The notes beneath the pieces were generated by a model. It did not search any database, was not told where the DNA came from, and saw nothing but the letters and a program-made list of their open reading frames with translations. A stretch of 64,000 nucleotides of DNA from Paragordius varius (taxonomy: Eukaryota > Animalia > Nematomorpha), in NCBI GenBank assembly GCA_964247055.1, contig OZ176051.1:1116001-1180000 (forward strand), written 5' to 3'. The stretch's first letter is position 1, and every line of letters starts with the position of its first letter. The position numbers were made by a program, and so were the translations under genes. Below are positions 1-64,000 of this stretch, piece after piece.

Positions 1-207
1 GATTGATGTATGATTGTTTACAAAACTTTTGGGTTTCATAACAATTAACGCACGCCATTTCGGGTATATTATATATTAGATTATCGTATTCTATTTGTTA
101 TCCATTTTATTTGCGGTCGTCCTTTATTTTTTTCATTCTTGCATTGTATTACGTTTAATGTACCATTAACATATTCTAGTTTAAGTAGCTAATGAGGAAT
201 TCCTATT

Positions 208-960
208 TTATTTCGCTGCAGTGCTATTGCTTGCTATACTCATAAACTTTTCTATGCTTTGAATATCCATTTTTATTAAGTTTGTGTCGTTGCCCATGAC
301 TGACGACCAGTTAAGATTGCAAGTCAAATTGCCCTGTATAATTAATCTGTTCTCAAAGATACATGAGGATTTTTTAAATTGCCTTAAATTAATGAAACCC
401 ATGCAACTTAACAAATACTTTCTCAGGTGTACCATTGTTGCTAATTATCCCAAAAATTGGTTAATAATTCTATTCCATTACCAAAATTCATTTGTACTGA
501 ATCGCTTTGTGGTTATATACCATTAACAATTCAAATTCACCTTTATACAATTCAAATTCACCCTTGAACAATTCAAATTCACCCTAAAAATAAATTATGA
601 AATTTCGGTCTAATATAAATCATCATTATAATTAAATATATTTTTATGGCAAAGTTTATTATTTTTTCAGTATTATTTGGATTACATACAAAGTTTCTTT
701 TTTTAAAAATATAAAAAAATATAGGTAATGTTTAATCTTAAAAAACACAAAATTTATTTTCGGGTGAATTTGAATTGTTCGAAGGTGAATTTGAATTGTT
801 CAAGGGTGAACTTGAATTGTTTAAGGGTGAATTTGAACTGTAAATGGTATATCTTACTTTTTCCATGTATAAATTTTCCATTAATATTGGCCCAATGGTT
901 ATCACCTATAATTGTACAAACAGCATTGTATCGAATTCATATCAATGTTCTGTTCGCAGA
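208..960 (-). CDS. Putative 3' exons of an unidentified gene (about 930-858 and 440-208)
   Basis: A strong donor (A|GTAAGA near 857) and an acceptor (ataattag|CA near 441) are phase-compatible across an intron holding a MITE, giving ...IIGDNHWANINGKFIHGK-TTMVHLRKYLL...STAAK*. No homology recognised, and a + strand reading is also open. Confidence 0.3.
516..851 (+). mobile_element. MITE family A, copy 1 (TATACCATT termini, inverted 21-bp subterminal arrays)
   Basis: The left end TATACCATTAACAATTCAAATTCACC is the reverse complement of the right end GGTGAATTTGAACTGTAAATGGTATA. Each side carries tandem 21-mers close to CCTTGAACAATTCAAATTCAC. The interior matches copies at 5263 and 19950. Confidence 0.9.
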
Positions 961-2247
961 TATTTCATAGAAATTTGACGATATTAGAAATCGTTGTCCT
1001 GTTATCATTATATTTTTCTTATCTGTTTTGTAATCAAGCCTTTTTTGTAAAGTTTACACCTTATCTTTTTTCTCTAATAATTCTCCATACGATTTTGATG
1101 TTAAGATATAAAGATCTGCATAAAGTGCTTCAAAAAATATGGTCCATATCTTATTTCTTCAGATATTATATAATAAAAAAAAGGCACTCTGTGTAATCCA
1201 TTATTATAGCTAAATCTAGGGTTTTAACTGTCGTTTTTTTGCATAAATATCATCCTATTGAGAACAACAAACTGTACATAACAAAGTACTCTTGGGACAA
1301 AATGTGCCTGATGACTAATAATCATATTGAAATATAAATATAAAAGTATAATATGTGTTGCTTATCTCACAGAGCTTTATTATTGAAACGTGCGATAAAG
1401 TTATATGAAAGCATAATAGAAAAGATAATAAGAATATTTGGAAGCTGTGCCAATATCCATTCGCGTTTCTCCAAAATTAATCAACCATCAAACCATCTGC
1501 ACACCTTAGGACAATTACAAGAGAAATTACCTTGTCAAAATGGAAAAAAACTTATGATCACGTTTCCCAATAAATTAACCTCATAGACGTTGAGAGAAAA
1601 TTAGGTACCTGAATATTTTAAAGAATTTATCATACTACTATACAAATACATTTGCGACAATTAAAACTCGTGTAAGAATTTTTTTTAATTTTTATTCAAA
1701 ATTAATTAACCAAGGCAAATAAAATAAAGTATTATCATACCTTTGTTAAATAAGCATAAAAACCATTTTCTGGGAAAAATATTTTAAAAATAATATAATG
1801 GATTTAAAAGGTTTGAGATGATTAAAAAACATGTAGTAAATAATTTTTTACATTGGCACATGTTAATTAAAAACTTGCGGACTTTTATTTTAGTTAACAA
1901 TAGGAAATAAATAAATAGATTTATTATGTAAAAATCCTATAAATAAGTATTGTTATTTAACTATGAATAATATTTAGAACTTAAAATTTAAAATAAAACC
2001 AAAAAGTTGACAATTGCACAGTCTTAAAATTTGATTAAAAATAATATTAATAAAGAAATAAATTAAAAAAACTTATCCATCATGTTGTGACAATGTTTCG
2101 AAAAAAATTTATATAACATAATTTACATCAGAGTTTATACAAAAGATCACATGTAATAGAATTACAAGAATTAAATGTCATCAAAACTAATACATGATAT
2201 ATTAAGGCCTAATTAAAATATGATCAAAAATACTAATAATTTATTAC

Positions 2248-5200
2248 TTTATAAACGCATCCGAGAGCTGGTTGTTTCTGACAAGTAACCAAATGAGTTC
2301 CAATCCCATAACAATCTACTTCATTACCCTAAAAATGGATTATAAAGACAAATAAAATGAACATCTTTTTACCGACATACATAATTGTAAAACATAATTT
2401 ATATTTGACTTAAAAAATATGCAAATTTAAATTTTTTCTGCTAAATCGCATTCTTTCGCTTAGGCTGAATAGAATTTAATACAACGGATAAAAAAGCGTA
2501 AGCGAAATTTTATTTAATAATATGCCATAAGGATATTCTTAAACGCAATTATTATCGATAAAGTTTTTAAAAATATTCAAGGGTCCTAGAGTACAGGTAA
2601 TGCTAAGAAATAGCATTTTGGCATTAAATTAGAAACAATAACCTTGATATTATGCGGTAAAAGATTTTATTTATTAAAATAATAAATTTACTATTTAGAT
2701 TTTACCCAACAGGATTTAAGAGTGACATAAAAATAGAAATTTTCAGAATTCGCATCAAAGTTGAAAGTAGCGTATAATTTATACATAATGATCCAATTGT
2801 TGTATTTTACCTTTCCGATGCAATTAGATGAGGTAAAAAGATCTATTTTAAATTTGAGTCGGATAGATATTTTTATCTCCATCAACTTGTATAGGGCACA
2901 CGAAAATAATTAAGGATTGTCAAGGAAAACAACTTCAAAAGTATGATATATGTAAAGTCATTTTTAATAACTAATTCCATATTGACTCTTAACTCACATT
3001 TGTTGCCCCTTTTTATTATAATCAATTTATTTTTAGGTTGTAAATGATTGTTTTGTTTATTTTACTTGGTTTCCCTCCCTCTCAGTTTTAAATAGATTTA
3101 GTTTATTATCTTAATTTTTTTTATTGTTTAACAAAAACAAATAAAGGTTGTACAATATGAAAAAGCTATCACACATATCTGATTTTCCCTATACAGTTGT
3201 CCAAAACATTTATTTTTATTACTATTTTATTTAACAGGTTTAAATAAATCTGCATATAATATGTATATAATTGTGTTAATACTTGTTCATTTAACGAATA
3301 AAGAGTTTCTTCATTGATATCATTGCTTGCTATAATTTTGACATTTTCAATCCAACTAACATTGCTATATCTAAAATTTTAATAATGCTTAAAATTAAAT
3401 TAAACTTTGTAGCAACTTGAGTAAAGTAAGTTCTACATTTGATTGATAAGTAGGACAAATCTCCACTATCGATGCGAATCCCAATAGCTTTGTAATTTGA
3501 TTCATTTAGGGCCAAAGATACGGCCAAAAAATTGGGGAGTCCACTCCGCAAAACATCATAAGTATCGACTAGAGCTACAAAATGGTCAGGAAAGGAACGC
3601 GCATAAGCAGCAAAAGCCAACAATTCTCCTATAAAAATATTAATATTACAATAAAACTTGGGTTAAAATTATAAAGACATAAAACATAAAAAGTAAAAGC
3701 AGACTATTTTTATTGAAAAAACAACAACCATATTTTTCTACATAGATCGTATATGGCGTTAAAAATGTAAATTGGTAAAACACTAAATATCATTTATTCA
3801 AAAATGTTAGCCATAGAGGTTATAAATTTAAAAATCAAATAATATGACTCTTCATATAAAAATATTATTTTTTAATGTTTAATATCAATTTTTATGGCAT
3901 ATGAGGCATGAGTAATTACCCAAATTCGTTTGACAAACTTCATCATCTATGAGGTGAGGAAATATCTCACGACAAATTCGTAATCGCCATTCCTTGCATA
4001 ATTCGATGAAGGTTATTGATAATTTGAGTTTTTTATTTTTCGATTGAGGTTGTATATTACTCTAATTTTTTAAATCAATTAAATTTGATCGTTTATTATC
4101 TTTATTAGGGCGTTAATTTAATCATAAATATAGTAAGAATAATAAAGTGGATAAGCCACAAATATCAAATATATCAATCTTTTGTAGTAAACTTAATGGA
4201 TGAGCTCATGTATACAATTAGAGGTTTACATTATTTTAAATTTTTGAAATTAACTAAAAAATGGACAAATACTTATTATATTTTGAAAAAATATCTTCAA
4301 AATAAAATTATATTTTTGATTTCAAATACTAATAGAAGAAAATATACATTATAAAGATCTGAGTCATTTAGGAAAGAAGATACAAATGCGTGAGAATGCG
4401 TTCCGTCAACAGGAATGTTGTAAATTTTCCCAGCCAATAAATTGCTTGTTGCATCAAATCCTAAATATTCAATTTAATTTTTAAAAAATATTGAAAAAAA
4501 ACAATAAGAGGTATATATCCGAAAAAAATTTGTAGGGTCTGACAAAAATTAGAGAGTACATCTCGTCTCTTAAGTTTATAGTTATGAAAAGTTTTAAACA
4601 CAATAGAGATATAATTGAAATTGAGTTTGATTTGCGTCGGATTTAAATGATATTTTTATTTTTAATAGATTGAAAAATGTGCAATGCACGCGATTTTGAG
4701 AATTGCTTTTTTTAAGATAAAATTAAATTAAATGCTATCATAGGTATTTGATAAAAAATATAATTGTCAATCTATCGAAAAAATAATTTTCTATTATCTT
4801 AATCAAAATTGAAAGGCTAAAAATAAGTTCTTTAAAACTCGTGTTTTTGTAAATTTAAGCCTATGATATCTCGCATATATTTATCTTATCTCATATATTT
4901 AACATACATAAAAATATAAACCACAGATTGAAATTATCATACCAACATTTAATGTTTTTTTAAATATTGTAGAAAATACATGAGCCAAGATCCAAATTTT
5001 TTTATTATAAAATATTTTATTTTAAATAAATTTAAGGTTAAAATAGAACAATTTCCCATAATTACGCAATAATGTAGTTTTCAGAAAAAAACTAGGTGTT
5101 CTATCATGTTATATTTAATTTAATTATCGTTTTTAACTAAATTTACAACATAATTCTGGACTTTTTATACAATCATGTTGTCATTTTAAAACCCATATGA

Positions 5201-7307
5201 CTCTAAAGTCAGAATTTTCCTGAACAATTAAAAAAATGTGTTTGTATGCATATCGCTTTTATTATACAATTTACAGTTTAAATTCACCCTCGAACAATTC
5301 AAATTCACCCTAACATAAATTATGTGTATTTCTACAATAAAACTTTATTTTTTGATATTTTTTAAAATATGAAATTTGTTTAAAATTAATATAATGCTGA
5401 AAAAATAATAAATTATGTCGTAAAAATATTTAGATTAATAATGAGTTATACTAGCCCAAAAACATCTAATTTATTTTTAGGGTGAATTTGAATTGTTCAA
5501 AAGTGTTAAATTGTTCAAGAGTGAATTTGAATCGTTCGAGGGTGAAATTGAATTGTTTAAGGGTGAATTTAAATTAGATTATTAAAATCAATGAACGTTA
5601 CCAAAATCCCGTCTAAACTAAGTTTAATTAAATGTCAAACTTTTAATCATAAAAATAGAAAAAATAATTAAACCGGATTTTATTTGGGTTTAAACTAGTA
5701 ATACGGTCTAAAGAATTGTTTCACCATCTCTAAACAATAATGCATGGCTAATGATAACATATAATATTATAATAATGACTTTTATTTCGACAGAATCACG
5801 ATCGCTACTTACTGTTGATAAAACACGTCTTTTATCAAAATTTTTCTGATGAAAAGTTGATGTATAATGAAAAAAAATAGAAACAAATGGCATATAAACG
5901 ACATAAATTCAAAATAAATGAAATCAGTTATCATTTTTATAGAAATAGTTTACCTTTAAATGATAATTTAATATTAACTGATATATGTCATAATTATCTT
6001 TGATTTATAATTAAAACTTAAAATTATTAATAACAGCGGGTAAATAAAATTTGGATTTTTTAAATATAAAAAAATGAATCGGATTTTCATATAAAATAAT
6101 AATCATTAAATAATGTAAGGCCCAAATTCTTTGACAAATATAATAAATAACCGGCAAATATTTCAAAATAATTTTTTTACATCAATATTTATTTATTTTT
6201 ATTGTAGGTATAAGGTTTAGTTTTTTTGTGTTTTTAAATAGTTACAAATATATAATGTATTCTGCTGTATGCATTTATTACCTTAAAAGTTAAATTAAAA
6301 ACCATTTCTATCCATAAATATTGATTATATGATTGGTTTAAATAAAAATTTAAAACACTATGTATGTGTCCTTAAAACATAAAAAAACAATATATATATA
6401 TATGCTTAATAATATTTTATCAAGGCATTGTATTTAGTAAATTCACATGAAAAATAAAGGCTTTCAGTTATAATGTTATTTGAATGCTGTCCTTTATTAC
6501 TATTTTCTTTTATAAATACCTTAAAATTAACATAGATTGTCTACAGAAGGAAAAAAATAGCATTCTATTTTAAATTAAAAATACCAACAGTTAAAAAATG
6601 GTTGATTTTTTAATATTTTCTAATCAGTCAAAATTATATAATGAATTAAACCTCCGGCATAACAATAACGAGAAGCGGATAATCCGCCATCCGGCCCTTG
6701 AGCTCTGCGCAAACCAAACTCCAGCAAACGTTTTTTGGGTCCGGCTGCAATCCTATATCTGGCAGCGTTTGTGGTGACTAGACTAAAGAAGGTTATCGAT
6801 TAGCAAAAAAAAGTTACCTGGCATAATTGACAAAAGTTAAAAATGGAGTTTCTAAAAGTTGCAAAACTGGCAAAGGACCCTCCAAAGTAAGAAGGGGTAC
6901 TCGAGGAAAAACTATGGTTCCCTCTGGTATTGAATGCAACGTAACTTTATCTGCATTTAAACCACGAAGATAATCATAAAATTCATCCTCAACATAAACT
7001 GGCAATACGTTCTTTAAATATTCAATATCTAAAAATATATTTTAGATTACCTTCCTTTTCAAATACAAAATTTTTAAGCAATCTTATACAATCGCTTAAT
7101 CCGGAAAAAATTGTGTATTCTCCGCCAAACGGGTTTTTTCTAAAATAGAGATCAAAAACAGCAGATTTGTCTTTAAAACCATTCTTCCAATAGGCATAAG
7201 CCATGGTTACTTGGTACAAATCTTAAAATTATGCCATACTAACCTGTTAATAATGGAGTAAAAATTCTGATATCTTTATCTATCCCATTTTGCAAACACT
7301 CTCCCAT
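2248..7307 (-). CDS. NAPRT: Nicotinate phosphoribosyltransferase, 5' two-thirds; exons 7307-7244, 7221-7051, 7028-6818, 6782-6652, 4460-4348, 4061-3920, 3628-3406, 3370-3283, 2328-2248; remaining exons not found in window
   Basis: GT-AG splicing keeps the frame and gives [49 protein letters not shown] (phospho-His motif), [28 protein letters not shown] and [21 protein letters not shown], all recognisable NAPRT motifs in the correct order. Confidence 0.95.
5263..5575 (-). mobile_element. MITE family A, copy 2 (inverted orientation, right end eroded), in NAPRT intron 4
   Basis: Same 21-bp arrays; the interior is the reverse complement of copies 1 and 3. Confidence 0.85.
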
Positions 7308-10300
7308 CGTAGTAAAAATAGTTGTATTTTTCTTCTTGAAAAGGTCACCACATGATATAAGCCTTACCTAGAGCTATTATGAAACATGCGTAATCGGTCT
7401 GCAAATAAAAATATAACTTCAAGAGTTAATTATACCTTAGCATTAACTATATAAAGTTTTACTATTAATGCAAGACAAAATAAACATTCTATATCTTTTA
7501 CAGGATTAAATGCCCATAAAAATTGTAACGCATATAATTTCACGAATTATGTGTTCTACTGTGCTAGTTTAAATATATGTGCCAGATATCTGAGAAAAAT
7601 ATACCAGTTAAAATTGAAGCAATAGCAAAATAAGCGGTAATTTTTTAATCTTTGACAGATAAAGGGTTTAGATTAAAATATTTTGTTTATATCAGAGAAC
7701 AATATCGGTGTTTTAAATAATATTCTGAAAAAATTGTATCAGGTTTTTTATAGCCCTTTTATTTCGTTTAGTGGATTCGAATTGGGGTAACTTGTGACCC
7801 CAGACTTTATTTGAATTATTTAAAGGTCTACTGAAAAGAGAGGTTATAATTTAAATTTATGCTTCTTTTCTGTTACCTATGCAAATATTATCTATATATT
7901 TTGTATGTATGATACAAATTGTAAGGATGTTAATATTTTCATACTGTATATTATTTTTGTATTATGATGTAAATAATTTGGTTAACACGTTTTTCTTTGT
8001 ATATCATGCACGTCATGGATTATCCTTAATTATATTTGTTTTATTTGATATCATGAAAACTCCCTTTATAAAAATTGTATATATACATATATCGCAATTT
8101 TTACAATAAATCATTATTATTATATAATTAATTTATATTCGTTATGATTTAAACTTAACAACATCGGTGGTCAATCGAATTCCGAACCATGACAACGGTA
8201 ATCGATGCGTCTAGAAATATAATGATAATATAAAGTTTGAGGAATACGTTGATTATTTGACAAATGTTATGGAAGCGAAAGATATTCCAGTAACAGAACA
8301 AGCCCTCAAAACAACCTTGCTTGCCTATGGTGGTCTATTGGTTGTACGCAAAATTAATCAACTACCGTATCAGAAAAAATAATGGATGCAACATGGAGCG
8401 AGATAATGGCAACATGCCTAAAAGTTTTTAATCCCACAAAATCAAAATTTCAAAGTAGATTTGAATATTTTTGACTTGTGCGGAGCAACGTTGAATCTTT
8501 TATTAATTTTTAAAACGGGTTATAGCAGTCGAAGAGGCCAAATTCAATGATTCGATTGAGGAACGTATTCGGATGCCTTCGTCATTGGTTTACGGCTACC
8601 TCAATCAGAAATCTATATGCAATTGAGGTATCCCGATGCCGAGATCAACGGGCAACCCGTGCCAGAAACGATAGTGGATCTCGCACTAACACATAGGATG
8701 CTAGGACCGCTTAATAACAATAATGATAATACCATTTATAACAATAATAATAAGTCAATTACAACACAACAATAATAATAAGGCCGAGTGTTCACGACAG
8801 CCAAGCAAAACCCCAAACACATTCGTGCAATCGTTGTGGTGGTAGGCATGGCTACTAATGTCTTGCCTAAAACCGCAATTGCAATAAATGCGGAAAACCC
8901 AACACTTCGCTAAAATGTGTACATCAAAAAACGCTGACAAGAGTATGTTCAACTGCCAGATCCATAAAAAAGCGATGCCAATGTCACCATGAGTAAGAAT
9001 AATGATTCAAATACAGAATAAGAATTTTTTACGACACAGGAGCCAATATCGGTGTAATCAACTTTGAGACATGGAAGCAAGTTGGTAAGCCAAACTTTAG
9101 ACCCATACCGCCATTAAAAGCCTAACTGGGCGTAACAACAGTTACAGTGCAAATGAATGGGCATAATTTGGCGGACGCAGAATGTTGTGTACTGAAAGAA
9201 AGGTCAAAGGCACTTCTCATTTGAGTCTTGGATTGGATCACGACATCGACATTCCTAAACTACGAATTAACTTTTAAAACATAATAAAATTATTAAAAAA
9301 TTTCCTAATCTATTTAAGTAGGAATTAGTCTGTTGTGACCCGGTAAAAATTCATATAGCATCCAACGCATCCCCCAAGGTTTGGCCATGTCATCGAGTAC
9401 CGTTACCCATAAGAGCAAAAGTTGAGAACGAATTGCTAAGACTGCAGAAGGATATTATGGAACCAATAGATCGCAACCTCAAACTTCTTACATTGGCCAC
9501 GCCAACCGTCAACGTACTAAAGGTGAACATAGAGCTGAGAATCTGTAGCGACTTAGAGTCACGATCAACAAATGGCTGACGCAGGGAATCTCACATCACC
9601 CCAACGTTTGATGATTTGGTAAGTATGCTTGACGAAGGACAAGCTTTCACTAAGATTGATCTGAAAGATGCCTATCTACAAATGCCCATTCTAAAGGATC
9701 ACAACGCCTCCTAACAATTACAACACTAGGGATTTTCCCGCTGAAAAGAATGCCTTTCGGATTAACAACAGCACCGATAATATTTCAGCGAGACCAATAA
9801 AAGACTGTCCAAGAACTTGTACATATTTAGATGATGTTTTAGTAACTGGCAAATCTAAAAAGCAACATTTAATAAATCTTAGCAAGGTTTTAAATCGGTT
9901 AAAATTGGCAGGTTTTAAATTAAGAAAAGATAAAATAAAAATTGGTGAACCTTCAGTAAGTTATCTGGGATAATAAGTAATAAAGATATAATAGTTTTGT
10001 AAGAATAACAATCAATGATTTTAAAAAACCTGTGGATATCTTTTAGGATTTTTTTAGGATTTTTAACATATTATAAAGGATTTATACCCACTCAATTATT
10101 GCAAGTGATTTACATAGGTTAACAAGTTGAATGTCAGATGGAGCTGGTCGGAAAAACACAAGAAAGGTTAGTTAGCAGCAAAAGAATTGTTAAGCTAACA
10201 AGTGTTTTTAACCATACAATCGGGATAGTAAGTTAATTGAAACCGATGCCTCACACATAGGGTTTGGATATATTTTAAGTCATGTGGTAAATGGTGAAAT

Positions 10301-10398
10301 GAAACCTATTGCTAATACTTCTAGAAAGTGCTGGACCGCAGATCTAAAATACTCTGCGATAGAAAGGGAATCAAAGGCTATTGTTTTTGCTAAACTAA

Positions 10399-11907
10399 CA
10401 CTTCGATTCAAACTGCGGTATCTAAACACCCCAGACTAAGTTTGAGGGATTTTTAAAAAACTACTAAATGAAACGGTCCCAATTAAAATGTATGCTTCTA
10501 TCCTAAACAAAATTATATAAATATGCCAAAAATATCGAAATAAAAATTTGTTTTGAAAAAAAGTTCCACAAATTAATTCGACGCCATTTTTACTTTACAA
10601 AATTTTTGCAAAATATCGTCTTCATTTAATTTTAAGGGTAAAATTAAAGCTAATTTTAAATTACATCTAACATTGATAGAAATAGAACAAGCGGTTTATT
10701 TTGTATTATTTTTCAATTTTACCATTGCACACATGTCATGTTGACCATATTTTTACCTTTCGGTTTTAGGGTGGGGTGATAAAAAAGTCGCACTTGACTT
10801 GTAAATTAAGCGTGGCAAGTTGAGCAAGTTTACTTAAGCCAGCAAGTGTACACTTGAAGATCGGTGATAAAAAAAACATTTGTCAAGTCTTTTGCTTATG
10901 AATGTAACCTTTTTTTACCACCCGATTCGAGTTTTAATATTTTGATCATTTTCAGCCAAAATTTATGAAATAAGGCAACGCACTGGCAAGTATCTTATTT
11001 AATATTATACAATTTTTTGGATATTGAGCCTGGTAATATTTTTAAGATGGATGAAACCATTCGCCCTTAAAACAATTTTCAATTCTTTATCACACTACAT
11101 TTTGTTTGGAGTCCATATAATGGGAAGATGTTTATACAATATATCATAATTATTTTTATTGATTATAAACATTACATACGAAATAAATTTATGATAAAAT
11201 AAATTCTTTACATTGGTTAATAGTGAAGTAACCTTTTGCTTTTAATAAACGAAGATTTGAAATTATACAAGATTAATATTTAATTATTAATTTTAAGAAA
11301 TTTTCGAGAATCCAATTTTTTTTGCGGTCACGGAATTGGTATATTTATCATATTTTTATATGTCATGTTATTAAATATTAGCAGAGTTTTCCTATAAATT
11401 TATCCTTTTTTGTATCCACCCGATGAATAGATTAATTAGCCAAAATTTATCAAATTCACAATTTATAGCATTAACAAAGGTTTGAATTACATATAAAACC
11501 TAAATTTTATCCATATTTTTAAATCTATCAAGTATGCCCTATACCACACTTGCAAAATCTTTTAGTTTTAATTGATCATATGATTTTCCGTCACCTCCTT
11601 ATCAAGTTTTCTTGCTTTACTTAAGTCGTGTAATGTTAAATTTTTTTTATGAAAGCAAGCCATGACTTGAAAAACTTGCAAGTCAAGTCAAAAAAAAATT
11701 TTTTCACCCGACCCTTAGGTTAAAATAAGTAATATGAAGTATTTTTAAATAAAAATTTTTACATATTTCGGTTTATAAATTTTATATAAAGGCTAAAATT
11801 TGCCATGGTTTCGATTCCTTTAATATTTTTTTAAGAATTTAATTTCAAACAGGCCCAAGACCTCCCCAATTTGAATCGAACTAAAATAAATGTGTTGTAT
11901 CCAAGTG
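10399..11907 (+). mobile_element. piggyBac-like non-autonomous element (~560 bp), split by a Harbinger-like MITE
   Basis: Ends read CTAA|CACTTCGATTCAAA and TATCCAAGTG|TTAA. Segments 10399-10765 and 11718-11907 align with the reverse complement of 38644-39204. Confidence 0.8.
10769..11714. mobile_element. PIF/Harbinger-like (Tourist-type) non-autonomous element
   Basis: TIRs GGGTGGGGTGATAAAAAA...ACTTGACTTG and its reverse-complement counterpart GGGTCGGGTGAAAAAA...ACTTGACTTG. TTA flanks both sides (10766-10768, 11715-11717). GGG termini with a TTA target duplication are typical of PIF/Harbinger. Confidence 0.8.
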
Positions 11908-12781
11908 TTAAGTTTCATTACTTCGTCTATGTAAGAAAGTTTAAAATTTTGATGAACCACTTACTACTGGTTAGATTGGTCAATAGGGATATAAATTTAA
12001 AAGAAATTCAGAATGCGAAAGTTTTAAGATGGGTTACCTGACTGAATGATTATGATTTTGAATTAAGTTATCAGGCGGGTCCAAAAAATAGAGCCGAAGG
12101 ACTGAAATGAATGTGTTATATTCAAGTGTTAAATGAGTGGTTATAAGCAATGGCGTAAAGGGAATAAAAAGGGAGTATATATTTCTTAAACATATGAATT
12201 AATGGGCGCTAAATAGAGATGTTATATTGAAAAAAAATTACATAAACCTTGGTCAATATCAAAGAGGGGCCATCAAGGATATACTAGAAGTCCCTAATAA
12301 TATGCTAGGTCAATACTCATGAGGCCAAAAAATCTTGAATATGATACTTGAACAAATTTATTATATTCTTACGACGCGCCCTTGTTTGCACTCTGCAATC
12401 AGTCAGCGCATATTTGAATGATTTAAATCTCAACTTTGAAATCAGGAATATGCCCTACCCCGAATTCTCCAAAGCTCATATTCTACTTTTATTTATTAAG
12501 ATAACAAATTAAGGCATTGGGTGCTTTTCATCAAAATAAAATTTTATAAGTAAATTAAAAAGTAAGTGAAACTAATTATTTTAGACCTATTACCAAAAAC
12601 AGCCAAAATCCGTGCATATATTGTAAATCATTAAATTTAATGGTGCTAATTTTTGTATTTATGAAATATAAAGCTATATGTTTTTTATAACCAGTATTTA
12701 TGAATGTACTAGGGCTTATAAAAATATTTTACGAAATTAGCGGCTGAGATACTTTTAATTGTTAAGCTAACTTCCTTCACC

Positions 12782-14506
12782 ATGACCAAATCCGGAGTAA
12801 AAATATTTTTAATTATAGACTTTATTTTCTTACAAAGATAATTTTCGAACCTATAAAATACATATTGCAGCAAATTATTCAGGCTTCAATGTCAAGGAGG
12901 ATCCCAGTTTTAAATTTGGAGAGACTAACAAAACCAAAAAATTTCTACAAAACTTTCCCTACGGCAAAGTAAAATTTATCTAATTCACAGGTTCCAGCCT
13001 TTTTGACACACGATGGCAATCCAATATTTGAAAGCAATGCTATTGCATTTTATGGTATATCTAATAATTATTCATGATGACACTTGTATTGTTGATTTCC
13101 TGATACTATGATTAGTCTTACTGAATTTTTATTTTGCAATAAATTTTTTTAAAATTAATGATCATTAGTTAATTTTAAAGCCGGAATTATGCATTTATTT
13201 TATTGTTATTTATAACTTAACATTCTAATTTATTTTTGGATTAATAAACATGTTTTACAAAACTCATGGTCTATATTAGGTTTGCACTAAAATGAAAAAC
13301 ATATAATTAAAAAATTATGTGTGCTATACAATATTTTCAATTATTTTTATGGTTATTTAGTTGCGGATGGAAAATTGACCCCTAAAACATTTTACGAAGA
13401 AGCTTTGAATCAACAATGGTTACAATTTTCCGAGAATGAACTTTTACCGTCTCTTTGTTCTTGGATTTTCCCTTATTTGAGTTTAATGCCGCATGATGCC
13501 CAAACTGAGCGAAAAGCTATCGAGGAAGTCAAACGTTGTTTAGAAGTTGTGGATAAACATTTGTTGCTTCATACATATTTGGCTGGAGAACTAATATCTT
13601 TGTCTGATATCGTGTTGGCCTCATATCTTGTTAAGCCTTTTAAACTGTTAATGACACCCGAATTCCGGAAACCGTTTAGAAGTTTGTTGCGATGGTTTGA
13701 TACAATTATTAACCAACCCGAAGTCTCAAAGGTTATTGGCAAAATTGAGTTTTGTGCCAAACCTCCGACATTACCAGTTGCCAAACAACAAGGTAATATA
13801 TTATTTTTTTAAAACCACTCATAAGCACTTTTACCAGATTTCTACTGGGGTCAAAAGTCGTCACGAGTTGGAATATTATTGTATTAATGGGTGGGAATTA
13901 TGAACAATTTATAAAACTCATAATTAATTTAACATTGTAGTGTCCGCTCCACCAACAACCAAAAAAGCAGCAGCAGTCGAAAATGATGGAGATGATATGG
14001 AAGATTTTATGGAAGAAAAGAAAACAAAAGATCCGTTTGCTGATATGCCTAAGGGAACTTTCAATCTTGATGAATTTAAACGCGTTTATTCCAACAATGA
14101 AACGACCGTAAGTCTCCCGTATTTGTGGCAACACTTTGATTTTGACAACTTTTCCATGTGGTTCTGTGAATACAAATACCCTCAAGAACTTAAAAAGGAT
14201 TACATGAGTTGCAATCTCATAACTGGTATGTTTCAACGGTTAGACAAAATGCGCAAAAATGCTTTTGGTAGTGTTATCCTATTTGGGCAAGAGTCTTCGT
14301 TCACCATTTCTGGCGTTTGGATGTGGAAAGGCCACGAGCTGGCTTTCCTCCTTTCGCCCGATTGGCAAATCGATTACGAGTCCTATGAATGGAAAAAGTT
14401 GGAACCCAACAAAAACGAAAAAGATAAACAACTTGTTAACGAATATTTTTCGTGGGAAGGCACATTCGGTGGCAAACACTTTAATCAAGGAAAAATATTT
14501 AAATAA
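12782..14506 (+). CDS. EEF1G: Elongation factor 1-gamma, 408 aa; exons 12782-12796, 12819-12968, 12991-13054, 13361-13792, 13941-14506
   Basis: The spliced CDS is 1227 nt and in frame. GST-like N-terminus ([29 protein letters not shown]) and EF1G C-terminal domain ([58 protein letters not shown]). Confidence 0.97.
13066..13130 (+). ncRNA. Candidate intronic box C/D snoRNA in EEF1G intron 3
   Basis: Boxes in the canonical order: C ATGATGA 13074-13080, D' CTGA 13100-13103, C'-like ATGATTA 13108-13114, D CTGA 13121-13124. A 19-nt guide-like stretch precedes D'. Confidence 0.6.
13812..13908 (+). ncRNA. Candidate structured intronic RNA (H/ACA-like?) in EEF1G intron 4
   Basis: Locally GC-richer. 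Outer stem CCACTCAT/ATGGGTGG, inner hairpin ACTTTTACCAG-ATTTCTA-CTGGGGTCAAAAGT, and an ACA at 13903-13905. Confidence 0.35.
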
Positions 14507-14516
14507 ATTATTATAT

Positions 14517-17064
14517 TTATTTCATCATTTCAGCTTTTTTATTTATCCTTCTCATACATCTTAAGCAATTGTTTTGTTCAAAACACAATCTACGTATTAT
14601 TATAATTATTCATGTACTTGTGATAAACGGCTAAACAAACGGGGCAAATATTTGTGTTGGAATCAAATGCATACAAAATGTCATTTTTGTTACAAAATTC
14701 GCAAATAAATCCTTTTCCTTGACACAGTTTACATTCGTGTTTGATGTGATTGCTAAACGAATTAAATATGAGACTTAATTTGGGCAATAAAATATTTTGG
14801 TTGATTTGAATCAAATCTTGAATGCTATACATTTCACCCCCATCTAAAAAATGTCGAAATTCTTTAAGCTATATATATAATACATTTATCGAGTTATATT
14901 GAAACCTTTTGCAATAATTTCTGTTTGATAGCCACGCGGCAAGTAATTAAATACATTTTCATATACAAAAAATGCGTCCTTAGTTCATGCAATCGACCCA
15001 ATTGAGGTATTCGGTTAAAAAGCATTGGATTTATATCCATCAAATGAATACACGGTTTTTTTTCCATAACCTCCAAAAAAAGTTGAGATTCTTTGCTAAC
15101 TCTCCGCATTTTGAAATCCCAATTATGTAATACTCGCGCTGGAATAGTCATATAATTGTTGCCAAAACAATCATTACAATACGCTAATCCTGTGTAATCA
15201 CAAATGTTGGTGCTTTTAACTTCCATTTTATCTAAATTAGTATTAGAGAAAGAATTAATTAAACTATCGATGACTTTTAAGATGACCAAACAATCATCGA
15301 AAATTAAACATTATTTTTTTAGCTTAAACTTTTTTTGTAGACACATGACCGCCCAAAAGAGTTATGCTTTAATTTTAATATATTCAAAAGTCGGCAAAAA
15401 ATTAAAAAAATAGCGGTATTATAATTGATAGGGAAATCAAATTAAAGTACTTTAAAATCAATGTTATTAAAAACTTTGACCGTTGGATAGGATATATGGC
15501 AAAAAAATGAACAAATCGCGATATTTTTAAAAAGGTCTTTCTACAAGTCTTAAATTTTTCATTTATAAGAAAAATTTGCAAGTTTAATTCCAATTTCTAA
15601 AATGTAAAAATATTTGGCAATCAAGTTGGATGATGATTTTTAAAGTATTTTTTAATTATTTTCTTTGACGCTAAATACAAATATCGATGAATTCGCAACC
15701 GAACCATGTATTTATTACATTATTTTATTTTAGATAGGAAAAAATCTTAAAAATAGACGTAAGTATATAAACTAGTGGTATTAAAACCGCGCCCAAAGGC
15801 CGCATGCGGTTCTAAATCCTTTTTGTGGCTTTGAATTATTTATCAAATTTTTATGTACTTATTTGGAAAGTAATATCTACAAATATGTCAAACAGCTATA
15901 AATTTATTTGTAAAAAATGCCCTTACAAGAAAATATATTTTTGGCCCTTCAAAATCTTTTGAGTACCACTGTAAACATAAAAAATTATCGTATATTCAAA
16001 TCAGAATAAAAATGCCTTAATCATAAAATAAATTATCCTCGATGAGGTTAGTTATAATGAGAAATATATTGTATTTATTTTATAAGCCATTTTATATAGA
16101 GAAACAAAGTGGGCTATTTACGTACTTCGTATTTTTTCGCACATTTAGCATTTTATTACCGATCAATAATTGAATATAAATTTTAGATTTTTTTGTGCAA
16201 AATCGTATAATATTAATTTTTTTCGTGATAAAATATCGCTACAAGACAAAAATGTATGTATTTATTTTATTAACATTTGTTTTTTCTCATCTTTTTATTA
16301 GTAATTCCGAAATTTTAATGATAGTTTATTCATATTGTGATTTGTTGTAATACTTTTTATTTTGATATTGTATTTAGTTAAACCTAGATATCTAAACAGC
16401 CAAATTGTTGTTTGATTTACTCAAATTTTAATAAGAAAACCAGCGAAAAAAAAATTTCTTAGGTGATATTCTAAAATTTACGCATATACCTTCTATGTCG
16501 AGAGTGTTTTTACATTTAGCGCATTTAAAATCTTGATTGGTGTAACCAGTTTCGGGTCGGATACTCAAAATATATGTCGGGTATTTATCAATATAATTTT
16601 TTGGGCATTGTCCATCAAATTTTGAAAAACATTTCGCATGGAGAATAACATTGCAAACTTATATTAAACCACAATTATTACATATACATCGGAAGGATTG
16701 TTGCAAAAGCGATAAAATATTTTGATTACATTGAATGCATTTGGTCTCAAATCTAAAACTCTTTTGAGCAACAAAAAAATGTCCATTTTGTGAAGATTTG
16801 TTATGGAAATCCTTTATTTTATGTGATAAGAACTTCGGCATCTGCCATCATTTTATATTTGATTAAAATAATTTCATGCACTAAATTTTTATATGCGTTT
16901 GAGTTTGGTGTAGTTTTTTTCAGGCCGCCAATACATGCTTTTAATTGGGATTCTAAAAAATCCCTATTGTCACAAAAATAGATTGAATCACGCGTTTCAG
17001 CTTGTGAAAATGATGCGGCTCTTAAAGACGACCAAATTTCTTGCTGGGTAATTGGTGGATTCAT
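14517..17064 (-). CDS. DEF8: DEF8 homolog (C1-like domain plus Rubicon-homology zinc domain), 392 aa; exons 17064-16834, 16811-16682, 16657-16490, 15231-14906, 14868-14618, 14589-14517
   Basis: The spliced CDS is 1179 nt and in frame. Colinear with DEF8 as I recall it: GHFF...[50 protein letters not shown]...[25 protein letters not shown]. Confidence 0.92.
15773..15971. mobile_element. Small hAT-type MITE in DEF8 intron 3
   Basis: Ends TAGTGGTATTAAAA and TTTTGAGTACCACTG (CAGTGG-type TIR), with a subterminal GGCCGCATGCGG. The target duplication is imperfect. Confidence 0.55.
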
Positions 17065-17065
17065 A

Positions 17066-18295
17066 ATGTCAGCTGAACTTGAATATTGTGTAGCGGGGTG
17101 TGCTCATGGAGAATTGGATTTGATATTTAACACAATCAAATATATGAATAAAGAAAAAAAGCGTAATATTGTTTTACTTCTATGTTGTGGTGATTTCCAA
17201 AGCGTAAGAAACGAGGTTGATTTAGATTCTATGGCAGTACCTAATAAATATAAGCACATGAAAGATTTCCATTACTATTATAATTGTGAAAAAACAGCTC
17301 CCTGTCTCACCATATTTATCGGTGGAAACCATGAAGCTTCAAATTATTTATGGGAACTTCCCTTTGGCGGATGGGTCTGTCCAAATATATTTTACATGGG
17401 TCATGCTAACGTTTTAAATTTACACATAAGGCATAATGAGAAGCGTGCGTAAATTTTATGTAATTTTTTAGTTACTAAATACAGAATTGGTGGACTTTCT
17501 GGCATTTTTAAGCAACCGGACTACAGTAAAGGCCGATGGGAAACACCACCATTCAATGATAATTCGAAAAGAAGCATTTATCACATAAGAAATCTCGATG
17601 TATATCGCCTCAATCTTGTTAATGAACCGTTAGACATGTTTTTATCTCATGATTGGCCCAAAAACATACATTTATACGGGGATCAAAAATTGTTATTACA
17701 GAAAAAACCGTTTTTCCGGAACGATATAAAGTCGGGCGAGTTAGGGAATCCGGCATTGACGGAACTTTTGAAAAAACTTAAACCTTCGTTCTGGTTTAGC
17801 GCACATCTCCATGTCAAATTTGCAGCTCAAGTTGATCACGGGACGATAAATATTGAAGAAAATGCAGAAAATTACAATGTTTCATCATCAACAAAGTTTT
17901 TGGCTTTGGATAAAGCTTTACCCAAGAGATCTTTTCTTCAAGTCCTTCCTTTCGATTACAAAAATCAAGAAACAACCGAATGCCAAAATATTGACACCAA
18001 AAATTCAGATATTCAAGAATCATCGCCAAAAATTACCCTACATTATGATGTGGAATGGATAAATATATTGCAACTTACCAATTCTGAAACTAATTTATCC
18101 TCAGGAACGACTTTTATTGAACAAAAAACTCAAATAATTAATGATGATTTTTCTAACACAAAAGCATTAGAAATAAAAGAATGGAATGAAGATATGAGAG
18201 TGGCCGAAAATCATATAAACATTCAAACAACACAATTTTGTGAAAAATTTAATATACGTAATATATGTAAAGAATTATTAGCTTTGAATAAATAA
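17066..18295 (+). CDS. DBR1: RNA lariat debranching enzyme, 400 aa; exons 17066-17444 and 17472-18295
   Basis: Metallophosphoesterase motifs [46 protein letters not shown] and TKFLALDK. A 27-nt GT-AG intron restores the frame into RIGGLSGIF. Confidence 0.95.
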
Positions 18296-18344
18296 ATCAT
18301 AATATAGAAAAAAATGATTTATTTTTAACGACGACATTAATAAA

Positions 18345-21300
18345 TTATTTCTTGGCTGAAAGCGAATTAGCCATAGCGAAATTCGCATATCCATAATTTT
18401 GAGTTCCACTGTAGTTTGTGTAATTCGAGCTCCCACTGACTATAAATTAAGACATTAAAAATTAATAAAAAATAAAATATATAATAAAATTTAGCGAAAA
18501 CTAAATATGTTTAATATTGGCTAAAAATCAATGAAATGGTTTTGCTATCAGGCGAATTGAGCTTTGTAAAAATTTATTTTAATCTAATAATAATGGCAGA
18601 AAGCCGCATTTATTTTAAATTATAATGATAAAATGGATGACATTTGTTAAAAATAATTTTTCATGCCTAAAATTGAAAGATTGTTATTTAAATAAATTTA
18701 CAATGATATTTACTTGGGTATGGGGATGAATTGTTTCCATACCATTTGATTTCTGCCAATTTATCGTTCAAATCAGAAAATTGTATAATTTTATCGCTCA
18801 TTTGAATTACCAAAGATTGCAATTTGTTCAAATCAGCCCGATGCATATATAAAAGTTCCGACGTTTCATCAAATGAAGCCTAAAAATTTGATTTAAATTT
18901 AAGGGGAAAAGGCAGAAAAACGGATCAATAACAATATAAATATATTTTTTAAATCTAAAATGTATAATAACGAAATATATTACTGAAGACATTTACAAAA
19001 AAGAATAAAATATTTATTAAATAAATGCCGTCAAATATTATTTATGATGATTATTATTCTGTTATTGGAGATGCTTATATATTCCAATTAATTTTTATCA
19101 CTGATCTCCTAAATAATTAAAATGATAAATCTAGATAAAATAGTAGGATCTGAGTTTATAATAAGTGCCAGATGTTTGTTCATTGGATACTTACAAAACT
19201 TAACTGCAATTCAAAAAACGTATTATCCAATAACTTAATATTCCATTAATTTATGGATTATTTTATTTGAAGTATCAAAAAAACGGAGTGTAGTTTATAA
19301 ATAAATTAAAAAAGAGCGATAATGTAAAATAAAATTACCAAAATTTCATCATTCATGATCATTCTATTCAAAATTTTGGTTATGACAGGGATATCAAGTT
19401 CAAACATTGAGTTGAGTTTCTTTAGACTAATGGTATCATAATATCCACCATAGGCTAACAAATAGACTCGCAAACATTCCTGTTTAATTTTGCCAATTAT
19501 CATGTCACAAATTTTGACGCTTTGAGGGAAAAGATCCCACACCTAACATTTCAATAAAAAAAATAAACTAGAATAAGTATGGAAAAAATTGTTTGAGTAA
19601 AAGTTTTACATACTTGCAGATTACAAAAAATTTAATCATGTTCATCCAATTTAAATAATATAAAAGACTTGCAAAATAGACAAACTTAAGTATGAATACG
19701 AATACAGTTAATAAATTTTTATAAAGATCTTAATAAATATAAAACAACAAATAAGTGTCAATAATGTTGTGGAGATTAAAATTATTACAAATATTTATAT
19801 GAATGCTTTAAAATTAATAATATTGATTGGATGAATGAAAAACATGCTTGTTTGCATATATGTTAAACATTACATAATCTTTTAATATACTCCAATTATA
19901 TTGCTTGGAAAATATTTTATTTCGAATAAATCAGAGCTAACTTTTATATTATACCATTTGAAGTTCAAATTCACCCTTGAACAATTCAAATTCACCCTAA
20001 AAATGAATTATGTCTTGTCGGGCTAATATAACTCATCATTAATATAAAATATATTCTTATGGCATAGTTTATTATTATTTCAGTATTATATTAATTTTAT
20101 TCGTAATTTTATTCTTTAAAAATATAAAAAAATATAGGTAATTTTTAATCTTTAAAACACATAATTTCTTTTAGGGTGAATTTGAATTGTTCGAGGGTGA
20201 ATTTGAATTGTTCAAGGGTAAATTCAAATAGTTTAAGGGTGAATTTGAACTGTAAATGGTATATTAGGGGATTTGTATAATTGCAATCGGGATGAATGAA
20301 AAACATGCTTGTTTGCATTTATGTTATAAATCACATAATCTTTTAATATACCCCAATTATATTGCTTGGAAAATATTTTATTTCGATTAAGTCACAGCTA
20401 ACTTTTATATTATCAAAAAGTAAACTAAAATATAAAAATGCGTACCTTGGATTTCGTTTTATCATTAATGATGAAATCTCGACAGGCTTTCCAATCGCCG
20501 CGTTTCATGGCTTTATGAGCGGCGACCACGTGATCTCGAATATTGTCAGGAGGACCTAACAACAATTGGCGCTCACTCATTCGCAGCTGATAGTAAAAGT
20601 TTTTGCTAATCATTTTGCGTTTCTCCACGTCACCCACTTAACATAAAAACAGTTTTGTACCATTTTTTTCAGTATTAATAAAGACAAAACAAAAGAGTAC
20701 GGAATTAATTAATAATTTTTTGCGCAGGAACTAACAAGAACAAAGAGACCTAGAATAACACTGATATTCAACGTAAACTAAAATGTACGAAAGACCCTTC
20801 GTCCATACAATTAATATTATAAAAAAGTTTAAAAAATCTTTATATTTATACTATAAATTAATTAAAAACTTTTCTAATATATATTACCAGCTATGTAAGG
20901 CGTTTCCAAACACATTGCACAAAAGAGGTAAACGAATTCAATGACATCCAAATTGATGTGCATGTGGAAAGGCACTTGTCGCAATCGTTCCATCTTTTCT
21001 TGTTCGGCCGTTAAAGGATTTTCCGCAAAATGAGCTCGGACCAAAGGATTTTGACTCAATATTCCTTGACCTGTGTGGAATTGTGTAATAAAAAGATTAT
21101 AAAAAGAGTAAAAAAAAATTGTTTTAGCAAGCTCATAAGTAATTGGTCAGTATAAATTATATACAAGATTTTAAGTCTGGCTAAAAGGAAACCTAAAATT
21201 AATAAAAACAAAAAATGTTTTCAAACTTAACAACTCACTTATGTAAAATTACATTTATCATTTCACAATATCTTAAAACCTGTATATAAAATATTAGAAT

Positions 21301-24300
21301 GTTAAAGCAAAATATACCTAATAATTCCTTTGTCCTTCCACTGCTTTGTATGTCTAGGAGGGCGTCATGAGCTTCCTTAAGCAGGGCATGGCGAAAAGCA
21401 CAAAGACCCAGTTGGACGATTGCCCGATTATAAAGCGTTTGCGTTGGATAATCGCTGTGTTGAATCGAATCCTGTAGGTGGGACATGAGAAGCAAATCTC
21501 TGGCTTTGAACCAATCGTCATGCAGGGATGCTATAATTGAAAAAGATAATTTAAATCTATAATTTGATAAAATCTTTTTTAGGTTAGTGCGAATGACCTC
21601 AAAATGTATAAAACAAATTGGCTCTTTTCTAAATAAAATCTTAAGGGCATATATACTTTAATAATATTGTGTAGTACATTTTTCTCTAATCGATTATTGT
21701 TTGATAAAGATATAAAGGACTATAAGCATAGCATAAAATATATTATTTTTTCTCTTTTAAAATAAACTTCTCTTTCATCATTAGAGGATTAGATAATGTA
21801 TATCATGGTTTGACGGAATAAAATCTTATGTTTATTAAATAATAAAACACTTATCATTTTATAATCAAAAATGAATGTTTAAATTAAAACATTATTTCTA
21901 TAATTGGTGTGGATATTTATCCTTAATAAAATTAAATCCAACATTTTAAATGCAAAAATTGATTAAACAAAAACCGAAATAAATGTGAAAGAGTATGGCT
22001 CGTGTTCTCATGCGGTCAGTGTCATCATTCTGATACACGTACGTAAAGTATTGATCCAGTTCACAACTAGAAAGGGAAACTTTATAATGTGAATGTTCAA
22101 TGCGTCTCATATAAATGCGACATAACTCATTACAAGTGCTTTGAGAAGTGGCAGCTTCGAGATAGCTTTGTAGCTCATCAATCAAATCACACATTGTTTT
22201 CTCATCTTTGAGTCGATCCAAATATTCTGTACTATGGGCATCGCAGTTTTGAAGAATTTTAGTAAACTCTTCATCAGCCAATTCAAGCAAGGAAAGAACA
22301 CACATTTTCATTTTGATTGTCCCATCGGGTTCAGGCTAAAGACATATATATATATACCATTATTTATTCAAAAAATTAAGCATGCGTGCAAATATATAAA
22401 TATATATTTTATTTTTCGACTTTTATAGTAAAGTCTTTATCAAAAAAAATATAAAATGAATTGTAACGTAATAAGATGCCTTATTAGTGTGATATAGGTA
22501 ATTGATGAAAAAAAACCAGTAACATCAAATTGCTGTATACTGGAAAAAATCAATTACCTTTACAACATTATAAAAGACATTAATATTATATAACAGGGGT
22601 GGCCAACGAGGTGACCGCGGTCACTTTCGTGACCGCGACAACTCAAAAAGTGACCGCCTGAAAATATTTTTTTTTAAAAATTTTATTGATTTTTTTCGGA
22701 TAGTTGGCTACTTCTGAGCGAATTTAAATTTAAAATACAAAAAAATACGGTTTAAATTAAAAATAAACGTCTAAGAAAATGGTGTAAGGAATTATTTTAT
22801 TAATTATAATTCATATGTTTTGGAGCATTTGCATTAAAACTTAAAATCAGTCATTTCCCTTGAATATATCAAAACTTTGAGCAAAGCTTATTCATAAATC
22901 AGAAGCATAATCGTGAAGTTAGATTTGATTTGATACACCAAAAGTAGGTTTTTAAAACTTATATTTTAGAATGAGCCAAAAAAAGTTGTACAGATACAAG
23001 AAAGATTGGGAGCACGAATACTTTTTTAATATGATAAATGAAACATGCATCTGTCTAATATGCAATAGTACTGTTGCTTTGCCCAAAAAGTCAAATATTG
23101 AAAGACATTATAGATCTCTGCATCCACATTACTCCAAAAACTACCCCTTACAAACTCAAGAACGCAACATTAAAGTAAAGGAATTAAAAGAACAATTATC
23201 CGCCTCACAAAATAGCATACTTAAATACAACAAAGACTATAAAAATGCTACGATTGCTTCATTCAAGGTAGCGGAAATACTCATTTGGAACAATAAGCCA
23301 TTCCAAGATGGTGAAATATTTAAAGAAGCCTTTATTAGCGCTTGTGATATTTTATTTGAAAATTTTGATAACAAAAATAATATTATGACAGCTATTAAAA
23401 GCATAAGCTTATCGAGAAATACCGTTATGCGCAGGGCTGAAGATATTAGTAATAATCTTGATGAAATTTTACATGAAAATATTAATAACTGTATTTTTTT
23501 TCCTTGCAACTCGATGAGTCCACCGATTATGTAGGAATCGCCCAATTATGCATTTTTATTCGTATGATATTTAGTGATTTATCTGCAAAGGAGGAATTAT
23601 TAACTATAATACCTCTCCACGAACGAACCAGAGGGCAGGATATTTTTGATTCTTTTTATAAATTTATCACAGATACGAAACTTCCCATCGTAAAACTCGC
23701 ATCTACACCTACTGATGGAGCTCCAGCTATGATTGGCGTTAACAACGGCTTTATCGCTTTATGTAAAAATCACAGTGCATTTCCCAAGTTCATTGATTAC
23801 CATTGTATAATCCATAATCAAGTTTTATGTTCAAAAGTTTTAAAATACCATCATGTAATGAACCCCTGTTTTAAAATTGTTAACGCCATTCGAACAAAAA
23901 GCTTGTCCCGCCGCCAATTTCGAATTTTGCTAAATGAGTGCGGCGTAGAATATGGAGAACTTTTATTACATACTGATGTAAGGTGGTTGAGTCGTGCCGC
24001 ATTTTTAATTAGATTTAGGCAACTTTTACCACAAATAGAAATTTTTTTAGATAATTCTAAATTTTCATACCCCGAATTGAAAGATCAAGATTGGCTGCTT
24101 GATCTTGCATTTTTATGCGATATCACGGAAAAATTGCATAAATTAAACATCCAATTACAAGGAAAAGATAAAACAATAATGGATATGATGGGTGCTTTAA
24201 AATCTTTTAAGGAAACACTAACAGTAGTAGAAACACAATTAAAAAACCGAGATTTAAAACATTTTTTTAATCTGGCAGCGGTGTCTGAAAAAATAGAGAT

Positions 24301-27300
24301 TCTCTCTTTTGAAAAATATGCAGATGATATTGGTCTGCTTATTAATGATTTTGAAACGATTTTCATCTATAAATAAACTTGAAGACATCGCTATTTTTTT
24401 ATCATGCCCATTTAATAATAATAATAATGTTGAATATATTGCTCAAAAACTCAGCCACTTTCTTGGTGTACCAAATTTAGCAGAGTTGGAAGAGGAATTA
24501 ATAAATGTTAAATGCGATATCCATCTAAAATCATTAGGATCAGATATATATAAATTTATAAATAAAGATAAATACCCCCATATTTGGAAAACCGCTGCAT
24601 TATTCAATTCTTTTTTTGGATCCACATATTTATGTGAATCGGCTTTTTCAATTATGAATGCTATCAAAACTAAACAGAGGTCACAATTAACTAATAAACA
24701 TTTAGAATCCTGTTTGAGAATTGCTTTGACTTCATTTGAACCTAATTTAGATAAACTTTCTGAATTTTTTCGCAGTCGGGCGTTTTAAATATTTTTTTCT
24801 TTATTAAATATGGATGTTTATCGAGTTGTATTTTCGCTTAGGAAAAAGCCGATTTACTAAAAAATATGTGGATAGAATTAAAACTGATACAATTTTAATG
24901 TACTCTTATTTATGTTCAAATTATGGTTCTAAATTGGAATGCTATTTTTTATTTCTTTTATTTTTTGTATCATAATGTATTCTCCCCTGTAATTTCAAAT
25001 GCATTGTTTAAATTTTTATATTGTAAAATTATAATAGAAATTTAATAAATAAATATTTTGAAGTGTTTTATGTTGGTTAAAAAATTAAGGTAGTTAATAA
25101 CCCGTTGTCTTTTAATTAAAATTATTTTTGTATTTGGTTGATAGATAAAAAAAATTACAATTTTAAAATGGTTTAAACAAGTCACTCTAATCTGTAAAGC
25201 AGGTATATACATCATTTAAAGTGTTGATTGAGTTTTTTTGATAAATATTTCTGGGTGACCGCGAACTCTTTTTTTAACAAAAAAGCCAAAAAAAAGCTCG
25301 CGACAAAAAAAGTGTGGCCACCCCTGTTATATAACATATATATATATATATATATATAAATATCATATCTATATAGCATTATTTCTATTTTAAATCAAAA
25401 AAAATCTTGAAGCGCGCATATTAAGTATTAAAATTTTGAAGCGCAGAACCACACCCATTTATACCTAATCGCAATGCAAGGTTGTTTAAAATATATAACC
25501 TCTAAAAATAATAACTTTAATCTGATAACTATACAAATTATTTTATGAAAATTAAAATCTATAAATTAGAAATAATTTAATTCAATTAATAATTACCGTA
25601 AGATCTTCGCTTTCCTCGATAATATGAGTACCAATCTTAACGTTGGGATTTTCTTTCAACAATTTAATGAGCTGAGACAATTGTTGAAGACATTCGGTCC
25701 ATTGTGTCGCTTTCATGCAAGCGTTCAACTGAATAAAAAACAAAAAAAATAATTTTAGATCACAATTATCATTTTTGGGGTTTGAAAATAATTTGCCATA
25801 TGAGTAGCTAATAGAGAAATAACAGTGTCAGTACAAAGGATTTTTTCGTTTTTTCTAGTTTAAATACTGACAAACCTGTTTTTGTGCGGTACAGAGGTTA
25901 CTCAAAAAATCACAAAAAATTTTTTATAGTTTGCAACTAGAACTAAAAAATTTTGTAAAAAAAGGTCCGCACAAAAAATTTCTTTATGAGCATATGGGGA
26001 AAATAAGAAATGAATACCACGTCCATTTACATGTAAAAACTGATTAACACATTAATTATTTAAAGATTTATCATGTATACAGAAAAAATTATAAAAGCAT
26101 TTATAAAATTAGGTAATCTATTTGGTTGTGAATAAGTATTTGTAGATTTGTTAATATTTGAGTACTGTCTTTCATCAAACTTTTGCATAAGCCTTTTTAA
26201 AAAGTGTAAAGTTCTGGAGATAAAAAATTATCATTATTATCAATTTTTTCGATATTAATAATTTCGTTTATTAATTTATTATTATTATTCATATTAATAA
26301 TAAATGTTATTAAGATAAATTGTGAGTCAATAATACTTCCAAAATAAAATTAAATATTAAAAATAAGATATTTGCTTAATATAATGACTGATGTTTCATT
26401 GTAATAACAGCAGATAAATGTAAGAACATACGCAAATTAAAAGATCACACTTTCGGACAAAAAATGTAAATCCAAATCGCACAAAAGGAGCTAAAAATGA
26501 TCAACTCACAAAAATGTTTTGACTGTATATCCGATTCAAGCGAGAAAATTGAAGAAAAATTAGTCATATACATTTAAATAACTTTTCCTTATTAACGTTC
26601 TAAAAGATCCAAAAAATTATGATAAAATCAAACCTTTTGATTGTAATCAAAGTATGAAGCTACAAGATTGAAACTAATCTTGATAATAAGTGGGGCATCC
26701 ATACTCCCATCCTCTTGAGCGATTTTGAGGAGTTCCTTGAAAAGAGCGACGGGCTCAGTATTTGCCGCGTTTGATAAGGAGGAGGGAAGCCTTCTCCCTC
26801 GACTCGCAATCACTTCCTGAACCTTTTTCAACAAGGCTGCCCGTGTGATTTCTTCATCGGGCCCAAATAGTTGAACTTGCTTTTTCTGTCAAACCAAAAT
26901 AAGGATAATTTTTTACAATAATTGTTATCGACTAGCTTTAAAATGTAATTTTTACTAAATAATTAAATTGTTTTTTGCAAATGATAATTAAAAATTAATA
27001 TTAAGCATGGTGAATTCCCATACTAAAAAAGTGCAAAAATATGTGGGCGTCTTTGTTTTGACCGTTTTCTTTATTTACCCTAATTACTGTATAAAAATAT
27101 GCGGCAAAAAGAATTTCCTAATTTATTAGGGGTTTTAATATTGTTCAAGCTGTTTTCTAATAAACACATCAACATTTATTTATAATCACGGGAATGTTTT
27201 TAACCATATATTCTTAAACAAAATATAACCGTAATTCAAATTTAAAGCAAATAACTTAAATTATTAAAAAATCTAAGGAGAACGCGAAAAATTTGAAAAA

Positions 27301-29163
27301 TTTAATTAAAAAATAAAAGAAACAAATCGAAGGATGAGTGCAAATTATTGTCACCGAATGGAAAAAATATTTCAAAAAATGGGCTGTCATTGATTTGGAT
27401 TTTTATAATAGATTTTACATTTTATCTTGAATTTTTTGGGAGGGGACGCAAGAATTATAATTTATTTAGTAAGACGTAAACAAAAAAAGGTTGAAAACCA
27501 CTGTTTTAAGTAATTTATCCCAAATATTAAACTTAAATCTTTGTAAGTTTATTAAATAATTTAAACCAAATACTAAACCAAATACTAAACTTTTAATCGA
27601 ATTAAAGATCATTGGTGGCATGAAATTAAGCGCTCTAATTATTTAGTCAAAAATCTAAACCCAATAAATACTTTATAGGGTCCACGCTGAACTCCTTTCG
27701 TGACAGATTCCCATTTGCCTTCGTCTTCGCCCTCTTCTTCGTCTTCTTTTTTGACTTTTGTGGCTACAAAAAAACATTTTTAATTAACGTACATAAAAAC
27801 AAAATTAAGACAAAAGGTTAGAGAAATAAAATGTAATAAAAACCGTCAGATTTGCGTTTTTCTTTCTTTTTCTCTTTCTCGCCTTCATCTGTAGTCGTCC
27901 TATAATTAAAAAATAAAGCAAATATCCAAGTTTTTTAAATAAAAAGTCGCACAAAAGAAAAATCTGCTAATTTTTTAGGAGGTCAACCGAAATAATAGCA
28001 CAGCCTTAAACTCACCATATTTAAAAACCCCGTTTTAGATTATCCATATTAAAAAAATATAATATTGTTGTAGCTTTATATAAACACCACATTTACTTTA
28101 GACTTTTGTAGTATTATATTAAAAAACTTAAACTTTTACTTCAAACGTTTAGTTTTAATTTATATCTTAAATTTTTAATTGCAAATAAAAAATCTACTTT
28201 TTCAAAAATTTAGCCGCTAGATTTGATTTCTTTTCGTCCTCGGACATGGAGGAGGCATCACTTTCCGATTCTTCCCAATCGGTGGAGCCTTGCTCGTCAT
28301 CGAATCTCACTTTTGCTACTTTTTTATGATCGGCTAAAAATGAAATGAAAAAAGTTAAATGGTACTAAATAACATAATATAAGATGATTCACGCATTAAC
28401 AATAAATATCAATAAATTTAATAATTCGTTTTAAAAAATTAAAGATAAATTAAATAAGGTAAAATTACAATACAACTAGTTTTGATTCCAGAATCGAGGG
28501 AACAAGTAGAAAAAAATGAATAAGAACAAAAAAGGTTAAAATATTACTTTTTATTTCAGTCGTCACCTCCTCGTCTTCTGCGTGACTTGCTGTTTGGTTA
28601 TCACTTTGAATTTCCTCATTTTCTGAAAAATCTTCTAGTTTTTCCTTCTCCCGAAAATTCGTTATAAAAGTTTCGTAATCTTTATTGTATTTCTTTAATT
28701 TTTGCCGTAAAGATGAAAGACCTCGAGAATTATTTTTGCTCATAGATTTTTTGGCATCTTTGTCGTCCCAACATTCATTAACAAAATTTTCCAATTCAAT
28801 CAAGCAACGTAAGAAGAAATGTGGTGGTGAGCCATTTTTTTCGTCAAGAACTCCCTTGGCTTTAGCGTATATTTTTTGGAGTTCCTCAAAATCCGACAAA
28901 ATCTTACACATGTCCTTAATTTTCCGATGATTTTTTATCTGTTTTATAATATTCATCATTTCTTCTTCTCGTTTATCCTTCGAGCTCCGTACTTGTCGCT
29001 TAATTTCATCCTCATCATCACTTAACTGATATGTTCTAAAAATATTTTATATATATTTAACAAACTTTGTGGGAATTTGCGGTTTAAACGATGTTATAAT
29101 CTCGCTTTCGTCACTTTCCGTATCAGAATCGGATCCACCAGCTTGTGCAAAAAATTTCGACAT
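18345..29163 (-). CDS. EIF3C: Translation initiation factor 3 subunit C, multi-exon (about 13 exons; the hAT lies in the intron between ~25597 and ~22336)
   Basis: [14 protein letters not shown] start, [86 protein letters not shown] and a PCI-domain C-terminus. The last exon (18439-18345) is inferred from phase and a low-complexity tail. Confidence 0.95.
19829..20413 (+). repeat. ~125-bp direct duplication (19829-19953 and 20290-20413) bracketing MITE A copy 3
   Basis: GGATGAATGAAAAACATGCTTGTTTGCAT...GCTAACTTTTATATTAT occurs twice with scattered substitutions. Confidence 0.9.
19950..20263 (+). mobile_element. MITE family A, copy 3, in an EIF3C intron
   Basis: Complete TATACCATTT...AAATGGTATA termini, 21-bp arrays, and an interior colinear with copy 1. 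Confidence 0.9.
22594..25326 (+). mobile_element. Full-length Buster/SPIN-type hAT DNA transposon, 2733 bp, inside an EIF3C intron
   Basis: TIR CAGGGGTGGCCA at both ends and a perfect 8-bp target duplication TTATATAA (22586-22593, 25327-25334) with the central TA typical of Buster elements. Confidence 0.95.
22971..24788 (+). pseudogene. hAT transposase (GTF2IRD2/SPIN-like) split into three ORFs by two frameshifts (~23500, ~24358)
   Basis: N-terminal zinc motif (CICLIC...NIERHY), then QLDESTD, TDGAPAM, HCIIH, VRWLSR and [10 protein letters not shown], followed by RSQLT..HL of the dimerisation domain. Confidence 0.9.
25336..25358. repeat. (AT)n microsatellite next to the hAT right end
   Basis: Directly visible dinucleotide run. 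Confidence 0.9.
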
Positions 29164-29259
29164 GTTAATAAAAAACGGTCTTAGAAAAGATTCGTTGCTG
29201 ATGTAAAAGACACATGGTGGTTTAAATAAACATTCAAATTTTTACGTAATAAAAATACA
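29164..29259. promoter_or_regulatory. Probable bidirectional promoter between EIF3C and GNPNAT1
   Basis: Only 96 bp separate the divergent start codons, so this is inferred from position. Confidence 0.55.
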
Positions 29260-29896
29260 ATGCAAACAAAACAATTTCTTTTTGATAGTTCCGTTTTGGA
29301 AGAATTGTTAAAGATGATGCCTGATATGGATCTCAAACATTTATTTGACACAGATTCAATGTTTCATATTAGGTCGTTATCCATCGATGATTACAAAAAA
29401 GGTGCTATTTTCTATATATTTTTAGGATATATTGGATTACTATCCCAATTAACTACGATTGGAAATGTAAGTGAGGAATTATATAAAAGTATATTCACCT
29501 AATTTTTAGATACTTTTAATAATATGTTAAATCTCCCCAATTCCTATTATATTTGTGTTATTGAAGACCGACAAAGTTCTCAGATAGTGGCATCTTGCAC
29601 TTTATTTGTGGAAAAAAAATTTATACATTCCTGCCAAAACGTAAAAATTAAATGTAATTTTAGCGTGGCCGTATTGAAGATTTAGTCGTCGATAAAGATT
29701 ATCGTGATAAAAAATTTGGAAAAATGTATTTCTTTTATTTTATTTCATTTTTAGTTTAGTTATGTTAATGACCGCTTTAGGTAAACGCTTGGGCTGTTAT
29801 AAAATATCGCTGGATTGCAAAAATGCACTAATCCCATTTTATTTGAAGTGTGGATATGTGAAGGAAGAAAACAATTACATGTGTGTTCGATATTAA
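29260..29896 (+). CDS. GNPNAT1: Glucosamine-6-phosphate N-acetyltransferase (GNA1), 179 aa; exons 29260-29401, 29426-29488, 29510-29640, 29664-29725, 29755-29896
   Basis: The spliced CDS is 540 nt. Motifs LLSQLTTIG, YYICVIED, LFVEKKFIH, RGRIEDLVVDKDYR and LGCYKISLDC...FYLKCGY. Introns are 24, 21, 23 and 29 nt. Confidence 0.95.
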
Positions 29897-30278
29897 TATC
29901 CAAAAATATAATGGATGTTACTAAGTCTATGATTAATATGCAATGTGATTATATTTATTTAATAGTTAAATTAATAAATTTATTTATGGACCATATTTTT
30001 GGCATAATTATTGTTTTCTTGTTTCGAATAAAGTTTCGACTTAATATTTATTCGTTTGTTTTACATGTCATCAATGTTCTAAAATTGGCTCATACACAGG
30101 GCTTAAAACCATAATCGGATCCGGTTTAAAATATTGTGTCCTTCCTCGTCTAAACAGCTAAACCAGTAATAATCGTTTTCAAATAATATAAAAATATTCG
30201 TTCAGGGTCACAATCAATTATTGCGCTTATAACAGATTTTAGGAATGTAGAAAACACTATATGATCCAATAATAATAG

Positions 30279-31590
30279 TTGGTTGGTTGGTTTTTCCTAA
30301 GTCGTAAACGACTTTTTTGATATAGTTTTAACTATTTCTTTCCATTTTCTTCTATCTTTTACCGCTCTATAGAGATCGTTTAATGTCATTTTAGTATCTT
30401 CTTTTATCGTATCCAACCACCTCATCGGTGGTCGGCCTCGTTTCCTTTGCCCTTCTACCTTCCCAAACATTGTATCTTTCTCCAGAGAATTCGATCGCAT
30501 GACATGACCAAAAGTTAACTTTCTTTTTAGAATTATCTCCAGGATGTTTGTTTTAGGTTTTATTTCTGTAGTTAGATTTCCATTCTTAATTTTATCCTCC
30601 CAGGTGTATCCTAGCATCCTACGCCAGCAGCTCCTTCCAAAAGCCATGAGCCTTTCTTTGTCCCTTTTTCTGAGAGTCCAACTCTCACATCCATTTGTGG
30701 TGACCGGGAGAACGAAACAGTAGAGTAATCTTTTTTTGGTTTCAACTCCTACGCTTTTGTTTTTCCAAATCTTTATTAATTTGGTCATCGCTTCTCTACC
30801 CAATCTTATTCTCTTTCTGATGTCAGGAGTTGAAGACCCATCCTCTGAAATTATTGCGCCCAAAAACGTTAACTGTTTAACTATTTCTATTTCTACTCCT
30901 TCTATAATAATTGTAGGCTTTTCTCCAGTGCATAATATTTTTTTGTTAGGATTAAGCTTAAGACCATAGCTCAAACCTTCCTTTCGAATCTCTTCAATCA
31001 TTTCTTTCAAATCATTTACACTTTCAGCTATAAGAGTGGTATCGTCGGCAAACCTTAAATTATTGATTGTTCCTCCCTCCTATTCTTACTCCAATATTAT
31101 TACCATCTAACTTCCTCATTATTATTTCTGTGCACATATTGAACAGATAAGGGGATAAGCAACACCCTTGCCTGACTTCTTTCAAGATAGGTATTTCGTC
31201 TGTGTCCCCCGCTGATGTTCTAATAATCGCTCTTTGTTTTACATAGAGAAAGCTAATCAATCTTTTTAAGTGAGACGATACCCCTACTAACTTTAATGTT
31301 TCCCACAAGGAGTCATAGTTAATCGAATCGAAGGCTTGTCTGTAATAAAGGACATGTATAATTCTTTCTGGAACTCTTTAGATGTTTCCATTATACTTCT
31401 TATGTTTGAGATATGGTCACTTATGCTTTTTCCCTCATAAATGCGGCTTGATTTTGTGGTATTTCTGACTGTATGATACTGTGCATCCTGTTTTGTATTA
31501 TTTTTAAGACCTTAGTAGCGTGGCTAATAAGAGATATGTTCCGATAGTTCTCGCACTGGAGTACATCTCCTTTTTTCGTATAAAATGGTA
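30279..31590 (-). mobile_element. 5'-truncated, frameshifted RTE-clade LINE
   Basis: RT motifs NYRNISLISH, VRQGCCLSPYLFN, RFADD-like (tcgtcggcaaa at ~31040), FLGAII..DG, GCESWTL and GQRKRGRPPMRW. The 3' tail is a tandem repeat (AACC)3. Confidence 0.9.
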
Positions 31591-31689
31591 ACACAATAGT
31601 CTGAGTTATTAAAATATTAATAATAGCTTCAATTTTGGCGAATGGTTACGATCTGCCGCATATTGACACAAATTTTATACCAGAAAGTG

Positions 31690-32815
31690 GTAAATCATTA
31701 CCGGTTAAAAAAAGAGACGTGAGTGAAAAAATCGCAGACGATTAATTTGATACATACCCATTTTTATTTATCTGAATTACCAAAAACACCACCATTTGAG
31801 TTCGCGAAAAATTAGTGTCTTACTATCATTCGGTAATCATATCGAATTTCATCCCGGAAAAAGAAAATTTGCCTAACGCATCGCCATCAGAAGAAAAAGG
31901 CTGTTGAATGTTTTTGTTTGCTAGCACAGACAAATGGTGACTGCTCTATCGATCAACATATTTGGACATGGTTTCGAAATATTAAAAGTTTGAAAGAGTA
32001 TAGGCGCACTTGTAAATCAGACAAGTGTGAAAACGCTAAAGTACAAGATTTATTGGATAATGACTCAACTCAAACTCAACGGTGATTGGCAGAAGCATTA
32101 TTATCACAAAAACAATCAGCAGAACGAGTAATGGACCAATATCAAATGCCACATATCAAATGTACGTCAAATCGAAAATTCCAAAGTGGCATGTGAAATC
32201 CTGCTCCACTGTCGCGAAAGGAAATATTTTTGCCACGAATTGTTACGGGTTATTAATGGCTCTATTTATTCAAAGTGGAAAAATATGGCATTATATTGTC
32301 GAGACGGTCCATTCACACCAAGGCCAAATCGCTTCGGCAAGAAAACCATACTCTGTGTCTAATGGGACGCATGGTGATATTTTGTCTATAATAATCGCTA
32401 ACAATTAATTTCAACCATGCATTAATCGAAGGACGACCGAAATTGGGAAAGTGATTTTTCTACGTGACAATGCTCCGTCTTACACAGCAAAACCAAAAAT
32501 ATAATTGCATAGATGAAAAATTCCTTTGGATCCGCTGAAATGATTGACCTGGCGCCATCTGACTAATACATCCTCGCATCAATGGGGCCCACCCTAGCAG
32601 AGCAGCACTTCACAATTTAGAAGACTCTTGAAAATGATTTGAGGAATGATTGGCCGTACAGAAAATTATTTTTTCTGGTATGGCATTTATATATTAACTG
32701 AGAGATTGGCAAAATGAATAAAAGCCCATCTGCAATATTTTGGAAAAATAAATAATTGATCTTCTTTCAAAATTACATTTTTTAACTAAAAAACGGGTAA
32801 ACTGACTACACCTAC
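31690..32815 (+). mobile_element. Decayed mariner transposon, Mos1-like
   Basis: Fragments WFRNIKS, LLDNDSTQTQ, RPNRFGKKTILCV, IFLRDNAPSYTA and LAPSD-like/PTLAEQHF parallel the Mos1 transposase. Many stops. Confidence 0.8.
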
Positions 32816-33679
32816 GTTGGTCAGAGAAAATAAACGTTTAATTAAGATGCAAAATGTTTAATTTTTACACTAATTAAATAGAGTAGGATAAACATTCATT
32901 AATAAAAATATTTTTTAAATAAAAGTTATTACTTTTGAACAATTAATATTTTAGGAGGAAAATCTGTAAAACAAATGGTTGGTATCTTATATATTGTAAG
33001 GCATTTCTTTAACCAATTCGAAACTTTATACGAAAATCTTGAAAAACGATTAACAATTAAATTTAATTTTTGTCTTTTTTGGGGGCTTACACATATTTAC
33101 ATAAAAATTAGGGGTTTTTTATAAAAAACATTTAAGGAAATATAAAAATTGGGACATCTCATTTAGTCCATAAAAATTAATTAGGGGAAAACTATATACT
33201 AGTTGAATAAATTTCGTTTACAAAGTTTTTATGAATGGTCCCTAATGTTGTTATTTATATTCAGCAATAATTAATATTTACAGCATGAATTAATTATTAT
33301 TACAAGTAATTTTTGTAGAATATAAAAAATCAAATTCAAATATAAAAGGTATTTGGCAAATCATTTGAAAGTAATTACACAACTTTGCAATAAAAATCTG
33401 GGCGACTCATTTTCCAACCTTACATTTTTTAATAATAATTTAATTGATATCGTTGAGATTATTTTACAACTAATTGATGATTTTTGCGATTGGTTATATT
33501 TTTCTTTCAAGAAAATATATAAATATAATAGATTTATTACATGTATAAACATAACAATTTATAAACCATGTCATAAACAAAATATAAATATCAACAGTTT
33601 TTCTATTGTCCTGATTCGAATTACAATTGAATAATACTTCGTTCTTCCTCAGATCTTTTATACTCTAACTGAACTTTAG

Positions 33680-36600
33680 AATGTGAGTTGAATTGAAAGC
33701 GAGGATTTTTCACGAGTGCTACTGTCAATCACTTTCCTTTTCATTTCGATTATACTATCTGATTGGGGACTTTGTCTCTATCAAAAAGAAATATTTTAAC
33801 AACAAAAAAACAATCAACCATATTCATAAGATTAACTGGACAAAACTAAAAAGCTTTTAACTAAACATAATTGTTCCAAAAATTACCGGAAAAATTTTGT
33901 TTGGAGTTATGGTTAAACTGTTTCGATGAATTGTTGGAGTTTCGCAAATTCCTTTGTCTGAACCCCAAAAGGAAGTTGTATCCAAAGATACCGACTGATC
34001 ATCATTTTCTTGAGTGGTATTATTGGTTTCATTATTGAACACACTGTTTATTGGGTTTAGGTCGTTATTTTTTTGTCCTTTTTCTAACATTGGGCTCTTG
34101 GTGTATTTTGTATTAGATTTTACATGAAAAGATTGCGTTCGAAAATCGGCATCGGTAGAATTGATAAAAACACTTTTTGTGTTGGTCGAATCATTTAATG
34201 AATTTCGATTAGAATTTTGTAAAATGGAAGAAATATTATAAGTTCCTTGTGAGGGAACTGTACATGTTGCATTTGCAGTAATTTGTTTTTTATTATGTGC
34301 ATGATACATTGTTTCAAGTTTATCTGTTTTAGCATCCGTCATTTTGCCAGAGAATGCAGGTCCTTTGTTGTCTGAAATCAAATTGCCATTTTTAGAATAT
34401 TCGCAGTTGTTATTTAATGGATAGGGTCGAATATATTCATTGTTTGAAAAGGGTAAGGAAGTGGCAACATTGCGATTGGCGTGCGAATGGTGGAATGAAG
34501 AAACGTTTTGGGAATAGAAGGCGCGAAATAATAAATAATTTTCTATTTAAAAAGATAAAATATTATCTTAGCAAAATTTGGATTAAATATTTTAAAATAA
34601 ATTTATATTTATCTGGTTAGTACGAAAGGAAAATTTAAAAACTAATCTTGTAAGTTTAAATATAAATTTTCTCATACAGATCTTTTTAAAAGGAATATTA
34701 CTTTTAATCCTATTCAAACGGTTGCATTTGATTTTGCGGTATGTCTAAAGTAAATGGATAAGTAACAGTAAAAATTAATTACAATTCAATATACATATCA
34801 ATTTTATATGTTGCGATTTGAAACAATGAGTTATATTTTAACAAATAAAGTTTTAAAAAGTATAATTGTCTTTTAGAAAAAAAATCTGTCTTAATATTTT
34901 TACATTTTATCCGTATAATTTCAATTTTTACTGTAATCAGATACGATTTGGTTAAGTTTTTGGATATTTATTAGTGTTTTAAAAAGCCCTAACGGGATGG
35001 TTTATTATCAATACATGGCATATTGCCATTATTTATTCAATAATAAGAATAATAATTTATAATGATGAAAAATGATAACATTTCACTTATACTTGACTTT
35101 AATATTATTATTATTGTATTATTCAATATAAATCTTCATTTAGTGATTAAATATGAATGTAAGACACATTCTTATATTGTCTTTTTATAATTCAAATTGA
35201 GTGTTTATTTAAAATCTGTACCAATTTTTCCAATTGCAAATATTTATTATTCTACAAATTTTAGATTTAACTTTATACCATATTATGGACTGAACTGGAC
35301 TGGACTGACTTCTTAACTAATGTTAATTGAATTAAGGTTCGAAGAAAACTGAACAAAAACTTTAATTATATTAACCACCACATAAATTCTTTTTTGCGAA
35401 ATTTATAGAGTTATATTATTTAAATATGTCTCTGAGACTAGAATACTTATTACGATGTACTACAATCGATTAAAGCTATATTATGATGAGTACTAAGTAC
35501 ATGTTTTAATAAATTGTGACATAAAATATTACATAATTGACTTGATTATTGTATTGATAGATTGGGAATGATGACATTTGTTTGTTAACGCACTCTGAAA
35601 ACGGACTCTAATAAACAGATAAGTTTTGTATAAGAAAATTAAATTAGCTTATCTTAAATTCAGATATTTTTATTGAGAGATAAAAATTAATTAATTACCA
35701 GGTAATTATTGTTTTGGTTGTTTGATGAATGTCCATCTTTTTGACTACATTAAAAAATAGATATTATAATTTAAAAATTTAACATTGGGAAATTGGGATA
35801 TTTTTCGTTTCTGGCATATAAAAACCATGCAATAAGAGAGTTTAGTTTTGTTTGATCTAAAAATATTTTTACTCTTTCTCAATTTTGGACAATAAATGTT
35901 TTGCCGGCTACAGTAACCCTTCTTATATATCTCTATTTGTCAAAATAATGGGTAACCCAATTCCGCGGTAGATTTTTTTCTTAATATATTTTCGTTTTTT
36001 TGTTTAAGTGGGAAACCTCTTACTTTGTATTTCAAATAATTAAATCTTATTTTTATTTGAGGCCGTCTGTTACAATTTTGTGGGAAACTTAACTGTTTAA
36101 TCCAATAATAAAATTATATTATCGTCAACAATATCAATTTTGAGACAAAGTCAAAGTTATATGCAAATGTTGTATAACATTAACTTTGGTCTGTATCAGA
36201 AAAAAATAAGCATACAGTTAACTATTGTGATGTTTCTACCTAAATTTTTAAGCAAAGCGTTACTTTATTTGACTGTATTTTAATCGAACATAGCAGAAGA
36301 AAGTTTCAAAATGCATTATTATATTGCCTATCACTCAATATACTAAGATTTCATAGGATAATAAAATTTTAAATAAATGCTGACCTCAGAACAAAAAAAT
36401 TAGTCATAAATTTGTCCAATTGCGATTCATAGTAATGATTTAGGTCCATGGCTTTGTGCGCTGCGCAAATAAAGTCTGTTGTGTTGCCATTTGCTGTTTG
36501 AGTTCTCAATTCACTTTTTGTTGAAGATTTTAATAATTTTTCCACAATAATAAAGTTATGATTACAAAACGGACATTGTTTTTTCTCTGAGCTTGTGTTT

Positions 36601-36770
36601 TGGATTTTTTCAATTTCACTTACTTTATGATATGATAAATCATTCTCGATGTGCGCAGGAGTAATATCGAAATTGGGAATGTCTTTTGCAAGTTGGTTGT
36701 CCGGGCAAACAAATTTATTTTTAATTGGGGGTGATCTTGTAGAATATATATTGCCATCATCTGTATAATG
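33680..36770 (-). CDS. Unidentified Ser/Thr/Asn-rich protein; putative exons 36770-36385, 34542-33887 and ~33778-33680
   Basis: Long open frames (about 128 and 218 codons) in ~75% AT DNA, bounded by AG/GT sites. The phase link between the first two exons is unresolved, and no domain is recognised. Confidence 0.45.
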
Positions 36771-38643
36771 AAATTAAACAATAATGTAACAAATATACTT
36801 TATCAACTGTTATCCCACTTAGCTCCAAAGAAAATTGATATAATCCACCATAAAAATATAATTTTTATTGTAATATTAAATTAAAAAAACTAGTGCAGAC
36901 CATTTAAGTAGAAGGGTTAAAATTTATTTAATTGACAGAAGTTTTAAGATAAACCTTAAAAAATTAGCTTTATACATTTTGCTTCAAACAAATAATTTTG
37001 TACCCAAATTTTTCCTAATATATTTTGCCCTTTTGACTGTCTACTAATTTTTGTATTGTTAAGACAAAAATCCGATAATTCCAAATTATTATAGCATTAT
37101 ATTTGAGAGTGTCACATATTTTTTACAAGTTAATATATCACTTTGACGTTCATTTGGTTTCTTAACTTTTTAAAAAGTAAAAGACAACTTAATAGGTTAA
37201 TAATATGTTTAGTAGTGATAATTTGTTAGTTTTATGCCATAACACGAACCAACGAAATAATCTAGAAACTGTATGGTATATATTGCAAAAAAATTTATAT
37301 TGTGGACTCTATAAATTAAACCATGTGGGTTTTTCCACATAATAATTTTATATTTATGAACTTTTTATTTATAATTAAAATCAACCAACCAACATTTATG
37401 CAAAAATGCGAATATTGTCACAGCTTTTTGTAAAATAAATATTTTAGTCTGTCTGAGTTGGGATGTCACATATTGTCGCCTACAATTATTTTTGGTATAT
37501 CATCTTTTCTATACAAGCCATTACTATATTTATACTCAGTGTTTGTATGTGGCTTAAAATAACAATTACTTAATCTAATATTTAATTATAACGTGAAGGT
37601 GAAAAAGGAAAACTGCATTTTTTTGAATGTTGTCACCTCATCAATCATAAGTTGTTTTATAAATTAAAATTTCAAGCCTTATACGTTATTTATTTAATTG
37701 TCAATTCGTATCATAAGGCATCTAAAAATTATATGTTTGAGGTAAATATATTAAATTTACACAATCTGCGACAAAGAGGTTCTACATTAAGGGGTTTTTT
37801 GGATTTGAGTACTTCAATATAGCTAACAAATCCTAATTTACGCAACATATGGTGAAAATTAATAAAAAACCTTAATTTCGGAACAAGTTTTATGAGATAT
37901 CTTTGCATCAAAAAAATTTTGTTTGTGGATATTAAAATTGCTTCAAATATAAAATCCAAAAAAGCCATAATTCAATAAAAAAAGCAAAATATTAAAATTC
38001 AAGACATACAAATCGGATAGCATATAAGGTATGCCGATAGTGTTGACCAACAATATATATACAAAATTTTCTCATTCAAACCGTTAAAGATAATTAAGAT
38101 TTGATAATATAAATTAAACTAAAGAATCAACTATGTTTTGAAATTAAAAAAAAATTTATTTCTTATGATAATTTTTTTCAGTGGTTTATCTATATATATA
38201 TATATATAGCGAATTTAACTATTAAATTAATATCGGGATAATTTATTTTCTAAGCCCTGAAACAAAAGCACCACGAAAATGCAAAGGTTTCAATTGGTTA
38301 ATGTTTGATAAATTTTACTGAAAATTTTGATGGTTATAAAAAAATTGATTTTATTTATCAAATCAGTGTGCTAAAAATGTCCAAAATAACTTATATTTAC
38401 TTAATAACATTGTGCAATTGAATTGTTCGTCAAACAGGTTTATATTTATTTTTAAATGGGTTAGGTTCACGATACGCGTAATTTAAATCATCAAAAATCA
38501 AAAAATCGTAAAATCCGCGTTTATTATGTTGCGTTCTTAAGGAAGCCACAGTAATTTTAAAGGTTGACACTAGGCCAAGAATTTAAACAAAAAAGCAGCG
38601 ATCGAACGATAAAAGAATTTTAATTCATGTTAAATGCTCTTAA

Positions 38644-39204
38644 CATTTGGATACAACACATTCACTCCAGTCCTTCGATTCAAATTGGGGTAGTTAGATG
38701 CCCAGGCTTGTTTAAAATAAAATATTTCAAGAAATATAGAAAAAATTAAAACCATGGCAAATTTTGCACATATATAACATTAATAAACCGAAATATGAAA
38801 AAAGATTTATTCAAAAATACTTGATATTAATTATCCAGAGGTAATACTCACAGGTAAAAATTTAGCCAACATGAAATGTGAGCAAAAGCTAAAAATAAAA
38901 ATAATGCTAAATAAACCACTTTTTATGTTTATATCAATGTTAAATGTGATTTAAGAAAAACAAAATATAGGCTTAGAATCAAATAAAAACGATATTTTGC
39001 AAAAATGTTGTAAAATAAAAATGGCGTCCAAATAGTTTGATATGGAACTTTTTTTCAAAACTAAATTTTATTTAGATATTTTGGTTTATTTATATAATTT
39101 TTATTGGGATAGAAGCATAAATTTGAATTCAAACCGTTTCTTTCAGTTGTTTTTTAAAAATATTAGCCTAAATTTATTCTGAGGTCCCAATTTAAATCGA
39201 AGTG
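38644..39204 (-). mobile_element. piggyBac-like non-autonomous element, uninterrupted 561-bp copy
   Basis: TTAA on both flanks (38640-38643, 39205-39208); CA(C/T)TT termini; internal inverted repeat CGATTCAAATTGGG placed asymmetrically. Confidence 0.85.
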
Positions 39205-40885
39205 TTAAACCGCGATTCCAATTACTAGTATTTTGTGAGGTATATTTTAGAATATATTCCATTATACCAAAAGTTTTACGTCGGATTTCAAAAACATTTT
39301 TTCAGTCCACTTTATACCGCTCACTTCAGATTATTCATAAAATACTTGGCATGTCTCAAATCATTATTGACGTCAAACAAATGTTTCTTGGAATGCGAAA
39401 AAAAAGTAACAGGCTGGTATTCAGCTGTATGGAATTGTGTAAAGCTGATCTTATATTATTTAAAAAGTTTAAAACTCCCGGTATGATGCAAAAATAACGT
39501 ATTCCCTTTAATGTTGCTAAAACTTTTTTGAAATGCAATTTTAGTCCAAAATATTGTTTAATGAAATTATTGGCTATTTAACTTTTTTTAAAAGGTGCGC
39601 TTTCTGGATTTATAAACTAAAACCTATTTTAATAAATTATCAGGATTTGATTTTTTGGGGCCCATATAAAAATATGATAAACAATTTTTTGATTTCGAGA
39701 TATAATTTTTTATATATACATGTATTTTGCAAAAAATATCGGTGAATATGGCGATTTTTTGGGGTATTTGTCAAAAAAATGGCATGATAGCGAAACCCTT
39801 TTGAAAATAACACCAATCAAATCCAGATACTTTAACAAAAAAATGCTTTTAAATTTTCGAGATTTCATTTAAAATATTTTACAGGGAAAACCTTAAAAAA
39901 TTTAATCCAATCACCCAAACTATAAAAGCAACATTTTTTATTTTTATCAAAAATATTATGTATTAAAATTACAACATCCATAGTTAAGCTTACCCCTAAA
40001 TACAAATTGTGCTTTAGTGGGGTATTATATATACATAAATTTATATATTTCATTTTTTCGCATAAATAATTAATGGACTTGACTCGTCGTAATTTTTGTC
40101 GCCTAAAACTTTTACTTTTTTTTGGTAAAAAAAAACTCTCAGCAATTCATAAACTATGTATGGAAGAATGTGTCACAGCAGGGAAGATACATAATTATTT
40201 CGTTTTTCTCACTTTGGTGTTAACAACTCTCCTTTCGTCATAATCAAATGTTTTAAGTTAGCTTTGCAAAATTTGTTAGTTAGTTAGTTGGGTATTTACA
40301 AAACGTGCAAGCAGTATATAAATTGAGTATGGGGCATAAATTATAGATATAGCTCGTTTCTTTTTCATTCTCTTAATGACTTAATTTAGAGTTCCCCCCC
40401 TCTTTTTTTACCTTTTTTCTTTCTATGTGTCATCTCTTCATATATAATAACTAAAATTTGTTGACTACCAATTTCATCCTAAACTTTAGAGAAGAGACAA
40501 TTACCTGTATTAATGTGTTTTGTTGTGATGTGTGTAAGAAGACACCATATTATGAATATATTATTAGTTTATTTCCTTTCCTTTCCATTTTGTTTTAAAA
40601 GATATGACATAATAATTTTGAATCTCATTATCTTTTTTGTTTTTTTTAACTTTAATATTATAGATAGATATATAAATAAACGTCTTAAAAGTTATTATAT
40701 ATTTCAAAAATTTTACAGTGATTTCATATTGTTGATATCCGACAATATTCTAGTTAATAAAATCAAAAGTTGAGGTTAGGAAATAATTTCAATATGCAAC
40801 TTAATTGTAATTTTCAACTTGATAGGTTAATGTGGTTTTTTTTAAATCAAATCTTAAAATATACGTAGTTATACATTATATTAAA

Positions 40886-42262
40886 TTAAAAATAATCTAA
40901 AGTATGGTAAATGTTAGAAGAGCTACTTGTAATGTTAATTGGCGAAGCTATTCGGTGACTATTTTCTGGCTTATTGCGCTTTATGAATTCCTCATTAAGA
41001 AAAGTTAAATTATTTTGGGAGGGCGAATAGATTGAGAATGCAATCGATTTTTTTCTTTTCCTTTGAATATTTTGTTTAGAATAATGAGGAGATTCCCCTA
41101 AAAAATCTTTCTCGGGTTTATAAAGGATTTTATCACCATGAGATGCTTGATTTTGATCTGAATATGCTAGTTTTGAATCATTAAACGGCGGATTATTGTT
41201 GCTATTTCTTATATTATTATAATATTTGAAAGGATTAAAAGTATTGGGTAAATTAGTCGAGTAATAACACAAAGGCGCACCTGGAGGACCCAAAGTCGAA
41301 TTTTGCGGGTTTTTGCCCAAGAATACAGGAAAATGGTGACTTATTTCGTTTGATTTCATTTTATGACTTGAATTTTCCACATCACACTTGGGATTATTTA
41401 TTCGGGTAGTTAAATTATTAATGCTTCTGTTTTCTATATGTAAATCTTCTGTGGGACTTGTCCAATTTTCTTGAGATGTTTTGGCTTTTGTTATCATGTG
41501 CAACGAATCGGTTGTGATATCAGAATTATTTATAAGTTCCTTATCGTTCCCCCCGTCGTTAGTAATAAGTGATGAGTTTGCTATAATTTTATCGTGTGAA
41601 TAATTAGCCAGACCAAATTGTTTATCCAAAAATTTGTTTAAATATTGCATATAATGCCTATCTGTAGCAGCAAGAGGGAAGGGTGATTGTTCTTTCAACA
41701 ACATATTCCCTTGATCATCCAAAGCAGAATTATTATTATGGGAGTTCCCCTCATATGGTTTCGTAAAAATGGGTTTGGTAGATAAACTGCAAATGGGCTG
41801 AATAGATGAGTTTGCAGAAATAGACGTTTGACTTGAAACGACGCCAAAAGGAAACTCTAAACCCGTGTTAGTATAATTGTTGTTATAAAGGTAATAATTA
41901 TAAAGGGAGTTAAATTGGTGATTAGCAAATAAGAATTTGCTATTGTCCGCAATAGATTCTTTCTTTGAGATATTAGGAGAAGATGGAGTTTGCGAAGCAT
42001 CTAAAGGTGAATTTTGAGAAATCTGAAACTGCTGTTGTTTAAGCAAAGCGGCAGCGTAAAAGTATTGTTGAGCCCGGAAATTTTGTTGATTCTGATATTC
42101 CAACATCAACTCCGTATAGTTTGGGGTATTACCCATTGAAAGATTATTTGGCCAAAATGGTAAAGGAGGTAATCTAACGCAAGATGTCATTTGAGTAATA
42201 GCAGAATTAATATTTGGCATTTGTACATTTTGAGTTTGGGAGTTCTCAGTTGGAAAGTTCAT
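40886..42262 (-). CDS. Orphan 458-aa low-complexity protein (N/S/Q/P-rich with a basic RKRKK patch)
   Basis: A 1377-nt stop-free ORF is very unlikely by chance at this AT content. Composition suggests disorder; no conserved domain recognised. Confidence 0.75.
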   Translation of the reverse strand: MNFPTENSQTQNVQMPNINSAITQMTSCVRLPPLPFWPNNLSMGNTPNYTELMLEYQNQQNFRAQQYFYAAALLKQQQFQISQNSPLDASQTPSSPNISKKESIADNSKFLFANHQFNSLYNYYLYNNNYTNTGLEFPFGVVSSQTSISANSSIQPICSLSTKPIFTKPYEGNSHNNNSALDDQGNMLLKEQSPFPLAATDRHYMQYLNKFLDKQFGLANYSHDKIIANSSLITNDGGNDKELINNSDITTDSLHMITKAKTSQENWTSPTEDLHIENRSINNLTTRINNPKCDVENSSHKMKSNEISHHFPVFLGKNPQNSTLGPPGAPLCYYSTNLPNTFNPFKYYNNIRNSNNNPPFNDSKLAYSDQNQASHGDKILYKPEKDFLGESPHYSKQNIQRKRKKSIAFSIYSPSQNNLTFLNEEFIKRNKPENSHRIASPINITSSSSNIYHTLDYF

Positions 42263-45200
42263 TTATTAATAGAGTTGTCCGACGATTTTTTCAACGCAAA
42301 TTATGCATAAAATATCGGATGATTGAACCATTTTAGTTTACTGGAAAATATATTTTCAATATTTGTTTTATATAAATAAAATTGTCTATAAATGAATAAA
42401 TGTAAGCTAATAATATATATATAATTAACTCGGGAAGAATAAAAATATATTTATGATAGAGTCAAGTCAATGAAATGTCAATCATTTTAAAACAAAAATT
42501 GCGTTTAAGCGTCATTTCATATTTTTATTATGTGTGTATCGAAAACGAAAAAAAATATTTATCTTTAAACATATCAACTTTATTTATTTATCGAGCGATG
42601 ATAAAACAATTGATGACAAAAAATTGATTTAAATTTCTTCCTTAAATAATTTTGTGAGTTTTTTGAGATTTTTATAAACCGAAAATTAGCACGTATTTGA
42701 AACTATCAAGCGAAAATCCTAATTTACACTTATTACATTGTTCTACTATTTTTAAATAAGAGTAAATACCACTTGTGCTTATGTTTTGTTTAGGATCTTA
42801 CAATTATTCATTGAAACAAAAGATTTATAATAATAGAGCAGATTGCTGTTGTCAGAATTTTATAAACTTATAAAAAAGTAAAACAATAAATCTATGTTTA
42901 TATATTTTATCAATTTTTTTCGACAAAAAAATACCTAAAATAAAAGAAAGACAAGGGAATTTTTGACAATTTATTATGATTCTCTTTGCTAAAAAAAAGA
43001 CAACTAAAGGGACAAAACTAAAGATTTAACCAAAAACGTGGGAAAAGTAATAAATTAACAAAAAGTGAGTTAGACGAAAACTTCCTCACTAATTAGGAGT
43101 TAATTGATTAAAGGAAAAAATGTTTGGTTGTTAAACATAGACACTTGTTTTGTCTTCATTGATTGAGTCAAAGAAAAAAAACGACATTTCTTAATATATA
43201 TATAAGTAATTGGAAAATATTTTTTAACGCATAATAAGGAATATTAACTTGCATAACACATTTCCAAAAAATAAAAACATAATTTATATATCAAAGATTA
43301 TATAATTTCCAGGACAGAAGATAACATAATTGGATTAAGATCTTGTTTTTGACATTCGTTCAGTTGGTAAATGTGGTAAGAATTCAAAACAATAAAATGT
43401 AACTTTGTTCTCATAATAAAATTTGGCGATTTCTTATATTTGATTGGCATTTTCCTGAAAATTTAAGTTGATTAGATAAATATCTAAGGTTAATGTTAAA
43501 AACAATTTTTTATTACCCTTCTCCATCCAATAAACTCTACAAATATAGGCTTCTTTGTTAAAGTCAAGCCAAAGTGCACACTTAAAATGGTTAAAAAACT
43601 CATTTTTACTGTTTTATATACATATATAAAGGTTTGAAAATCATAAGAGCCCATTTTTGAAGTATAAAATTCAACAATTGAATGTTTAATTAACACTATA
43701 TATCTTAATCAGCACACCATAAATGTATATTTCTTATTGCAATAATAAACAGATATCTCTTCACACAAATGGACGTCCTTCCCCAGTCTTTAAGTGGTTG
43801 TAAATTACTATTAACTTTCCTGTTTTTTTATTATTATATTATGAAAGCAAATTACAAGATGAAAGGAACAAGAAATTGTGTGTGCAGTTGGATTTATGTT
43901 CCAAAAATGTTTAATTGGTTAACCGTGACTTGAATTAATTAGGAATGGAGGGAAAAATTTTATTTAAAAAGTTGGCGTTTATTGTGTTGTTAGTTAAATT
44001 TTGGTGTTTTATTATAAAACATCTTTCCTTATCCATAAATATTTTTCAAAAATTTAATATTTGTAATAAAATTATGTGCTGTCTACCACAATTAAAAATT
44101 TTACTAATTAACTTATGCTGAATTTGAGATTAATCAAAAAAGTGAAAATAAAATTAATTTTAAAACACAAATAGCTTATGTAGATTGCGTTTACTTAGCC
44201 ATGTTTGTTAAAGTAACCCGAGGAGAGTTAGATATGACTTCAGAAGAAAATCGATTTTTCAAAATAGTTGAAATGTTTAATTTGTTTTAAATACTTATTT
44301 TAAGACTGATGGGCACAAAAAATCGAAATTTATTCTATACAGAGCTAATGAAAGGGCCATATTACAAAAACAGTTCCTTTCGATATGATAAAAGACTAAT
44401 TTTACATAGTGTTTAAAATAATAATAGTATATTTGCATTAACCTTTAACCGCATGATAAAACTGTTTCATAATTGACTAAATATTTTAGAAAATATAATT
44501 GCTTTAGGATCAAAACGTCTAACTTTTAAGCGAAAAACAATGTTTACAGGGATTTTTTCAATTCTGATTTCTTCATATTTTAATCCCATTGTAGGTTTTT
44601 TCATGACAGAATTCCCAGAAATTAAAGACAACAACTTTTATTGTAATAAAATTCTTGTTCGAGTGATATCATAATGTCGGGGATTAGGTTATAAACAATT
44701 TAAAAGTTATGTAAATCAATACCCATTTTATCTTTTATATCAGAAGTTTTCCTAATTTTAGTATCTTTTTTTAAATAAAATCGAGCACAGACAAATTTTC
44801 TATCAAAAAATCAAAGTACTTATTATGCTACATAAATTTTGTAGATTGTTATACAAACGAAATCTGATAGTCCATTCTATTAGAATGTAGAAATATGACC
44901 TTAAATTCACATCAAATTTTACCTAATAAAATGGGCGAGACTGGTGTCAGGTCTGATAATCTTAAAGCTAAATTTCAGAAGTAACGCTAATAAGAAGACA
45001 TAGGCTGCACATTAGTTTTTATATATTTGAAGTTTCAAATCGGAAACGTCGTTGAATAATCCCGGTTTCAAAAAACAATATTTGTAATATATATATATAT
45101 ACTGTATAAATTATATTATATGAGATTAAGTCTGAAAAAATATATTGACTTCATGGAAATAGTGGTTTTCATTTAAACCTTTGATACTATTTAACACTTA

Positions 45201-48200
45201 AATTCCTCTTTAGTGTCAGCTATAAGACAAGAAAAAGGTAGATCAGTGTCGCAGTTCTGTTCATTGTCCATGATTTAAAAACCAATGGTTGTAGCCTTAA
45301 AACTATGCTTGAATCTTTCAAGTTAATAGACGAGATTGAGGTTATTTTGGAGATAATCATAAACATCTATCTAGATACGTAAAATCTATCGACAAACGCT
45401 TTGGTTGCTAATCAAAATCCAACCAAAATATCCGATATAACTAACTCTATTATTACCTTTATTTATACCCAAGAAGTTTAACATAACAAATGGAGACAAA
45501 GCGAGGAATTGTCATAATAAAATTGATACAATTAACCAAATTATAAATTTTGCCCAGTTCCTAGCTTTAAGGTTTTTAAAAATTGAGGGGTATTATGTCA
45601 TATGTGTAAAAAACCATATCATACTCAATCCTTTAAGCAATTTATCAAAAGGTGTATTTGATATTTATGGTATGGTAACTTGGAAATTATTCAATCTAAT
45701 TCATATTTTATATTTATCGTGTATTCTAATATATATATGCATTAAGCTGATAACTTGTAAACATTTAATTTTTTCATAATGATTGCGCATTAAGTATTAT
45801 AACTGTCAAAAAATAAATTAATTTATCATCTATGTTTCTTTATTCTCAACATAAAAATTTATTATTTTATTACACCTTTCGAAAAAACCGTCTGCCAAAT
45901 TTTAGATAAACGTGGAATGTTGTAATTTTTCAGATGAGGAAAACCTTTACCTATCAAAAAGTGATTAAATCATTACTTAAGATTGCATATAAAAACTTCA
46001 CATTTAATAAAACTTTAAATTAAATGAAGGTAAAATGGTAGATTTGTGTATTATAAGTCTAACCAAAAAAACTTACTTACGCTTTCTTCACCAATTAATA
46101 ATATGTTTCTCTTTACTATCTAATAATTTTATTAATAGGCTCTACTAATTAGTATCATGATATCAATAATGTTTACAAGTGTGTGATAAATAGTGTTTTT
46201 GCATTTGAAATAAAAACTAAGATAAGTTTTTTTCGTTGAAAGTCACGTTTAATGCCTCTTTTAATAGCTTGTTTAGCTTCATCGCGCAGAAATAAAAAGT
46301 AATATGTTAATTAGGAAGGAGAATTGCATAACGTACTCTCTATAAATATGATTCATGAATAATTTTTTTCATATTTGCAGAAAAAAAATAATTCTTAATG
46401 ACTAACTACTATCTCCTGTTTAAACCAATTCAATTTTTCAAAATATCCAATCCAAAGATCACAACTGATAATACTAAATATAAACTTTTAAAAATTATTT
46501 AAACCATCAACAAATTTTTTCCTTGTGATATTTTGACTTCTTTTTTGCGTAGGATTGTCAACTCAATTGTTTGACATGCGAGAGGCTTTCAACACACTTG
46601 ACTCATTAAGGATTATGATATTATTATTATTATTCATTTTTTTTCATACCAAAACAAAAGACATTGTAATATAAATATTGATATTATTAATAGCTAAAAG
46701 CTATTTATTTTTTCCAAATATAAAGTAAAAAAAATAAAGACTACACTTTTGTATGCGTACATCTCCTCAAAGGTCGACTCTCTACTTCATAAATTATTTT
46801 TTCGATTTTTTTAATATATATACAAATTATATTGTATATAAAGTTTTCTTAGCAAACCAAAAATATTATTTTTAATATAAGGTTTTAACTTAAAATTAGG
46901 CAAAAAGGGGATATGGAAATGAACCATGGATTTGAAAAATACGAGGAAAAAAATGACACATTTGAAATATGATTATTGCTACCGTTTGTTTATTTATTTC
47001 TATGGCAAAAATAATATAATTAATTAATTTAAAAATATTTTAACGCCTGCCTGCAAACCCTATTATTGTTGTCACCTCCAAAATAATATGAAAAAAAAAC
47101 GTTTTGTCCGTATTTTTATTTTTGTGGCTTAAGAAAGAAAGATTTCTGGTGTATTGTCAAGCAAGAAAAACGTACTTTGCAAAAAAATGTGACGAATTAA
47201 TTTTGACAATCTAAGAAAAATAAGGGGAGAGAAGTGTCACGAGACGAAGATTGATGGGCCAATAATTATCTCATTATATTTTCCAAAAAAAATTTTGAAA
47301 AATATATATTTTTGAATAGAGGAAATAGGGTTCAAAAATCGGACTGTAATTTGCCCTTTAGAACACGCTATTATGGATAAATGAATCATATTTTTACTAA
47401 TTTTTAAAACCTTAATGTCCCCAAAACAATTTTATCGAAAAAATTGAAGTGAATTTCAGCATTGTACCTACTAACAAAGGGACCAATATATGAATTAAAT
47501 CCCCGTCCATTTAGTGTATGTATGTGCGATTCTTTTCGAATGCTTTTTTCTTAACTTGTAACTTTGGGACCACCCTGAGAAAATAGCCAATTTACAAAAC
47601 TACATCTCATATTTTTGAAAAATATTGTGTACCTAGCTATTGAGAAGTCAAGCGTTTTATGAATTAGTCCTTGGTTTGTTCTTCTTTAACTACCCTTCCA
47701 AGAGGTCTTAAGACAATTTTAAAAAACAGCGTATTGGAACATGTGTTATCAAATATTATAGCCCAGATCATTGAGAGTGTTATTGGTTTTATAACCCGAT
47801 TTTGAAAATAGAGGAATGATAAATTATAGTACCTAAAAATTATCAGTCAAAAAAATCTGAAAATCTCTCAATTCCTGACGAGTCCCATATAATGTACCGC
47901 ATCGTCAATAATTTTTTTAAGGTTAAAATCGGTTTTCTTAAATATAAAATCAACGTTAAATATAATCTCTAAATTAACCCGGTTACAGGAACATGGCATA
48001 ATACCATATATTCGAATCAAAATATACATATATGAAAAAAATGGAACTAAAAATAATTTACAGTTTAAATATATTTTTCTGTTCATCTTGGTGTTTTAAT
48101 GCTAAATATGTCATAATTCCTGGAGATAAATGAGTGAACTATAAATAATATATAAATCAAAAAATTTAGTCACATATTTCTTTCAAATCAAAAAAAGGAT

Positions 48201-50289
48201 TTCACAACCACAAAAGCAAAATTACGCATTATATACGAGTTGACAGTCCAATACTTTTTTTAGTTTAAGTATGATCATCATTTCCATCGTTTTATATAAA
48301 TCAAAATATTTAAATTTTTTATTACCTTGTAATAACAAAACAAAAGAAATTATTGTCAAAAAACTCAAAATTTGCGCATAAAATGAAGAGTAAAATGTTT
48401 ATACGTGTGTGATTTATAGGTGTGGAGATACCTTTTTTTTCATCTTTTAAACATTTTATTATATTCTTTTGTGGTTTTGCTTAATGATAATAATAAGACA
48501 TAAGTAAGATGTAATTTTTGTTATGTCATAATATATATAAATCTAATAATTCGAAACTTATTTGAATAAATGGCATATAAATCATCTTTACCAAACAACA
48601 TAATAATAATATTAAACTCTTGTTAAAAATGTAAAAATTTTGCAATTTTTTTGTGTTCCCTTTTGTCTTTTAAAATAAAATATCAAATAACATTAGAATT
48701 TTTCAATTATTACACTACAATACATTGTAATGATGTAAAAAATTAACATAACCTTAAACATGTCGAGTTATCATTTTCAAAACAACCTATGTATCTTCAT
48801 AACTATCAATTTTTTTTGATACAAAAAGTATTTTATATTTTACTACTTGTTATATATGTAACTTAATAAAAAATGCGTAATTTATTTCATATTCATTAAT
48901 AATGTTGATGATAAGGTTGAATACGCGATAAGACACTAATAATAATATTACACTGTTTTCACATCATTTTCAGTTTTAATCGTAAAAAGACACGTTAAAC
49001 AGGTTAAGTATATTTGTTAAGACTTAAAATATGGTAAATTATTTAACTTTCAAAAAGATTTTCGTATCAGAGAGACACTTAACCTTATATTATATAAATG
49101 TTCTAATTCTAAGGGTAAAGTCAAATCTTAATCCAATATTTACAATAAAAAACTTGAATTATGGTGGTGAGGATTAGCGTGATTTATTGAATTTTTAAAA
49201 CATAAAAAAGAGAAAAAATGATTCACGTTTGTGAGAAAATTATCCGTAAAAAGTATTTTTATTAACAAAGTTGTTGTTAAATGAAAGATGCCAACATTGT
49301 CAAATATGTCATCGATAATTTAATCCCAGTTAATTTGTGCCATAATTTATGTATATAAGATGAAAATAGACAGCTAGTTAAAAAAAAAGAGTTTTAGAGA
49401 TTAATATTTTTTGGAAAATACTTTTTATTCTGCAAATCAAGCCAGCTACTTTTTTAGCAAATTAATGTTGAAAATAGTTGGTATATCATCTTTTCCATTT
49501 ATACCAATTTTTAGCCTTTTCTTTGGAATATTTTGTGGTACGGAACATTTTTTTAATTCATAACCGACTCAATCAAGTGTAATAGCCTAGTAGTTTGACA
49601 CATGTCATAACTAACAGCACAGAAATTGCTAATATGGTGAAAGTTTTTGCCTTAATATATGTACGGTCAACTGTTCCAAACAACTTAGTTAATAAAGGGG
49701 AAAATGGAAAAAATATTGTTTGCCTTTGCCAATTTTTTTTTTCATATACAAATAATTTAGTCCATTTCACCACCAACTGATTAATTACGCGTCAGTGATT
49801 TTTTCCATTTTTTATAGCATTTAAATACAGTAGTTTGTTTGGCATTGTACAGAGTGCACTACCATAAAAAATATATTTTACAAATATTGATTATAATTAA
49901 CAATTAGGGTATAAATACGTAGGAAAGTACTCTACATTATTCATTTATATTAATAATTGAAAATTTAGCTTAACTTAAATAAAACAATTATTTTAAGTCG
50001 ATTTGCAATGGCTACCATAAGTTGAACTACACCGAGTTATACCAAAAAACCAAATATTTTGTTAATAGTTTTTGCCCGCCTAACATTTCAAGTTTTCCCA
50101 ATTAAATAATTAATTAGGAATCGGAGGACTAATTATTTCATTATCAATATAACAAATGTATTCATATGTTACCAGTTTAACTAAAAGATGTGAAAGAAAA
50201 GAATGCAGACGATTTATTTTATACATACCCCATTTTGTTTATTTATCTAACATAAAACTATAAATATGATATCACTCTTTCTAGCGGTC

Positions 50290-52800
50290 ATATCCGTAAA
50301 CTATTTCGCCATAGAACCCTGTATCTCGCGTTTAGGTTCAGTTTTGCCATGTCCTTCTTAACTGTATCTATCTATCGCGTTTTAGGGCGCCCTTTCCTCT
50401 TGCCTTTCCCAATATAATCATCAATCTTTTTACCAATGTAATTATTATCTCTTCTTTCAACATGTCCAAACCATCTTAAACGATTTACCATGATCTTTTG
50501 CGTTACCAGTTTAATTTCCGTACTTCCCCTTATGTAGACATTCCTCACCTTGTCATTCCTCGTTACACCGCACATCAATCTAAGCATTCTCATTTCAGTA
50601 ACTTCAAAGTAGCTCTCTCCTGATTTCTTTATTGCCCATGCGGCTATACAACAGCACTTTAAATCTTACCCTTTACTCTTAGGTCGATATTTTTATTGCA
50701 CAAAACATTTGAGATCTTTTTATAATTTGCCCAACTATTTCGAATTCTTAGATAAATATCCTGCATTAAAGAACCATCTGCTGCTAAAATAGCTCCTAAA
50801 TATTTGCATTCCTCCTGACCTTTTAATACCCACCCTTCTTCGGAATCCATTTCTCTTTTTTTCCCACTAAAACTTATAAGTTCCGATTTCGTTTTATTAA
50901 CTTTTAATCCGCATCGTCGTAACACATCAATCCATTTACCCACCAATTCTTTCAAGTCATGCAACTCGTCGGACAGCACTATTAGTCTGCATAAAGAAAA
51001 TACCAGTTACCATGTTGCCCTACTTCTTTTGAAATTTTACCCATGCATATTATAAATAGTAACGGGCTGATTGCTGACCCCTGATAGACCCCTTGGCTTA
51101 TTTCGATAGGATCCTACTCCCTGGTGTGTTTTTATTTTGGTTTGGTGTGAATCGTACATGCTTTTTATGTAACTTTCAGGAACGTTTTTTCGTCTCAAGC
51201 TCCACCATATGATACTCCGTGGTATTCTGTCAAACGCCTTTTAAATATCAATTAAAATACCATGCGACTCCTTGTTCGTTTCTATATGATTCCCGATTAG
51301 CCTTATTACTGCGTGAATCGGATCAATGGTGGACTTTCCTGTAATAAAACAAAATTGATTACCCTCTATACTAACCATTTTTCTTATTCGTTTCTCTAGT
51401 ACTCTCTCAAATAACTTCATTGTATGCGACATCAATCTTATCCCTCTGTAATTATTACAATCGTTAATATCTCCTTTACCCTTGAAAATGGGAACAGTGA
51501 AACTCTCCTTCCATTCGGTTGGTATCATACCTGTGGTAACTATATTATTAAAAATATCCGTCAAAAATTCAATACCTTTCTCTGACATTATTTTCCAACA
51601 GTTTATGTTAATATCGTATGGACCTGCAGCCTTATGTATAGACATCTCTTCTAAGCTTGGACTTCTTCTTTTGTTATACTTTCAATATGCGCATATATAT
51701 AATCTGGTGTTTCGGGTAAATTTGTTCCACCGACGCCCAATTCAAGGTCCAGGAAATATTTTTTCCACTTTTCAATATTTTCGCTTCCTCAACGAGTAAT
51801 TTGTAGCGGTCGCGTAAGGGGGCGAGTCCAGCTTTCTTCTGTGTCATTGTCGAGCAATTTCAAAAACTTTGTTTAGACCTTGCTTACTGTTTAACTCCTC
51901 ATATAATGATGCAGTTTTTCCTTTTTTGATCAATCTTACAAGCCTTTTAAGTTCCTTATTAATCCATTTATATATTTTCTTGTATTCTGCATGGTAGGTA
52001 AACCTACACATTTTAAAAGCTTTACTTTTCTCTCGCGATTTCAGAATTATTTTTTCGTCTTTCAGCCATGTCTCTCTATAAACCTGATGCCTCCTTTCGT
52101 TCCGCACACCTTAACTCCCGCCTCTCTTATTTTTTTGCCACCTGAGACCAAATACTTTCTGGATCGCTGTTCCTGTCTAGCATGTCTACCGTTTCTGCAA
52201 ATCTTTCTTTACTGTTTCTTAAGGAATCACATTTAATTACCTTCGGCGCTATAAACTTAGGCTTTTTAGCATTTATTGGTATATCTGTCATATATTTACA
52301 CATAATTAAATTATGTTGTGTGCTAATCTGCAGGTTAGGTATGATTTTGCAGTCTACAACAAACTTTAAATACTTTCGTGGTACCAGAATATAATCGATT
52401 TGTGACTTCTTATTTCCACTTTCGTAGGTAATAAAATGGCTACCCCTTTTAGTAAAAAAGGTATTCGTTATAGCAAAGTTATAAGATGGAGCGAATCTTA
52501 ATAAACTAGCCCCTTCTTCATTACCCCGTAGCCTTTTCCGCCATGCCAAGGCTCAAAACGTCTCCTATTTTGTCCCACGTGCCCATTGAAATCATCACAA
52601 AATATGATTTCCCTGTCTTTCGTTAATGAAGTCATTTCTTCTAACAAATCATAAAATTTATCTTTCTCCGGTTTAGTTAACCCTATCTGGGGGACATAAA
52701 CGCTAAAGATAGTAAAAACCCTCCTATTTAACAATAGGTCGACACTTATAATTCTACTGTCAGCAAGCCTAACCTCAATAAACACATATGATATGATTTA
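50290..52800 (-). mobile_element. Near full-length, frameshifted RTE-clade LINE (APE endonuclease plus RT)
   Basis: Endonuclease: FSVYVPQIG, DDFNGHVG, ITNTFFTK, SQIDYILV. RT: KAAGPYDI, NYRGIRLMSHTMKLFERV, KYLGAIL, RLRWFGHVERR, KRKGRPKTR. Confidence 0.9.
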
Positions 52801-52829
52801 ACCAAAAACTAGTGTTATACTTTTAGCAT

Positions 52830-53700
52830 TTATAATCATGTCAATTTTGTGCCTGAAATAAATACCATTTGAGGCGCGCCTTGTCATCAGTAGAACAAAG
52901 CTTTTATCGTTGCAAAAACATATGTGAACATGCACTGTGGATCAACAAATGCAACATTTTCGAATATCAAAAGTTATGATTTCATATAAAAGAGTGGGGG
53001 TGAGATCTGGTAAAAGGCACAACTTCAAAGACGATCAATTGCATGAGTTATTGGATGATAACTCAACTCAAAAAACAATTGGCAGATGCTTACATTACAA
53101 AAAACAATGAATACATGTCTACTAACAATAGTTGAGCTCAATAAATTGTGGATTTTTACGCAATTCGAATGAACGTGAATTGGAAATTGCTAGGACTTGT
53201 AAAATCCTGCTTCAACGTCTTTTGGGTCGAATAAACGGAGGAGAAGTGGTTTTATTTAGTTTATTCAAAACGGAAAAAAACTATGATTTTACCTTACCAA
53301 GCCGGTCCATCAATGTCAAATCGCTTCGGCAAGAAAACCATGCTGTGTCTAATGGGTGGGGCCATAGCGAGAACTTTTTAAGTCCCGTGAAATAGTTAAT
53401 TTATAACTAATACTTAAATAAAACCATGCATTAATCAAAAAACATTAGGAATAAGCGAACATGACAAAGTAATTACATGACATTGCTTGGTCTCACACAA
53501 CAAAACCAGTCAACAAAATCGCTTCGATAGAATTTTTTTCCGCACCCACTGACTATCCTGACACCTGGTGCCATCTGATTTATATAAATTTATCAGTGGG
53601 GCAAACTCTGGCAGAGCAGCGCTTTAATTATTTAGACGTTGAATAGCTTAACAAATTGTTTTCCACATCATTTATAAGGTTTTAATTTAATAATAACCTC
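52830..53700 (+). mobile_element. Decayed Mos1-like mariner with internal deletions
   Basis: Shares ttattggatgataactcaactcaa, aatcgcttcggcaagaaaaccat, ctggtgccatctga and gcagagcagcgctt with the 31.7-32.8 kb copy. Confidence 0.75.
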
Positions 53701-54023
53701 AAAGCGTTATTTTTTTTAAAAAATCATGCCATAAATACTTTAAGTGTTTTACCGTTATCGCCATCTCCAATTATAATATTGCTTACACGCATGTCCAAGA
53801 AATTATAACCGTGTTTCGTCAAAGAAAATAAATTTTGAGGTGTCCGATTTCGTCACTAAACGTAACGTAATCTATCAAATAAAATATCGGCTTTATATAT
53901 GGGTATATATGACAAAAAATGCAAGTAAGAAACCGTTTTGGATAACCGAATTTTAAAATTAATTTTAACGATTGAATTGTAATACACACAATTTAAAGTC
54001 TATTTTTTTCTTTTTTATTAAAG

Positions 54024-54192
54024 CAGGGGTGTTCAACACACATGTCTTCGAGGACTGCTTTAATAATTGTTGTTTTATTTATTTTGAGCATTTATCATGA
54101 TATATCCTCTAAATAATGATATTTTTTTTATAATTTTTTAACATTTTTTAGACCACTTTTGCGAACTGAACAAAGCGTTTTGGACAACCCTG
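54024..54192. mobile_element. Small hAT-type MITE
   Basis: Ends CAGGGGTGTTCAAC and TTTGGACAACCCTG resemble the TIR of the 22594 element. No intact target duplication. Confidence 0.6.
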
Positions 54193-54298
54193 GGTAAGGA
54201 CTTAAATTGTATCAATTGAGCTTTAACACTCGCCTTCTAAAGGTTAACAGTGATCATGGAAAATTTCACTGTTCAGAGGTTCGAACTCTGCCATCCAC
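54191..54298 (+). other. tRNA-like cloverleaf (possible SINE head or tRNA pseudogene)
   Basis: 8-bp arm AACAGTGA/TCACTGTT, 5-bp arm CAGAG-GTTCGAA-CTCTG, a TTCTAAA loop on a weak stem, and a bulged acceptor-like stem. Confidence 0.3.
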
Positions 54299-55252
54299 GC
54301 ATACTATGTAAGAATCCTGCACCTATTTACTATATCTATCAAGCCGTCACTTTGATATAATACCATTAAATTGATAAATTGCCAATATTTATTAAAGCAG
54401 CACATTTAGGCTTTAATTTGAAGTGTTTCTTTTTATAAATAGCGATGCATGATGGGGCACAACTAGAAGAACATGTAAATATCATTATTTAACCTGACAA
54501 CGACTAATGATGCGCATATAAACAGATTTTTATGGCGCATTTACCAGCGTTGTGGTAGGTCATTACCAGTTACTAAAGGTGTACATCAGCGAAAATTACA
54601 TAACCGATTAATTTGATAGCGAATATTTCATTCATTGCAAATTAAACAACAAATACACACAAGTTAAGTCCGCCAAAAACTAGTGTCCTAATTTATCGTT
54701 ATCAGTATTCAGGTGGAATTTTATGACGGAAAACATTTGCGACACGCATTGATATTGTTATATCAAAAAAGACTGTTGAAAGCAGCAGAAACTTATGGTG
54801 AATAAAACATGTGAGAAATGGTTTGGAAAATTTAGAGTATTGGATTAAATATGACAGAAAGTGACGCTGTGGTAGACGACATAACACAAAAACTAAACGG
54901 TAATTGGCGGAGGCATTACATGTGCCGCAAAAAGTTAGAGGAGTCTACGAGCAATGGAAAGACCAATCTTGGCAAAGGGTCCAACACAATTTGAATGAAC
55001 GTCAAATCTAATATCTCAAAGTAACTTGTGAAATCCCTTCAATTTTATAAAAGGATATCATTTTGTCGAATCGGGACGGATGATGAAAAGAAACTTTAAA
55101 TATAAAGCGAAAAAATGTAGCTTTCACCTTGTTGAGCCGCGCTATCAGCAACTAGGCAATGCTCTGTGCTTGGTATATTGGAGCTTTTAGAGCCACAAAC
55201 CATTAATAGTCAACGCTATTGCCAACAAATACTTAATTAAAGCTATTTATTA

Positions 55253-58200
55253 CAGTCATGCATCCTCTATTTTATCAAAAATTTATTTTTTTGTTAAATG
55301 GGTATAAATACTTGTCAAAGAATGAAAAAAAGAGCTCTATGGTATTAACAATATCATATTCATAAAAAAGTAAAAGAAGTGTGGGGAAAGTGCGTCGAAA
55401 ATCTTATATGGTATGTATTCACCTTTATACGCTATTGTTATTTGTTTCTCTCTTCTGCTTGTTCGATTTTGATTTTGAGAAAATCTAGGTGTTCTTGAAT
55501 AGTGGTTTGCCAGGTTTTATAGGTCTACCTTTTTTGTTTTTATTATTAGTTGAATAAGACTGTATAAGCTTTTTCCAGTTTGTGTCTTGAGCTCTGGGTT
55601 GTGACCGGTCCAACGCAAACGGTATTTACGGATAGCTGTATTAATTGGTTTAATTTTTAGAGTTTGATAGGGGCAAAATTTGGCTTGGAAATTGTATATG
55701 TTAGGGTTATGTGCGAAAAGAATGGCGTTTAGAATTTTTTGCTCACCCTTTTGCAGTGATAGTAGATTTGATTTAGTCATAGGCCATGTTTCCGTACCAT
55801 ATATTATAGCAGGACGTATAGCCGTGATAAATTTTTTTGCCTTTGAACTGAGTAAAACATACTTATTATTAACTAGTGTGCGCAGACTATGATACTTTTT
55901 CAAGCCGGCTTTGATTCTATGCCATAAGGCCAATTCTATACCACCACCAGCATTTAAAATATCACCTAGGTATGTGAATTTGTCTACAAATTCGAATAAA
56001 GTGAAGGACTCGGACGAGGAAATGCTGGTTATTGTGTTTGTTGTATTGCACGGGGAGCAGATAAAGTTTAATTTTTAATTAAATTTTTAAAGTGGAGCAT
56101 TTTTTCACTTTAAACATTTGTTACACTTTATTGAATTTGACGTTACATTCAATGACACGGGGCAGGGCCATTTTATTGTCTTGGTTTAATCGCACATTTT
56201 AGATGTATTCACTTTTAGACCGAATTTACTTAGGGTATCCTTCAAAATTTAATTTTTCTTTTAATTCCGTTGCTGATGTGGCGCATAATATTAAGTCATC
56301 AGCGTGCAGAAGTTCAAAAGGTAAACCCTTTCGGATGTCTTTTGTAATCCCCTCTATAATTAGGATGATTTTGGTGTAGGCCATTTTCAAGTGGGATGGG
56401 GTTCGTATCACCAACGCTTGTACGGATTACAGTTGAGGTGTTCTTATATAGTGCTTCTATTATTTGTATCATATTTTCCTCTATATCTTGCCTTCTGACC
56501 AAGCAATCAGGTGTTGCGGGACTGAGTCAAAGCCTGATCCATGTCTACAAACGCATAGTGGAGAGGAATCGGTGAGCATTTTGTAATTGGCGGATTATAA
56601 ATATTGCATCTATAGTACCCTTGTTTTTTGAAAATCCAAATTGCATCGAATCTATGCTGCAGTGTCGACGGATTCTGTTGGCTATCAGATTTTCACAGAT
56701 TTTAAAACCATGTTCTAAAATGCGTATGGACGAAAGTTGGAAACGTTAAAACGATTTTGCCCTTATAAATTGGGATTAAGCTTTTCAGCCAATCAGTGGG
56801 TATCATATTATTTCTTGGTATGTAATTCGCAAGATTTTTGATATAATTTGCAAATGAATTATGATCTAGTGCTTTAAATACACTATTTACAATTTCCTAT
56901 AAATCTGGGCATTATTTTTTAAATTCTCAAAACAATATTCTATTTCATCATTTGTAAATGGTTGAAATGAAGAATATGTTGGGTGAGGGTTTGTGTTCCA
57001 TAGGTATTTTTGGTTCATTAAAAATATTAAAAAAGTGGTTATACCATGTGGTTTTTATAACTTCGGCTAATCGTATTGGAATTGTTTCGGTTTTTATATT
57101 ATTATCATGTTTAACCCATCTATATGCAGATGGGAAGATATAGCTTTTTAGTTCTCTGCCCTTTTCTTCACCCATTTTGTCCTTGATTCTCTGATGGCTT
57201 TACGGCAATCTTTCTAGTTTGGATATAATTCATTTTGGCCTCGGCACTTTTTCTTTTTTCCATTTTTGGAAAGCAGATTTATCTTTTTCCTAATTATATC
57301 TATCAGGGATATTGCCACCACCATTTAAATGCTTATTTATTATTAGATTTCATTCTGCCGACATTCCTAGTGATTCAATGCAGCTATATTTAAAAAAATT
57401 CCAAAGGTGTTCCGGAGAGGTTGTTTGTAATTTAAGGGAATTTTTCGTGTCGAGTTGCAATCTATTATGGATATTATTAACGACTAATTTTTTATATATA
57501 AATTTAGGTTTCTTTTGTTTTATGGCTGATTGTGTTGATGAAGATTTATATAATTCAGCAATGAGTTTGTGCTGTACTCCTAAAGCGGGATAGATCTAAT
57601 ATTTTTAATATTGGATTTATCCTCTTGATATTATTATATTGAGCGATTCATACCGGATATATAGGTTAATATAAGTTATTATCATTTTTTTTTTCAAAAA
57701 GGTATTAATGATGGATATAGTATTACTTGCGAAATCTTATAATTTACCATTTTCATTAAAGGCAACCATTCCAAAACGTCCATGTACTGAATGTAAAGAT
57801 TCTTTACCAAAGTGTGAGTTTAAGTGACCCCCGATAAATTTGAAATCATTGTGTGGAATAGCAGTGACTTGTTCATATAAAGCCAACCAAAATAAATCCT
57901 TACAGTGTGAATCACAACCGTGCGGAGATACGGATAAAATATGATAGATTTTTGTGTTAAGTTGAATTTTTAATACTAATAATCTTTCAGATGAAATATC
58001 AATCGATAAGATATTAGGTAGATGGCATTTTTGACATAAACTCCGATACCTGATGAACGGCCATTAGATCCAGACCAGAATAATTTATAATTCAGAATGC
58101 TTTAGGAACCAGAGTTCTTCCATCGAGTTTCTTGAATGCAACAAATTTCGATGTTCTTGGATAACAGTAAAGCTGCTATTCCTAGCTCCTTCTGGTTAAA

Positions 58201-58751
58201 AATGTTATATTCGGAGTGGCCATACGAAAGATATAGTATGGAGTGTGGGATTTGAATGCATCCTTATCATTTGTTATAATTTTGAAATAAAAAGAACAGG
58301 CAAATAGCGATAAAATACTGAAATAAATTATGGAGCAACCGTGTTACGTCGCGTATGCCCTTACTTTCCGGCAAATAGAAAATCTGGAGGAAAGTAAATA
58401 AACGTTTTAAAGAAAGATGGTGGGTTTCAGCTCTTAAAGCGAATGTCTTATATGTGTTAAAGTATAATGAAAAATAAACTAACAAATCCACTTAAAATTG
58501 AAAGAGAGTTGGAAAGGATAATAATTTTTTGTAATTTCAAATTCTTTAAACATTAATTTTGGATGGAAGGGTTAGGTGTTATTGGATTTTCATTATAACA
58601 CATTTTTACCATATTCGAGGCACTTCTCCCACACTTCTTTTACTTTTTTGATGAATATGATATTGTTAATACCATAGAGCTTTTTATTTTTCCATTCTTT
58701 AACAAATATTTATACCCATTTAAAATTAATAAAATAAAAGATACATGACTG
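55253..58751. mobile_element. Tc1-like foldback element with ~165-bp TIRs, TA-flanked, carrying a LINE inside
   Basis: TA|CAGTCATG and CATGACTG|TA. Segments 55253-55420 and ~58600-58751 are reverse complements (e.g. GAGCTCTATGGTATTAACAATATCATATTCAT). Confidence 0.85.
55420..58480 (-). mobile_element. Decayed near full-length RTE-clade LINE nested in the foldback element
   Basis: Endonuclease: ICCIQETRWK, GIGV, GGHLNSHFG. RT: ELLHADDLIL, FTYLG, IIYGTETW, RLRWTGH, GRPIK. Confidence 0.85.
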
Positions 58752-59177
58752 TAATCAAAAAAGATCGGAATGGTCAGAAGACATAACAAAGTGTTTGGAC
58801 ACATAAAAATGTTCGGTTGCCCTCAACAACACCAGTGGACGCCTTTAAATTACTTCAATGGGAAACTCTCGCTTTTCAAATTCTGGTACGCCATGTAACT
58901 AAAACCTCTTCGCATCAATGGTACACCCGTTCGCGGAGCATCACTTAAATGATTTCGGAGACGTTGAAAAATGGCTTGACAAGTGGCTTGACAAAAAACA
59001 ATGATGTTGCATGGCATTCATATAATACCGAAAGGTGAATGAAATGTTTATTAACCGATGAATGATATTTTTAATATTAAATAATTGATCTCTTAAAAAT
59101 AGGTCTTTGTTAACCAAAAATCGGTAAAGACGTTTAATTACATCTGGTATTAATCAAATAATATTTATTATTGAAAT

Positions 59178-59181
<4 letters not shown>

Positions 59182-59210
<29 letters not shown>
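59182..59210. repeat. (AT)n microsatellite
   Basis: Directly visible dinucleotide run. Confidence 0.9.
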
Positions 59211-59213
<3 letters not shown>

Positions 59214-60353
59214 TAATATGGATGCTGGTTTTAAAAAATGATCTTTTATATGATACTAGCGTAAGGACTTCTGGGGGGGGAGGGGGGGCTATTTGAAAAA
59301 AGGGACAATAATATGATTCACATTTGTGAATTATTTAGGAACATTATTTAATAGCTATGATCTCATAGGAATTTCAAAACGGTGCATTCATACTAATTTA
59401 TTGATTACTTGGGGGAAAAATAAAATCAAAAAATTATTTTTGTGGAGTTTTTTGAAAAAAATGGCATTTTACGGGGGGAGCGGGTAAAAAGAGGGCCAAA
59501 TTAAAAAAGCGAGAAGAATGTTCGGCACAATCGAAAATAACTAAACAAAAATCATATTTGTTGAATGGTCCAACACGTTCTCCGGAAAATTGTCTCAAAG
59601 ACACGATTTTTGTGGACTTCTTTTTTCAAAAAAACCCATTATTCACACGGGGTGGGCCCGAACTGGGGGCCTATTTCAAAAAAGAGCTAAGCTATTGACG
59701 GGGCATTCATTAATAATTATATTTTTTCGATATTTGGATTTGAATGGGTCTACCGGTTTTCCGGTACCAGATCACAAAGCCAGCATTTTCCATTTTAAAA
59801 ATATATAGATTTTTGGCAAAGGTACACATGACTTCGAAGAATAACAGAAAAAAACCAAATAATTTTCCAGCATAATACTTAATTATTGATGTAAATTAAA
59901 CTGACTAAAAAATATTTTGTCAATATAATGAATAAATTGACGCAACTGATAACGCTACTGTTTATTATATATATATATTTATTCTGTTTTAAACCTAATA
60001 TATTCAGTGTTTAGCATTTATTTACAACTTACAGATATAATCTTTATCGATGAAATTGTATCCTAACCTTAATATCCTTATTTTTTAAAAACTGATGGAA
60101 TAAAAAATACTATTTTTAGTATAGGCCGCGTGAGATCATTTACTATTTATACACATTGTGAAAAATAGTAGCTATTCTAAACAACAGTAAAATTTAGATC
60201 CAAAATTCATTAGGGATTAAAAATAAACTATATATGCGAATTTAAATATTTATTTAAAATAAACAAAAATGGTACAAAATAAATTTATTGCCATTTTGTA
60301 GCATATATCATTTCAAAGGATCTAGAACTTTTCTTTTCTAAAAATATTAAAAA

Positions 60354-63300
60354 TTATGTTTTAACCTTCTTTTTCGGAGCGAAAACGGGTTTATTAGCTT
60401 TCGGGAGTTCGTTCATTCCTTTTGGAACTAATCAAATAAAAATAAATATGAAGTTTTAAATATCATGAAAGTGTATTATACCATTTTTCAATCAAAAGCA
60501 ACATTATTTATAACAAATGTAACATTTTTCAGTCAAAAGCAACATTTTTTATACCAAATGTAACATTTTTTCAAGCAAACGCTTCAAGTAAAGACAGCAT
60601 TTTTTAATGAAAATGAAAAAATGTGGTTATGGTTAAAAAATGCGTTTGGTTAAAAGAATGATGGTTTTGTCTGAAAAATGGTTTACAAAAATATCATAAT
60701 GCATTAAGAAAAAATAAGATAGTGACTATAAATTAATATGTGATTATAAATTAGGATTAAAACTTATCTTTTTAAATTATACTCATTTATTTTCTTAAAA
60801 CTCCATTAGATTTATGATTTAAATATCTTAAAAGTTTTTAGTAAGCCGTCTTTACAAATAGCTTTTTTAGTCTTTTAGGCGCATTATATAATTTTTTTTA
60901 AAAAATGTAAAATTGTAAAAACATCTCAAACTTTTTTACCGCTATTTTTTTATATTTATTTAATCGCTTATCAACAGATAAATGTTGATTATGGTTAGAA
61001 AAGTAAATAATTAACTATAAGCTTTCAGGCTACATTTTACCAACAAAAGAGTGTCCTTAAACACTTCAAGTTGAACAATTCAAGTTGATCCACACTTCAA
61101 GTTTGTCTTTAAAATTTATAAATTTTAATTTAACCATAATTTTTGCATTTATTTTTTTATTTTATTAACCTAATTTTCTTTATTTATTATATATTTATTC
61201 ATTTAAAAATATAAATATTTATTGAATAACCACTTTTTTGTTTCAAACTATTTTTTTTCAATTGACCAAAATTATTGACTTTTAAATGTTTTTAATGAAA
61301 AATTTTAATTAATAACCCAGAAAACTTATATATTTTTTCATTTCGTGTTAAAATCTTATAAATATCTAAAATTATTATAAGAAATTAATAAGGATATAGG
61401 GTTTCTCAAAGATTAAAAGTTGATATCGATTTAAAATTTATGTTAAATAATAAAAAATAGGTTAAAAACAATAAAATAGACGAATTATTTACGATTTAAT
61501 TGATAAAAGTTAAAAACAAAACAAAAAAGTCAAAGGACCAACTTGAAGTCAAGAACCAACTTAAAATGTTCAAGGACCAACTTGAAGTGTTCAAGGACAC
61601 TCTTGAAGTGCAAATGGTATACTAATATCAGCTGTTTGTTTCAATCGTGTTTTGGAGCCCGATAGGCTTTAGGAGTCTCAGAACTGTAAAAATATAAGCT
61701 TTTTATTTAATACATGAGAACAAATGTGTTAAAGTAGATTTAAAATTTTAATAAAATGATTAGCAATTAATACAAATAACAAATTTACGATTCCGTTAAT
61801 TCTTTATTTTATGAATCCGTTAAATTTGAAACTCACGTAGTCGAAAAATTGACATTAAGCGTAATTGGATAAAATAAAATCCGATTTAAGGTCGCAAACT
61901 TTTAAAAACATTGCAGGGAAGATTATTTAATTAAATAAGAAAAAATAAATTGCGGAAAATGAGCGCAAACTACATTTTAAATAATATAAAATTTAAAACC
62001 TACAGTTTATAACCCTAAGGGAATTAATAAAAGCGATGAAAATTTTTAAAAACCACACTGATGTTTATAGTTAAACAAAATAGAGAAAAATGTTTTAATA
62101 GTAATTTACATTCTTAATAAATCACCTAAATATTGAGGAATATGTTTAAGATGTAAAACCGCTTGTCCTTTAATCAATCCACTTTTGCCTTTTGAGGATT
62201 TATGTTTCAAAAGGGATTTATTGATTTCTTTTCCTGGAAAAAATTCCTTCTTCAGTCGTTCATTATTCAATATTTCTGCTTTAATTTCGTTTATTCGGGT
62301 TTCTTTGATCAGAATACGTGTTATTGATTTATAAACGTCATCACAACGATAACTAAAATATTATTTATTATGAAAATACCTAAATAGATGCATCTGTTCT
62401 TTGGGCCAAAGAAATTCTTTTATAACGTGAAAATTATTGACAGATTTGCGCCCAGGATTAAAATGCATTTCACATTTATCTAAACAAACAGTTTCTTCGG
62501 GTTTAACAAATGATATGGCGTTTCCGTGATTGAATGCACGGGCAGTCCTACCCACTCGATGGATATAAGAACGTTTTGTGACAGGGAAATCAAAATTAAC
62601 AACATTGCAAATCTTTTGAAAATCTAAACCTCGACTGGCATGAAACTCGTCTGACTTCGCACTTTTCATGAAACTATCGTCTGCTGCTATCACGTAATCA
62701 AACAGGCCCTGATTAAATTGGGTTAAAACATTAACTCTCGATAAAAGGGGCATTTCCCAATTTAGCAAGCAGCAATTGATGCCAAACAATTCCAAAAAAA
62801 GTTTTAATCTATATTGATAATATTATTTTACTTGTAGCACTTTTCAATGTTGTTAACGTAAAATAGCGTTTTGCCTTTCAACAAACCAAGTTTTAACAAT
62901 ATATAAGCTATTGTAAATTTTTCCTGATCGTTTTCCACTCTATAAACTTGTACATAATATAACATACTTGATAAGATATTGATTCAATTGAGGAATTGAG
63001 GTATCTAATTTATTTTGTATTAACAACTAAAGTAAAAAAATAACTTACGGGGTTATTAATCGTGTTTTGGAGAATTTTGATATTTTTATTTATCGTTGCC
63101 GATAATAAAATTAATTGAGAATTGACGAAGCGTCTAAAATTAACCAATGAATAAACTTTAAAATCAAGAATATATCTTTTTTATATCCGAACGAAAACAA
63201 TAAATCAGCCTCATCAAAAACCACGATATCAAAATGGACATCAAATGGCTTTTTAGCAATATGAGGGGGAGTGGAGATTATTATATTGGCCATTACATTA

Positions 63301-63716
63301 TTATTATTGTGGTCAAAAATTTCGCAAGTAATATCATTACAATAATTAAGTAATTTCTCTGTTTAAAATAATTATTAATACCTTTATAATTTGATATATT
63401 TGAATTGATAAGTCCGAAGATGGTACGATAATTAAGGCTTTATACTATTAATATATAATATAGATTTACATTTTTATTTTCAATAATGTTTTGGATTATA
63501 GGTAATATAAAGGCTCCAGTTTTCCCAGAACCGGTTGCTGCTTTAATAATCAAATTCTTCCCTACACTAATTTTATTTATGGCATTTTTCTGAATTTCTG
63601 TGGGTTTTCTCCAACCAAGTTTCGATATACCCTATCACATATACACATATAGATATAACTTTTAATAAGGAATCGTTAAATCCGAATTCACAAAAATTAC
63701 TGGGGTTACAATTCAT
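60354..63716 (-). CDS. DDX56: DEAD-box RNA helicase DDX56/Dbp9; nine short-intron-separated exons from 63716 to 62126, then a 1.7-kb intron, last exon 60427-60354
   Basis: Q motif GWRKPTEIQ, ATGSGKT, FDEADLLFSFGY, LSAT, ASRGLDF, YIHRVGRTARA and the DDX56-type tail YRC...ETRINEIKAEIL...HIPQYLVP. Introns are 28, 25, 25, 23, 22, 28, 23, 27 and 1698 nt. Confidence 0.93.
60477..60684. mobile_element. MITE family C (TATACCATTT terminus, 20-21-bp periodic array) in the DDX56 last intron
   Basis: Left TATACCATTTTTCAATCAAAAGC matches the reverse complement of the right end, TAAACCATTTTTCAGACAAAACC. Alternating units CATTTTTCAATCAAAAGCAA and CATTATTTATAACAAATGTAA. Confidence 0.7.
61031..61621. mobile_element. 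MITE family B (AAATGGTATA right terminus, 21-bp CCTTGAACACTTCAAGTTGGT arrays) in the DDX56 last intron
   Basis: Inverted arrays at 61048-61090 and 61533-61610. The right terminus equals that of family A; the left terminus is eroded. Confidence 0.8.
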
Positions 63717-63978
63717 AGCGTGAGCCGGGCGATAATTTATTCATACATATGCGTAAAAACATTTATTACTACATATCCTAAAATCCCAATTGCGCACATT
63801 CTGCTCCAAATAAACTTTTATAAACCTTCTGTAACACAATTCCCTCAATTTTATCATTAATTAAAATAAGAGGTGTGAGCTTTGAATAACGTTTAGGGAA
63901 AACGGATAAGCCAATTCTGATTCCCAAGTCAAATTTAATCATTTATAAATACGCCCAAAGTGATTTAGCCTTTTTTAA

Positions 63979-64000
63979 CACTTGGATACAACACACTCAT
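63979..64000 (-). mobile_element. End of another piggyBac-like copy, cut by the window edge
   Basis: TTAA|CACTTGGATACAACACA, matching the termini at 11907 and 38644. Confidence 0.75.

Follow-up and report, generated by a model that had tools for sequence, protein, structure and literature searches.

A collapsed head-to-head gene pair in Paragordius varius: DEF8-like and DBR1 start codons one base pair apart

Classical bidirectional gene pairs have their start sites back to back around a non-coding spacer, typically 100-1000 bp. Microsporidia and nucleomorphs have compact genomes with overlapping transcription, and Giardia uses ultra-short leaders. 5'-overlapping head-to-head protein-coding pairs have been documented in human (PMC8076222, PMC11890862), e.g., INO80E/HIRIP3 (PMC11890862), and the human 5' overlap depends on a choice among several start sites (PMC8076222).

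The DEF8-like and DBR1 genes of Paragordius varius, found in a 64-kb window (the whole stretch of 64,000 nucleotides that was analysed), can be compared with each of these systems. As in the bidirectional promoters of animal housekeeping genes, two opposite-strand genes diverge from one short region and the pairing is kept in two nematomorphs, but here a single base pair separates the start codons and zero non-coding DNA is left. The human 5'-overlapping pairs share with this locus, if leaders exist here, the antisense 5' overlap and a promoter in the partner's transcribed region; in contrast, the geometry here leaves the predicted overlap no place other than the partner's coding sequence. Promoters and untranslated regions (UTRs) pushed into neighbours, or leaders of few bases, are also features of the microsporidia, nucleomorphs and Giardia, whose genomes are compact throughout, whereas this window is transposon-rich with kilobase-sized introns and its compaction is confined to gene starts. 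Nematode spliced-leader (SL) trans-splicing with outrons would explain an acceptor-like site near an ATG and the tolerance of tiny intergenic gaps, but no leader, no SL RNA gene (Rfam families, 64-kb window) and no suitable DBR1 acceptor turned up. We concluded that DEF8/DBR1 is an extreme case of a known class, the head-to-head 5'-overlapping genes, with the overlap predicted from the geometry. The features of the locus are as follows.

14590..14868, minus strand: DEF8 exon 5, second part of the Rubicon-homology domain and stop codon (Pfam RH_dom, E 2e-22)
14869-14905, minus strand: 37-nt DEF8 intron between exons 4 and 5
14906..15231, minus strand: DEF8 exon 4, first part of the Rubicon-homology domain (Pfam RH_dom, E 3e-29; Gordionus residues 203-314)
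15232-16489, minus strand: 1258-nt DEF8 intron between exons 3 and 4
16490..16657, minus strand: DEF8 exon 3, aligned with Gordionus DEF8 residues 151-205 (E 1e-17)
16658..16681, minus strand: DEF8 intron 2, 24 nt, GT-AG; the Gordionus alignment continues across it from residue 148 to 151
16682..16811, minus strand: DEF8 exon 2, first part of the C1 zinc finger, aligned with Gordionus DEF8 residues 115-148
16812..16833, minus strand: DEF8 intron 1, 22 nt, GT-AG, matched in position by a ~41-nt intron of Gordionus
16834..17064, minus strand: DEF8-like exon 1, 77 codons, ~35 of them poorly conserved, then a conserved helix
17062..17064, minus strand: DEF8-like start codon (CAT on the plus strand), the first in-frame ATG past the TGA at 17104-17106, supported by exon 1 homology
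17065, no strand: A, the sole base between both start codons, read directly from the sequence
17066..17444, plus strand: DBR1 exon 1, start codon 17066-17068, GCAHG at residues 11-15, Pfam Metallophos
17072..17076, minus strand: TTCAG resembling a splice acceptor, 8 nt ahead of the DEF8 ATG; it is DBR1 codons 2-4 (Ser-Ala-Glu) read in antisense
17445..17471, plus strand: DBR1 intron, 27 nt, GT-AG, phase 1, equal in position and phase to the Gordionus intron after ..EK
17472..18295, plus strand: DBR1 exon 2 with the stop codon at its end, Pfam DBR1 C-terminal domain

Positions 17062-17068 read CAT-A-ATG (positions 17060-17071 are ttCATaATGtca), and the sequence bears out the claim of the sequence-only reading that one A separates the two ATGs. 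The start codons lie on opposite strands and diverge 1 bp apart, which makes the genes a head-to-head pair (5' ends within 1 kb of each other) as judged by the start codons; the 1-nt spacing also puts an A at -3 of both ATGs. The junction is crossed with 0 gaps by contig X2 record 13 (17032-17421) and, from a second, independent sample, by contig X4 record 21 (16991-17273). No indels or base changes at 17040-17090 were found among the matches listed between the sample contigs and the window. The junction is therefore not a longer spacer collapsed by the assembly, since contigs of two independent samples bridge it gap-free. The sample contigs (4 runs) cover the introns and have no intron-skipping joints, i.e., they behave like DNA, and a search of the sequencing runs recorded as RNA found none that contains the stretch.

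Both junction ATGs are the earliest possible in-frame starts of intact, conserved genes. The minus-strand gene encodes a C1-type zinc finger and, after it, a Rubicon-homology domain, as in the DEF8 family, and its exons align in order to DEF8 of the horsehair worm Gordionus. Spliced gene models were searched one exon at a time with the exons unjoined, and Pfam C1 gave no match to the split DEF8 exons taken singly; taking out the 24-nt intron 2 restores the C-x2-C-x4-H-x2-C spacing. Polymorphisms are found inside the proposed introns: 1-nt deletions at 16662 (DEF8 intron 2) and 17464 (DBR1 intron), and frame-breaking indels at 14869-14891 (37-nt DEF8 intron). An in-frame TGA is located 14 codons upstream of the DEF8 ATG, and the next Mets are residues 72-73, within or past the conserved helix. 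Residues ~36-75 of exon 1 align with the helix preceding the C1 domain in DEF8 orthologues at comparable offsets, and residues 1-35 have no conservation among orthologues; the earlier call of the DEF8 start stands up against these homologues. The plus-strand gene carries PF00149, PF05011 and the N-terminal metal-binding GCxHG motif of DBR1, the lariat-debranching enzyme. Exon 1 is 62% identical to Gordionus DBR1 across 119 residues, and the top match of exon 2 is also Gordionus DBR1 (E 6e-55). In the DBR1 frame there is a TAG at 16979 and no ATG from there to 17066. The second Met, residue 27, follows the GCAHG motif, and the homologues uphold the ATG at 17066 as the start in preference to it. 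The motif itself had been placed about 8 codons after the Met; it is present, at a distance of 10 codons (index 10 here vs index 6 in 46 of 60 DBR1 homologues).

In Gordionus, the nearest relative found, DEF8 and DBR1 are also head-to-head (locus L002; longest isoform P0274): DEF8 starts on the minus strand at 9874 and DBR1 on the plus strand at 10001, with consecutive accessions on one chromosome and the start codons 126 bp apart. The arrangement is thereby kept between two nematomorph species, and DEF8 was not beside DBR1 in the one nematode contig and the one rotifer contig examined. The distance from GCxHG of DBR1 to Y-x-x-L-V of the DEF8 helix is about 202 nt in the window vs at least 441 nt in Gordionus. 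Since Gordionus keeps 126 bp between the two start codons, we concluded that this is an old divergent pair with a collapsed spacer; its N-terminal tails are shortened, and its introns of 22, 24 and 27 nt are tiny. For the same reason, we take the locus for an ordinary bidirectional pair that has collapsed rather than a special system. An "exon-embedded bidirectional promoter system" had been suggested; the lack of a spacer stands, and the special status is weakened by the Gordionus spacer and by the chance-level occurrence of TTCAG.

With 1 bp between the start codons, no non-coding spacer is left to house a promoter; barring leaderless mRNAs, transcription of each gene has to begin inside the partner's first coding exon or past it. 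The geometry behind the earlier inference of "no intergenic promoter" is sound, and its list of options was incomplete, as spliced-in non-coding 5' exons had been omitted. The explanation that we prefer, to which we give about an even chance, is a collapsed housekeeping pair with a shared compact bidirectional promoter now under coding sequence, crossed start sites and short antisense-overlapping leaders. DEF8 and DBR1, an old divergent pair, would share one compact bidirectional promoter region, and Paragordius varius has lost the non-coding spacer plus portions of the two N-terminal tails. The promoter and the 5' UTRs of the two genes would now lie mostly beneath the first ~35 DEF8 codons and the first ~6 DBR1 codons; each gene would start transcription inside the partner's first coding exon, with leaders probably of 50 nt or less and mRNA 5' ends predicted to overlap in antisense. 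DEF8 residues 1-35 are unconserved, and this stretch is therefore able to carry regulatory sequence. The predicted arrangement is most likely one of short antisense-overlapping 5' ends and one compact bidirectional promoter largely under DEF8's first ~35 codons. The first upstream ATGs are at -53 (DBR1) and -43 (DEF8), so that leaders of up to 52 and 42 nt, respectively, would contain none; in the Gordionus spacer the nearest ones are at about -36 and -41 (read by eye). Avoidance of upstream ATGs near the starts is not significant (P about 0.4 each for the last 42-52 nt at this base composition), and CCAAT boxes near both junctions and Inr-like and TATA-like matches are none above chance in 27% GC DNA. 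Two points count against the preferred explanation: the DEF8 start site would have to fall either no more than about 20 nt from the ATG or among the DBR1 codons for the catalytic motif, which are highly conserved, and the facing polymerases would hinder one another. A wider version, which we consider unlikely, is genome-wide promoter-proximal compaction in a transposon-rich genome (the 1-bp pair being the extreme, together with 21-27-nt first introns), with promoters routinely coding-embedded and start sites crossed, or else SL trans-splicing new to Nematomorpha.

Splicing of either kind could move the transcription starts away from the junction. With SL trans-splicing, transcription would start well inside or beyond the partner, and the outron would be replaced by a short capped leader added just upstream of each ATG. 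The Nematoda, the sister phylum, trans-splice, an AG also precedes the ATG of Gordionus DEF8 by 1 nt, and the TTCAG that had been read as an acceptor is indeed present at -8 of the DEF8 ATG. However, this TTCAG is dictated by the codons of DBR1 and is judged to be at chance level: given the base composition, about 60% of ATGs would be expected to have an AG within 20 nt. The nearest upstream AG of DBR1 is at -38, no Rfam spliced-leader RNA match was found in the 64-kb window, and a promoter in or past the partner gene would be required all the same. The searchable literature holds no report of spliced leaders or trans-splicing in Nematomorpha, and we regard this route as unlikely. To the same degree we doubt cis-spliced non-coding first exons, in which a distal promoter (e.g., in DEF8's 1258-nt intron, or past DBR1) would be followed by a 5' UTR intron ending at an acceptor near the ATG. 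Besides TTCAG, DBR1 has TTAAAG at -38 and T7CAG at -141, and tiny introns are concentrated at gene 5' ends in this genome. In a smaller variant, a 24-nt segment at 17004-17027 (plus strand) with GT and AG ends would excise DBR1's two nearest upstream ATGs, both of which are within it. Yet the candidate sites are all at chance level in 27% GC DNA, within partner coding sequence; on its other flank DBR1 is closed in by an eIF3c-like gene, whose 3' end is at about 18688; and the Gordionus models do without such an exon, their ATGs abutting a plain 126-bp spacer.

The remaining rivals would dispense with the overlap or with one of the starts. Near-leaderless mRNAs, with both transcription starts at or a few bases from the junction and almost no 5' UTR, are the sole option without overlap, and the CAT-N-ATG spacing supplies an A at the right place for both starts. 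In animal cap-dependent scanning, leaders under about 12 nt are poorly handled unless a TISU-like element is present, and no such element is visible here; initiation complexes at opposite-strand starts 1-3 nt apart would also overlap. We consider this reading very improbable. Scarcely better placed is a mis-called start, by which DEF8 would begin at Met72/73, or receive an upstream coding exon joined at TTCAG; one of the genes at least would then have an ordinary spacer or UTR. The weak conservation of the first 35 DEF8 residues is consistent with this, and TTCAG would join in open frame. Against it, a 77-codon open frame would arise by chance with a probability of ~0.002 at this composition, homology to the DEF8 helix extends over residues 36-75, and orthologue helix offsets bracket the present DEF8 model; before the eIF3c-like gene is reached, an upstream exon would have room only antisense within DBR1 coding sequence.

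If mapped 5' ends confirm the preferred explanation, the locus would be an animal gene pair without non-coding promoter DNA between its start codons, and a clean natural test of promoter function borne by coding sequence and of two facing polymerases sharing about 100 bp. Together with the tiny introns at gene starts, the pair suggests that an otherwise transposon-bloated genome has shrunk strongly in the neighbourhood of promoters. Loci of this kind will be mis-annotated by gene finders that assume a spacer between genes or a lower limit on intron length.

Word searches for transcript contigs gave no close matches to DBR1, none being above 46% identity for exon 2 or 68% for exon 1; the 68% match to exon 1 (P0390) has a canonical DBR1 start and no DEF8 nearby, and was dropped. 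The Gordionus genome paper makes no statement on intergenic spacing. A shared k-mer comparison of the Gordionus spacer and the window junction revealed no visible common promoter motif: nearly all shared k-mers are GCAHG codons, or AT-rich 8-9-mers scattered out of register. One hexamer, ATGTCA/TGACAT, has three copies in the Gordionus spacer, where about 0.09 would be expected, and a single copy at the window junction; having been chosen post hoc, it is a lead only.

We examined the junction between the DEF8-like gene (minus strand) and DBR1 (plus strand) directly in the window, where positions 17060-17071 read ttCAT-a-ATGtca. The start codons are thus 1 bp apart, as the sequence-only reading had described. 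Among the runs on record, none labelled as RNA covered the stretch. Four sequencing runs were compared over 5,001 letters and looked like DNA, with contigs that run through introns and intergenic sequence and no contig that jumps across an intron. Contigs of two samples crossed the junction gap-free, X2 record 13 (17032-17421) and X4 record 21 (16991-17273). Among the polymorphisms listed, no indel fell at the junction; small base differences may exist nearby. Frame-breaking indels among those listed lay in predicted introns at 16662, 17464 and 14869-14891. Exceptions to the intronic location were noted at 14509 (just past the EF1-gamma stop), at 14607, at 16187, which does fall within the large DEF8 intron, and at 18886-18901 (three indels, in the eIF3c-like gene). 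The polymorphism at 14607 (sample S2, run X4) is a 4-nt insertion five codons ahead of the DEF8 stop and would alter the unconserved C-terminal tail only. One low-depth contig of run X5 (labelled organism B) matched from 17059 rightwards, with 12 differing letters before that point. Its minus strand retains CAT-A-ATG and leaves the DEF8 frame open, with different residues from codon 3 onwards. The contig could stem from a diverged haplotype or species, or be an assembly tip.

The gene models are as follows; both were searched one exon at a time, with the exons unjoined.

Predicted exons and introns of DEF8 and DBR1
17064-16834, minus strand, DEF8 exon 1
16833-16812, minus strand, DEF8 intron 1 (22 nt, GT-AG)
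16811-16682, minus strand, DEF8 exon 2
16681-16658, minus strand, DEF8 intron 2 (24 nt, GT-AG)
16657-16490, minus strand, DEF8 exon 3
16489-15232, minus strand, DEF8 intron 3 (1258 nt)
15231-14906, minus strand, DEF8 exon 4
14905-14869, minus strand, DEF8 intron 4 (37 nt)
14868-14590, minus strand, DEF8 exon 5
17066-17444, plus strand, DBR1 exon 1
17445-17471, plus strand, DBR1 intron (27 nt, GT-AG)
17472-18295, plus strand, DBR1 exon 2

A 128-codon frame with a Pfam Metallophos match begins at the DBR1 ATG (17066), and the second exon holds the DBR1 C-terminal domain (Pfam). Upstream, this frame is closed by a TAG at 16979, the nearest in-frame stop, and no ATG lies between that codon and 17066. 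The GCxHG motif begins at index 10, compared with index 6 in 46 of the 60 motif-bearing homologues. The next Met (residue 27) comes after this catalytic motif and cannot be the start, as had been argued; on the sequence evidence we consider the DBR1 start codon call firm. Relative to other animals, the DBR1 proteins of the two nematomorphs have 9-14 inserted residues ahead of the conserved RIGG strand (window 17420-17490; Gordionus locus L002). Within this insertion falls the shared intron, which has the same codon and phase in both species and is large in Gordionus.

For DEF8, the ATG at 17064-17062 opens the frame and later exons match the Rubicon-homology domain. All five exons align in order with the Gordionus DEF8 protein (P0272); the alignment passes without a break from residue 148 to residue 151 over the 24-nt intron, and with this intron taken out the C1 finger regains its C-x2-C-x4-H-x2-C spacing. 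The nearest upstream in-frame stop is the TGA at 17104-17106, 14 codons away. Neither gene has an earlier in-frame ATG after its upstream stop, so within its exon each ATG is the earliest start available. Conservation is poor over DEF8 residues 1-35, and residues ~36-75 align with the helix preceding the C1 domain in orthologues, whose helix offsets bracket our model (query positions 24-35 against target positions 29-56). The probability of a 77-codon open frame arising by chance is ~0.002 at window base composition. A start at either of the next Mets (72-73) would cost the protein this helix, in agreement with the earlier prediction. An upstream DEF8 coding exon spliced in at TTCAG, 8 nt before the ATG, is strictly conceivable; there would be little room for it because the eIF3c-like gene ends at ~18688 on the same strand.

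The nearest proteins were from Gordionus sp. m RMFG-2023 (Nematomorpha), with 62% identity for DBR1 exon 1 (from ~residue 7 onward), 42% for DBR1 exon 2 and 55% for the DEF8 Rubicon-homology exon. In Gordionus, DEF8 and DBR1 are on a single chromosome and their proteins carry consecutive accession numbers. At L002 the genes are also head-to-head (DEF8 start codon 9872-9874, DBR1 ATG 10001), but with a spacer of 126 bp. DEF8 adjoining DBR1 was not found in one nematode contig and one rotifer contig. Gordionus has longer N-terminal tails (DBR1 by ~14 residues, DEF8 by ~24), and its conserved landmarks are at least 441 nt apart versus ~202 nt in the window. These differences argue that the 1-bp arrangement is a collapsed form of a pair common to at least two nematomorphs, the comparison being one of two species that gives no ancestral state. 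Three copies of the hexamer ATGTCA/TGACAT lie in the Gordionus spacer (L002 9916, 9953, 9966) versus ~0.09 expected from its frequency across L002, the hexamer having been chosen after being seen. The DBR1 Met-Ser codons (17066-17071) also read ATGTCA, which may be a promoter element.

With no non-coding spacer, each transcript could start inside the partner's first coding exon, be distal and cis-spliced, be distal and trans-spliced, or be almost leaderless. The nearest upstream ATGs lie at -53 and -56 (DBR1) and -43 (DEF8), so leaders free of upstream ATGs are possible up to 52 and 42 nt, respectively. In the Gordionus spacer they lie at about -36 and -41 (read by eye). Depletion of upstream ATGs near both starts was not statistically significant. 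A 24-nt GT..AG segment at 17004-17027 (plus strand) holds both nearest upstream ATGs of DBR1; spliced out as a tiny 5' UTR intron, it would take both with it, but such a segment is at chance level. The sequence-only reading had raised trans-splicing and pointed to an acceptor-like TTCAG. That site exists, yet it corresponds to the DBR1 codons Ser-Ala-Glu read in antisense. At window base composition, some AG would be expected within 20 nt of an ATG ~60% of the time, and for the DBR1 ATG there is none within 38 nt. In the 64-kb window Rfam found no spliced-leader RNA, and the searchable literature held nothing on spliced leaders in Nematomorpha. Trans-splicing of the pair is possible, yet draws no support from any of these observations, and we regard it as improbable.

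We favour, at about even chances, short crossed 5' ends overlapping in antisense from a single compact bidirectional promoter. The DBR1 promoter and leader could sit in ~105 nt under the low-constraint DEF8 tail, and the DEF8 start site would have to lie either within the first six, weakly constrained codons of DBR1 or past them, among the conserved codons of the catalytic motif. CAT-N-ATG is the one tight packing in which each of the two start codons has an A at -3. Overlapping 5' ends are documented for human protein-coding gene pairs (PMC8076222, PMC11890862); the DEF8-DBR1 pair would resemble these, its overlap being proposed from geometry. The pair is an extreme case within a known kind, known here from DNA. 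The sequence-only interpretation was partly supported: its geometry and start codons held, and its acceptor and "system" claims did not.

Three GT-AG introns of 22, 24 and 27 nt lie near the two gene starts; Gordionus introns at the same positions are ~41 nt or much larger. Two of the three carry one-base deletion polymorphisms (16662, 17464). The window as a whole (~27% GC) is not compact, with transposase and reverse-transcriptase ORFs and kilobase-sized introns, and therefore shrinkage seems confined to the promoter surroundings. EF1-gamma (plus strand, stop 14504-14506) and DEF8 (stop 14590-14592) are tail to tail with only 83 nt between, which requires 3' UTRs that either overlap or are very short. 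The eIF3c-like gene spans ~10 kb (18688-~29000, minus strand), and its ORF fragments presumably resemble human EIF3C:

18688-18846, 19306-19542, 21946-22311 and 28465-28959, minus strand, eIF3c-like ORF fragments

A hAT-like transposase ORF set (22971-24788, plus strand) lies inside one of its introns.
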